From Lophium mytilinum (taxonomy: Eukaryota), in contig MU004191.1 in NCBI GenBank assembly GCA_010093605.1, forward strand, positions 1,224,816 through 1,288,815: a stretch of 64,000 nucleotides of DNA, read 5' to 3'. Below, piece after piece: positions 1 to 64,000 of this stretch (the first letter of the stretch is position 1; every line of letters begins with the position of its first letter). A model generated the notes under the pieces. The model ran no database searches. It was not told the origin of the DNA and saw only the letters and a program-made list of their open reading frames with translations. The position numbers were made by a program, and so were the translations under genes.

Positions 1-133
1 GTGAGAGGGGATGATGAGCGATAGGACGAAGCTTGAAAAATCGCTTCGATCAGTTCAGACGACAGGCGACGGCGATGATGTTTTGCCATATCGCTATCGC
101 TCATCTCGTAGGAGCAGCGGAATCAGTACTTAC

Positions 134-558
134 AGTCGCGGCTTCTTCTTGGGGCCAGGCTTGCCTCGAGGCTTTGGCAGACCATCAGGTGTGAGGTTGG
201 CAGCGCCCCTCTTGGAGCCGGGCTTTGGTCCAGGGACGCCCTTTCGCTTCACGCCAGCAGCTGTAGGAGGTGCCAGAGAGCTCGAGGCGGTGGTCGAGTT
301 GGGCAGCAATGGAGTGGCGTTCGAGTCGGACGGGTTCTCGGAGGACGATGGCTCGTTTGCTGTCGCAGTCGGAGTCAAGGTCGACGTGGAGGAGGGCTTT
401 CGTGAGCTTGAGTCCTTTCGCGCCAACTCAGGGCTGGCCGAGGGGAACTGCCTGAGCTTGTCGGCAGGCAGGGAGAATTTGACAACCAGGGACTTGGTCA
501 GGCGAGCAGCCATCTTGGTGGTGGCAGGCGCTGGGGTGGCAGCGGTGATGGACGACAT
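134..558 (-). CDS. INO80 complex subunit Ies4-like protein, first exon; remainder lies further left (partial)
   Basis: Ser/Thr/Pro-rich ORF ending KRKGVPGPKPGSKR...GLPKPRGKPGPKKKPRL, typical of fungal Ies4 proteins. A GTAAGT donor follows at 133. Confidence 0.7.
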
Positions 559-2265
559 GGTCGACAGGCCGGCGTTAGAGCTGTGGTTGATGATGGAAAG
601 GAGTCGTGGTGATGGCGACGGGGAGGGCGGGTTTCAGTCAGGGCGCTTGGTCAAAGAGGCCGTCACAGGCGCGAGCGGCGAGCACAGCGGTGCGTGGCTG
701 GCGAGCAGCGGCGTGAGTCGCGACAGGGTGGTCTGGTGTGCGTGCCACGAAGTATCTGGATGGCTTCGTGGAGGGTTGGGTGGTGTGTGGGTGTGGAGGG
801 CGAGGGCTGGTGTGAGGAGGAGGGCGGAAGCTTGGTGTCTTGCATGATGCGGCTGGTATGGAGTGCTCATTCTCGGCCGGCATCGCTAAGGATTATTGGG
901 GGACTCTGCTGGTAATTCTGGATGGCCCAGGTGAAGCCAGGAGATTTACGCACGGGCCAACCCAAGCGCTCCTCAACACCACTCGATTCTGGCGATGGGC
1001 GATGCTGCATCCGGCGCGTGTGCATTCGGCGGCCCTCGTCGCAAAATGTGCGTTGAGCTGCCCGAATTACTGCTCGTCCACGGCGTGCCTCTGCGCGCGA
1101 ATGCCCGTTTGCGAGTGTTCGGCGTGTCTCCTGCCTGCGCGGCTTCTCTTGCAACAGGACTTGTGCCCATCTCTCCGCCCCTCCGGCTTAGCTGGTTCGG
1201 CCCTGCCCAGTCCAGTGAGGCTTATGTGGCCAATCCGCCCCGAATTCGTGCAAAACACGCTCCCCAGGCTCCCCGACGGTCTGAAAAGCAAGCATCAAAG
1301 CCCACCGCCATTGTTCCAGAGCCACGTCGGGCTCCACCTGCTGCCCTCGTTGTTCCTCTTTGTTCCTCGTTCTTGGGGCAGCTACGTCGCTTTGTTCCCA
1401 CGCAGGTACCGCAAACCTTGGAGGCCGCTATATCGCGTTATCTTGTCGTCAGCCCACACGGTGCGGCCCTTGCAGCCTGCAATCACCCTCTTCCCTCGCC
1501 ATCCGTCAGCTCCTCACTACTGCCCCGGACGAGCCACGCTTCGGCCTCCGACGCTGCAAATGCCCTCATGTCGCTACCTACGCTTGTACGGCGGAAGACT
1601 GATTTCAAACCAGACCTGTGACTTCCCGTACATCTCCAGTACTCGGATATTAATCTCCAGGCTTGCTAGGGCCTTGCCGCCTTTTCAGGATTTCGTTGAC
1701 ATCGCATCGTCTATTTTAGTGAGGAGCTATCATGGCCTGGCTCCGCGGGTCACAACTCCTTAACCAAGGTGCAAGCGTCTTCGAAGCCGGCGCGATCCGT
1801 GCCCGCGTCAAGTAGCATCTTCTCCCAGATTTCAGGCTGTATTCAAGTCGCACAAAAAGTGAAGCTACGCAAGCAGTGGCAAGCACCCTTTTTAATAATT
1901 GGACGATCTAGTCACCGCACGTCACGTCAAGATCACGTGATCGAGCTTCCTTTTTCCGGACATTAGCACTCAAAGTCAACGAAATTGCTAGAAGTACATC
2001 ACTTATAGTACTGAAATACTCCAGAAGTGGTTAATGTGGGATGAAGGGACTACTCTAGGTAATTATTCAAAGTCGAGAATCGAATGCGATGTCGTAGGCA
2101 AGTCAACACCTTCCGAGGGACTTCCAAGTGCAGTGCAGGTCAAAACATATTCAAAGGCTAGTCTGAATAACACTCATTTCTATGTCTGAACTCGAACATA
2201 TTCATGACTGCGCATTGAAACCGCATAAGGAGAAGGGGCATACACTAACGCAGTGTTCGACCAAT

Positions 2266-2737
2266 CAGCACGGCTCTTCGAATTCGCAGGATGCGGAAAG
2301 TCCCCTGACATTTTCCGAGGTTAGCCTAGCCAAGTACACGCTGTTCCAACTGCCGTAAAGGACTCGGTATAGAATCGCTGGTCTCGTTTTGATGGACTTC
2401 GAGTCACAGTCTGAGAGGTCGTTCTTGCCCTTCACTCGATATCTCACTTGCCAAGCATCCCGTTGAAGATCGGGAAGATGGTCCCGGTGGTGGCGATAAC
2501 ACGGACCTGAAGGAACATAGAGGAAGATGATACTTCAACTGCAAGCCCCGCAAAGAAGCAGACTCGAGAACTGCCGAAGCTTCAAACGCCTCTGAACATG
2601 CTGGTCACATGCACACGGGTAGTCGCGTCTATTCCGAGAAGAGTGAGTAGAATCCAGGACCAGCGCGTTCCGGACCGCTACATCCTGGCCTTTGTACGAC
2701 ACTCCCAAAACGCCTATCTCCGCTATGAACTTGGGTA
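2266..2737 (+). pseudogene. Possible degenerate remnant of an F-box-like hypothetical gene
   Basis: One frame reads TLFQLP*RTRYRIAGLVL (LP..R.RI..LV-like, interrupted by TAA). A later frame reads PLNMLVTCTRV. No intact ORF. Confidence 0.2.
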
Positions 2738-3223
2738 GTCCACTGCCACCCTTTAATGCTCAGGTCGCCTCCCGAAGTAGCTCTAACATGTAGCCTAAAT
2801 AATACCCTTTTAGGCACTACTCCCTATACACGTGTTTGTACAGGTATTGAGTGACTCGAGTAGTGGTAGAATGGAGATTTACGCAACAGTGACGAAGTGC
2901 AGTATGTAGGTGACAGGTCACTTCGAAACTTTGCTTCTTCGATAATATTTCCGCGTTGACGCAAGCTGCGGGCCGCGTTCCTCATCACGAGCACTGGTGG
3001 TGTAACAGTGCATCAGGGGCCCCCGCGGTACAAATACTTACAGGCTGAAGGTCTTCTCCTCTTTCCCTCTACCAAGTTTGCTCCCCGTGATTTTCTTGCC
3101 ATCCTCTCGATCCGTTCCAGCTCCCCTCACGTTCTGCGATATATCTTCAGATCTCGCCAGAATAACCTTTGAATCTTTTGATCAACCTCATCTACCTTTC
3201 ATTGTACCGCGTATCCAACCCGA

Positions 3224-4548
3224 ATGCCTATCATGGGGACGTGGTACTGGGTTTCTGACATGCCCAACCCGCCCTCTGTTTCTTTTAGCACAGAAAACAA
3301 TGTCGAGCGAGAAACTACTCCACCACAAGGCTACACCGACGACGGTAGCTCGCGGATAGGCTACCCGACCTTCCCCGATCCAGACCCTTGGGACGAGTTC
3401 CGTTACGAATGTCATCAGATAAACCTGTTCAAGATGGCGATGCGGATGGACAGCAGAGTCGAAAGGGAACGGAAGTTACTCGAAGTGCGGGTAAAGGATC
3501 AGATCCGTGCTGAGGAAAGGCAACGGACAACAGCGGAGGCACGAAGGAAGATGCAGAAGAGACACGCACAACGAAGGAGACGAACGAAGGTGGTGAAAAG
3601 GTGGATCGCGTCGTCGCAAAGCCAACCAGGTAGTGAGGTTAATCCGGTTGATTTGACTTCAGATATCGACAACACTCCCACTCCTCAAAACGATGCGGCG
3701 GAGGGATCATTTTCACTACCTCACAGCCTTCGTTCGCCGATGCTGGGGTCCCGTGCCACGCTTCCATCACCACGAGCCGGTAATAGGAAGCTAGCTACCC
3801 GATCTTCATCCGGAACATCTACATCGCCGCGTCGATTACATTCTATCAAAATCCCACCGTCGACCATCAACCGCGATGAATATCAGTACATCGAAGTCCC
3901 TGAACCGCCGGTGACTCCTGTAAGACAGGTCAGCCGTGACGAGTTTGGGACTGCAATGTCCACGCCTGCTTCCGTCAGAAGTTACGCAACGAGTGCTCCG
4001 ACGCCCTCATCCATCTCGACCACTCCTTACACGCCCACCGTCGGAGACCCTGCCGAAGCATCGGACATTGATGGCAGCGTGGCTCCTCGAAAAAACGCTC
4101 TAAACCTCACGCGGGTAAGTTTGAGTGCAAGGTCTCCTGACGAGTCTACATACACCAAGAGAATAAACATACACTCAACAAACTGCACACACTTCCTTGA
4201 CTACTACAAATAGCACAACACCTTCTTCAACCCAATGTGCACGATGCCCGTATATGCATAAAGATACTGGATCGCCCATAAGCAATTCGTAGAAGAGTGT
4301 GCACAGGCTTCCACCACGACGCCGTATTATTTCATGCCTTTTTTGTACTTAAAGCTGACAACACACGTAGGCCCCCCAACGCCGCAAAAGAGCTCGCATC
4401 GAGCAAGACCGCCCCATCCCTAAAACTAAAACGATCACCCGGTCTAGGCCCCCTCACGCCCCCAAGACCCGCCGTCGAGTCACCGAGGAAACGGCTGTTC
4501 AGAATCACGGCACCCGCGGTTGGGGATGGGGAGGGCTGGATTGGATGA
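3224..4548 (+). CDS. Hypothetical low-complexity protein (basic coiled coil plus Ser/Thr/Pro-rich region); 3' structure uncertain
   Basis: 329-aa ORF 3224-4213. GTAAGT donor at 4115. Intron-like segment 4324-4370 (GT...GCTGAC...TAG) joins in frame to the ORF ending at 4548. Confidence 0.5.
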
Positions 4549-5052
4549 AAATTTTCTGAGGTGGTGTGTGAAGACTGATTTCATTGTTTGCAATGGAAGG
4601 GAGGAGGTTGATGTGTGAATCTTGAAGGAACCGTGGGCGGTAAGGTGCTTGCATTGGTTTTGCCGGTTTGCGTCAAGATGACAGGTTTTTGTAGAAGATT
4701 TTAGCGTAGTATATGGGTATAGTTTGGTTTCTAGCACATCTTCGCCCTGTTCTGACCTGCTCTTCGTGATACGTTTTGGGCATATAAGTGTACAACGCGA
4801 CCGTCGAACTCTTCGTCCAGTCAAGGCTGCGTACAGAATCGACACTTCCGGGACTGCTCTGGGCGAGCCTGCGTAATTGAAAACAGAACATGTCCAAGAT
4901 GGCATCGCTTCGGATCCCGCGAGTCTGCTCCGCTACGGTTTCCTCCCAGGTTCGTGAAGTAGGTCGGCTGGGGTGGCACCGCTCCCGTTCGCTGTAGGCC
5001 GATATGGTTGGATTCAAGAGGGGTGACAATGATATCGTTGTCCTCCCTCGGA

Positions 5053-6006
5053 TCATGCCTCCTGGCTAGTCTCCTGACTATGCCTCAATATCCCCTTCGG
5101 CTTCGGCTTCGGCACCACAGTCTTCTTCAACCCCTCCCTCCCATTTACATTTCCCTCCCTCTCCCTCGGCCTCGCCTCCCTCTCATCCGCCTCCCTGGCC
5201 TCCTCATCCGACACAAGTGACGCCTCAATCTTCACCAACCCCCCCCTCTTCTCCGCCTTCGTCGCCACAATCTCAAGATCCACAATCCGCGCCTCCAAAA
5301 AGCCTTCCACCTTCTCCCCCTCCTCTGTCACAAAATACCCCTGCCCTCCCTCCGCCTCCTTCCTCCGCCGGCGCTGCTTCTTCCCCTGCGCGGCGGCGTC
5401 GTCGCCGTCCTTCTCCGCCCCCTCCCCATCCCGCACCCACCGCCAACTTCTCGGCATATGTGCCGCCCGAATCGTCACGGATACTAGATTCAGGAAGACG
5501 AGGCTGACCTGCGCCTGCGACTGGAAGTGCACAAACGCGCGCAGGGTGCTGTTCTTCGCCGGCCGGCAGACCACGAAGTCGGCCGTCAGCCACACGAACG
5601 CGACCGCGAAGGAGTCGACTGCTTTCGCGAGCACCACGGGCGATGTCTCAGTGGTGCTGCTGGCTGTGCTGGCGCCGGTCTCCGGGTGTTCCGATAGCCG
5701 CGCGTTGCTGTAGCTGAGCACGATGCCGTCGAGCGGGGGGTAGTAGGTCAGGAGGAGCGGGGAGAGGAACTCGGCGCAGAGGGCGGCGGCGGGGTAGGCG
5801 GAGGCGATGGGCGGGACGGGGAGGTAGAGGGAGAGGGTTTGGAGGTGGTAGAGGGAGGAGCTGGGGGTTTGCTGGGCGGTGGATGCGGAGGCTTCGGCTT
5901 GGGGGTGGTGTCGATGGCGCTTTTTGCTGCGGGAGGAGGGGTCGGCTTCCCCGCCGTCGCGGTGGCGCTTTTTGGAGCTCTTTTTGTCGGGTTTGGTCCT
6001 GCTCAT
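5053..6006 (-). CDS. RPA43: RNA polymerase I subunit RPA43
   Basis: Intronless 317 aa. Motifs LSLYLPVPPI, LLLTYYPPLDGIVLSYSN and VWLTADFVVCRP match the RPA43 N-terminal/OB architecture; basic termini. Confidence 0.85.
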   Translation of the reverse strand: MSRTKPDKKSSKKRHRDGGEADPSSRSKKRHRHHPQAEASASTAQQTPSSSLYHLQTLSLYLPVPPIASAYPAAALCAEFLSPLLLTYYPPLDGIVLSYSNARLSEHPETGASTASSTTETSPVVLAKAVDSFAVAFVWLTADFVVCRPAKNSTLRAFVHFQSQAQVSLVFLNLVSVTIRAAHMPRSWRWVRDGEGAEKDGDDAAAQGKKQRRRRKEAEGGQGYFVTEEGEKVEGFLEARIVDLEIVATKAEKRGGLVKIEASLVSDEEAREADEREARPREREGNVNGREGLKKTVVPKPKPKGILRHSQETSQEA

Positions 6007-6978
6007 TGTGAGGTTCGGGTTGGATTGCGCTGGGTTGAGCGGGATTGCGTAGCAGGAAAAAAAGTTAAGGATGCTGGAGTTCGAGGAAGGTTTTCGCTAG
6101 TAAGCGAGTCATGCTACACGTGACGCTCGACGGTGAGCTTATGCGGTGAACTTCATTTCTGTAGAATTCGAGTCTTGTACTCGATTGCGTTGATTTACAC
6201 AGGAGTATACTATGAGAGCATAGAGGCGCTCCATGCGTTGATATAGAAATTCAACAGCAAGCTTTGCGATGTCAGCATTCAATGCATCCTCGATCGGTCA
6301 TTACACGTTGAATCCAGAATTCTCGAAATCATTCATGAGTAGCTTCAGAAGAATTTGAAATGTTCGGGGTTGATTGATTGGCTTTTGGGTGTTGTTATGA
6401 CGAGAGGCACAGGCTTCATGTGGAGGTGTTGGAGATGTTGGGGTGTTGGGCCAACGACCAATCGGTGCTTCTATGGGTTTTGAGGAATTGTATGAGTTTC
6501 GTACGGAGAGATCGTCTTCGTTGTAATTATTATCATCACATAGGTACCTCCCTGACGTCCCTGGCTCCCCACAGCTTTCACATGTTCCTCCGTTTGGCTA
6601 CAGACGGGCAGTTTTCTAGAAGACACTCTGCCGCGAACTAGAACCGGCCTCAGAGCCTAGAATTGTGGCGGTGTGGCTGCGGCCGCACAGCCACGGTCCC
6701 GGCAACCACCAGTAATGTCGTGCGCTTCTGACGTAGGCGCGCGGGAGGGTTAATGTTGGTGTTGGACGCCTGCTGTTGGGCACGATGCGGCTTGGCTGGT
6801 CTCCGCCAACAGGAAACCCCTCCTCAGCTCTAACGTTATCTCCTTCAAAGTTTCGTCAGTATTTAATCTGCACCACATCCCCACGAATCTCGCGTTTGGT
6901 GTCCTGTTCGATTGTTTAAGACTCACGCAAGTGCTACACCAAGTCTCTCATCTACTCCCCCTCCACCGCACCGCCGTC

Positions 6979-8560
6979 ATGGCAGGCCACCACGATCCCC
7001 GGTTGCTCTACTCGATTGGGGGCATTCGAGCCTACCATATCCAGGACGGAGAAGAAGCGCCCCTCACTCCCTCTGGAGCTCAGACCCTCTCCCTGCTCAT
7101 GGTCCCTACAAGCTCTCCCTTCGCCGACCTGAGCAATACTCGAGGCCAGAACGAAGCGCCCGAAGAAGATTTCTACCTGCATCTCAATTTGCCTCCAGAG
7201 CTCGATCTCCCCCTTCCTGCAACGACCCAGATATACCACCAGCCGCCCAGAAGCTATCTGATCCCCCGATGGGATCTCGGCCCGGAAAGTGGCGCCTTTA
7301 CGCGCATCGAGTTCCCACCGCTTGGGAAGAGCTCAAACCATGTCACGCAAGAAGACGTAGATACGTTCGAGACTATACTAGCACAGTGTACCGCTTTCCT
7401 GGAACGTGCGACTGCTCCGCAATCAGAGAAGAGCGCCAAACCATACAACCCTGCAGATTTCGCGCCAGGGGAGGGATACGTGGGCACTGGTGAACATCTA
7501 CATGGCCAGATCGTCCTCGTTGACGAGGACAATGGTAGCGTCGTTGGAGAATTGGCCGAAGGTGCCAACGTAGTCGAATCTGCGTCACTCAAACCAGGAT
7601 CAAAGAGTAAGCTACCTTGATAACACCTATATGGTTCTTGCTAACACATGACCAGACCCAGTCGAGATTCAAGTATCTGAGGACGGCCAACGGATCGAAG
7701 TTCGCCCGATCTCCGAAGACTACTTGAAGATGGCCCGACATCCCGCATACAAAGACTCGTCACTCGTCCAAAACGCTGCGGCGGCGTCCCGGCTCATTGT
7801 CACTGGATCTAGCTATGTCAGCAACATGCTCGTCTCAGGCGCCGAAACCTTTACTCAAAAGACGAAGCCTACTGCCAAGCCCATGACTTTCAAGCCCACA
7901 ACTCACCAGTCTGTTCGCAAGATCAACACATTCACGACTGGCGCTGCAGGCATATCGGCTAAGACTGTTGGGCAAGCGACGAAGTATGCACAGAACATTG
8001 GCGCGTCCCTGTCTGGACGGAAAGCGAAAAACGCCAAGGGCGTTCCAGAAGACTATAAGCCTGGCCTTCTGAACAAGTCTATGATTGCGTTCTCCACTAT
8101 TGCGGACGGCATTGCACACTCCGGGAAGAGTCTTCTTACAACTTCAGGGGCTGCTGCAACTACGGTAGTCGGACACAGATACGGACCCGACGCAGGATCT
8201 ATCGCTGCAGATCTTGCTGGTGGTGTGAAGAACGTCGGTCTTGTCTACATCGATGTGACTGGTGTCTCGCGACGTGCCGTCATCAAGTCTGTGGCAAAGG
8301 GTATGGTTGTAGGTAAGGTCAAGGGTGGAGGCGAGGTAGTCGTTGGCGGTGGAGACGGAGGAGTCTTTAACCCCGACGACTTCAAGCAAGGCGGCGGCGT
8401 CACGAACGACAACCTTGGACAGGGTCAGGTTGGTGGACCTGGAGGGGTTGTCGGGTTTGGTAATGCTGCGCCGTCGACTTATTCTTCTGGCGCTGGACCG
8501 TACTCATCTGGCCTCGGGGAGTCTATAGAAGGCTCATATGCCCCTGAAAAGAAGCGTTAA
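6979..8560 (+). CDS. Spartin/senescence-domain protein
   Basis: ATG 6979, intron about 7607-7655. N-terminal LLYSIGGIRAYHI...YLIPRWD region; C-terminal senescence-domain motifs VVGHRYGPDAG and VYIDVTGVSRRAVIK. Confidence 0.8.
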
Positions 8561-9028
8561 GCGGTAAATTCAGTTGGTAGGGACGGTTCGGTCACGGTTC
8601 GGTCACGAGAAGATGATGGCGTCATGGTCTGGTATGCAATAGGCCTTGGTTTGGCATTTGTTTGGTGCAGTAGTGCTAGGACACAAAGTTTGGGCAGGTT
8701 GTCTCTTTATATCGTCCCGCTTTATGAAGAGGTGCTAAAGCATCACAAACAGCAGCAAGTAGGCTGATTGCCAGGTTTGTAATATCTCTGATTCACGCTC
8801 CTAGGGACTTAACATTTTGTCAAACTGTCACGAAGTAGCCCGAACGGTTGTGAGCAAGTGTGTCCATTCACTTCATGAGCAATTGTTGACCCACGGGCCC
8901 GTTCTCCTGGCACCTCACTTTATGACGTCCCACCAACAACCTTAAATTCTTTTCAACCCTTCTGTACACAACGCCATCCATCAACCACCATTCAACACTT
9001 GCAACAGCCCGATTCTACCACCACCATT

Positions 9029-9113
9029 CTACTCTACTCTACTCTACTCTACTCTACTCTACTCTACTCTACTCTACTCTACTCTACTCTACTCTACTCT
9101 ACTCTACTCTACT
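9029..9113 (+). repeat. Perfect (CTACT)17 microsatellite
   Basis: Directly visible; produces the LYSTL repeats in the spurious ORF extension. Confidence 0.97.
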
Positions 9114-9157
9114 CTTGCTTCGGCTCCGCCCACCATCTATACACCATCTCCGAAACC

Positions 9158-9477
9158 ATGCCCAACCTCAGCAACATCATCACCTGCATCGCGACCGCCT
9201 TCCGGGCTGTATCTGAGCGCCACCCGCCTCGTCTGGAGACCATCGAACGAGCCATCAAAGCGTCCGCGATGTTCAATACGGCCAAGGCTGAAGCAAAAGC
9301 AGTGGCCAAAGCAGCGCGCAAGGCCGAGGGCGATGCCGTCTACAAAGGTATATGTAATTCACCATATTCGGTTAGCAGGTACTAACTGAAGTAGCTTGGA
9401 TGGAGCACTTGAGACGCAACGCCGGCAACCTCGACCCGCGGAATAGCCCTCATCAACGATTCGGTCCCCCTTGGTGA
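9158..9477 (+). CDS. Small hypothetical protein, about 90 aa, two exons
   Basis: ATG 9158 in ACCATG context. Intron 9348-9394 (GTATAT...TACTAAC...TAG). Spliced product MPNLSNII...AVYK-AWMEHLRR...FGPPW*. Confidence 0.55.
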
Positions 9478-11152
9478 TAAGTCAGAGTAGGGACTGGAAG
9501 GTTCTCTTTCATCAGGGAATGAGGCTCTCACTCATACGGAAACGAAGCTCTTCTTCATCACGGCGTTTCAAGCGATATACCCGGATTTGGAGTTTTCACG
9601 CTAGCGGCTTCTGGACGAACACGACTATATCTAGATGGCTTGCTGCATATGGTCTATACATAAGGGCTGTTTCCCAAATGGCGAATCGGCATGTCGGGGC
9701 AGGGCTCTAGCTGGTCAGAATTTGATGACGACTTCACAATTTCAAACATTGCATCTTGTGTCCAGGGTGGCCTGCTCGTCCAATATCTTGTCATAGATCC
9801 ATGTGCACCGTCTTACCACAGTCATGGGTCCCTCAATACGCCTCCTATAATCCAAATACGACGGGAAATCATCATGTTGCACAGCCGGTGAGCCTTTTAG
9901 GCCGCCTCGGACGGCAGTATATGAGTGGTAGAGTATTACAGCGTTCCAGGTCTTGGATAGTGCGCTGAAGTACCACATGGAGTAGCAGAACAGTGTACAG
10001 AGATCTGTAATGATGTACGGTACTGTATTGATCCTGAAAGTCTTGGAATCCACAAACAATGCCATATCCAACTGCTACAATTCGTCCGCGAAAATTCTCT
10101 CAAACAGGAACTCCAACCCAGTTTCCAGTAAATACTCCCCCTCTAGTTTCACAAAGGCGCCTCGTCGTCAGTGCACCACACGCTACAGGGTCCTCCCAAG
10201 CCCTCCAATGCAACCGCGCCTCCTTCCTATGTCGATATAGCGCTACCATCCACGCAAAACGTGGCCAGACGCACCTCACTGACACGACAGAAACACCCAG
10301 CGCCACAATATCACCGCCCTCGTGGCATCTGAGCCGCCCGCCACCAACTCTAGCCCCTCCATCCTGCGTCACTCTATCCTGCACGCTGCATACTTGCATC
10401 AACCATGCAATCTCAAAGATTAAAAAACTCACACCCTTGCATAGGGTCGGCCATCCCTCCACCCGCATCACCATTACCCCCTCTGCCTTGACCACGAATC
10501 CCACCGCCCCGGCCACCATCCCGCCCGCGCCACACCCTCACTGTCTCACCGTCCTGCCGTCGTTCGACCCAATAAATCCCGCTCTCCCGCTGCCCGGCCG
10601 TCCCTCCTCGACCCGCCCCGCGTGACGGTTCTGGTTTTTGCGCATCACGCATATGACACTCCGTGGGCCGCTGCTGCTGGGGAATCTAGACTCGACACGG
10701 CAGGTGACGATCTCGCCCTCCATCTCTATGCAAGATCCCGCTACGCGACGTCGTATGCACGCGCAGCCCACATGCGAGGCGGAGCGGAGGGGGGGCAGCG
10801 ATTCGCGAGGGGAGGAGGGGGGGGGGCATAACCCGGTGCTGCGGCCCTGGGCGGCTGAAAGCCAGGCGCTCGGGAAGTGGGATCGGGATGACGGGGCGGC
10901 GCTGGCGGCGGCGGTAGGGTTCTGCCAAGCCCCGCGAAACGAACGTCGGGTGGGTGGTGTGAGAGGGGCGGGGTATGGTGTAATTCCGCTAAGTCATTAA
11001 CTACCTATTTTTTGTCAACACACTAGAAGGCAAAGCCAGAGGCGTGTGACTGACTACTGCACTGTCTCAATTCCTCGCCGCTCTAGAGGCTTTTTTACTT
11101 TTGTGGGAGTTCTTTTTCTAACATCTGTCGAAAGTTTGTTAGCGGCGGAAAC

Positions 11153-12669
11153 ATGTCGTTCTCGCACATCCCTATCCTCCCGCTCAGCGCGGCGCGCGAC
11201 GAGGCGACGAAGCCCCGGTTCCTCGCCGACCTGCGCGACGCGCTGCTGAATGTCGGCTTTCTGTATCTCTCTGAGACGGGGCTGCCGGCAGGGCTGGTGG
11301 CGGATGTGGTGCGGGAGTGTCGGGATTTCTTCGAGACGCTGTCACTGGAAGAGAAGGAGGCCATTGAGATGAAGAATGAGAAGAGCTTTCTGGGGTGGAG
11401 TCGGGTGAGTGGTGATGTTCTCTGTTTAGTCTTGTTTTCGTTATGTTTATGCATTGGATTGTGTCTGAGAGTTTGGTTTGTTGGGAGTCCATGATCACGT
11501 GTAGGAAAAGGAGAGAAGAAGATGGGAATGAAGGTTGATACAATATTTGTACAATCTAGTATATGCTGTCGTTCTATCATAAATGCGTTAGAGTTCATCA
11601 CTATGTACTGGTATCCCCCAACTTCCTCCACCTCATTACTCTATAATACTTCTTCTGCCATACCATCGCTTTTCTCGCGTCTCTTCTAATGCAACGCAAT
11701 GCCTTTTGTTCAATCTCCTGACCTCAAATTAGGTCGACAACGAGACTACAGCCCACAACCCAGACCACCGCGAGCAACTCGACCTCTCAACGCCCCAGCC
11801 CATCCCCTCGCCGACCGCGCCACTCTACCACAACCTCCTCGGGCCGAACCAGTGGCCCTCGCCCACACATCTCCCGGCGTTCCGCCCCGTCTTTGAAGAC
11901 TACATGCGCCGCATGGCTTCTATCAGCACCTTCTTCACCTCGCTGATCGCCGAAGCCATTGGCCTCCCCGCGACGTCCTTCGACGGCTTCTTCGACGCCG
12001 ATCAGCAGCACAAGCTCAAGATCGTAAAGTACCCCGAAGTCGCCATCCCGCCGCTGGGCCCATCCGCAACTGCCGAAGAGAAGCGGAACGAGGACATCGC
12101 GCGCCAGGGCGTCGGGCCGCACAAGGACTCCATGCTGACGAGCTACCTGCTGCAAGCGTCGCCGCAGGCCGGACTGCAAGCGCAGAACGCGCGCGGCGAG
12201 TGGGTAGACTGCCCGCCGATCGACGGCACGCTGGTGGTTGCAATCGGGCAGGGCATGGAGGCGCTGACAGACGGCGTGTGTGCGAGCACGACGCACCGAG
12301 TGCTGTCACCTCGCGAGGGCGAGGGGCCGCGATACAGCGTGCCGTTCTTCCAAGGCGTGAGCTACGACGCGCAGTTTGAAGCGATGGATGTGCCGAGTGC
12401 GGTGCTGAAGCTGAGGGACGAGGCGCGGAAAGGGAGGAAAGACGATGTTGAGTTTACGTTTGTGAAGGGGCGGTGGGGCCATCTCGGAGAGGCGACCTTG
12501 ATGAATAGGATCAAGAGCCATCCTGATGTTGGCGAGAGATGGGTAGGTGCTAATCTTGGATGGATCTGTCGTACGACTATTGCTAACGGTAACACAGTAT
12601 CCAGAGCAACTGGCCCAGATCCGCGCGCAACAGGCTCGAGAAGCTCAGGCTAAAAGCAAGGCTGCCTAG
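11153..12669 (+). CDS. Fe(II)/2-oxoglutarate dioxygenase (IPNS-like, DIOX_N plus 2OG-FeII_Oxy)
   Basis: VGFLYL N-domain; HxD (GPHKDS), distal His (THRV), RxS (RYSVPFF). Introns 11405-11731 and 12543-12597. Confidence 0.9.
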
Positions 12670-13080
12670 TGGCTGAATACTGCATGGGGGCTTGCGAGAG
12701 CCCCGCCGATACGTCGCTTCAGCCGTGTAGGTTTAGGATATCCTAGGATAGCGGACTTCTCTAAGTTGACTTCAGCTCTGGCGGTATGGTGTCCATGGTC
12801 TTGTTGACATGCAACGCTCTAGTGATATCATAGAAGTCTTCTTTTGGCAAGTCAGCCGAACGGCCAAATTGGCCGTCATATCGGGGATTTTTCGGCGCTT
12901 CAAGCACCGGCCGTGATAGACAGGTGCTTGGCTGCAGCGGCCTCTGGGGAGCGCTAGTCGTATTGTTGTCGCTCGGACGATAGAAAATGGATGATGACAG
13001 GCCCACTTTTCCGTAAGCAGCCGTTGAACAATAGATGTGACCAAATGGAATCCAAATGTAGCCAAGGGTGTCTCGCGTGC

Positions 13081-14503
13081 TCAATGTTGTTCAACTTTCA
13101 TGTTCGGGCCCATATGGTACATGATTTGCCCTTGTTCGCCCATCATGGGCTGAGGCATCATCTGTTGCATCTCTCCGGGATGGCTAGCGTTTGGAATGTA
13201 CTGCTGGTGCCCTGGGTGGCTCGGATACGGAGGGTATTGGGCTTGCTGTGGTTGCTGAGCCATCTGCACGTTCATGTGTCGACGATACTCTTCGGGATGT
13301 GGGGAGTGGTTTGACGTCGGAGTTCCGTAACCCGCCATGGGCTGCATTGGCTGCTGGGCCATTGGCGCATTTTCCATGGGGTACATTGGCCGTCCGGTCG
13401 CGTCCATCACGTACGAGTACGGCATGTGGGAAGATTCGACCGGGTGGAGTGAGCTGTCTGGAACGCCAGGAACGGCGCCAGGATGCTGGTGCTGGTGGGA
13501 ATGCGCGTGGTCGTTCCATCGAACGGCTTCTGAAGATCCAGAGACTTCTGCGAGGTTCCCTCCCGCTTCAAGAGACGAGGAGACAGAAGGAGGGTAGGAG
13601 GAATGCTGCGCCTGCCACTGGTCGGCTTGCGAAACGGGCTGCTGGTTGGACACAGAATGCACGCTCCTGGCGGTGGATGTTGACGAGGGGCGCGGTTGGC
13701 TAAGCATTTGGATCCTGTCGGTTGGGGACGGGGCGTTTGCAGAGAGCATGTTGTTTTCTGCACTGCCCATCACGTTGCCTAAAATAAGAAATCCTGTCAG
13801 CACTGATTCAACGCGGCTTCTTGCAACTGAAATGGAGCTACCGTGTAAACTTCAGGAAAAGCAAAACTCGAGCGAACATGAGGGGAACGGTGGAAAAGGG
13901 AGTCTGTGGGTCGCGGAAGCCGTGCCCTGGGAGCCAAAAAAGCAAGAAAGACAGCCACAGGCGTTGAAATGAGGGATAGTGGGGATTCGATAGGGATTGG
14001 ATCTGCACTCGCAACAACGCACCTCCAGATGAATCTGCGCAGCCCAGAGAAGCGAGGGCATGGCTCAGCCGCGTCCGCAGCACGGCGTTCTCGTTCTCTA
14101 GCTCCTCGTTCCGCCGTAGGATCTCGGTGAGCCTCGAGGTGCTGCCGGTGTCCTGCTGGGACGAGAGCTCGGCAATCCGGCGCTCGAGAGATTCGATGTG
14201 GTCCTTGGTCCGCTGGCGGATGGCGCGCTGGGCCTCGCGGTCGTTGGCGCGCTTGCGTTCTAGCTGGGCGGCGGTGAGAGTGGTGACGCTACGGGTGCCT
14301 GCCCTCGAGGGCCGACGCTTCGCCCCGGCCATACTCGAGGACTTCCTGCTGTCGGAGCCGGAGGAGTAGCCCTCGTGGGAGGGCGACTTCTTCATGCTCG
14401 CCATATGCGGCGAGGCGATGTAGCTGTTCGTACTCATCGGGCTTAGGGGGTAGGCGTGGCGGTAGTCGATGGGGGTAGAGCCGAGATGTCTGAGGGAAGT
14501 CAT
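13081..14503 (-). CDS. bZIP transcription factor
   Basis: Basic region ERKRANDREAQRAIRQRTKDHIESLERRIAEL with zipper. Intron 13779-14022. Gln/Pro/Met-rich C-terminal exon. Confidence 0.88.
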
Positions 14504-14818
14504 GGAGGTTCGCGAGAGGGGCGGTGACGGGCAGCCAGCAAGATATGTCAGCGTGGGAGTGGGAGAGTGGGCAGCAACAATAACAGTGCACGGCGAAATC
14601 AAGATGACGACGAGAGCAGTGACGGGGGATGAGGCAGGGTCTCTGCACGGGGAGCGGTGTGGTGCGTGGACTTGGGCCAGCAGGCAGCGCGCTGGGACGG
14701 TTGATGAAGGAAATTGAGTGGCCTCGGGGTGGGTTCGTCAACGAGGCGCGCAGCAGGGCCTCGCAGTCTAATACCCATCAGGTGAGGCCAGGAGAGAGGC
14801 TGCTGGTGGGCCGGTGCC

Positions 14819-14853
14819 GCCATCAGGGAGCCATCAGGGAGCCATCAGGGAGC
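14819..14853 (+). repeat. 11-bp tandem repeat (GCCATCAGGGA) x3
   Basis: Directly visible. Confidence 0.9.
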
Positions 14854-15959
14854 ATGCCACACTGCTACTCCCACCTGCATGGCCGCCATGGGTACCACTC
14901 TCTGCAGGGCCGCGTGCAGACGCCGCGGTCGGACCGCAAGCCGCCCAGTCCTCGAGTGCAGCATGCAGCGTGGCCGAACGTTGGAGAGCGTGGCCAGCCA
15001 AGCGTCTCCGGCATACCGGTACACACGTGCGTTGCGGGGAAGGGGCCTCGTGGTTTCACCTTCAAACTTTGGAGACGAGCAGGCTCAGCGTGGCCAGTGT
15101 GCCCTCTGCCCTCTCATCCTCGCCGCCCAACGCCGGCATCCTCACAGCTGCCGACCCCCCGTTCATACGCCGACCACACTGCTGCCCGTCGCCCGACTGT
15201 CTGTGTGAGTGCTGCCCCATCTACTACGGCACCAGCCGGCTGCGACAGGCTCCCCAACGGCCGTCGTACTGCCCGTGGTGCTGCCGTGCTGCTGCCCATA
15301 GTGCCCAGCGGCGATGCCGTGTCGAGAGATGAAGAACATCGCATCGCGGCGAGAACGCCGTCATCGGCACGCCCTGGACCCAGCACCCCCGGCCATGGAA
15401 GCGAGGGAAGTGCTTCCACCGACGTGGGACATCCCGGCACCCACACCAGTGACACCAATAACCACAGGCCACCACCACGATCAAGGCGTCGGCCTTATCA
15501 TGCTGCCTGCCTTCGCGAGCCGCTGTCTGTCGGTCGGCAGTAGCCCTTCAGCTGGCTCGGCGGCAGAGCTACGGGCGTGCGTGGCGCAATCCCACAGCAT
15601 CCTCAGCGTTGTTCCGTGTTCGACGACAGCTTCTGCGCTTCTGCGCGCGCAGGTGCTGGTCCCGGGTCTGTGCCGGCCGGCCGCGAGAATTTCCATGCGT
15701 GCTTAGCGCAGCGCTTTGGGGACTTCTGCCGCCCTCGGAACCAACCACCACCGGTCCACGCACGTGGAGCGCCAGGGGCAGGCCCAGTCCGCCAAACTCT
15801 GTAAAGCGGGGCCATCTCAGAATATTCTACGCCCACTCGACAGCCACCAGGGGCCACGCCCTGTCGTCCGCTTGCTCGCGTGTTGCGCCGTCGGTGCGCC
15901 TTGGGGGACGGCCTCGCTGCATCTCCCGACTCTGGTGTCCGGCATATGGCGCCCTGCTT

Positions 15960-16043
15960 TTCTAGTCGGCCCTCGAGGCATTCCAGTCGGCCCTCGCTGC
16001 ATTCTAGTCGGTCCTCGCTGCCTTCTAGTCGGCCCTCGTCGCA
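15960..16043 (+). repeat. 21-bp tandem repeat x4 (TTCTAGTCGGCCCTCG core)
   Basis: Units start at 15960, 15981, 16002 and 16023. Confidence 0.92.
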
Positions 16044-17522
16044 TTAAATGACGGTAGGCGCCGTTGTCGTCGACGTCGACGACAAAGGAGGCGCTGGGGG
16101 ATGCGTCCAAGGCACTGCAGGGGCGCAATATGGCGCAACTATCTGTACCAGGTCTACCAGGAGCGCCGGTGGACTGCTCCCTGTGGTGGCCCTGTATACG
16201 GAACATTCCTGGCATTGTTGCTTGATTGGGAATCTCGCTTCAAGCGCGCCTACGCCGCTTCAGGCAGTCATCCCTACGGCCCGCTGCGCTATATCGTCGC
16301 TCTGCAGGCGACGAGAAGGGTCAGCCCTCGTGGAAACATTCGCGCTGCACACCCATTCGGCCTCCCCTCGCAGGGCTGCTCCAATCCCAGTTCATCCGCG
16401 CACAGGCATTTGCTGGCTTGCTGAAAGTTTAAAACATCAAATCGCGGACTGACATCAGCAGAAATTCGACCGGAACGCCCCCAACCTAACCAGGCTGCCT
16501 GCTCGCTGCCACAGCGTCGCTAATAAGGTTTTCAAGCCCCTCACGCAAAGCATTGCACGTTGTGCATTCCCGTTCGTCCGCCGTAGGCTGCTCGTCGAGG
16601 ACCTGGAGGATGTGCAGCAGGCTTGGGAGCCGCATGAGGGGCTTGAGGGGCAAGTGGACACACGGGGGAGTGATGCGGATGGGATCGGAGACGGGACAAG
16701 CCCCGACCGGACGCCGCGCTGGCCTTGTGGCCCTGTCATGCACCCAGCGATGGCGGTTCTTTTGCTTTTGACGGGAGGCTTGCGATGACTTGGGACGGCT
16801 CGTGGAGGTGATGGAGTGGTGCTGGACCGTTCGGGCAAAGGTTGTGCCTCCGCGATCTCATCAGAGGCACGACGTCTGGTTCGGGTCAAGTCCGCCGCTT
16901 TAGAACCCGAGGAAGAGGACATCCCCACGCCCAATCACCCAGCGTAAGCGCCCTATTCCTAAGAGGCGATCACGCCGCTAGCTTGGTGTCAGTCGCCGTC
17001 GCTTGCTGTTCTAGTCCCTGCACGCGCGCTCATCCCACCAAATTTCAAAACTCCTAGGGTTCGCCAGAAGTAGTATTGACGATAGACAGATGAGATATTG
17101 GCCGATAGCACTTGCCACTCTTTGCACCGTCCGACCGTCCGCACTGAGAATTCAGCAGACAGACTTTGATCGTGCGTCCGGGGTGCCCGCCAGCCGTCTT
17201 CCGCCACCGCAGAATCCTTCGGTTGCCCTGGTTGGAGACGGGAACGGGACAGAGAAAACCTTCGACGCAGTGTGGCACGCATGAAGACGGTGAGAGACGC
17301 CCGCGTATAGGTTGCAGACTTCGGCCAAATTGTTGCAGATTTCGACCTCGGCATTGACCGAGATAGACCGAATCTCCACCGCACACAGAGTTATGACCGG
17401 TGAAAGGGCGCCATTTTGTACTGGAGGTTGCATAAGCCGTTCTCCCATGCTTCTGGGATGCACCTAATGATCGTGAGCATGTGAAGCAAGTCTAGCAGAG
17501 TTCTGTATCAATCGGTATCACT

Positions 17523-17570
17523 GCGGACATCAAACGCCGCACCACGGCGGACATCAAAGACCGCACCACC
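17523..17570 (+). repeat. 24-bp tandem duplication (GCGGACATCAAA..CCGCACCAC.)
   Basis: Two near-identical adjacent units. Confidence 0.85.
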
Positions 17571-18905
17571 ACGGCTACCATTCGTGGAACATCTAAGCAA
17601 AGCTTTTTCAGCGTCGTCACCGCGCGCAAAACGCATGGTCTGGCACGAGAGCGGTGTGGCTGGCGGCCAGCAGAGCACACACACCTCGAGGCAACTGGTG
17701 CTTGCTCGGCGAAGGCCGCTAAACGGCCGTAGAAGCTTGGAAGACGCTCAAGTGGCCTAAGGCACGTCAGCCGCGAGCCGTGCGGGACCTGGGGTACTGC
17801 TGCGAGCGACGTCGCGACGCGCACCACGTCCCTTCGGATCGTGAGGCCGCTTCAGGCACTGCATTGCGATCCGCGACTGGGCCAATAGTTCGCCATAGCA
17901 ACCACATGGAGCTGCAGAGAATGAAAATGAGGCGTACGAGGATACGAGGCGCGCTGATGAACCGCGGATGGCGATCGAGGGGTCTGACAGTTTGATGCTG
18001 TGGGGGGCATACCCCGTCGGCGCGTATAGTCCGTCGGAATAGGTGTGATGGTGGTGAGCAATTTTCAGCAAAAGTTCGCGATGCTACTGCGGGCGATCGT
18101 CCAACCACGAGGCTGCACGCAGTAGCGGCCGTGCTGAGACCGTGAGAACTTCTCGAAGCTTGCATCATGCAGGCGGAGCTGTTTCTGGATAGCCAGCTGT
18201 GTGGCGGTAGGCTAGCAGCACGATGCGCCCATGGGCGTTGAAACACGGAGGGGGTCGGCTAGATTGGCGGCCACGAGGCGCATCCCAATCCTGAAACCGG
18301 GGGACGATTGCGCTGACACAATAGACTTTGCGCCCACCCTCCCTTGCCATGAGTCGTCCCACCACAAACGCCTGCTGTTAGCTTTCACAGAAGATGAAGG
18401 GGTGTGTGCCTCGCAATGGTGCCTAATCCAGCCTAAGCGTTAGGGCTCCCTCGTGGCGTCCCGGACCCGCGACCGCGCTAAAACATTGCACATCAAAAGG
18501 GATGTTGGATGCCGTCATGTCAGTGGCCAGCGGCCTCATGCACCGAAAAATTGCTTGCCGTCGGTCATTCGGGAAACGGGAAATCCCGTAGGCCTAACAG
18601 CGAATCACCCGGCGTGCCAAGTGCGTGTCTAAACAGATCCATATGGCCTCGTTGGTAGTCGACTATCTAGCGCCGATTCCAAATTCAACACCAAGATGGG
18701 CAATCTCGTCCTCGATGCCCAGCCCAGATCTCGGTAAAAGCCCTGATAACATCGAAGACTCGTCGAACAATGCAGGAACATTCCCCGCTAGCCCGGGGAG
18801 CCACACGCTCTGCATTGATGACGCCGACGTCGGGAGCTGAGGAAGGTGGCGGACACTACGCCGGCTAGCAGACTACATTTCATGTACGACCGTCCGACTC
18901 ACCGC

Positions 18906-20688
<1,783 letters not shown>

Positions 20689-21735
20689 TTTGATTCCGGT
20701 GAAATCTGGCAGGTCTGGGGGAAGTGGGACAAGTGTTTCAAGGGCAACAGGTGAAGTGACGGGAGCAATGAGGCATGCTGATGTTCAAATAGTCGCAGCG
20801 ATGTTCCTTTCTGGGCCCCCGGAGGACGACCTCCCGCGGCTGTTCAAGTACAGGCGTCGCAGCATCGAGACGTGCGGGTGGTTAGCATCAAACTATAGAG
20901 ACGCCGCACGAGGACGAAGTGCTCAATGGCAAGCAGGCGGTTGAACGTCGGTCTCTTAATCAGACGGGATGAGGCTTGGTGTCGCATTCTGCCAGAGCGC
21001 GATGGCGGATGGGACGGGCGGTGGAAGGAAGCGCGGGCCGTGATAGCAGCTCGGTGGGACATGGACTGGAAACATTGCGAGTGGGGTGGTGGGGTGAGGG
21101 CTCCCGGTCACCGTACTTCGTGCCTAGGTATGTACAATGTTTTAGCTGGAACGCGCATCCTGGGCCTGTATCGGCTTTTGCTCCTTCGGCTTATGACAGA
21201 ACAACCGACAATGGCTATTGAGGCTGTGATCGACATCGGTGAGCGTTGGCGGGGATGTACGAAAAGTGGTGGCAGTCGGAAACGTTGGCTACCTTCAGAA
21301 CGTCTGAACATGCACCGAAAACGCCCCGATCGCCTGCAAACTCCGCAAGTCGCCTCAGCATGCATCAAGAGCAGCTGATCATTAGCTGTTCGGCTCGAAG
21401 CTACATGGTGCGGTATTGAACTGCATTTTCTGCAGTGTGAAGGCGACCCAATGCACCAGCATTTCAAAAAGCTCCGCAGAGCAAATCACTGGGAGTACCC
21501 AGGTAGCCGGCAGTGCTAGCGGGCACTATACTCGTTTGAGAAACGGATGCGCGCTTCCCCAAACGAACTCTGTCCGCGACTTCATGCCGCTCCCTCCGCG
21601 CGACCATCCCGCATTGTGCAGTGTACAGTTCTGTATATAATGCCTTACCGTATAGACCGCCTTGCTGTATCCGCGCGGGATTGACACGCTATCCCTCTCT
21701 CGGTTTCCTCCGCTGGTGTCATGCATAAGGTAACC

Positions 21736-23349
21736 ATGCAATCCGCTTTGAGAGCCTCCCGACCCGTCGTCACCAGAGCGCTCGCAGTAATGAACGCACG
21801 GGCAGTTGCAACCCAGGCTCAGAAGAGGGCCGGCGACATCTCCGATGCCTTTGTCTCACTCTCTGGGCAGCAATTCACCCCACTCGCTCCGGAATACGCC
21901 CATCTCAAAGGCCGCCTCATCAAGGGTCATGAAGAAGCGCTGCGTCGCTCTTGGGAACGCTTACTGCGAGATCTACGCCAAGAAATCCCAAGCATTCTGG
22001 AGCTTGGCTCGAAAGTCATTCCCGAAATTGACTTCAAAGACATTGGCAATGCCTCAGAAACCTTCAAGCAAGAGCATAGGAAACGTGGTGTGGCTGTGAT
22101 TAGGGGTGTAGTTCCAGAGAAGGAGGCTCTGCAATGGAAGGAAGACTTGCGGGACTACATTGCACGAAACCCACATACGAAGGGTGCGTATATTCATTCT
22201 CAATCTTGTGTAGAGCATGTCTCAAACATCAGCATCAATTAGCCAAATATGTGACTAAGATTCCCCACAGCTTTTCCCCCTGAAAAGCCTCAAGTGTTCG
22301 AGCTCTACTGGTCACCAACCCAATTGCGTGCCCGTGCTCACCCAAATCTTCTCGAAACCCATCGTTTCTTGATGTCATTTTGGAAGAGCAAGGACCCCGC
22401 AGCTGCAATTTCGACTTCCAGCCCAACCAGCTACGCTGACCGCCTCCGTATGCGTCTCCCCGGGGACGCCAAGTTCGCTCTCGGGCCCCATGTCGATGGA
22501 GGGAGCGTCGAGCGCTGGGATGAGCAAGGCTACGGGCGCGGCAGCGTATACGACTCCGTCTGGAGTGGGGAATGGGAGAAGTTTGACCCCTGGGAGTCGA
22601 GCTGCCGATTGCCCGTTGTCTCTGATCTGCATTCGGGCGTCGGTTCGTGCAGCATGTTCCGAATGTATCAGGGTTGGCTATCCATGTCAACGTGTGGGCC
22701 GTTCGAAGGCACCTTGCTGGTCAATCCACTCCTGGCAAAGGCCACAGCGTACTACCTTCTACGACCGTTCTTCTCTCCCCGAAAGGGCGTGGAGCTCGGT
22801 GCGCAGACGGCGACCGAGAATGTGACAGCATCCTCGGAGTTCCTCGCCTCGGATAACTGGGTTCTTGACCCGACACCGTCGTCGTGGCTGCAAGGTGCCA
22901 CCCCAGGCCATGGTCAGGAGCTATCGCCGCTGTTGCATCCTCACCTCGACCTCAACCATACCATGGTGCACATGCCGACCGTGCGGCCAGGTGACTATGT
23001 GGCCTGGCATTGCGACACCATCCATGCAGTGGACAAGATCCATGCGGGCACTTCAGACTCCAGTGTTCTCTATATACCCGCTTGTCCATTGACGGAGGAG
23101 AATGCGAAGTATCTGGCCCGACAGCGCGATACGTTCGTCAAAGGTGAGCCTTCACCAGACTTTGGAGGCGGTGAGGGAGAGAGTAAAAATGTGGGCCGGA
23201 TATGGCCTGAACATATGGAGACCCTAGTTGGGGAGGAAGGGTGCAGGGCGATGGGCTTGAAAGAGTGGGATAGCAGCGCAGAAGGGCTAAGTGCTGGGGA
23301 GAGAGAGGTAATGGATCGGGCTAACAAGGCTCTGGGCTTCTACACGTAG
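21736..23349 (+). CDS. DUF1479 (Gig2/YbiU-like) putative Fe(II) oxygenase
   Basis: GDISDAFVSLSG, YWSPTQLRARAHP, LGPHVDGGSVERW, VAWHCDTIHAVD. Intron about 22184-22270. Arg/Ala-rich N-terminus could be a mitochondrial presequence. Alternative ATG at 21721. Confidence 0.85.
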
Positions 23350-23573
23350 TTCTTCTGAACACCAAAAGTTGATTCACTTAATATAGGAACTGTGCTAGCA
23401 AAACAGAACGATCATGCGTCATGCAAGAAGACTTGAGATATAAGCTTCATTTTGTACACGATTGCTATCAAACCATTTCCTGACATAAAGACAACATGCG
23501 TTTTAACACCGTGTAAATCCCCGGAGGCTATGCAAAGGCTTTTAGGAAGAGACACAGTAGGCCGGATCGTAGC

Positions 23574-26246
23574 TTAGACAACTGTTCCTCGGCTAACTGT
23601 CCTCTCCATCCGTATCTGGGCGTCCTCCTCCTCTGCCTGATGTAGTCCTTCTCCAGGCAAAAGGACTGCCTTGTCAATCGCGACAGGTAATCCCCTGTGT
23701 CTCCCTCTAATCATGACAGCACAAAGGATAAGTTTGCTGAGTGTATGCCAGCTGCCGCAGAAACTATACGCCTCGTTCGGCAAGCCGACAGAAATACCCA
23801 CACAGCCATAGCCCGAGACGACTTCAAAAATGACATTGAAGACGCTGAATGTAGCCGGATTCCGCTCGAACTGGGAGCCCTCGACGATCATGATGAGGAA
23901 AATAGCGAGTACGATCCACCACGCATCGTGCGCGAGCTGGGCGCGGAGTTGCTGTCGGACGAAGTATGAGGTTTTTTGCTCCCATGGTTTACCGGTTATG
24001 GTACGGCGAAGCTTGCTGAAGAACGATGAGGACTCGTTAGCAGGGGCGTATCCAGGGTCGTCGGAGTAGATGCCCAGGCTGCGCTCTTCATATACTGCAG
24101 CCAGAATTAGTGGGTTGTCTTCCGCATGTTTGAAGGGAGATGAAGCGCTCACCATTGGAGTTTCGCATCGTAATTACAACTGGGTACACACTTATGTACA
24201 TCATCTGTATCAATTAGCGGCGCCAGCCATTTTATGCAGAATACCTCTTACCACAACGTAAAGAACCTGTAAACTGATTCGGACGTTCGGGATAGGTACG
24301 ACGTAGAAGCCCCCGCTGCGAACTGCGAGGGCCTGGAAGAGCCCGTCGATGACCTCCATGCCAGCTGGGAGTGAAGTAATGGCGTCATTGCCAATCTATG
24401 GATCGTTGGTATTAGTTCTAGAGATCCTCTTCGCAGTGTAAACACGCCGACCACGACGCCCGCAGCTTATGTACGGCTTCGTGGCAAAACCTAAGTATGA
24501 CTTACATTCAAAACTTCAAAAGCGAGCCAATCTATCCCATTCAACGCGACGACGGAGACGAGCAACCACCAAGTGTGTTGCGAAGGAAAAAGATTCGTGT
24601 AGCACCTTCTTGGATGATCCAATAGGAATTTCAATGTTTTGCGGGTCTCGCTCCAGCTCTCACCGTTCGGGACAAGTTTGTAAAATACCCATACAATCAA
24701 TCGGAGGAAGATCGGATAGCAGGTATTCCCCGCTAGAATGAGAAGACCCATCGTTATAAGCATGTAGATCGATGTTTGGAAGGCGACCATATTTGCATCA
24801 AGCAAGCTCATTCCCGAGTTGTTGAAAGCAGACACTGCGTTGAAACTACCCACCCACCATGGATTCAGTCCGTTCCTTTCGGTCACGCTAGCTTTGTTGT
24901 GGGCTACATAAGCACCAATGCCCAAACAACCAAGGAGCTGGAACAAGACGAAGTACAGAGGCACCACCCAAGACAAAAGTCGAATTGCTCGGTACTCGCA
25001 GCCGCCTAGGTGGTCTCTCTGTGCTTCGCTGAGCCCATGAAATTGGGAGTTACGCGATACGCTGCCAGAAGCTGTGAATGGGATGTATTTTCTTGCTCGT
25101 AATCCGAATGGTTCTGGAACGACTTCTGGGCGCACGCCTGTTTGAGAATTCGATCTTAATTTGATGCTGGCGTCCGAATGAGCGCCCACACCCTGCATGG
25201 ACAAGATGCGGTGATGTCGTGCTGTGCCTGAGTCCGAAGGAAACGTTCTGAAAAGCGTATCAGGCCTGAACGAAATATGATCAGGAGAGGCATCATCCGT
25301 GGATCCATATTCAAAAGTGGAGGGCGAATTCACCCCGGATTGCCTCCGAAATAAAGTAGTAGGGACAGAACTGCCGCTCTGGTCTACGCCAGTATCACTC
25401 GCAATCGCAGGCAATTTGGAGGTCTCCGCCGCTGGCTGAACCGATCCGGGCTGACTTTCCACTGCTGAGGAGCGCCCAGTCAAACCGGTCTGCGTTGCTG
25501 AAGGTTTATCCTGTATTTGTGGGCTCAGCCCATCCCTATCAGGCTGAAAGTTTGAGTCCGTCTCCAGCGCACTCAAGTTATCCAATGCGCCGGAGGCCTT
25601 TTCTTGTGTGATTGAATCCTCATCTTCCGTAGTCGGTATACTCTTCCCTGTAACACCAATTCTATTATCGGATCGTGCGAAGCTCATCGATAAACGTCGG
25701 ACCAGTGATTTTGACCTGCTGTGACCCGAGTTCTTTGCCCTTTCACGTCTCTGCCGATCCCTTTCGACTACTACTGCAAATTTATGTTCAAACGCTCTCT
25801 TCCGTACATGGACTACGAACGCAGATACGAATATGGCAGAACCAAGCATTATCAGGAAGAAGAGCTCAATTTGCTGGAAGGTGTTCAATGTGGAGAGGTT
25901 GACCGTGTTCAGACCCCTGGAGAGTGTCAGCAAGCACAGGATGAGTTCATAGATGGACAAGAAAGCATAGTTGACGTACGCTAAGGTCATAGCACTAACA
26001 CACAGGAACAGCGCGTCGATGAACCTCACACTCTTCGAAGGTGTTGAAGCGCCCCAGAATATGAGGGCGGACAGTAGGCATGTTCCAACAAAACTGTGAG
26101 GAACAGAAATCAGTTAAGTCAGGGTCGCCGGAAGCCTGGACAGCTTACTATATGTAGTGTATCGTGATGAAGTTGATAGGAGGCAGATTTCGACGGACGG
26201 TGCGAGTGACTCGGCGAAGAACTGACGGCGATCTGATCCACGCCAT
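23574..26246 (-). CDS. Trk/HKT-family potassium transporter
   Basis: NFITIHY, DALFLCVSAMTLA/GLNTVNLS, SAFNNSGMSL, FEVVSGYGCVGISVG, RGRHRGLP. Several introns. Confidence 0.92.
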
Positions 26247-27183
26247 GCCGGCTGGGACTTCGAATACTTCGGAGAGGTCGAGTATGTAAGGAAGTACTGA
26301 GGCGTCTAGGGACTGCCGGGGCCGAAGAGGTAGGGGAATGAGCGCAGAGATGCGCAAGGTATAGCGGGCTTGCGTTTGCGATGCGGCAGATCGTAGCTCA
26401 TGGTTGCAGCATTGCCGGTTCTATGTTGAGGTCGATGAAGAAGGGCGAGTGATTCGTTTCGTGACAAAGGTACGTCGACGATGTGGCTAGAGCAACAGCT
26501 CCCATGCGATGCGACTACTGCAGGAAAGTCGGATCAAGCCAAGAGGGGCTCGTTGTAGGCTGGACAACTATCAGGTAGAAACAAGCCATGTTGGGGCTCA
26601 GAAAAGATGATGTTGGACTAATAATTCCAGGTACCGCAGTGGGTCAAGCCAGGTTCGGCAGTCGGGACGTGCGGTATTCTGCATGGTGTCACTGATATTC
26701 AAATGAACCTTACCCCTACGGATGTACGTTCGCGATATTACAAGAGCAATACCTATTCACGTCGGTCACTTCTCAAATAACAGTCTTTCATGAAGGCACG
26801 GGACATCGAGTGAGTTTGAAGCAGTGGTAGAATAGCCTCGCCACATAGAATCAATAAAGCCCCATCTTTTCCCCCAGGAAGCTCAGTGCACGCTGTGTTT
26901 CGACCTCTAATCCTGCTCCTCGTCCCAAAATACTGGCTGAAGTCATTAGCTGTTTGCTTTGATACGGCATGATCACACTATGTAAGTGTAGTATATGCGG
27001 GGGGGTGTCGATGAATACTGATCTAGAGGAATATGTCGTATTCATGACGCACACTAGGCTAGTTGTGTAGTTATGGTCATACAAAAGGTTTCCTGTCAAA
27101 GGGCTCTTCAGAATTTTGCTCTGTACCAAACCCTTCTGCCAGAACTCTCGAAATTATCATCACCAAACATCAATCAAAACACA

Positions 27184-27585
27184 ATGGCCCCGACAGACCC
27201 ACATCAGGGTGGCTCGTTGAGCGATATGGCTGTGGATGGCACCAAGATTCCTAACGACGCCGGAGTTCAACGCCTCATTCCTTCAGTCCCTCGGCCAGAC
27301 CAGCAAGATCCAGGCAACGAGTTCAGCCACACAAATCCTGCCTCTGCTGTCGACAATGCTACAGATATTCCCCGTGGGCCACGAGACCAAGGGGAGACGG
27401 CAGAGGTGATCACCGGAACTGGCGATCAGCTTCCTTCATCGGTAGAGAAAAAGAACCTAGATGATGCGGGAATGGACCCAAGAGCCAAGGGGCATGATCG
27501 ATATGCCAAGCATGCAAAACAAAGGAATACGTTCGATTTGGCCGATGATGGCATAGAGGATGTGCCTGGCCTAGATAGGCGTTGA
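27184..27585 (+). CDS. Small hydrophilic hypothetical protein
   Basis: ACAATGG start, 133-aa hydrophilic ORF, TATA-like element and CA-rich leader upstream. Confidence 0.65.
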   Translation: MAPTDPHQGGSLSDMAVDGTKIPNDAGVQRLIPSVPRPDQQDPGNEFSHTNPASAVDNATDIPRGPRDQGETAEVITGTGDQLPSSVEKKNLDDAGMDPRAKGHDRYAKHAKQRNTFDLADDGIEDVPGLDRR

Positions 27586-27694
27586 ACCTAGTCTGCTAGG
27601 TCTCACATCGCTTTATGTATCTTAGCACATACAATCCAGTCTCTCTCGAAATTGACATGAGTTTTCGTTGAGGTAAAATGTTTAGCCTTCGTAT

Positions 27695-29251
27695 TCAATC
27701 GAGGAACATTGCTGTGTCGAATTGTTTGAAGTCACCGTGGCTCATAGCCTCTTCGTAGTCGTAATCGGGCTGAAAATTTGCGTAAAGTCTCTCCTATTGC
27801 ACTGAATGTGAGTCCTCGCAGTTAACAAATAACAGGGATCCTTACCGGGTCACTGGTCAACTTGAAATTGTGTGCAGCCTCGTGTTCGCCAATGAGATTC
27901 TTAGGTTTCCCAGCAGCAGTGGCAGCGTCAGCTAAAAGCTGCACTTGACAACATCGCTCCATGAGCCCGAGAAGGTACGCTGCCTCGTCCACAGTCCCGC
28001 CAGTAGTGAGCAGTCCATGATTCATGAGAAGACAAGCTTTGTTTCGTCCAAGAGCTGATGTGATGTTACGGCTTTCTTCTTCACCTAGCACGACGCCTCC
28101 GTAATTTGTATATACGCTGTGGGCTTTGTAGAAGTTGCATGCGTCTTCCGTAATCATCTCCAGTGGCTTCCCTAACGCGGAGTATGCGCCCCCGTGAATG
28201 GTGTGAGCGAGACATACAGCGTTGACATCTCCCCTAGCAAGATGGATGAACTTGTGTATCTGGAATCCTGCGGCGTTTGCAGGGCGCGACTGGACATTAA
28301 CAGGTCAGATATGGAGCTTGAAAGCTGTGTTGACTGTAGTCGAGACTCACTCTATTACCGCCCAGTACCATACCAGTATCCATGTCGAGAAGTATCATAT
28401 CACCTGCTTTCAAAAGGCCAAAATGAATCCCTAGGGGATTGATCCAAAAAGCATTTGTGTACTCTGGATCACGAACACTGATATGCCCCGATATGCCTTC
28501 GATGTAGCCACGACGATTGAAATATCGGAAAGCTGCCGCCATATGATTGAGCTGCCAATTCCGTTTCTCCGCGAACGACGGGAATTCAGGTATTCCTATA
28601 AGCTCCTGAGCATTCAACCGGCCGAAGAGTAGGAGGATAAGAATTACCTTTGAGGGGCATAGTACCATGGGATATCTGTTGCAAGGAAGTAGACAGTCCA
28701 GGTATAAACATAGGCAAATCAGGCACTGTTTCTTGCCCCTTTCCGCACGTTTGACATTGCTTGAGTAGAGCAAGAGTTTCTTGGCGCGTAGGCCCATAGT
28801 ATCGTTCCATAAGAGCAGTAGCAGTGTTCTGGTGCCCCCTCGGCCCATGTATATCGTGTTCATAGACAATCGTCTTGAATAAGTCTTCCTCTACAATGAC
28901 TCTGCGTTCGCGTGTGTGTTTTCGGGTTGGCAATGCAAAGAGACATTTCTCGATTGGGCAAAATCGGAAAGTATGCTTCCACCAATGGCGATCACTCTGG
29001 TCTTTCGCAGTCGGACATGCTCGGGACGGGTTCGTAAACCAGAGAATCCCCCTTTTCACTTCTTCGGCAGAGCGCCGCCGGCGACCTGGTTTGGAGGTCA
29101 CCGTGATTAGCTTGTAGAATGTAGCTTGCGCGTCCGCCGGAAACGCAGCTATCGCGCGTTGATGATCGTACGCGCGAGTTCCAGGACGTGGACCTGGTGG
29201 TTCTGTTATGGGTGCCACTTGAAATGGTGATGGATATATTGGCATGGCCAT
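27695..29251 (-). CDS. Class II aldolase/adducin-domain protein with in-frame N-terminal integrase-like H2C2 region; shorter alternative start at 28711
   Basis: Spliced ...ISHGTMPLK/GIPEFPSFAEKRNWQLNHMAAAFR..EGISGHISVRDPE..WINPLG..NHGLLTTG..DP/ERLYANFQPDYDYEE. Introns 28596-28647, about 28290-28350 and about 27794-27845. Confidence 0.8.
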
Positions 29252-29585
29252 GATGAAACACGCAATGATTTGGTGAAGTGAATAATGGTATGGAATGGCT
29301 GATAGTCTCGGAGATCCTGTCTTTCCTACGTCAGACGGTCACAAGATGGTGCGTGAATGCCCGGCGAATATCAAGATGTAATACCTCTCTTCTTGGTAGG
29401 AGAGTATCCGGCTTCCTGGCGTTGACAGAAGAGGATGCAGATTTGGACGTCGTGGTTTGGCAGAAAACCGTGGCCATTTGAGCGACCGCACCCCGCCACA
29501 AATTCGCCCGTGCTGAACTCGAGCTTCACAACCTCGCCCACCACATCGTCTCGAAACTGCTGCCATATCAAGGGCTAACGCAGAC

Positions 29586-30543
29586 ATGGTTTACTACTTC
29601 ACGAGCAACACGGTATCCCCGGCTGCCTTCATTTACGTTGGCAAGGACAAGGTTGAAAGTGAGATACTTAGCCGTCAGACCGTGTGAACGATCTACTCAC
29701 TCAATTTAGACGAAGAATTGATCAAATATGGACTAGATGAGGACGTCTGGTAAGTGTCTAAAAAAATTAAGCCGCTTCTGATCTGTTATCTAATCGTCCT
29801 ATTAAGGGTACTGATTTGTTGAAGGACTGCTCCGAGCTCTAAATAACACCTTCCAGTTCCATGTCGACAACCTTTCCAGCGCTCACGTATACCTTCGAAT
29901 GAACGAGGGAGACTCATGGGACTCGATACCGTCAGATCTTCTCACAGACTGCGCACAGCTGACGAAGGCCAATTCGATTGAGGGTCTAACTATCTGAGCC
30001 CTTCCTTAGCTAAATGCACTGACACTCGGCAAGGCAACAAGAAGGATAACATCACTGTCATCTACACGCCATGGTCCAACCTCAAAAAGGATGGCAGTAT
30101 GGCAGTTGGCCAAGTGAGCTTCAAAGATCAGCGCAAGGTATGCTAGCTAGATCTTGAAGCCCAACGTACAATAGTCTAAACCCGAGGCAGGTCAAGAAAA
30201 TCCATGTTGCTCAACGAGAAAATGTCATCGTGAATCGTCTTAATAAGACAAAAATCGAGAAGTTTCCCGACCTTCGACAAGAGAAGGAAACGCGACAGAA
30301 GGAGCTGAGGCATCGCGACAAAGCTACCCAACTTGCCCGGGTAAGCAGCTCTGATCATCAGCCATTTGGCTCAACGCTAATCTCTGTTCTGCACAGCAAA
30401 AGGAAGAGGCTAGAGTAGCTAAAGAGCGCAAGGAGAAGGCTTGGCAGAGGGATCATGCCTACGACGATCTGCTCTCTGAAGACGCAGTCGCATCTTCGAG
30501 CAACCAAGACCGGGATCCAGACTTCGAAGACGACTTCATGTGA
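29586..30543 (+). CDS. CCDC25/Jlp2-like protein (NFACT-R/DUF814 domain)
   Basis: [23 protein letters not shown]../[46 protein letters not shown]. Five introns. Confidence 0.93.
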
Positions 30544-30724
30544 ACTCTTACTGAATCTATGCCGATGAGATCGCTGAAGGGGAGATTCTTGCGTACGCTG
30601 TCGCGCAGTTCAAGATCTCTTCTCCAGCGTCTTGACCCTTAACGTCAATCTGCCCACTTATTACCCGTGTCGGTTGCCGTGAGGATCCAGGATCGAATTG
30701 ATGGAACGGAACAGGTTCGGCTAT

Positions 30725-31174
30725 TCAGTAGTCAAGCAGCGGTGGCTGGGACATTGGCAGACACATTCCCATACTCTCGTTCAACATTCGGATGTTATGG
30801 TTCCACGGGTCATAGGCTGTGTATCTCGTCCAATTCTGGTCGGCATCACTAAGAAGTAATCAACACGTAGCCATATGCTCCACTAGAAAGCAAATTTACT
30901 TTTTGTTCCTGGGCATCCTCGGTCTCCCCTGGTGGAACCATACATGGAGAAAGCTCTTGAGGAGGCGATGTTCTAACCCTGTCTCCCGTGTGGCGCCCTT
31001 GAGAAACTCAATTGTGTTGTCGATCTTGGACTGGCTAAATTCGAGTGGATCGCCCGTTCGAAAGGCGAGGCGGAGACGATCACGCAGCGTATATCGAGCA
31101 GGCGTTGAGAATTGTACAGCGCGAAGGCCGTGGCGGTAGAGGTGCCGATAGGCATGCACTATTTTGGAGGACAT
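30725..31174 (-). CDS. DUF1763-like small protein (LYR-like N-terminus, probably mitochondrial)
   Basis: MSSKIVHAYRHLYRHGLRAVQFSTPARYTLRDRLR; one intron near 30850-30899; last exon contains MLNESMGMCL. Confidence 0.75.
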
Positions 31175-31801
31175 GCTAAGGACGGAGGCAAAGACTTGAT
31201 ACTGCTGGGGAGCTAAGTCGAAGAGGATCAGATACAGATGCACACATGACAAGACACAAGGAGCACAGCAAGAGGCACACATATCGAAGAGCTATAGGGC
31301 TGAGAGATGCGACGGGGTGCGGAACTTGCCGGGGCTAGCGACAAAGCTTGGCGCCGCCCATTTCCCGTCTGTCAACAACCTCGTCCCGCTCCGCTTCACC
31401 ACCCGTCCTGTCAACATCGTGCTTCAACCCTGGAGCCCTGGGATCGCTCTTCGACCCGCGAAGTTGAAGCCGTGGATCTCTTGAGTGTTGAGTCGATGAC
31501 AGCGACAACCTTGACGACAGGCAACTAGCAGTTAGCGACAGACAACAGCTGAGCTGCTACCCATTGTGGTTGCGAACCTGGGATTGTGTTCGCCGTCCGA
31601 TGAGACGGCGCGTGACTCTTACACAACAGCGTTTGGAATAGCGGAGAGGAAGACGAAAGCCCCTGAGGAGCAGCTAGCAGTGCGGACGAACGAAGCACGC
31701 TCGAGGGCACGGCGAAGCACTAACCGATAGTCATCTAGATTTTCTTTAGGTCCTCCCGCCGAATCTTCAAAACACACTCAACGGAGTGGGTCAAGCACGC
31801 C

Positions 31802-34001
31802 ATGACGAGATTGAATCATCGAGCACCAGCCGGTGCAGCCGAAGGAACGCGCGCTGCCGGTATTCTCGCAGCGCGAAAGAAAGATGAGGAAAAAAAGAAA
31901 ATCCCAATCCACAAAGTGGTATTCGAGATGGTGAAGACGAAGAAAAAGGAATTCAGGTGCCAGGTGTGTTGTACCTCCCGTTCAGACGAAACGAAGCTCA
32001 TGCGTCACCATCTAGCATACATTCGGCGTCAAATCTCCTGCAGGCTACACTTATGTTCCTGCCGGCACGCCGGACCTTACAGAGCGTTGTAAAGAACTCT
32101 GCATGCGGGAAGACTTGTTAGCATATCTTGTTTCGGTGGGCGTCTCTTCCAATATTTCATGTCCGTTTCTGCTAACACATAGTCAGGATAAGCCTACTAG
32201 GGATGCCCAACGCGACCCTACAAGGATTGCTTATTACGTTCACCGAGTTGGGTTTCACTTTCCTTCCAGAGTTGTAGACATGGCATGCGAGTATCATGGC
32301 TATGTCACTCACCCTAATGGAGGCTACTTTCGGCCAAGAGATCGTAATGAATGCAACTGGATCGCCCGCAGCCTCAAACAACATGGTAAACGCATCGGCA
32401 ATGGCCGTGACCTGACGTTACAAGAGACGAAGGATCAGATCAAAGCAGCCATGCTCGATTTGTTCCCGAAGATTCCGGACGAGGATATGAAAGAGGTCAT
32501 TCGGCGCGCTTTTGGCCAGGTAATATGCGACCTGTCACTCATTCTTTTGTGGTGGTGTTAACGATACTTAGGACGAGGCCACAGTTGGCAATAGCGAAGA
32601 ATCCCTACCCCGCCGTGTGCAGCTTGCGGTGGGCGCTCACATTCGCCACCAGTACACAGACTATGACAAACTCCTGAGACAGTCTGTACGGCGGCCCGTA
32701 GCCAGACAGATTGTTGAGGAGATCTGTGTAAAGATCATGGTGAACTGGCGCGGTGAAGATCCCGAGCAAATGGAGGAGGTTTTCCGCGAGGTGATAATTC
32801 TCGACGATGACGACGAAGAGGATGGCGACCGCCACGTCAATAACCAAAATAGCAGGTCTGAGGGCGATGAGGAAGACGATGAAATCGAGATCACCCTAAG
32901 CGAAGCTGGACCCCAAGATCTCCTGCCTTATCAACGCGATACCATGAACGCTCATCAGTTCGAGACTCGCCGCACTGCCCGCGCTCACGAACCAGCCTAT
33001 GTTGTGCGTCCCACCGCTTCGCGCAATGGCTCAAACCTACCGGCTTTTTCCTTACCTCGCACTGCTCTGCAGACATCCATCGACCAGGATCATCGCCGTC
33101 CTCGTTTCGAGTCCCGTCCGGAACAGCTCGTCGTTGCTGGCACGGCCCGTATGCGCTTATCTGATCATCGTCCTGGTCGTTTACCCGCCGCAGAGCCCAA
33201 CCGAGGGTATCTACCGGCTACTAACAGGTGAGATCTCATCACTTTGGCTCACGGAAAATTGCTCATTTGTCTCAGGCCCACCGCTCCATCCTTGATCTCG
33301 CCCCGGCAGAACGCGCCAATGCAAGGAAGAGATGCCCATGGGCGGCTTTTCAATGTAAGTGCTCAATACCTTGCGATCTTGCCATCTTGCAATAGCCATG
33401 TCTCTTTCCACCTTTGCATACTCATCATAACTAGCTGCAACCGGTAGAGGACGAACCATTCGAACCTATTCCAGTACGTTCTAACGCGGTACGACATCGC
33501 GATCCCTTATATGCTGCACCTAACCCAGTACATGTCCGCCTTGACCCACAGCGTGTCCGGACACATGCTGAGGCGGGAGGCCAGCAACTCCCTCATATGA
33601 CTGACATGCACACTCCACTGCCGAGAGACGCACACCTCAGGCTTCCAAGGACGGTAGATCATGAGCATGATAGGCCCATTCCTTCTATTGAACGAGATAT
33701 GGCTCCGCTAGACTATGGGTTCACTCATCCGAAGGTGACTCCTACGCATGACGAAGCACGATACAATTTGAGGAACAGAGTTCGCCCTCCACCCATCGCA
33801 TCTCGCTTTGGGATCCCAGGTAACTTATCGCAAAACTCAATTGACGCTTCTGTTGGAATTGCTGCTAAAGGCCATGGACTCAGCCAAGCGTCTAAACGGC
33901 AAGATTTGGTATGTTCGCCAAGTACCAATGGCATGAACTTCTCCGCGCTAAAATTCATTTCCTATCAGCGCCACCAGGTCGTCAAACACTCCTGGGCCTA
34001 G
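31802..34001 (+). CDS. DUF2293-domain protein, multi-exon; 3' end uncertain
   Basis: VHRVGFHFP, LDLFPKIP, QLAVGAHIRHQYTDYDKLLR...VNWRGED, followed by acidic and low-complexity tails. Confidence 0.75.
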
Positions 34002-34038
34002 TCACACCTCCGAAACCATACCTGGACGCCTGTCGACG

Positions 34039-34671
34039 TTGAAAGGTCTCCGATATCTTCGGATGTCGACTGCCCTAGACAACTCCGAACTTTTGGCTGC
34101 AATGCAGACCATGACTCTGACTAATTTACCTTCATGCTCGAACCTATCTGAAGCCCCAGCGAATGGAGTGGAATCTTCCGCTGAGAATCATCTCGTCCTT
34201 CACGCAGCTAGCACATCAATGCTGCCAACCACTAATTCTCTTTCTTCTCACCAATCGGTAGAACGTACCGACATTGAGAAACCCCCTCTCTCTCATTTAG
34301 CCAGTCCATCAACGTCCATGAAAGTTCTTCCTAGTCACTCTTGTCAATCCCATCTGCCGGTAAAGCCTATCACTGTTGAGGAACTTCCTAGCTCTCCTGT
34401 TCTGCGTTCCAGCCTTGTTTTCAAGATCCACCCAGATCACGGAAAGCCACAGTGGCGGCTTGAACAGAAAGCCTTGGGATTGTTATCTTTCGAGGATGAT
34501 CTCGAGCTTGAAGATCAGGCGTTCGAAGAATCGGAAGCAAAAAAGCGCCGTAAGAACGACGAGAAAGACGAGAAAAGGAGAGCGTCCTTCAAGAGTTTTC
34601 TGATGTACTTCCCTGAGGCATCGGCGCGCGAGCGCCACAGAAAGTATGGGCGGGTAGGCAGAAGGATGTGA
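34039..34671 (+). CDS. Hypothetical ORF; may be a terminal exon of the DUF2293 gene or a separate gene
   Basis: 210-codon ORF, Ser-rich then charged and basic end. No recognisable domain. Confidence 0.35.
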   Translation: MKGLRYLRMSTALDNSELLAAMQTMTLTNLPSCSNLSEAPANGVESSAENHLVLHAASTSMLPTTNSLSSHQSVERTDIEKPPLSHLASPSTSMKVLPSHSCQSHLPVKPITVEELPSSPVLRSSLVFKIHPDHGKPQWRLEQKALGLLSFEDDLELEDQAFEESEAKKRRKNDEKDEKRRASFKSFLMYFPEASARERHRKYGRVGRRM

Positions 34672-35760
34672 AGGAACATCATCTTGAAAAAGCTCGAGGC
34701 TGATCGGTCATCAACTTAATCCTAACGATGACATATGGGCTACAGGCTTTTTGGCGGGATTGATGTGCAGCGGGATTCTAATGGTGCTGGGGCTTTCTTT
34801 CTTGTTTCTATGCATAGCGTGGTGCGGCTGAGGCCTCTCATTTTCTTTGCTATGCATGGACACGACGGATCAATGCATGCTTATACCCCGAGGGATTTCT
34901 TGGAGTTGTGGGATGAGAGGACTGGTGGGTGGAATGCAGCCAGGACTTGAAAGGACATCCGGATACGACTAATTGAGAACAAAAGCACTGTAATATAAAT
35001 ATTCTGCCGACTTTCAATTCCTTTTCAAGGTCTTTTAACAACGTCGGTGAACGTTTGCTTCATGTTCTAAATCAGGCCATCAAGTTGTGATTCTGAAATA
35101 GTAGACAGTGTCTGCCTAGCCATGGATTTGATGGCAGTGATATAGTACTATGCCATAAGTCTGGCACACAGGTCTGTCACTGTTGGCTTCACTGTTGCAC
35201 ACTTGACACTACTGTAAGGGGCAGCCCCACTAGTCAGTGACCACCGTGTCAAGAGGTAGTCTGATCATTATTGCATTAACTATCACATCTAATGTCGCAT
35301 ATTTAACTGAAGAAGCTTTAGTCCTATTAAAGCAATACTGCTGTAAGGGGTAGCCTAACTGCAAAGGAGATGCTCAGTCAGGAGACAGTCTAATCTGCAC
35401 GGCTTGAACCTTTACATCGCCTTTGAATCTTCGAAGCATATAGGGGGTGCCCCAAGCAGTGGTCAACCGGTGTGCCCAGACTTATGGCCTGTCGCAGTAA
35501 AAGGTCTTGAACCAGGCTCTAACCCGAGCAGGCATGGCCCCAAGGCCTTCTGATTATATTACTAAGTTTTTATAATGACGGCCTGCAGTGAGCCTTTCGC
35601 TGGAGATAACGAGATCTGTACTGCCCGTATGAGAAGGTGGGTGCCCTTTCCCCGATACGGGACGTTAATTTTCACGACGAGCTCGGACCACATAAATAAA
35701 TTACCAAATCTACTCAGAGAGTTTGTCTTCTTGACAGCATGAAACAACGGCGACGACGAC

Positions 35761-37233
35761 ATGGTCCAGCATCTGTTATCCCTCGTGGTCCCTCAGAAGC
35801 ACGTAAAGCTCGTAAAAACAGCGTTAGAACAGCAAGGCAAGCTCAATCGAGCTGCGAAAATCCGGTCAATCTCAGACGACAATGCTAGTCTCGGATCTGG
35901 GGGGAGGTGTAGTATACCAACTACTATATCAACCGGAGAGTATACACATTTCAAGGAAAACAGTAGCACTGCTTTAGAGGATATCTTGGGGGACATTCTC
36001 CGTGACCTCGATATCGGAACGGCTATCAGAAATATCTCTGTTACTATCTCTGATGCGGAAACACAAGAAGAACATCCCATCAACCGCAACCCGCTCATAG
36101 CAGGGATAGAAACATGGCTCTCTGGACTACCGCCAGACCTTCTTTCGTCTCTCGCTCTTACACCTTCTCCTCTCCTCTCTTCTTTCCCAGGCACCTACTC
36201 CGTCTACCCACCTCTCTTACTCTTCCCAGCACACGCATTCGCCTCACCACACTGGCAAACCCTCCTCGCCGCCCTCCAAACCCACCCGAGCCAGCTAAAC
36301 CACCTCTACGCCTCCCTTGCCGCATCCGTCAACACAACCCACATCGCCCTCAACGCCCCCATCCCTCCACAGAACCAAGGCCAACTAACCTCCAACATCC
36401 TCCGCAGCCCCGTCTCCCTCACCCCTCTCTACAACTCATTCGGCCCCGCGCCAACCCCCTCTACCCAAACGGTCCCATCCCCTGCGGACTTCGAGGACGC
36501 GTTCTGGTGCTCCGCGCGCCAGAATGGCATCGCGCAGACGTGGGCGCCGCTGTACACGATGTTCTCGCGGGGCAACGTGTCGGAGAAAGCGCGGGTGCTG
36601 CGCCTCCCGTCCGTCCGCTCCGCTGTGGAAGACGGTAGCTGTGGGGAGGGGGGCACGGGAAGGGGATGCACGGCGGTCGATATGTACACGGGGATTGGGT
36701 ATTTCGCGTTCAGCTACCGGAAGGCTGGGATGGCGAGGGTGCTGTGCTGGGAGCTGAATCCGTGGAGTGTGGAAGGGTTGGTGAGAGGGTGTGGGATTAA
36801 TAGGTGGAGTGTGGAGAGGATGGTTCTCGCCCCCGATGAGGAAGGGGAGGAGCGGGGAGAAGTTCCGGAGGCGGAGTTCTTAGTCTTTCAGGAGTCGAAT
36901 GAGCATGCCGGTGGGAGGATTAGGCGGTTGAGAGATAGGCTACCGCCGATACGGCATGTGAACTGTGGGTTGTTGCCGACTTCGAGGGGGAGCTGGAGGA
37001 CGGCGGTTGTGGCTGTGGATCCATCATTTGGAGGTTGGGTACATTTGCATGAGAATATGGCTGTGGGTGAGATTGGGAAGAAGGCGGAACAGGTTACGAG
37101 GGAGATTGAGCAGATATCGAGGGATGAAGGCAGAGGAGACGTCAAGCTGGAGCATATGGAGAAAGTAAAGACATATGCGCCTGGAGTCATGCACTGTGTG
37201 TTAGATATTTGGATAGGTCCGAGGCAAGACTAA
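35761..37233 (+). CDS. TYW2: tRNA wybutosine-synthesizing protein 2 (Trm12/TYW2)
   Basis: QNGIAQTWAPLYTMFSRGNVSEKAR, SAM motif DMYTGIGYF, HVNCGLLPTS, HLHEN, KVKTYAPGVMHCVLD. Confidence 0.92.
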   Translation: MVQHLLSLVVPQKHVKLVKTALEQQGKLNRAAKIRSISDDNASLGSGGRCSIPTTISTGEYTHFKENSSTALEDILGDILRDLDIGTAIRNISVTISDAETQEEHPINRNPLIAGIETWLSGLPPDLLSSLALTPSPLLSSFPGTYSVYPPLLLFPAHAFASPHWQTLLAALQTHPSQLNHLYASLAASVNTTHIALNAPIPPQNQGQLTSNILRSPVSLTPLYNSFGPAPTPSTQTVPSPADFEDAFWCSARQNGIAQTWAPLYTMFSRGNVSEKARVLRLPSVRSAVEDGSCGEGGTGRGCTAVDMYTGIGYFAFSYRKAGMARVLCWELNPWSVEGLVRGCGINRWSVERMVLAPDEEGEERGEVPEAEFLVFQESNEHAGGRIRRLRDRLPPIRHVNCGLLPTSRGSWRTAVVAVDPSFGGWVHLHENMAVGEIGKKAEQVTREIEQISRDEGRGDVKLEHMEKVKTYAPGVMHCVLDIWIGPRQD

Positions 37234-37926
37234 TAAGATATCAAGTGTTTTCGTCCAACTTGGTGACATCTGAGGGCTTTCTACTAGCTATCTTAGCTAC
37301 CCCTGACTACGGTATCATGCAAAAAAAGGTGAAGCTATGTAAAGGTATATCTGTGTCTGCTATTTAGAACATCTATACAAAATTTAGTAGTTAACAGTCC
37401 GTATTGGCATGAGCTTGGGAGTGTTTGATGTAGAAAGGGATGGTATATCATGGAGATATTTTTCCAGGCGGTTTCTTCACTTAGCATGGTTGTTTCTTGC
37501 CTACATACTCCAACAACGATGACACGGGTTGTGATAGTCACGTGAAACACGACTCGGGGTGAAATTCTCCGCCAACTCGACCTAAGCGTCCCCTCCAGCC
37601 AACCCACATCGCGACCCGTTGCTTTTTGCCTTCTGGCGTCGCTGTCCCACGGAGAAATTATGTACCAGGCCCGCCTTCGGCATACCTGCCCCACCATAAC
37701 CGAGAGATTTTGACACGGGATCCCTAAAGCAGACGTAAACTTCGTACCACATCCCACCATCGTGAACCCCTCGTTGGCGTCCACTTTACCCGCATATAAG
37801 TGCCCAACGCAGATTGGCAACATGGACCAGCTGTCATATAGCCGCCCTCTGTCCCGTGCAGGTCGCGAGCGTGACAAAGATCTTTTTCATCCTTCCTGAG
37901 TACTCTTTCCTAAGACCAGTGCAAAA

Positions 37927-39101
37927 ATGTCTACTACTCAGACCGTAACAGCTGTGAAGCCGTCGAAAGCAAACATCGGTGTATACACTAACCCTGAGCA
38001 TGATCTCTGGGTTGCAGAAGCCGAACCCAGCCTGGAGTCAGTGCAAAAAGGCGAAGGTCTCAAACCAGGCGAAGTTACAATCAGCATCAAGAGCACTGGC
38101 ATCTGCGGGTTCGCATCCTCAGTCCCCACGGTGCCTTCTACGAAGCTAACACTCTCCCTACCAGCTCCGATGTCCACTTCTGGCACGCGGGCTGCATCGG
38201 GCCCATGATTGTCAAAGACACGCACATCCTGGGCCACGAATCCGCCGGGACAATCCTCGCCGTGCACCCCTCGGTCACAAGCCTCAAGCCCGGCGACCGC
38301 ATCGCCATCGAGCCCAACGTCATCTGCAACGCTTGCGAGCCCTGCCTGACAGGCCGCTACAATGGCTGCGAGAAAGTCGAGTTCCTCTCCACCCCCCCAA
38401 TCCCGGGCCTCCTCCGCCGCTACGTCAACCACCCCGCCGTGTGGTGCCACAAGATCCCAGACAACATGACCTTCGAAGACGGCGCGATGCTGGAGCCGCT
38501 CTCGGTCGCGCTGGCAGGCATGCAGCGCGCGAAGATCGAGCTTGGTGACCCGGTCGTCGTGTGCGGCGCGGGGCCTATTGGGCTTGTCACGCTGCTGTGC
38601 TGCAAGGCGGCAGGAGCTTGTCCTCTCGTCATCACAGACATCGATGAGGGCAGGCTGAAATTCGCAAAGGAGCTCGTGCCCAGCGTGATCACGCACAAGG
38701 TCGAGTTTTCGCACTCACCGGAGGATTTCGCAGCCGCTGTGGTGAAGGCCATGCACGGGACCGAGCCGGCCGTCGTGATGGAGTGCACGGGGGTGGAGAG
38801 CAGCATTGTGAGCGCTATTCAGACGGTTAAGTTTGGTGGCAAGGTCTTTGTTATCGGCGTGGGCAAGAACGAGATGAAAATTCCGTTTATGAGGCTCAGC
38901 ACGCGCGAAATCGACTTGCAGTTCCAGTATCGGTACGCCAATACGTGGCCGCGAGCGATTCGGTTGGTGAGCAGTGGAGTCATCGATATGAAGAAGCTGG
39001 TGACGCATCGGTATAAGTTGGAGGAGGCGGTGGAGGCGTTCAAGACGGCGGCGGATCCAAAGACAGGCGCTATCAAGGTGCAGATCCAGAGTCTGGATTG
39101 A
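37927..39101 (+). CDS. lad1: L-arabinitol 4-dehydrogenase (zinc-dependent MDR family)
   Basis: N-terminus [15 protein letters not shown] typical of [25 protein letters not shown], four-Cys structural Zn site, [18 protein letters not shown]. Intron 38109-38164. Confidence 0.9.
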
Positions 39102-40097
39102 TGGGTTGGTTCATTAGAAACTTTAGAGTATGTAATCTATGAGAATTTCAATTCCAGATTGTCCTCTCGGGTTGTTCGTCGAGGCACCTCTGGTGATGTG
39201 CAAATAACCTAGTCTAGCGCTGCGATCCCCGTCATCAATATCGACACTTTCCGCAGTCAAGATACAAGTTGATACATGCTGACCGTCAAATTCAACGTGA
39301 CCCTGATTGGTTTAGTCACTAGATATCTCTGGTTTGCATTAACAGTAACGGTGACTGATGCTTAGAGCTCTAACGAACCCACGCCGCTTCACATAGCAGT
39401 CGGCTCCCCTCATTCTCGACAGCATATAGGCGCTGGAGTGCGGGGGATGGGCAATTTGGAGTGCTACAAAGAGGAGGGCGAGAATTTAACCCCTGGAAGA
39501 CGCGCACAAGGCACTATGTGGCGCTCAGATCGGCCACAACATGCGTCTAAATATGCCTCTAAACGAGGCCAACGAGGGTCTGCTGCAGCAATAGGCGGCG
39601 GCAGCCAATAGACGGAGTCCCCTCCTCCAACGGCAGAGTGGTCGAGAGGGTGCTGCGGGTGGACGCCGTTTGATAAGGACGCCGCTAGCAACACGTCGCC
39701 CGAGAAACAGACTCCTTTGCATCGCCATCATCGCCCCAGTGTGCTCCCTAGGTCCCGTTGCTTGCCTACTTGAATCTCTCGCCAGCACGCGTCCCCAACA
39801 AAGGCCCTCGGTGCCAATTACGCTCGTTTCACCCGCCTGCCACGCTGCTCACCTCATCGAGTTCCCAGCGTGCTGCGTACTGTACAGCCTCAGGCGCCCC
39901 TGCCCCCCTCGTCTTCTCAGCCCGTCAGCATTGAGAAGCGCCTCCTGGCTGGCGAGCTTCCCTCATTTCATTGCTGCACGCCCCCGGGACTGGTCCCGAC
40001 CATCAAGCCGCAAAAAGCTTCTTTCCATCTCCACCTTCGCTCCCGTCCTCGTCTGCTCCTTTCGACACCCTCACACTGACCCCCTTCGCCCTTCACA

Positions 40098-42444
40098 ATG
40101 CATTCCGACGTCCGGAGATGTGCGCTCTTCTGCTCATTCGTGGCTCTCACGCAAGCCTTCTATATACCGGGTACGTCCTAGGACTGTCATGGCTCCGGGA
40201 GTTCCACTGACGTACTGCAGGCTTCTCCATCAAAAGCTACCGGGAAGGCGACACGATCCCTCTTTTTTGGAACAAGGTCTACTCAGATAACACCGAACTA
40301 CAATATGCCTACTCAGAGCTGCCCTTCGTCTGTCCCCCGACCGGACGGACACACACAGGGTCTGGTCTCATCAGCGGCGCTACCCTTTCTTTGAATCTGG
40401 GAGAGGTGCTTCGCGGCGATCGAATCATGGTGTCTGACTACGAACTCGTTATGGGCAACGATGAGGAAGCTCGATACCTCTGCAGTCACGAAATCGACCG
40501 GAATGGGCTGAAGAGGGCCAAGGAGGTCATACGGGATGGCTACGTAGCAGAATGGATTGTGGACAACCTCCCCGGCGCAACCAGCTTCGTCACTACGGAT
40601 AAGTCGCGCAAATACTATGCCGCCGGTTGGAAGCTCGGTGAGGAGTACTACTCTTCCCCCGACGCAGATCCGCAGTACTTTATCAACAATCACGTAACAA
40701 TGGTCATTCGATACCATCGAGCCCCCGGGAGGGACGGAGACCAAGGCAAGAAGGTCATTGTTGGTTTCGAAGTTTTTCCAAAGAGTATTGAGGCTGGCAA
40801 TAGAAACGAAACTGGTCTTCCCGCGGACATTCTCGAACCGCAGTATGGAATGGAGCTCACCATCTCTCCGAACTCGACCTCTGTCGACGGCGACGTCCCC
40901 ATAGAAGAAAACGGCGACGACGGCGCCACCTTGACCATTCCTTACACATATTCGGTATACTTCCGGGAAGAGGAGCACCTCGAATGGCAAAATCGATGGG
41001 ACATGTACTTCGTCGCTCAGGATGAAAGCTCCAATATCCATTGGCTCGCCATTGTCAATTCCCTCGTTATATGCGGACTCCTTACTACGGTTGTCGCCGT
41101 AATAGTAGCTCGCACCGTCCGTGGAGATATTAAGGGCTACACCAAGGATGGACTAGAAGACGGCAAAGCCAGGGTCAAGAGAACAAAGGGTACTAGGTCA
41201 CCAAGGAAGAGCAACGAGAAGAATGGAGGTCTCCTTGACCAATTGGCCGACACAGAGGGAGACGCTGATATCTCTTCCGACGAAGAGTCTTTGATGGAAG
41301 ACACAACAGGCTGGAAACTGGTTCACGGCGATGTCTTCAGGCCACCACCGTATGGTGGTCTTCTTGCCCCTCTCGTTGGCTCTGGCATGCAGCTCGTCTT
41401 CATGGCGGCCGGTCTCTTAGTCCTTAGCTGCTTTGGAATTCTGAATCCCAGCTTCCGCGGCGGTTATGTCAGCGTTGGTATGGGCTTATTCGTCCTGGCG
41501 GGGTTATTCTCGGGCTATTTCTCGTCTAGAGTGTACAAGACATTCGGCGGCCAACTCTGGCAAAAGAATGTCTTAGTGGTATGTGGGATCTCAACCCTTT
41601 CGGTCATAAAAACTCACTAACGCTTCATTCAGACTGGAACGCTAATTCCTGGTCTTCTCTTCGCCACCGTTTTCATTTTGAACCTCTTTGTTTGGGCTCA
41701 AGCTTCCAGCACAGCCATTCCCTTCGGAACTCTCGTTGGCCTTGTCGCCCTATGGCTCCTGATCCAGATGCCCCTCGTCTACGTAGGTGGTTGGTACGGC
41801 TTCGTCGTTGTAGGGCATTGGACGCATCCCATCAAAGCGAACGTGATTCCCCGACAAATCCCTGTCCAGTCATGGTACACGAAGAGCGTCCAGGCGCTCC
41901 TTCTTGCAGGCTTCATCCCTTTCGCCGTCATCTTTATCGAGTTGATGTTTGTCTTCAAGAGTCTTTGGCAAGATAAGAGCGGGTACTACTACGTCTTTGG
42001 ATTTCTAGGTGTTGTAAGCACTATTTTGATCATCACGGTAATAGAGGTCACGATTGTGGCTACATATGTGCAGCTTTGCTCAGAGGTATGTATCTTAGCC
42101 ACGGCCTGGTGCCATCCGACTAGCACTAACATCCCTGCCTTTAGAACTACCACTGGTGGTGGCAATCTTTCCTCGTTGGTGGCAGTTCTAGTATCTGGAT
42201 CTTCGGCTACCTCACCTGGTACTACTTCACAAAGCTCCACATCTCAGGCTTCGTATCTAGCCTGCTCTTTTTTTGCTACGGCTTTCTGGCGTGTCTGGTC
42301 TACGGTCTGCTCACGGGCACGATTGGGTTCCTGTCGGCGTATGCGTTTGTGAGGAGGATTTACGGGTGAGTTTCCTAACATCCCCCAAATACCCGAAAAC
42401 CAAGCTACTAACAACCCATCCCTAGCGCTATTAAAGCGGATTAG
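40098..42444 (+). CDS. Transmembrane 9 superfamily (EMP70/TMN) protein
   Basis: Signal peptide ..TQAFYIPG; NLGEVLRGDRI, WIVDNLPG, GWKLVHGDVFR, NYHWWWQSF; C-terminal KxD (IKAD*). Four introns. Confidence 0.93.
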
Positions 42445-43145
42445 AGCATACTGTCCGCCGTATAATGAGACTCGTTCCTTCGCATCTGCCAGATTTCGAA
42501 CAGTATACACACAAAAAACTCGAAAGCTTTCTTTCTCAAATCGAATATTGAACCACGCGCCGAATTGGCCCCCACATCGTCTTGTTACTACCTTTTTATG
42601 ATCCTCGTAATATAGATATCGCGACCTCACTTTTCCTTATTTTTTCAGGATCACGGGTTTCGGGTTGACGCTAATGCCGTTAGTGGCTGCTTTCTGCACG
42701 GCGCTTTGAGTTTGCATAACGTTGGCGTAGCATGGGTCGATGCATGGAGCTGTAGCCGCGTTGGGAGGGGGAGACGGATGAGGATGATGAAGGTGGTGAC
42801 CAAAAACGTGGTGGCGGCGACTTGAAAGTAGAGCTGCGGCTGTTGGAGTGAGCGAAAAGAATACATCGAGGAAGTAAGAACCGATTTCTGTCTCATCATC
42901 AAGGCTTCCATGTCACGTGCTGAACTAGACGATCGACGCAGTGTGAACCTATTGACCGCAGGAATCACATCACGAATCCCACAGTTGGAGTAACAGTTAT
43001 CTGGTAATAGGTATTCATGGAAAGCGTTATCCTCCCCATCTACCTACCCATAGTATACTCTCCCATCCCAAAAGCCGTCCGCATATATACAATAAAATCA
43101 CACTTTTGCCAGCATTGCAATCACACCCCCAACGCCCCCAGCTCT

Positions 43146-44476
43146 CTACACCACCTCGACACTCTTATTCGTCGCCCCATCCTCTTTCCTGCTATCTCCG
43201 TCTTCAAACTCCACCACCACATTCGTTGTCTGCTTGATCCCCCGCACATTCTGCATCCTAAACTCGTCCCCCAGAATACTCTCATCGCTCCCATTCGCCT
43301 TCGTCCGCCCGCTGCCTCCCACGCCCCCGAGCCCGCCGCCCACACTTGCCGCGCCCCCGGTCACCGTCACCCCATTCCCGTTCCCACTACGGTCATTCAG
43401 CGTATACATGCCCCCCGTCCCGCGCGTGCGCCTGCCACCCGTGCGGCCGCCGGTGGTGCTATCGCCCATGGACGACGCGAGGCCCTTGACGTAGCGGCGG
43501 TAGAGGGTGCGGGTGGCGGGGAGGCAGGTGCAGACGATGCTGACGGTGAGCTCGGTGCTGCTCCAGAGGACGGGCGCGGCGAACTGGTAGTTGCGGTCCG
43601 AGGCGGAGCCTAGGGCGACGAGTTGCTGCAGGCGCACGAGGCCGCAGATGCCGGCGAGGACGCCGGCGGAGAGCGAGAGGGTGATGGTGAGGCGCTCGCG
43701 GCGCTTGATTTGGAGGTTGCGCAGGAAGAACCAGGGGAGGGCGGCGAGGAAGAAGTCGAGGAAGGTGCCGTAGCCTAAGGGGTGGGGGGTTAGGGAAGGN
43801 NNNNNNNNNNNNNNNNNNNGGGCGTACCGGCTAGGGTGTAACCGACGGCGGTTACGTTGAAGTGGCAGACTTTGTCGGTTATGAAGGGGTTCCAGTTGGA
43901 GTAGACGGGGAAGCATTGGACGAAGAGGCCGATGAACTCGAGGAGGCAGAGGATGGCGACGATGGCCATGGATGAGTAGATGATTATCTTGTGTCTGTGC
44001 ATGCGAGATTGGTGAGAACGCGTGCGAAGTATGTGGGCGGTCTCGGTTTTACGCAGTACTCACGTCTTCTTTACCACGATCATGAGTAGGAAGGTTGCAA
44101 CGGCAGCTTTGCTAGTGAGGACAGACAAGGGGAAGATGCAGGCGTAGGTGAACAATAGCTTGGACAGCTTTTTGATTTGTTCTACATCTGTCAATTTGTC
44201 GTTGTGTTGGCCTAGGCCTCGATATGCTCCCCCAATGGCTACCGCTGTAAAAGCAATGAGCATGACCTATTTGAGCGTCAGTGAGATAGATAAGGGTGGC
44301 GGTTTGCGGATAGGTTCAAGTACCATCGCTGCCCATAGCCAGTAATCATCCGCTCGCATGCCAGAAAACAGCCTTATACGTGCCCAGGTCCTCGTCGCAA
44401 CGAATGCAAGCGCTAGGAACATTTCCAGGAGCGTAACGCCGACAACTGTCGGTCCCATGCCCCCGAGGCCCCCCAT
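43146..44476 (-). CDS. PTH11-like (fungal rhodopsin domain) integral membrane protein, no CFEM domain seen
   Basis: RTWARIR..ADDY, GLGQH, FVQCFPVYSNWNP, DFFLAALPW, WSSTELTVSIVCTCLP. One intron contains the N gap. Confidence 0.85.
43800..43819. other. Assembly gap (20 N)
   Basis: Run of N inside an intron of the PTH11-like gene. Confidence 0.99.
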
Positions 44477-46423
44477 ACTGAATTAAAAAAGGAAAGCGAA
44501 GAGACAATACGACGAGAAGAGAATCGGAAACGACCAGGAGGCCGCGATGTACAGGCCGCGATTCATAGAATATGTAGACGAGGAAAGGAGACCAAGACCC
44601 AGCCGTGCCTAGAATTCGACATACATAATCTGATAGCGGTCATGATAACTGAGTTCAGGGTCCGAGTCAGGCGTCACCCCCATGGAGTTCTCTATGCCGT
44701 GTGCTAGCATATAAACCTCGCCCTTCCAACAAAGATCGAGGCATAGCTGTGATCCGAGTTCCCCAGCCTATCAGAGTGTGCCCCTAGCTATGGGAGGATA
44801 GCGCCTCATGATGATATCGCTGCACGTCATTCGTTGAAAGTATTTAGGTTTGGATTAGGTTTGCTGATGCGGGCAGGAATCTGGGATCGACGCCAGCTAT
44901 GTCACACCACGGGCCGACTACTGCCCACCATGGAGTCCCCATGGTTTCGCTACCGCAGGGCAGAGTTTGACAAACGACTTGGCGTGGAGTAGTGGGAGCA
45001 TATCATTCCGAGATCTGATTCGTACTTGCAGCTGATTCTGCGGAGGGAAGCCTGTTCCATGCCTGGTATGATAGCAGGAAGGCTGCTGTTTTCAATATGC
45101 TGCGGCTCATCAGCTGCATTCATGGTGTTGAAGCTGGTGATCTCACGCCACGTTGATGACTGCCACGAGATTAGAAGGGCCTTCTACGTTTTTGTCTAAT
45201 TGTAGTTTCAATTTATTCCTCGGAGAAAACCACGAGTGTTAGTCCTGGAGGGAGGCGTCACCGGTGTGCCGGTAGCATCATTATGTGTATACCTAGCAGG
45301 TTTATGCAACTAGCTACTGTGGCGTGTATGGATTCTGGGCCGGATGGTTTTGGAAGATTCACTCGCTACTCAGCAGATTTTACCTCTCGTGGCGAATTGG
45401 ATGGAGGAGCAGCGACGGAATGGCTAGAAATCTCAACACTCTTGGTTTCTTAGGGATGACTTCGTGGTTTACAGTAAGTGGAGATCGCAGCATTTTATTA
45501 ACGTCGTGATCCTGTGCCATTGATATGGAATGTGTTCCCAGGAGCTAGAAGCAAAACTAGGCTCAACATTTACGTGATCATCATGACCCTTTTTTGAGAT
45601 GAAGACATAGTGAAACCAAGGCGTCGATTGTTGACAAAGGTCATCTTCATACACAAAACCTTAGCTAACTGCCAGGCCTGGCATTTCCCTCACTCTGAAT
45701 GCCTGACGGGAGAGGCCCCCATTGCAGGATATGAATACCCGGCAAATACGTCGTCGTGTACAATGAGTCGCGGAAGACATTCTAGCCACGGCGAGTTGGG
45801 AGTGAGTGCGCTGTGCCTAAGCCTAGTTCATAGGACTTGAAATTCTCCGTAAAGTAAAATATTCTACTGGTAAAACACTTGGCCCAAGAATTAACGACGG
45901 CGAGATGCTCGCCTATCGTGAAGGTCCTCGGACTCCTGTCTCTGCAGAAAGGCAATATATTTGTCTTCAGATAAAGGTAGATAGACGCGGAAGACTGATC
46001 AGATAGAGTGCATCTACTCGATTTGTGAATATGGTACAACTTGAAAAACATGGTAAGAAGTCCGTATATCTGCTCAGCTTCACCAATCGCCCAGGTAGGG
46101 GTGTTTCTGGTCGCAATACTATCATGTACTCCACGCGCGTTCTCCAAAGCAGACGAGTCTGTGAGAATACATGGTTCATGGCACAGGATGTCGTTAAAGA
46201 GAGGAAAATAACCAAGAGAGTCTTGAGTAGACCTTGAGCAGTACATGCAGCCTTCAAGTGTCGATTATATAGATCAAATCATAAGTATGTACATTTATGA
46301 GATTAGAACCTTTGCAAGGCGTCAAGTTCACGTCGACTTTTAGCCCATACGAAAGAATCCGTAAAGAGAACTTACACTCCCATGCAGCATCCACGAAGGA
46401 CAACCTCATCCTAGCTCGAGTGT

Positions 46424-48212
46424 CTATTCCTTGGCGGAGACCGACACTTCGTGCATCTCGTCACCATCCTTGCGATCTGATTGACTTCCAGCTGAGGCGA
46501 CAGCTCCTTCGAAGTCCCACGTTCGCCTGAAGGAAGGCGATTTGTAGGCCTTGCTGCACTGCTGATACAGCTCGTCGACTTGCTCCAAGGATAACCCCTT
46601 GGTTTCATAGATAAAGTTCCAGACAAAGGCCACGGCGAGAAGGCAGAAAGCCATCCAGATGAAGAAAACCTTGCTCCCCAAGTCCGCATTGCCTTTACCC
46701 GAGTCGACCATGTAGGGCGTGATGAATCCCAGGATGAAGTTCCAGAGCCAGTTGCTAGCGGTAGTCATCGACAGGGCCTTGGCTCTGACGTGAACGGGGA
46801 ACATTTCTCCAGTAACGACCCATGCGCATCTTTTGCACCGTTAGTGACATATCTCATTGTGTTGAGGTAAGGGTCAAGGCTTACGGTCCCCAGGAAAACT
46901 CGAAGAAGAAAATGTAGATGCAGACCACGGCAATCAAGGCGTTCTGTCCCGCAGTCGAAGTAACTGTGATACCGAGCACAGCTAGGATCAATTGGCTGAT
47001 AGCCATACCGGCAGCGCCAATGAGTAACAGGTTTCGTCTTCCCATTCTCTCAACGAGATACAAGCCGGGGATGGTCGAGACGAATGCAACGACGTTAACG
47101 ATAATAGTCGCCAAGAACGCGTCTTCAATCCCGACTGTGCGGAAGAATCGAGTGCCGTAGTAAATGATGAAGTTGACTGGTCTGGTGTTAGCTTGCTCGA
47201 GAAGGTCTAATAATCAAAGACACCATCTCTACGTACTTCCTGATAGTTGCTGTAGGGCCTGGAGCGCACACCCCGTAAGTTGTCGCTTCAAAATAGGGCT
47301 TTTCCAGCAGCTCAGATATCCAACGCCTTCAGCGCGCTCTAGCTCTACATGGGTTTCAATCTCTCGAAGCTCCTGAAGCAGTGCCGGGTGATCGACTGGC
47401 AAGGAGTTGAGGAAACTCAGAGAAGCCTTAGCTTCTTCCACTTTGCCAACTTGAAGAAGATAGCGAGGAGTCTCGGGCAGGAACAGCATTCCTCCAGCTA
47501 GAATTAAACCAAAGAGAATCTGGATCGCAACAGGGACACGATAAGAGCCGGAGTTATTTCTGTCGCCAGTGGAATAGTTTACACATGCGGCAAGAATCAA
47601 ACCAAGATTCTGCGCGCCACCGTCAGTGAAATTTTAGATCTGATGTGTCCATATATACTGACAATGCATAGCTGATAACAGCCGACAATTGTTCCACGAA
47701 CCCATTTTGGGGCGGACTCGGATTGATAAAGTGGAACTGGAAACGACTGGTTAATGATGATCGTTTCCCAGCTTGAGAATAACAGGCTTACCCAACGCGG
47801 ACACAATTCCAACTCCCAGGCCGGCCACCACCCGACCAACGACGAATAAGGGCAGAGCATGAGCTATCGTTTGTAAGACGACTCCGGTAATGAAGACACC
47901 ACATGCCGCAACTAGACCCAATCGGCGGCCGAAGCAATCTCCAGCAGGACCGGCAAGAAGTGCACCGACGAACGTTCCCACAGATAGAATCGATACCACA
48001 AGCGATGTCTGGGTAGTAGTGATAACAGGGTTGCCACTCGCATCCGTAGTTGTTGCCATAGTATCGACCCAGTAGTTCATGGTCAAGATCCCAGAGATTG
48101 ACGCAGTATCATAGCCGAAAAGAATGCCGCCGATGGATGCGAAGATTCCAACCAAGATGGCAGGCCATAATGAGCCGTCCGGCCTCTCACTCTTCTTTGG
48201 CAAGTAGCCCAT
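46424..48212 (-). CDS. MFS sugar porter (high-affinity hexose transporter-like)
   Basis: GGILFGYDT, DCFGRRLG, PLYQSESAPKWVRG, PETPRYL, QQLSG/VNFIIYYG, SWGP, YETKGLSLEQVD. Four introns. Confidence 0.93.
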
Positions 48213-48947
48213 GATGATGAAATTGAGATTTGTGGAGAGAATAATAAGAAAGTGTGTATGATGAAGGCGTACTGAAACAGTAATCTGGGGTTTGCATCGT
48301 AATCCGGGGAACCTGCAGGCTTTATGCACATGTCTGGGGCTTCACGGGAGGCCACATAAGAAATTTTGTGGGGTTAGGAGGCTCTTCTGAACTGTGTCCC
48401 TCGAGATCGAGACCCAACTTCTTCTTGCCGTTTTTAGGGTTCGGTTTCCGAGAGCGCCACCATCGCCTTGACTGGAATTAGCAAGTATGCGGGAGACCAA
48501 TGCTAGCAAGTTGCACTTTATCCTCCAGAATTATGTTGGCGAGGTCAAGCTGGAGGGATTGGAAGTCTCCTGAATCGCGAGTTCGTGACTACTACTAGAA
48601 AAAAAGTGAATTAGAATAGGCGCACAACGGGTACCAATGACTCGCTGAAGTCACGCTATCATCTCGGTACGGGGCTGGGGCTTGAGCTAGCCGATTCCCG
48701 TAACTTGTAGAGGGCTATCTTTTCTATCCAGACCTGCCGTTCTCGGAAAGTTTCCAGGTGTGGAAAGGTTGAAGATGGGTCCAGGCACCCCGGGAAACGC
48801 CACAGTGAGTTGCATTCACGGCGTATCATGTATCGAGTCTCATAATCGTCTCGAACAGCTCTGGGTTGTTGATAAATAAAGCCTTGTTTTTACTTTGGAA
48901 GAGGTGCATCGCAACACTTTCAGCATTGACAACGAATATACACCACA

Positions 48948-51230
48948 ATGGACGCAGTGTCCACTTCGTACTTTCTTACCGTTGGCAGCGAGGATACCGT
49001 TCTGCTACTGTTGGTCACCACGGTGCTGCTCTACTATGTAGCCCAAAGTCAGATTGGTCCGAAGCATGAGCGGTCTCGTCTTGAAGACCTGTTTAATATT
49101 CCTCAAAGACAATCGCATCGGACCGGAGCTTCTCCAATTTCGCAAGGAAGAAGCCGTAATGTTTGCGATGTAATCGGGCCTTCGTCGGTAAGCACTTCGA
49201 TTTTTCTTCGCATTTATCAGTATACCTGTACATTATGGGAGTCGCGACTAACTAGAAAGCTGCAGGATGTTGGAGCGGTCGTCTTCTGGGCATCGCAAGG
49301 TGGCTCTGCGGAAGCCCTAGCATCTCGTTGCACCTCCGACCTCACGAAAGCTTTATCCAAACGGGTCATCACCGCCGACCTAGCGGATTATGATTTCAAG
49401 CATATGCCAGACGTAAAGTCTCAAGCACTGCTGATTTTTGTCGTGTCTACATATGGTGAAGGAGACCCGCCTGATAATGGCGTCGCCTTCCTCGAATCCC
49501 TTTGTGAGCTTCGCAAGCGGAGACGCCGGCTGAACAATGTCCGCTATACGATGTTTGGCTTAGGCAATTCCAACTATACGCATTACAATAAGTTTGCGTT
49601 TGATATCGACCGCCTCCTCGTGGAGTTGGGCGCCACCAAGATCGGTCCTCTTGGGCTGGGTGACGACCGCGAGGGCGGCACTGAGGAAAGCTTTGTGTCT
49701 TGGAAGAGCGACATGGGCCATCAGGTAGCAGAAACGCTACACCTACGTCCTGTTCAGAAAGGCTACTCACCTCGCATACGTATTTGTCCTCTAAAGGATA
49801 GCAGCGATGGCACGATGCCTGGAGTCTCGTCAAACGTCTACCAAGGCGAGCCGGTACCTGTCTCAGCCACATCTAATTTGAGCAGCAACATTACTCTCCC
49901 AATCACAGGGGCTCGACAACTCACTTCTGTGAAAGACGGTGGCGATGCTCAGATCTCCCGTCATTGTGTTCACCTGGAATTTAGCCTTGACGGCTGTCCG
50001 ACGGTAACCTACGAGACAGGGGACTATCTTCGCATCTGGCCCATCAACCCGGACTCGGAGGTTCAGGCACTGCTACATGTCTTGGGGGTCTGGGACGCAC
50101 GCAAGGATGTGGTGGCAATTGTACCGATTGACGGGACCTCGCGCTCCAGTATTCGAATCCCGACTCCTGCGACTTTAGAAGCCCTGTTCCGCTACTGTCT
50201 TGACATCTGTGGACCCGTTTCGAGGGCATTCCTCGGTGGTCTATCAGAGTTCACTACGGATACGAATGTTCAAGATCGACTCGAAGCATTGACAGGCGAC
50301 CGCAACGTGTTTTACGAAAAGGTCACATCGAAACGGTGGACCCTTGCCGCAGTATTGAAATTGGTAACGGCACAAAGCGAGAGTGGTCGAGGACAATCGA
50401 GTCTGGATATACCTCTATCCTACGTTTTGGAGAACCTAAAGAAGCTTCAGCCCAGAAGTTACTCTATTTCTTCCTCTCCTCTCCTGGACCCACGAGCTAT
50501 TGCCGTTACAGCATTGGCGGTAAGCGATTCTCTGAAAGAGGCATCGACAGATACTTACCTCTTCCGCGGAGTGACCAGCAACTATTTGTTGCAGTTACAA
50601 CAAGAGTTTGGTCAAGTCTCGCCCGAGACGCAATCATCAACGGGTTCTTATTCCACTGCGGGGCCTTGTGATCTCCTTCAGGGGGGCAAGGTGTTCGCTC
50701 GCATCCGCCGAAGTAACTTCAAACCGCCGACAGACCCGTCAACTCCTATTATAATGATCGGCTCTGGGACCGGCGTCGCGCCTTTCCGAGCCTTTGTTCA
50801 GGAGCGGATGAAGCTCAAGATGCAGGGTTCGCACGTCGGCAAAACAATGCTGCTAGTGGGACACCGGGATGCAGATGAAGATTATTACTACAGTGATCTG
50901 TGGCAAGAGGCTAACGAGTGTCTGGGCGAAGCGTTCGAATTATTCACGGCGTTTTCACGCGGAAACCAGAAACCTCGGCAGTACGTTCAAGATGTGTTAG
51001 CAACCAAGTCTGATAAAGTCCTCGACATCTTGGCTGCTAACCGTCCAGCTGGTGGCGCCATGTATATTTGCGGGTCGTCGCTCATGGCAAACGGAGTAAA
51101 GACCTGCCTTGCAGAAATGTGGTCCCAGAGCTCACGGAAGTCGGCGAGCCTGCCAGGTGAAACTGCTGATGAGTGGATAAAGGGACTTAGTCGACTAAGG
51201 CGTTTGCAAGAGGATTCGTGGGGGAAGTAA
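48948..51230 (+). CDS. NADPH-cytochrome P450 reductase, divergent secondary copy
   Basis: N-terminal membrane anchor. FMN domain WASQGGSAE, STYGEGDPPDN, FGLGNSNY; FAD RSYSISSS; NADPH GSGTGVAPFRAF, YICG, QEDSW. In-frame 78-nt intron 49188-49265. Confidence 0.92.
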   Translation: MDAVSTSYFLTVGSEDTVLLLLVTTVLLYYVAQSQIGPKHERSRLEDLFNIPQRQSHRTGASPISQGRSRNVCDVIGPSSVSTSIFLRIYQYTCTLWESRLTRKLQDVGAVVFWASQGGSAEALASRCTSDLTKALSKRVITADLADYDFKHMPDVKSQALLIFVVSTYGEGDPPDNGVAFLESLCELRKRRRRLNNVRYTMFGLGNSNYTHYNKFAFDIDRLLVELGATKIGPLGLGDDREGGTEESFVSWKSDMGHQVAETLHLRPVQKGYSPRIRICPLKDSSDGTMPGVSSNVYQGEPVPVSATSNLSSNITLPITGARQLTSVKDGGDAQISRHCVHLEFSLDGCPTVTYETGDYLRIWPINPDSEVQALLHVLGVWDARKDVVAIVPIDGTSRSSIRIPTPATLEALFRYCLDICGPVSRAFLGGLSEFTTDTNVQDRLEALTGDRNVFYEKVTSKRWTLAAVLKLVTAQSESGRGQSSLDIPLSYVLENLKKLQPRSYSISSSPLLDPRAIAVTALAVSDSLKEASTDTYLFRGVTSNYLLQLQQEFGQVSPETQSSTGSYSTAGPCDLLQGGKVFARIRRSNFKPPTDPSTPIIMIGSGTGVAPFRAFVQERMKLKMQGSHVGKTMLLVGHRDADEDYYYSDLWQEANECLGEAFELFTAFSRGNQKPRQYVQDVLATKSDKVLDILAANRPAGGAMYICGSSLMANGVKTCLAEMWSQSSRKSASLPGETADEWIKGLSRLRRLQEDSWGK

Positions 51231-53212
51231 TAGAGTTTGGATGGGGGAGGCCCCAGATGAGTCGCAGGTGTTGTTCCAATGTATGATTTGGACAAGCATT
51301 TTCCTGCTTGCACTGCTCGAGAAGGTTTACTAGCTCCATTCTCTCCGTAGGATCATGGATCCACCTATAACCTACGCAAGTAAGTTGGAATTCTATGTGT
51401 ATTGGGGCAGACATTCGAACCCAGACTGATAGTAAGGCATGCAATGACCTTGCCAATCGGGCATTTGTTGTGCTGCGCTACTCCACAAAGCACACGGACG
51501 TGATTCTGGACCTCACTCTACGGTCGAATTAGGGTTGTTCTTTGAGAGGCTCAATTGTCCACTGACAGCAAAACATGAAACATACCTCCGTCTGTTTGTG
51601 CCGCTCGATAGCCTGAGGGCCAAGTATTAGGCTGCCCGGGTCGTACATAGCCAGGAGCAATTGCGCGAGTCGGCAATGAATGTAGCCCGTTACTAAATAT
51701 CACGTCATTCTACACGCAATGAAAAAATCAATACATCATTTCGACTTACAACAGGCATTCACGGTGAATCGTATCTCGGGTAACATCCCGGCAGCCGTTA
51801 AACCACGTCCGGCTAATGGTAGAGGTTGAAACGATGGCCATGTTTGTTCTGACCATTGTTTCAAGAGTCGCTGCAGCTGTTCAAATTGCTGCCCCCGAGG
51901 CTCCGTCTCATGCCCAAAACAGAAGTCCGCGGTTTGTCCTGCTAGCTTTTGCGCTCTCCTCGTCCACGAATGGACGTCGGACGAGTCTCCGGGATCCCAA
52001 AGTCGGGACTCATCAACGCTGGTGCGTACCGGCTTCTGCCGAGAAATGGCATGGAAGATATCCTGCCGCTGGTGAACCCAAAACGCGGCCTGCGCTAACT
52101 TGGTTGCTGGCTGTCGGTCGTCACTGGCTATGGTAGCAGCGAAGACGTGTCCAGCTAAAAGATGTGACTCTGCATCCTGCCCATCTTGTCGGGCTGCCAG
52201 TAACAGTGTGTCAGTATAAAACTTCTGGGACATTGGTAGCATAGAAGAGAGAAGGCGTTAGTCATCCGTGTAATCACAGAAAGCGTACCTTGAGACTCCT
52301 CATATAAGCGTAGAATCACGACTGATGCGAGCCCAGACCCATCGGCTAGTCTAGACGGGTCGCGCATGAGCTTTGACAGTAGCGAAATGGACTTTTGGTG
52401 AAATGTGTCGGCTCGTCCATCGTCATGCCCCGTTTCTTTGCAATAATAAAACGCGGAAAGAGCTAATATAGAATAACAGAGAACAGGGCAACTAGGAGCG
52501 AGCCGGAGAGCCTCAATGGTGAAGTCCGGGTGGGTATGATCAAACCTGCATCAACCAGGTTTCATAATGTCAATCATCTCAACATAAATGTCAAAGTTCT
52601 GCTAGGTTTAGGCTTACCACGGGCGCCCGATGAAATCTCCGAAGTACTGTAAGAGGGATGCATCTTCAGAAGTAAGAGTGAACGGTGAGGACAACTGTTC
52701 AATATGATGGTCCTGTCTACAATCGCTTGAAACATGGCCGACGGTGATGCGGTGCTCTAACGGGGATTCGTGATCCGCTGGGGGAGCTTCAAACGGCCAA
52801 CTCTGGGGTTCCGAAGACCAACGCACCAGTCCAGACGGCTCCGGATCTGACTGGGGTGATTTCCCAGAATGTTCTCGAGGGTTCTCTGGGTCTGGTCTTG
52901 GGCTTGGGGAACTTGAAAGCCGGGGCGCGGTAGGTGACTGAGGTTTGGCCCGGGGGGTCCAGGCCCGGCGAGTTGAGAAGCGCACATTGAACCGCTGGGT
53001 ACACGGGCGACCTGCTGCACGGCATCTAGAACACGAAGGTATCTCTCTGTCACCTGAGCATGTGGAAGTAAAAGTCAGCAAGCGAACAGACGCTTCAATT
53101 CACATCTTGCGGGAGGACTGGGGAGGAAGGGGTGAGTGGGGCAGGACGTACAGGCAACGTGCCGTAAGCGGCAGGCTTGGCAGGTAGAGCCTTGAGTGCC
53201 CGACGGTGCCAT
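51187..53212 (-). CDS. Zn(II)2Cys6 transcription factor with fungal-specific C-terminal domain
   Basis: Spliced CQAC-RLRHVA-C-DREIPS-CSRC-RAAGRP-C (CX2CX6CX6CX2CX6C); VILRLYEE and AAFWVHQRQDI motifs. Multiple introns. Confidence 0.88.
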
Positions 53213-53698
53213 GTTTTAGGCAAGTTGGAAAATGAGAGACCAGATGAGAAAGCAAGTTGCTGAAATGGTGAGAGGGCACAAGGGGGTGAAGAAGTTGTCC
53301 CACTGAGAGGGAGAAACTAGCCGCATTCGGCAACCTGCTATATCTGGCAAGTTTTTCCTTGCCCGAAGCCACTTCCCCACTCCCCACTCCCAACTCCCAA
53401 CTCCCCCAGACCCCGCGACAAGCTAACATACAACTGCCTTCAAATCGTAATATGCACCCATCACAGCGCGGATTCTAATTTGCCCAAGTCACTAGCTTTC
53501 ACCCAATTGGTAGCGGGGAAACGCCATTTGGAGTAATTCTGTCACGAGGTCATGGAGAGAAACTGTTGCTGAATCAAGCAACTTCCAGGGAATGCTGCCG
53601 AGCAGCAAAGATTGCTTGGCCATGAGGCCTGCTAAGATGCGTATTTGAATGCTTCTTCATCACTAGGATCATGTACCAAGCTCGACATAGGTGTCAAT

Positions 53699-55307
53699 AT
53701 GTTTTCCATCAGTCTTCTCGCAGCTTTTGCAGTCTTGACTCCCGTGGTGTACTTCTGCACTTGCTTCATCGTATACTTTTATGATAGAAAAGGCTTTCGC
53801 CGCTTCCATAATTTAAGTGCCATTTCGGGCGCAACCGACATTCCGTGGCTATGGGAGTCGATTCACGGTCGACGATACAAGACTCTCCATGCTGCCCATC
53901 AAAAATCCTCGATTGTCCGAATCGCTCCCAACATTATCTCTTTCAATGACCCGAGTGCTGCTGCTTCTATCTATGGGCACGGTACAAAAGCCACCAAGTC
54001 GCCCTTTTACGACGCTTCTGGAGCTCACTTCAAGAATGTTGCCGACACACGAGACAAGCAGGACCATGCCCGGAAGCGACGACTCCTTGCGACTGGCTAT
54101 GCTCTCACCACTCTTTTACGATGGGAAGGCAAGGTCGCGAGCCGTGTCAATGCTCTGTTAGACCAGTACGATGCACGCTGTGTCTCGCCGGATGTTTCAA
54201 ATCGCGCGGATGCTGTTCCAGTGGATCATCGACGCTGGATGGACCTCTTTACTATCGATACCATAAACGACATCGGCCTCAGCGCCAACCTAAGGATGAT
54301 AGAGAAGGGTGATGACTCGATCGAGGTCCAAAATTCGCGTGGCCAAACATATCGCTGTAACTTTCGCAAATCACTATGGGGGTGAGCTTCTCCTTTCCTT
54401 TCCTCGCATCGTTTTTTCCTTACCAGTGCGCGGTTGCTAACCGTCGGTTAGAGGCTTGAGAATTCACGCTTCCTTTGCTTGGGCCCCAAAGTGGTACAGT
54501 TCTCTCAAGAGACTCACCTGGTGGGACTCGCGATGGCAGGATAGCGCCGCTTTCGACGACATCGTGACCACTCAGACCAAGCATCGCATACATCGCCATC
54601 TAGCGGGAGAGAAGCTAGATGACTTCTTCTCCTACCTCCTCGAAAACAAAGATGGAGCCCCAAACATGCTAACGCTAGGGGAGATGGTGGCCGAGTGCTC
54701 GGTGATGCTGAACGCTGGGAGTGAAACAACGGGCATCTCCCTAAGCAATCTTCTTTACCTGCTCATTGTCAATCCCAAAGCTCTTGAGCGACTACGGCAG
54801 GAAGTAGATGAGGCACTGAGCGGACTTGAAGATGTAAAGGTCGCACCCTTCGACAGCATACGCTACTTGCCGTATCTGAAAGCCTGCATTGACGAGGGTT
54901 TGCGACTCCATCCTCCGAGCGTCACGACAACCCCTCGAATCACGGCGCCGTCGGGACAGGAGATCATGGGTCAATGGATTCCTGGAAACACCGAGGTGCT
55001 CTGCCCAACATACACTCTCCAAAGAAACCCAACGGTTTTCTCGAATCCCGAGTCATTCCAACCAGAGCGATGGCTCGGCGAGAATGCTAAAGTTTTGCAG
55101 TCGGCTTTTCTTCCATTCAGTCTTGGACCAAGAGGGTGCATTGGGAGGAACATCACGTACATGGAGCAGCAGATGCTGATTGCCTCCCTAGTTCATCGCT
55201 ACACGTTTGATTTGATTTCTCCCGACTTCAAACCAACGTATGAGGAGGCTGTCACATGCTCACCTGGACCTATACCGATCTATCTAGCCAGACGTGCGAG
55301 GCCATGA
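53699..55307 (+). CDS. Cytochrome P450, benzoate 4-monooxygenase-like (CYP53-clan-like; exact family unresolved)
   Basis: N-terminal TM helix, IYGHGT, HARKRR, I-helix NAGSETT, EGLR, PERW, heme motif FSLGPRGCIG. Intron about 54382-54451. Confidence 0.93.
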
Positions 55308-56257
55308 GGATCCATAGCTCATGCCATAGCTGCCACTAGTTTAGACAAATGAACCAATCCTTGATATAGCCACATTTAGCGCTCTTCTGCGCATTCCCAG
55401 ACATCTGATGTTGCGTGGTCACTGCATTTGACTTATGAAACTCGGTAGACCGATGGCCAGGCATTTTTAGGAGTAATTCGAGTCTGCCTCGAACTTCCAC
55501 AGGGGACTACCCCTTTACCGGGAAGCCTTCTCGTCCAAAGTATTCCCCTTGATTCTCTACCGTCCAAAGCTACCCTTCTCTCACAGCTTAGTTCGTCCCC
55601 CAAACCCAGCATCCGCCTTCCTAGACTCCAACACATACCCGAACGCTACCGGGCTGACACCCTGCCCAGCGTTCTGCGGCAGAGGGAACGGCGGTTTACG
55701 TAACTGCTCGGTGAAGAAGACTGGATGCCTGACCGCGCTGTCATACGCGCTCGGCGAAAAGGCCGGGTTTCGGGTCTGAAGAGTTTGAAGGGTCTGGAGA
55801 GTTGGGGCGAAAGGCGACATTGCTTCTATTTGGTTCCGGGGCTTCTTCTGCGGTATGGTGGAGCTTGGTGCGTTGGATATAGGAGGCGGGGGAGCAGAGG
55901 GGTGTTGTAGGGAGCGGGTTTGTTGGTGGAGGTAGCTAGGGCGGTGATCTTGCTGTGGGAGCTGGACTCGGGTTAGAACATTGCTGATGCTGGGAGGACA
56001 TATTGACTACTTGCCTTTGGGCGCGACGGCTGCAATGCGGGGAGCATTGCGAGTTGGGTGTTGAAGATGCGTAGTGCAAGCTTCTCGAAAGTGGTGAAGG
56101 AAGATGCAGAGACCCACATGCCGAGGTCTCGGGACCTGTCAAACGTCATGGCATTTTGTGGGGAAATTTTAATACGGACGACCATTGGTAGCTATAGCGC
56201 AGGTTCGCTACGGGATGCCAGAAGACATATATAAACTTCCAAGCTCACCAATTCTCC

Positions 56258-58460
56258 ATGACTCAAACACCACATCCACCGTCCACGATGAGAAGAACTA
56301 CGCCCCTCTCGCTCTCCGCATCCAAAAACTACCGTTTGAACTCTCCCCCTATAGTGAAAATCACCAATGGCACATTCTACACCCGCCACCCTTCCTCCCG
56401 CCCATCCCTAGGCCAAGAACCCTCCAATCTCAATACCAATTCTTCCCCGAATCCCCCTCTATTCCCAAATCTCACCCTCTCTCTACCTTCTTTCTCCACC
56501 CCAAACGAGCACTGGGCCATCCTAAGTCCCTCCTCCACAATCCGCACCGCCTTCCTCCACATCCTCCGCGGCCAGCTCCTCTGCTTCCCCCCCACCGCGC
56601 GCTCCTACCCCTACCTCAGCACCCCCAACGCCTCCTTCAAGACCCGCACGCCCGACCGCGCCCTCGCCTACGTCGGCTTTGACGTCGAGCGGCGCGCATT
56701 CGGCGGCGCGTACCTCAGCGCACGGTACGAGTCGCACCGCGAAGCGGGGGACGTCTCGCTAGCGCGGTACCTGTCCGGGGTGACGGGGCTGAACGAGGGG
56801 GAGGAGTTTGTGCGCGACCGGCTGCCGCCGGAGGAGGTGCTGGCGCGGGTGGTGAGGGATCTGGAGCTGGAGCGGTTTGTGCAGAAGCCGGTGAGCACGC
56901 TGAGCAATGGGCAGAGTCGGAGGGCCAGGATTGGGAAGGCGTTGTTGAGTGCGCCGGAGATGCTGTTGTTGGATGCGCCGTTTAGTATGTTTGGTTCTTT
57001 ATTTCAAGTTAAAAACACATTCTCGAGAAATCCGGTGTGCCAGATCATGAGCTGCTTCTGCGTGTGTGTGGATGTGGATGTGTGTTGATGTAGCGCAGTC
57101 GGCCTTGACCCCTTCGTCTCGAAACATATATCTGAGGTCCTGCATCGGCTCGCCGAAGCAAACGCGCCGCGCGTAGTCCTTTCACTGCGTCCGCAAGATG
57201 TCGTTCCGGATTGGATTACGCATATCGTCTATGCCGGCGAGGATGGCAAAGTCGATACGTTGGGTCCGAAGGCTGAAGTTTTCCACTACTTGAAGAACGA
57301 ATATGAGACTGCTGAGCAGAAAGGAGCTGAGGGCATTGGACTCGATCCCAAACTGGTCGAGCTAAGAGAAGTCGGTCGTCACCTCTCCGAGAGGGGCGAC
57401 TTCGAAGTAGGAAAAGACGCTGGTGCAACTGGGTTGAGTAGAGATGGGTATGAGAGCAATGACGAAGCCCGTGTGCCGCTTGGTGATCCACTTGTTGAGA
57501 TGCAAGGAGTGAGAATCAAGTACGGGAGTAATTCTGTACTTGGAGATTGGCAGCAAGAAGTGGACGGCACGAAGAAAGATGGGTTGTGGTGGGAGGTTCG
57601 GCGAGGTCAACGATGGGGCATCTTTGGAGCGAATGGTGAGAAGATCAACAGGCATTCATTGACTAGCCACTTGCTTACGTCGTGCAGGATCTGGGAAGAC
57701 CACCCTCCTCTCTCTCATCACCTCTGACCATCCACAGACATACTCAGCTCCGGTACGAATCTTCCAGCGCTCGCGACTACCGTCCCCTGGTGTCCCTGGT
57801 ATCTCCATCTTCGACATTCAATCTCGCATGGGCCACTCATCTCCTGAAGTCCATGCACTCTTCCCCAAACATCTCACCCTTCGACGAATCCTTGAATCCG
57901 CATGGGCAGACACTCCCCTCACGAAACCTGCTCTTGACGACGAAGCATACAGCCGCATAGACGCATGCCTCCGTTGGTTCGAAGGTGATCTGAATCCCCA
58001 ACCCGCTGAGACAACATCGTCAAACCTCGAGTGGTCATCCAGCACCCTCTTCGGTGAGGTCTCGTACAGCGCCCAACGTGTTTTGCTCTTCCTCCGCGCT
58101 GTGATCCGCCATCCAGACATCCTGATTCTTGACGAAGCTTTCAGCGGCATGGATGACCTCGTGCGAGACAAATGCTTGCTCTTCCTCACGCGGGGCGAAG
58201 GTATGACGCTGACCTACACCGACAAAGGGAGTGTTCCAGTGCCCAGCGCCCAGGCAAAGAGCAATGAAGTCGTGGTGGAAGGGTTGCAGGACCATCAGGC
58301 AATGCTGTGCGTGAGCCACAGTCGGCAGGAAGTACCGGGCTGTGTGAGAGAGTGGGTGTGTTTACCGGAGCCAGGGACTGGGCAGCCGAGGTTTGGGAGG
58401 TTTTCCGGTCCAGTAGAGTCGAGCTATCGGCGGTGGGAAGAGATTTGGAAAAGGAGCTAA
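56258..58460 (+). CDS. Soluble dual-NBD ABC ATPase (ModF/YDR061W-like)
   Basis: NBD1 LSNGQSRRARI..LLLDAPF; NBD2 Walker A split by an intron (GANG/SGKTT) and ILILDEAFSGMD. No TM domain. Introns about 56986-57098 and 57637-57687. Confidence 0.85.
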
Positions 58461-58730
58461 AGATTTCGGCGGCCTACTAGATAGAGACATGAACTGGTTA
58501 GTTTCTGTGCTTGAGAGGTGCTTGTCGCAGGATCAGATATCTTACCCCGCTTGGTCGATAGACTCCTTCACTGATAGCCATATTAAGACGAATTTCCCAA
58601 GGCATGAGGACATTCAGCTGCCTGAGCGAGAGCAATGACCAGGAGATGATGAATTGTCGCAATGAGACCACGGTTCCAGGCTACAGGCTGGGTGTTCATG
58701 TCCATGCGAGAAGGCATCCACCACGGTAGC

Positions 58731-58835
58731 CCATGATTACCATCGCAAATGACCGAACCGACACGCCGTGATTACCATCGCAAATGACTAGCGACAGCGC
58801 CCATGATTACCATCGCAGATGACCAACATGACATC
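58731..58835 (+). repeat. 35-bp-period minisatellite x3 (23-bp conserved core plus 12-bp variable part)
   Basis: CCRTGATTACCATCGCARATGAC at 58731, 58766 and 58801. Confidence 0.9.
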
Positions 58836-58869
58836 ACGAGCCACCCGTAGGGACAGGGTAGTTCCGATG

Positions 58870-59060
58870 GCTGATGCGAAGAACGCGGGATTAGTAGCCG
58901 ACATCCAGATGCGAGTCTTGTAGACTTTGAACAATCCTGTGACCAGTCCGTTGAAGTTGATGTACGCGTCGGCGTAATAGTAGAAGGTCAGCTTCTTGTA
59001 GTCACTACGAAAAGGTTAGAAAATGACACGCGGGAGTATATCAGGTAGACCTACAGCTGA
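58870..59060 (-). pseudogene. PSP1 C-terminal-domain gene fragment, including one intron
   Basis: CAG CT / 50-nt intron 59005-59054 (GTAGGT..CTAAC..TAG) / T GAC TAC gives QLDYKKLTFYYYADAYINFNGLVTGLFKVYKTRIWMSATNPAFF, matching the fungal PSP1 motif D.KKLTFYY...FKIYKTRIWM. Confidence 0.8.
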
Positions 59061-59355
59061 CTTGGACATGGATGAGCAAGCTCTGCGGCTTCAAGTCGCG
59101 ATGGAGAACTCGATTCCCATGGCAAAAGGCGATGCCCTGCAGCAGCTGGAACATGAAGGACTTGATGGTCGGCGGGTCGAGTTGGCCACGGTCGCCTCGG
59201 GAGTCCATATACTTCTTGAGGTCCTTGTCCATGTACTCGAAGACGAGCATCAGCTTGTTCTCGGTGTGGATGACATCGTACAGGGAGACGATGTTGACGT
59301 GCTTGAGCTCCTTCATCAACGAGATCTGGCGGATTGCGGTGGACGGGGTGCCTTC
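59061..59355 (-). pseudogene. Internal fragment of a PHO85-like cyclin-dependent kinase
   Basis: [19 protein letters not shown]...[15 protein letters not shown]...[13 protein letters not shown]. Lacks the Gly loop, VAxK lysine, DFG and everything downstream. Confidence 0.9.
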
Positions 59356-60440
59356 TCGCGAAGGACCTGCACCTCGTGGTTCGCAGCGACACGAAGGGCT
59401 TGGAGCTGTTTCAATCGTCAGCATCATCATCAAGCAACGTAGACAGTCACTCTGATCTGCGGTGCCGCTGGCTGACGCTGACGACATGCAGCGAGAATCA
59501 GGAGCTCAGGCTGTCGGAGGTGAGCAGCATCATCGAGAACGAACGTACCTCCCGCGGCCCCAAGCCCTCCACAAAAGAAACAAACATGACGCGCTTGCCT
59601 GGCAGGTGTTGACCACCTCAGGCTGAGAGGCCCGCGAAGGAGCACATCTCGTTGTTGAGGAAGAGGAAGAGCTCTGGGGCAAGACGAGCGAAGATTTTGT
59701 ACCCCAACGGGGCTTGGCACCCGCTCCTGTTTCTGTCGTCACCGCCTTCTGCCCCAGCCACGCCCTGCGATTCGCCGCACCGATGTCGGGGCTCTGCTGC
59801 TGCTCAAGGTGCGTCAGGTATGTAACGTGATGCCAGCTAGGTGATCCAAGGGGGAGGGCAAAGCGGTGTCATTTGGGGCATGTCTGCGGTGCGATAGTAC
59901 GCATCGTAGGAGGCTAGAGTCCGGGGGAGGATCCTACTGTTAGCGTGCTCATCAAAAAGATGATGGGAGTGGTGTGATTCCGGCCTGCCTTCCTCTGCAC
60001 GTCGCTACGAGCTCCTCGTTCTGTAGCCGCGCAGAGACACAGTGAATGTGAGGCAATAGAGAACGCGTTAGCTATTACATCGTTACATGTTGCATTCGGT
60101 ATACTATAGGGGCGGAAAGCTTTGGTATCATGTTGATCACACTCTCGTTGATTTCTGTTCAATCTGAAGGTGCTCTGCTTTAGGTTAGCTGGGATTGCCC
60201 AAAACTTTATCATGGGCCCTGGAGTGGACATTGTACTCACACATACGCCCAAAACTAATGAGCTTAACCGTCAGTATTGAGCTCATTCTTTTGCGATGGA
60301 GCTTCGTAACCTAAATTGCGACTTTGAATACTCATTCTTGAGAACGGCAACGTGGGCCCAGGGGTGGATATCATGCGCCCACATATGCCCAAATTTAACG
60401 AGATGAACCTTCAATTCCAAGCTCTTTCGTGTGGGTGGAA

Positions 60441-60972
60441 TTGAACTTCCTGGTCTGGCCCTTCGAGTCGTTGACATCGTGAACGCGTCGGTCTTGACTA
60501 GCCCAGGGGGGTATTCCATACTTAACCCTATGCTCAAAATAAGCAAACATGTTCTTCAATTCCTAGCTCTTTTCATTTGATTTTATGTCTCAGGGATTGT
60601 AGTATAGAAGAGTTCGGAATTCAATAATATGCATATTCCTTTTGACCATACGAATAAGCGTTGAATACGCCCCTGAGCTAATCGAAAGCGACGCGTGCGC
60701 GATGTCAAAAGCTCAAGGGGCCAACTCAGAACGTCCAATGAAATGGAAAAGCGTAGCTTTCAGATAGCCTAGGGGTATATTGATTCCTTTAGTGTTTTAG
60801 GGGCCTAATCTAGCCCCTGGAGCTTTTGACATCGTGAAGGTGTTGCTGTTGAATAGGCCAGGGGGGTAATCACTCCTCCAGTGCTATGTGAAGCTGGACG
60901 TTCTAATCTAGCCTTTGGAGCTTTTGACATCGTGTAGGCGTCGATTTTGCATAGCCAAGGGGCGTATTCAAC
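60441..60972. repeat. Four diverged copies of a ~75-bp module, in inverted and direct orientation
   Basis: Plus copy 60660-60737 (GTTGAATACGCCC...CGATGTCAAAAGCTC...AGAACGTCCA). Minus copies at 60896-60972, about 60807-60872 and about 60441-60518. Confidence 0.8.
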
Positions 60973-61946
60973 ACGCCAGTGCTGTGTCAAAATAGTCACG
61001 TGAAGGGCTCCGATTCAAATACTTCAGTCCTTTACATCTTCCTTCAGATATTAGCACTGGTCATGGGGTGGTAGCCTTACTTACCTGTGTGCGCAACACA
61101 AGCAGACATAACCTCCAATTCCTAGCTCTTTCAGATAGTAACGTGGCCGTGCAGTCCAGCTCATATATAGTCTTGCCAAGCACTCAGTATTAAGCATCAC
61201 ATCGCATCTCAAGAAATTGTAGAGAATCAGGATGCCATTCTCAGTGTCAGCTACCTAGGTGCTGGTATCTCGCTCCATCGCCCTCGCTTTTGGCCCCTGT
61301 GATCATTAGCTGAAGGTCTTCAGACGGTCACAATATAAGATAACATACTTACGAGAATAGTCACACAGCAGTAGGTTATGGTCGAGGTAGAGTTCCTCAG
61401 CGGCTGATGTGGAGGTTTGAACGGCTGGTATTGTCAAAATCAGACCGCGGAGTCGACGTGTTGTGTTGTGTCACTGCTGGCGCGCAGGGACCTCCAGCGA
61501 GTGATCAAGGTGTGCAGGACGTTGAGCAGGTTGGGTTGATGTGTAGAGAGATGGAGGAAGCGGAGTGTGTGGTGGTTTGATGAGACTTGCTGCACGAACG
61601 AGAGGTGGAAGAAGGACCGTGGAGTAGAAGGGATTGTGCGAAGGAGAAGCGGCCTGGAGATCACGGGGCGGCGGTGTTGTGATAAGTTGCGACAACAAAA
61701 CACCATCACAGGGAGAGGAGCACGCACATACGGAGCATGGAGAGGGTCTCTGAAAGGTCTACAGGTGTACAGTAAGTAGTTTATGCACTATCACTGCCTT
61801 GATACCCACCGCAGAGTCGCAGACGTGCTGGTCACCACGCGCATGAAGAAGTCCACCGCTCCAGCATCTCCGCACCGCCAGCCCACCAAAGAAGCTTACA
61901 AGAAAAAGGGCTAACTCAAGAGAATGGGGGACTTGCTGAAGTACAG

Positions 61947-64000
61947 TTACAGTCTAGCACGATCGATGTTCAAGGCCTTCCGCTTCCTCTTCCCCTTGGC
62001 CTTCGCGACGCGGGCTTCATCTTTGTCGACGAGGCCCTCCCGGGACGCCGCATCCTCCCACAACTCCCTCCCGACCTTATCAGCGAGCGCCAATACACGA
62101 TTCTGCACTGTGGCACCATCGCGACGATTTTTCCTAGAGATGACGCAACGAGTCAGCGAGCCCCTGGGAGAAGCAAGAAGTATGGATGTAGGAGGCCGAA
62201 GCAAGCACAACGCAGCAAACGCCACGAACAACCACAGAAAAAGGGCGTTGCGGACGGGCAAGACCAGGGGGAAAGCGGATCAGACAACAAGAGGAAGGAA
62301 GGCGAAGACATGACAAGATGCCCCGTAGCAAAGACTCCCGGGCAGCGGCCTTGCGCGGAAGCCTGTGCCTTTACAGGACAGGGGCATGACTGCTATCCAT
62401 TGGCACAGTATGGAAGCGAAATAAAGAACGGTTGAAGAAATGATGTAATAGAAAGGACAGACAAGACAGGACGCGCAGCCGCTCGACAAGAATTAGGAGT
62501 AGCGGCGGCGCGCGGAATATAGGGGGCACCAAGCCTAATAAAGCAAGATTTGCGACGGCGAAACAAGAAAGGCTTATACAAGAGAGCTAGGGATGATGCT
62601 TGAATAGACAACAAGGTATACAAATGGGAGCGTTTGAGGATGGCCGCAAGGGCATACTCTCCCTGGGGGCAATACAAGGATAGGGATTTGTAGAGCCTAA
62701 AGAAAAGGCACGAATGGGAGGAAAAGGAAAAGGAAGAGGAAGACGGTAAGAGGAAGAGATAATGCCAAAGGAGAGAGTAGGCATTGAGAAGAGGTATGAG
62801 AAGAGTTGCAACGATCCGAGTATAACTTAGGCAATACCAAACAGCAATGAAAAAGCCCAAAGCAAGGAAGAAGGAAGGCACACGGCGGGAAAGGGGCATA
62901 AGACAGGCAAAGAGCCCTGCTGAAACACAGGAGGAGCATTGGCTATAACAAGGGGCAGAACACAGCGATTTGAAGGGTAATGAAACGAGACAAACATACC
63001 CTTCTCTCCGCGACAGCGAAACCAGCTCTGAAAAGGTCCAGAGCTTCCCCTTCGCCATGATTTTGCCCGTCTTTGTGCAACGGGAGGGTGTCCAGTCTTC
63101 TGCGAGTCGTACGGTGGATGGAACTTTCGCGTCTTTACTCTTTGCAACCACGATCATACCTTCTTCTTCGAAGCGCTGGTAAGCGTTCTTCAGAATTTCC
63201 TTGTTCACGGCTTCAAAATACGATAAGTCTCCTTGGTGATACAGAGTTTTTCCTAGCTTTACGTGTCGTCAGTAGTGTCTTCAGTCTTCAGTCAACTTAT
63301 CTCTTCAATTTCCATTCCCATTTTCCTCTTATTCATATGATATCGTACCAACATACCAATTGCGCGCGATCCTGAACCTTTTTCATGTCCAGCCACGTTT
63401 CGCCTGTTTGTGTTAATGGGGGCGTAAGCATTTGGAGAGACATTGCGCCAAGCCAGCTCGCTTCAACGAATGGCCATATCAAAAAGCAGTAGAAGTCGAA
63501 ATTCTCCCGGCCGCATTCTCTTTCAGCATCGCTCAGCTCGATGAAATCTATCTTGTTTGGGTCCTCGGAGTTCCTGGTTATCTGGACGACACTGTCCCGC
63601 TCCAGACCATCCAAGGCCTTTGTCAAGTTGACGTCGAGTCCTTCAGTCGGGAAAATGAACTCGCCTCGAAACAGCTTAATCCACGTCAGCAATCTGTGCT
63701 GTACACCTGGCATTTGAGTCAGAACCAACCTGAGATAAGAAATACACCTGATCATGGAGGTCCTCGAATGTGATCCTTTGGTTTTCGGGTCCGCCACCTT
63801 GCTTGATCTTTGTATACATCGCTGCTGAGACAAGAGCCTGCAAGATAAAAAGGTGGATGGTCATGTTCCGGTAAAATGAAAGTTGAAATCTGGACTAATG
63901 TTAACTGCTGTTGCGGATCAAACTTTCGGAAGATTTGTCTTACCTATCAACGGCGTAAAATGTCTCTTCAGGGAGGCCCTGAACAATACCAACTAGGCCA
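61947..64000 (-). CDS. Glycerol-3-phosphate/dihydroxyacetone-phosphate acyltransferase, 3' part; gene begins beyond the window
   Basis: FLSQ/LFRGEFIFPTEGL, GRENFDFYCFLIWPF, LGKTLYHQGDLSYFEAVNKE, SRREG/KNRRDGATV. Ends ...ARL*, a PTS1-like tripeptide. The catalytic domain is not in the window. Confidence 0.8.

Follow-up and report, generated by a model that had tools for sequence, protein, structure and literature searches.

The fungus Lophium mytilinum carries a domesticated host gene, present in single copy, whose transcript is spliced into a fusion and which encodes one 463-residue protein with a transposase-derived domain ahead of an enzyme fold; the same fusion is common to other fungi. 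The gene lies on the minus strand (29251–27695) of the 64,000-nt stretch of DNA analyzed here (the window). There is good support for a join between an integrase-type pre-catalytic region and a duplicated TqaM-like gene of the class II aldolase fold, and we regard the existence of a selected fusion protein as very likely. The first-pass annotation of the window had suggested that a transposon-derived domain was recruited onto a metabolic fold, a suggestion that the RNA data, purifying selection, and three other in-frame fusions sustain.

On the minus strand, ATG 29251 opens a frame of 201 codons that extends to the GT donor at 28647. This frame bears EHDIHGPRGHQNT...YYG...CQTC, with H132 at 28858 and C169 at 28745, and downstream of this zinc motif it leads into SLQQISHGTMPLK without a stop. 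The gene consists of four exons, with a spliced CDS of 1392 nt that contains no internal stop. A single 2557-nt RNA contig (run X1) spans 26692–29413 with all three introns absent and no differing letters; its gaps correspond to intron 1 (28647–28596, 52 nt, GTAATT...TAG), intron 2 (28350–28290, 61 nt), and intron 3 (27845–27794, 52 nt), each GT-AG on the minus strand. The RNA contig and the spliced CDS thus agree with the first-pass claim of one frame that carries the zinc motif and is spliced at 28647–28596 into the aldolase domain. Exon 1 (28648–29251) encodes residues 1–201, which comprise the transposase-derived domain, a variable linker (residues 173–186, 28694–28735), and the very start of the aldolase fold. 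Exon 2 (28351–28595) encodes the N-terminal part of that fold, exon 3 (27846–28289) its core with the metal site, and exon 4 (27695–27793) its end with the stop codon. The RNA evidence for the fusion is one contig of one run; X1 was treated as RNA because its contigs skip nine intron-like gaps. The contig also includes the convergent neighbor at 27187–27585, where it merges overlapping RNAs and is not proof of one molecule. A transcript start near ATG 28711, which had been named as a possible refutation, is not borne out: the contig starts at 29413, 162 nt above ATG 29251, assembled contigs being unable to show transcript starts and prone to lose rare forms. The 5' untranslated stretch (29252–29413) is devoid of ATG, and the first ATG of the contig is 29251, in the context ATCATGG (A at −3, G at +4). 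As had been noted, 334 nt separate this ATG from that of a divergent CCDC25-like gene (29586; Pfam match NFACT-R_1), the RNA contig of which begins at 29546. The gap between the two divergent contigs (29414–29545) is likely a shared promoter. The flanking frames scanned (TrkH, NFACT-R/CCDC25, LYR, and DUF2293) are housekeeping genes.

A full phmmer scan with residues 1–180 gave 47 matches at E ≤ 0.001. Most of these are stand-alone fungal proteins of 140–300 residues, the named ones among 20 proteins looked up belonging to Lineolata, Annulohypoxylon, Ophiocordyceps, Diplogelasinospora, Sphaerulina, and Macrophomina. The best match, P0004, is 60% identical, and its frame enters Aldolase_II (E 8e-10) without intron 1. 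In metagenome data, a first scan yielded no confirmed locus among 110 pattern matches, and a further scan yielded three among 70 (L037, L038, and L039). The same in-frame fusion is present in L037 and L038, which have intron 1 where the window copy has it and an additional intron inside the Gly153 codon; the sequence of L039 stops within the N-terminal domain. The relatives therefore share the fusion, as the first-pass annotation had considered, and the upstream frame is unbroken in P0004, L037, and L038. Protein records P0005/P0051, P0053, and P0054 all end directly after RYYG, which is the position of the extra intron of L037 and L038. The fusion is visible in four of seven distinct lineages (window, P0004, L037, and L038), the other three (P0005/P0051, P0053, and L039/P0054) being cut at an apparent intron or a contig end. 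The head-to-head CCDC25-like gene is kept in L037 (220 nt away) and L039 (175 nt away). In a quick tree of 55 rows (rows below 70 residues filtered; P0040 and P0050, matches to unrelated repeats, excluded), the eight rows of the fusion clade form one group (SH-aLRT 98), which is not nested within the 27-row clade of the stand-alone family in Pezizomycotina (SH-aLRT 98). Word-seeded protein searches for long relatives, a weak type of search, gave none among 710 candidates of 388–2000 aa and none among 7999 of 376–2000 aa; full-length annotated fusions may exist. An Atlas search with the whole of P0004 gave no usable match, and the records of the fusion clade carry no informative names. The genome shows one strong match to the locus, and a search with the stand-alone family member P0011 found only this locus among three candidates.

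Purifying selection acts on the two halves of the protein with equal strength. Between L037 and L038 (Nei-Gojobori method with Jukes-Cantor correction), the dN/dS of the N-terminal domain, an estimate that the first-pass annotation had proposed, is 0.025 (151 codons, dS 0.94; pN/pS 0.04, bootstrap 0.01–0.09), about equal to the 0.022 of the aldolase part (128 codons), and the linker evolves faster than either half (0.18, 23 codons). In comparison with the window copy, synonymous sites are saturated (pS 0.84–0.91), yet 57–62% of the N-domain residues are identical. The join has persisted through synonymous saturation, through intron gain or loss inside the finger, and through the loss of intron 1, in all four sequences where it is visible. 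A chance open frame above an ordinary aldolase is ruled out by dN/dS and by the relatives. A recent transposon insertion or RIP relic is likewise ruled out by base composition and the lack of repeats: TpA/ApT is 0.64 in the N-domain and 0.65 in the aldolase part, against 1.04 for a Gypsy copy, with no RIP signature; GC3 is 0.47 against 0.50 in the aldolase part; and no inverted repeats of at least 14 nt are present in 26500–30000.

The integrase-type N-terminal domain (residues 19–172, 28736–29197, pI 9.8) was delineated by phmmer, by Pfam searches on the matches, by a structural model, and by fold searches. It is well supported that the recruited piece of ~150 residues represents the whole pre-catalytic region of an integrase-type transposase, with helices, an N-terminal extension domain, and an HHCC finger, and that it was cut just before the DDE catalytic core. 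Pfam Integrase_H2C2 (PF17921) gave no match at E ≤ 1 on the 221-aa frame (the first frame read through intron 1), nor did any other family on the whole first frame; an isolated 73-aa piece scored E 0.014 and 15.9 bits, under the gathering cut-off of 25.5, and the locus is absent from the 36 Integrase_H2C2 matches in the genome. Neither zf-H2C2 (PF09337) nor the GNAT domain of the Spt10 family matches the fusion protein in Pfam. The homology of the N-terminal part rests on Integrase_H2C2 in the phmmer matches (41 of 47 at E ≤ 0.1, 17 of them at or over the cut-off), on a reciprocal match from a full DDE transposase, and on fold matches. Five of the 47 (P0009, P0032, P0039, P0043, and P0045) go on into a GPL/APL stretch leading to a DDE core. 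P0071, a cluster-mate of P0032, comprises 470 aa from its first Met, with H2C2 and rve and without RT or RNase H. When P0071 was searched against the genome, the best match was this locus (E 8.9e-9); the alignment covers residues 57–182 here (~125 residues, 24% identity, pairwise E 1e-12) and ends where the DDE core of P0071 starts. The family profile, which includes P0071's near twin P0032, gives 158 bits for P0071 versus at most 31 for three Gypsy copies, and matches more weakly the decayed Gypsy integrases of the genome (E 5e-8) and its Spt10-like gene (E 5e-7). In the quick tree, the fusion clade lies in an unresolved node with P0009 and P0043 (SH-aLRT 89). These comparisons point to integrase-only DDE transposases of Ginger2/Tdd-like layout as the nearest transposon relatives, a Gypsy origin being still possible. 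The initial assignment to the H2C2 motif of Ty3/Gypsy-type integrases thus stands for the integrase type and is revised in extent, which goes beyond the motif, and in the nearest relatives, the Gypsy copies scoring far lower. No DDE core (rve) follows the finger, in agreement with the initial description; the linker and the aldolase fold come instead.

An AlphaFold model of the domain reached a pLDDT of 88 on a 30-row alignment and 49.6 on five close rows. In Foldseek, the top 11 rows were all foamy virus or Ty3 integrase (E 0.08–0.35), and VIA-align aligned 89 residues with PFV integrase (4bac, residues 8–99) at Z 7.1 and rmsd 3.2, a Z in the range that the tool calls common, and gave Z 5.6 for Ty3 integrase (7q5b, residues 24–134); the fold support is modest and partly circular, since it needs the 30-row alignment. 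PFV and Ty3 integrases are the best fold matches in both structure searches and the only PDB matches of the family profile (E 0.1). Compared with them, at 13–16% identity, the fusion protein has two extra front helices (residues 30–52), and its His spacing is x7 versus x3 in the aligned PFV. As a lead only, Atlas features indicated (score 0.94) clusters in which 11% and 33% of the members carry PF17921. The N-domain is basic in the four fused sequences (pI 8.7–9.8 versus 6.0 for the aldolase part). A basic patch, G56-R57-R58-R59-R60 (29072–29086), in which GRRR is present in 8/8 clade rows and R59 in 27/27 family rows, is a possible DNA contact or nuclear localization signal.

Comparison of the variant zinc finger (28745–28858) with the stand-alone family revealed that H132, C166, and C169 agree with it in 27/27, 27/27, and 26/27 rows, respectively. 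The second zinc His, at the GHxG position, is Pro137 in 8/8 clade rows and His in 25/27 other family rows, while His140 is invariant in the clade (8 rows) and is His in only 1/27 of the others. The loss of the GHxG His with another His nearby, noted from the window alone, thus holds for the whole clade. H132, H140, C166, and C169 are all conserved in L037, L038, and P0004, and H132-x7-H140-x25-C166-x2-C169 fits the published HHCC form HX3-7H X23-32 CX2C (PMC5384227). The simplest reading of this predicted zinc site is a shifted ligand, in which H140 would replace the lost second His.

Of the two profiles proposed in the first-pass annotation, Aldolase_II (PF00596) matches, with 57.8 bits in exon 2 and 85 bits in exon 3, above the gathering score of 22.2, whereas Integrase_H2C2 stays under its cut-off, a shortfall that is offset by the transitive and structural homology. 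The closest solved proteins in the PDB are TqaM (9m09), 9n43, 4xxf, and NovR (9ryg), with E of 1e-26 for exon 2 and 3e-42 to 8e-38 for exon 3, and the L-fuculose-phosphate aldolase match falls far behind. By sequence, the C-terminal half has a class II aldolase fold and is closest to the oxidative decarboxylases of TqaM/NovR type; the label of class II aldolase given at first holds for the fold and gives way for the closest type, one metal-binding His being lost. TqaM is described as an oxidative decarboxylase of the non-haem-iron type that forms homotetramers, binds its metal through three His, and contacts its substrate with S72, G73, H74, N123, Q166, D167, W271, and E275 (review, PMC13351049). 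The corresponding metal site in the window copy consists of L310, H312, and H374; the codon at the first metal-binding His is CTC (28209–28211), with no other letter in the RNA contig. The metal triad is intact in L038 (H327, H329, and H391) and is also kept in L037. By hand-mapped numbering, the window keeps five of the eight TqaM substrate residues, L038 seven of eight, and P0004 none of the three covered by its fragment, which has MAN in place of SGH. The window retains the equivalents of S72-G73-H74 (S237-G238-H239 in exon 2), N123, and D167, whereas Glu331 replaces Q166 (Gln in TqaM and L038), Arg433 replaces W271, and Asn437, in exon 4, replaces E275 (Glu in L038). The genome also holds a stand-alone paralogue, L025, which is 57% identical with an intact His pair and a short N-terminus; since this paralogue remains, the fused copy represents a duplicate free to change. 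L025 is about as TqaM-like as the fused copy (E 3e-85), so the latter is not a TqaM orthologue. In a tree of the aldolase domain (7 rows), the fused copies lie apart from three paralogues with a support of only 71/70, which makes it likely that the aldolase half arose once. A TqaM-type biosynthetic cluster was considered and rejected, with no TqaL- or TqaF-like neighbor among the flanking frames scanned.

Domesticated relatives of Ginger2/Tdd-like transposases include SCAND3, KRBA2, and Fob1. The Ginger2/Tdd-like transposases, exemplified by P0071, share the homologous pre-catalytic region, whereas the fusion gene is single-copy, contains introns, and has no DDE core or terminal repeats. Ginger2 transposases are described as carrying H2C2 and DDE with no RT or RNase H (PMC2836005). 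SCAND3 and KRBA2 are reported to have retained the DDE core (PMC3575427), in contrast to the fusion gene, which kept only the part before it. The stand-alone fungal "integrase zinc-binding domain-containing proteins" (UniRef; Lineolata, Ophiocordyceps, Diplogelasinospora, Sphaerulina, and Macrophomina) have the same ~140-residue domain at 24–33% identity, also without a DDE core, but keep GHAG and carry a low-complexity tail instead of an enzyme fold. Coprinopsis cinerea PSR3, likened to this family by description only, is reported to have a predicted integrase zinc-binding domain and a nuclear signal and to be needed for spore maturation (10.64898/2026.06.13.732014). Among vertebrates, ZBTB11, GIN1, and NYNRIN are host proteins with a domesticated HHCC finger, with other partner domains and from independent events; the integrase-like finger of ZBTB11 is reported to be required for repression (PMC5384227). 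In Saccharomyces cerevisiae Spt10, an integrase-like His2-Cys2 domain is reported to bind DNA sequence-specifically, at histone promoters, with oligomerization (a dimer) leading to cooperative binding (PMC1807970). Spt10 and its fungal orthologues resemble the fusion in being fungal host proteins that combine an enzyme fold (GNAT) with an integrase-type HHCC domain; they differ in the enzyme fold, in the order of the domains (the finger is N-terminal here), in a finger identity of ~19%, and in the rearranged His pattern. The Spt10-like gene of the genome, L011, which the family profile matches over the finger (E 5e-7; hhalign probability 62.6%), is a separate gene, so the fusion is not an Spt10 orthologue.

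By analogy with Spt10, we tentatively propose, with a little less than even confidence, that the fusion protein is a tetramer with DNA-binding heads on a ligand-binding core. The aldolase fold would assemble into its usual homotetramer, whose subunit interfaces would take up a metal and a small alpha-hydroxy acid; its four zinc-finger heads, which are basic, would be exposed and would bind to DNA or chromatin, like the homologous Spt10 domain. Such a protein would serve as a one-component regulator or as an enzyme tethered to chromatin, coupling a metabolite to a site in the genome. The L037/L038 lineage has an intact metal site, which may still turn over substrate; the changes in the window (His to Leu, Gln to Glu, and Glu to Asn) and in P0004 (SGH to MAN) would mark a shift from catalysis toward binding or scaffolding. 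The active site is altered in two sequences with the head conserved, suggesting that catalysis is the more dispensable part. The DNA-binding view is limited by the loss of the second zinc His, by the Pfam score under the cut-off, and by the absence of PxKRPK, which usually stands just after the finger in members of the stand-alone family.

Since integrase N-terminal extension domains are also described as protein-binding platforms (PMC6101501), DNA is not the sole possible partner. The N-domain could bind a protein partner or itself and position the TqaM-like enzyme, as the working end, at a complex or compartment, which we consider doubtful. The extension domains of Ty3 and DGLT-A integrases are reported to bind TFIIIC subunits (PMC6101501), tetramers of the aldolase fold act as docking platforms for proteins in adducin (10.1101/2024.12.18.629236), the zinc finger has a rearranged motif, and an enzyme at work would suit the metal triad of L037/L038 and the seven of eight substrate residues in L038; however, the N-domain is basic, and the N-domains of the window and P0004 are still 60% identical although their catalytic residues are altered, which makes catalysis look the more dispensable. 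A second alternative, which we consider improbable, is that one chain carries two independent functions: a stand-alone integrase-zinc-domain gene would have landed beside the duplicated aldolase gene at the CCDC25 promoter and fused with it, each half then being under selection for its own task and the join being tolerated. The large stand-alone family in Pezizomycotina, the lack of another family member in this genome, and the faster evolution of the linker would suit such a history, but the join outlived synonymous saturation and intron changes in 4/4 sequences, and the fusion clade falls outside the stand-alone clade. The protein is still less likely to be a transposon restriction factor, in which the truncated transposase domain, multimerized by the aldolase tetramer, would block Ginger2-like elements by binding to their ends or to their transposase. 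The break just before the DDE core is the layout expected of a dominant-negative, and tetramerization would raise avidity; against this, no intact integrase-only transposase was found in the genome (the two matches among four candidates are this locus and a broken Gypsy copy), and the very low dN/dS suits housekeeping better than an arms race. Finally, it is very improbable that no fusion protein is made, with a start at ATG 28711 (M181, in the linker, just ahead of the aldolase's own N-terminal motif) yielding the aldolase and retention of intron 1 (stop at 28586–28588) yielding a separate 221-residue zinc-domain protein: contigs blind to starts could miss such forms, but the spliced fusion is the only RNA form assembled at the locus, M181 has a weak context (C at −3) and is preceded by ten other ATGs (seven out-of-frame and three in-frame), P0004 entirely lacks intron 1, and in L037, L038, and P0004 the stretch from the finger to the aldolase fold contains no Met, hence no counterpart of M181, which leaves them without a separate start for the aldolase.

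The tentatively preferred tetramer with DNA-binding heads would, in its furthest form, be a eukaryotic one-component metabolite sensor, with a transposase head, a re-wired zinc site, and a tetrameric non-haem-iron core, that senses an alpha-hydroxy acid or the metal/oxygen state and directly regulates genes; this is an unlikely extension, in which the lineages would stand at different stages from active enzyme (L037 and L038) to pseudo-enzyme (window and P0004), and in which the nearby new Glu331 of the window copy might take the place of the lost His in a 2-His-1-carboxylate site.

Most host-recruited transposase domains are partnered with chromatin or nucleic-acid domains, whereas the one described here sits on a small-molecule enzyme fold and has been kept there until synonymous sites were saturated. 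Fusions of host and transposon domains are known as a kind, and a screen of 1237 genomes has looked for them in fungi; three supplement files of that screen contain no PF00596 entry (PMC10799480). Profile screens would miss the present fusion because its N-domain scores under the Pfam cut-off. In the literature searched, which had most subscription journals outside its scope, no description of a class II aldolase paired with an integrase zinc domain was found, and one paper that names both "integrase zinc-binding domain" and "aldolase" treats them separately. The architecture is thus undescribed and the evidence of its reality solid; it is probably a real host protein and possibly links a metabolite to DNA. 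With an active site that is intact in some copies and altered in others, a zinc ligand that has shifted, and a stand-alone paralogue as control, the fusion offers a natural series for the passage from enzyme to regulator, and it provides a handle on a large unstudied family of stand-alone fungal integrase-zinc-domain proteins.

Comparison of the fusion genes in the metagenome loci of relatives revealed an extra phase-2 intron within the zinc finger, located in the Gly153 codon (L037 1116-1169 and L038 498-544). This intron is missing from the window and from P0004, an in-frame fusion record that lacks intron 1 as well. Several database proteins end at the sequence RYYG because the extra intron sits in the Gly153 codon. 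In L037 (position 620) and L039 (position 1391), the start codon of the fusion gene is preceded at a distance of 5 nt by another ATG, which is out of frame; L038 reads GTG at this position and the window has no such ATG. The short promoter common to the fusion gene and the CCDC25-like gene contains GTCACGTGAT in L037 (529-534) and L039 (1293-1298); CACGTG, a bHLH site, was not found in the 334-nt gap between the two genes in the window. In Neurospora, phosphate starvation raises expression of NCU01072, a tqaM-like gene, a response that might conceivably be linked to such a site.

On the other side of the fusion gene, a convergent frame of 132 residues lies on the plus strand (window 27187-27585), for which a Pfam search returned no family. 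An RNA contig crosses both the fusion gene and this frame, reaching 26692; therefore, the two genes either share sequence at their 3' ends, or the 3' UTR of the fusion gene extends for 1 kb.

The closest match to the EHDINGP motif of the clade grouping with the window's N-terminal domain is P0009, a fragment with EHDINGHA (46% over residues 104-172), in which a DDE core begins after this region. Among living sequences, P0009 may be the one most closely related to the donor transposon. In the genome containing the window, 18 of the 36 Integrase_H2C2 matches fall on contig C21, most with internal stops, so that decayed Gypsy elements are densely packed there. The same genome carries an Spt10-like gene (L011, G000:C3:1418259-1421408), with a weak GNAT match and a zf-H2C2 match at E 3e-16.

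The domain also occurs in stand-alone proteins (P0007-P0048, a 27-row clade in the tree), widespread in Pezizomycotina, with the motif GHAGWDATW and no DDE core. A member is apparently missing from the window's genome, where the sole match to the P0011 query was the fusion locus (three candidates). This family seems to have been domesticated independently. In P0044, the same integrase-type domain is joined by a C2H2 zinc finger on its C-terminal side, a further recruitment of the domain, and the pairing points tentatively to DNA binding.
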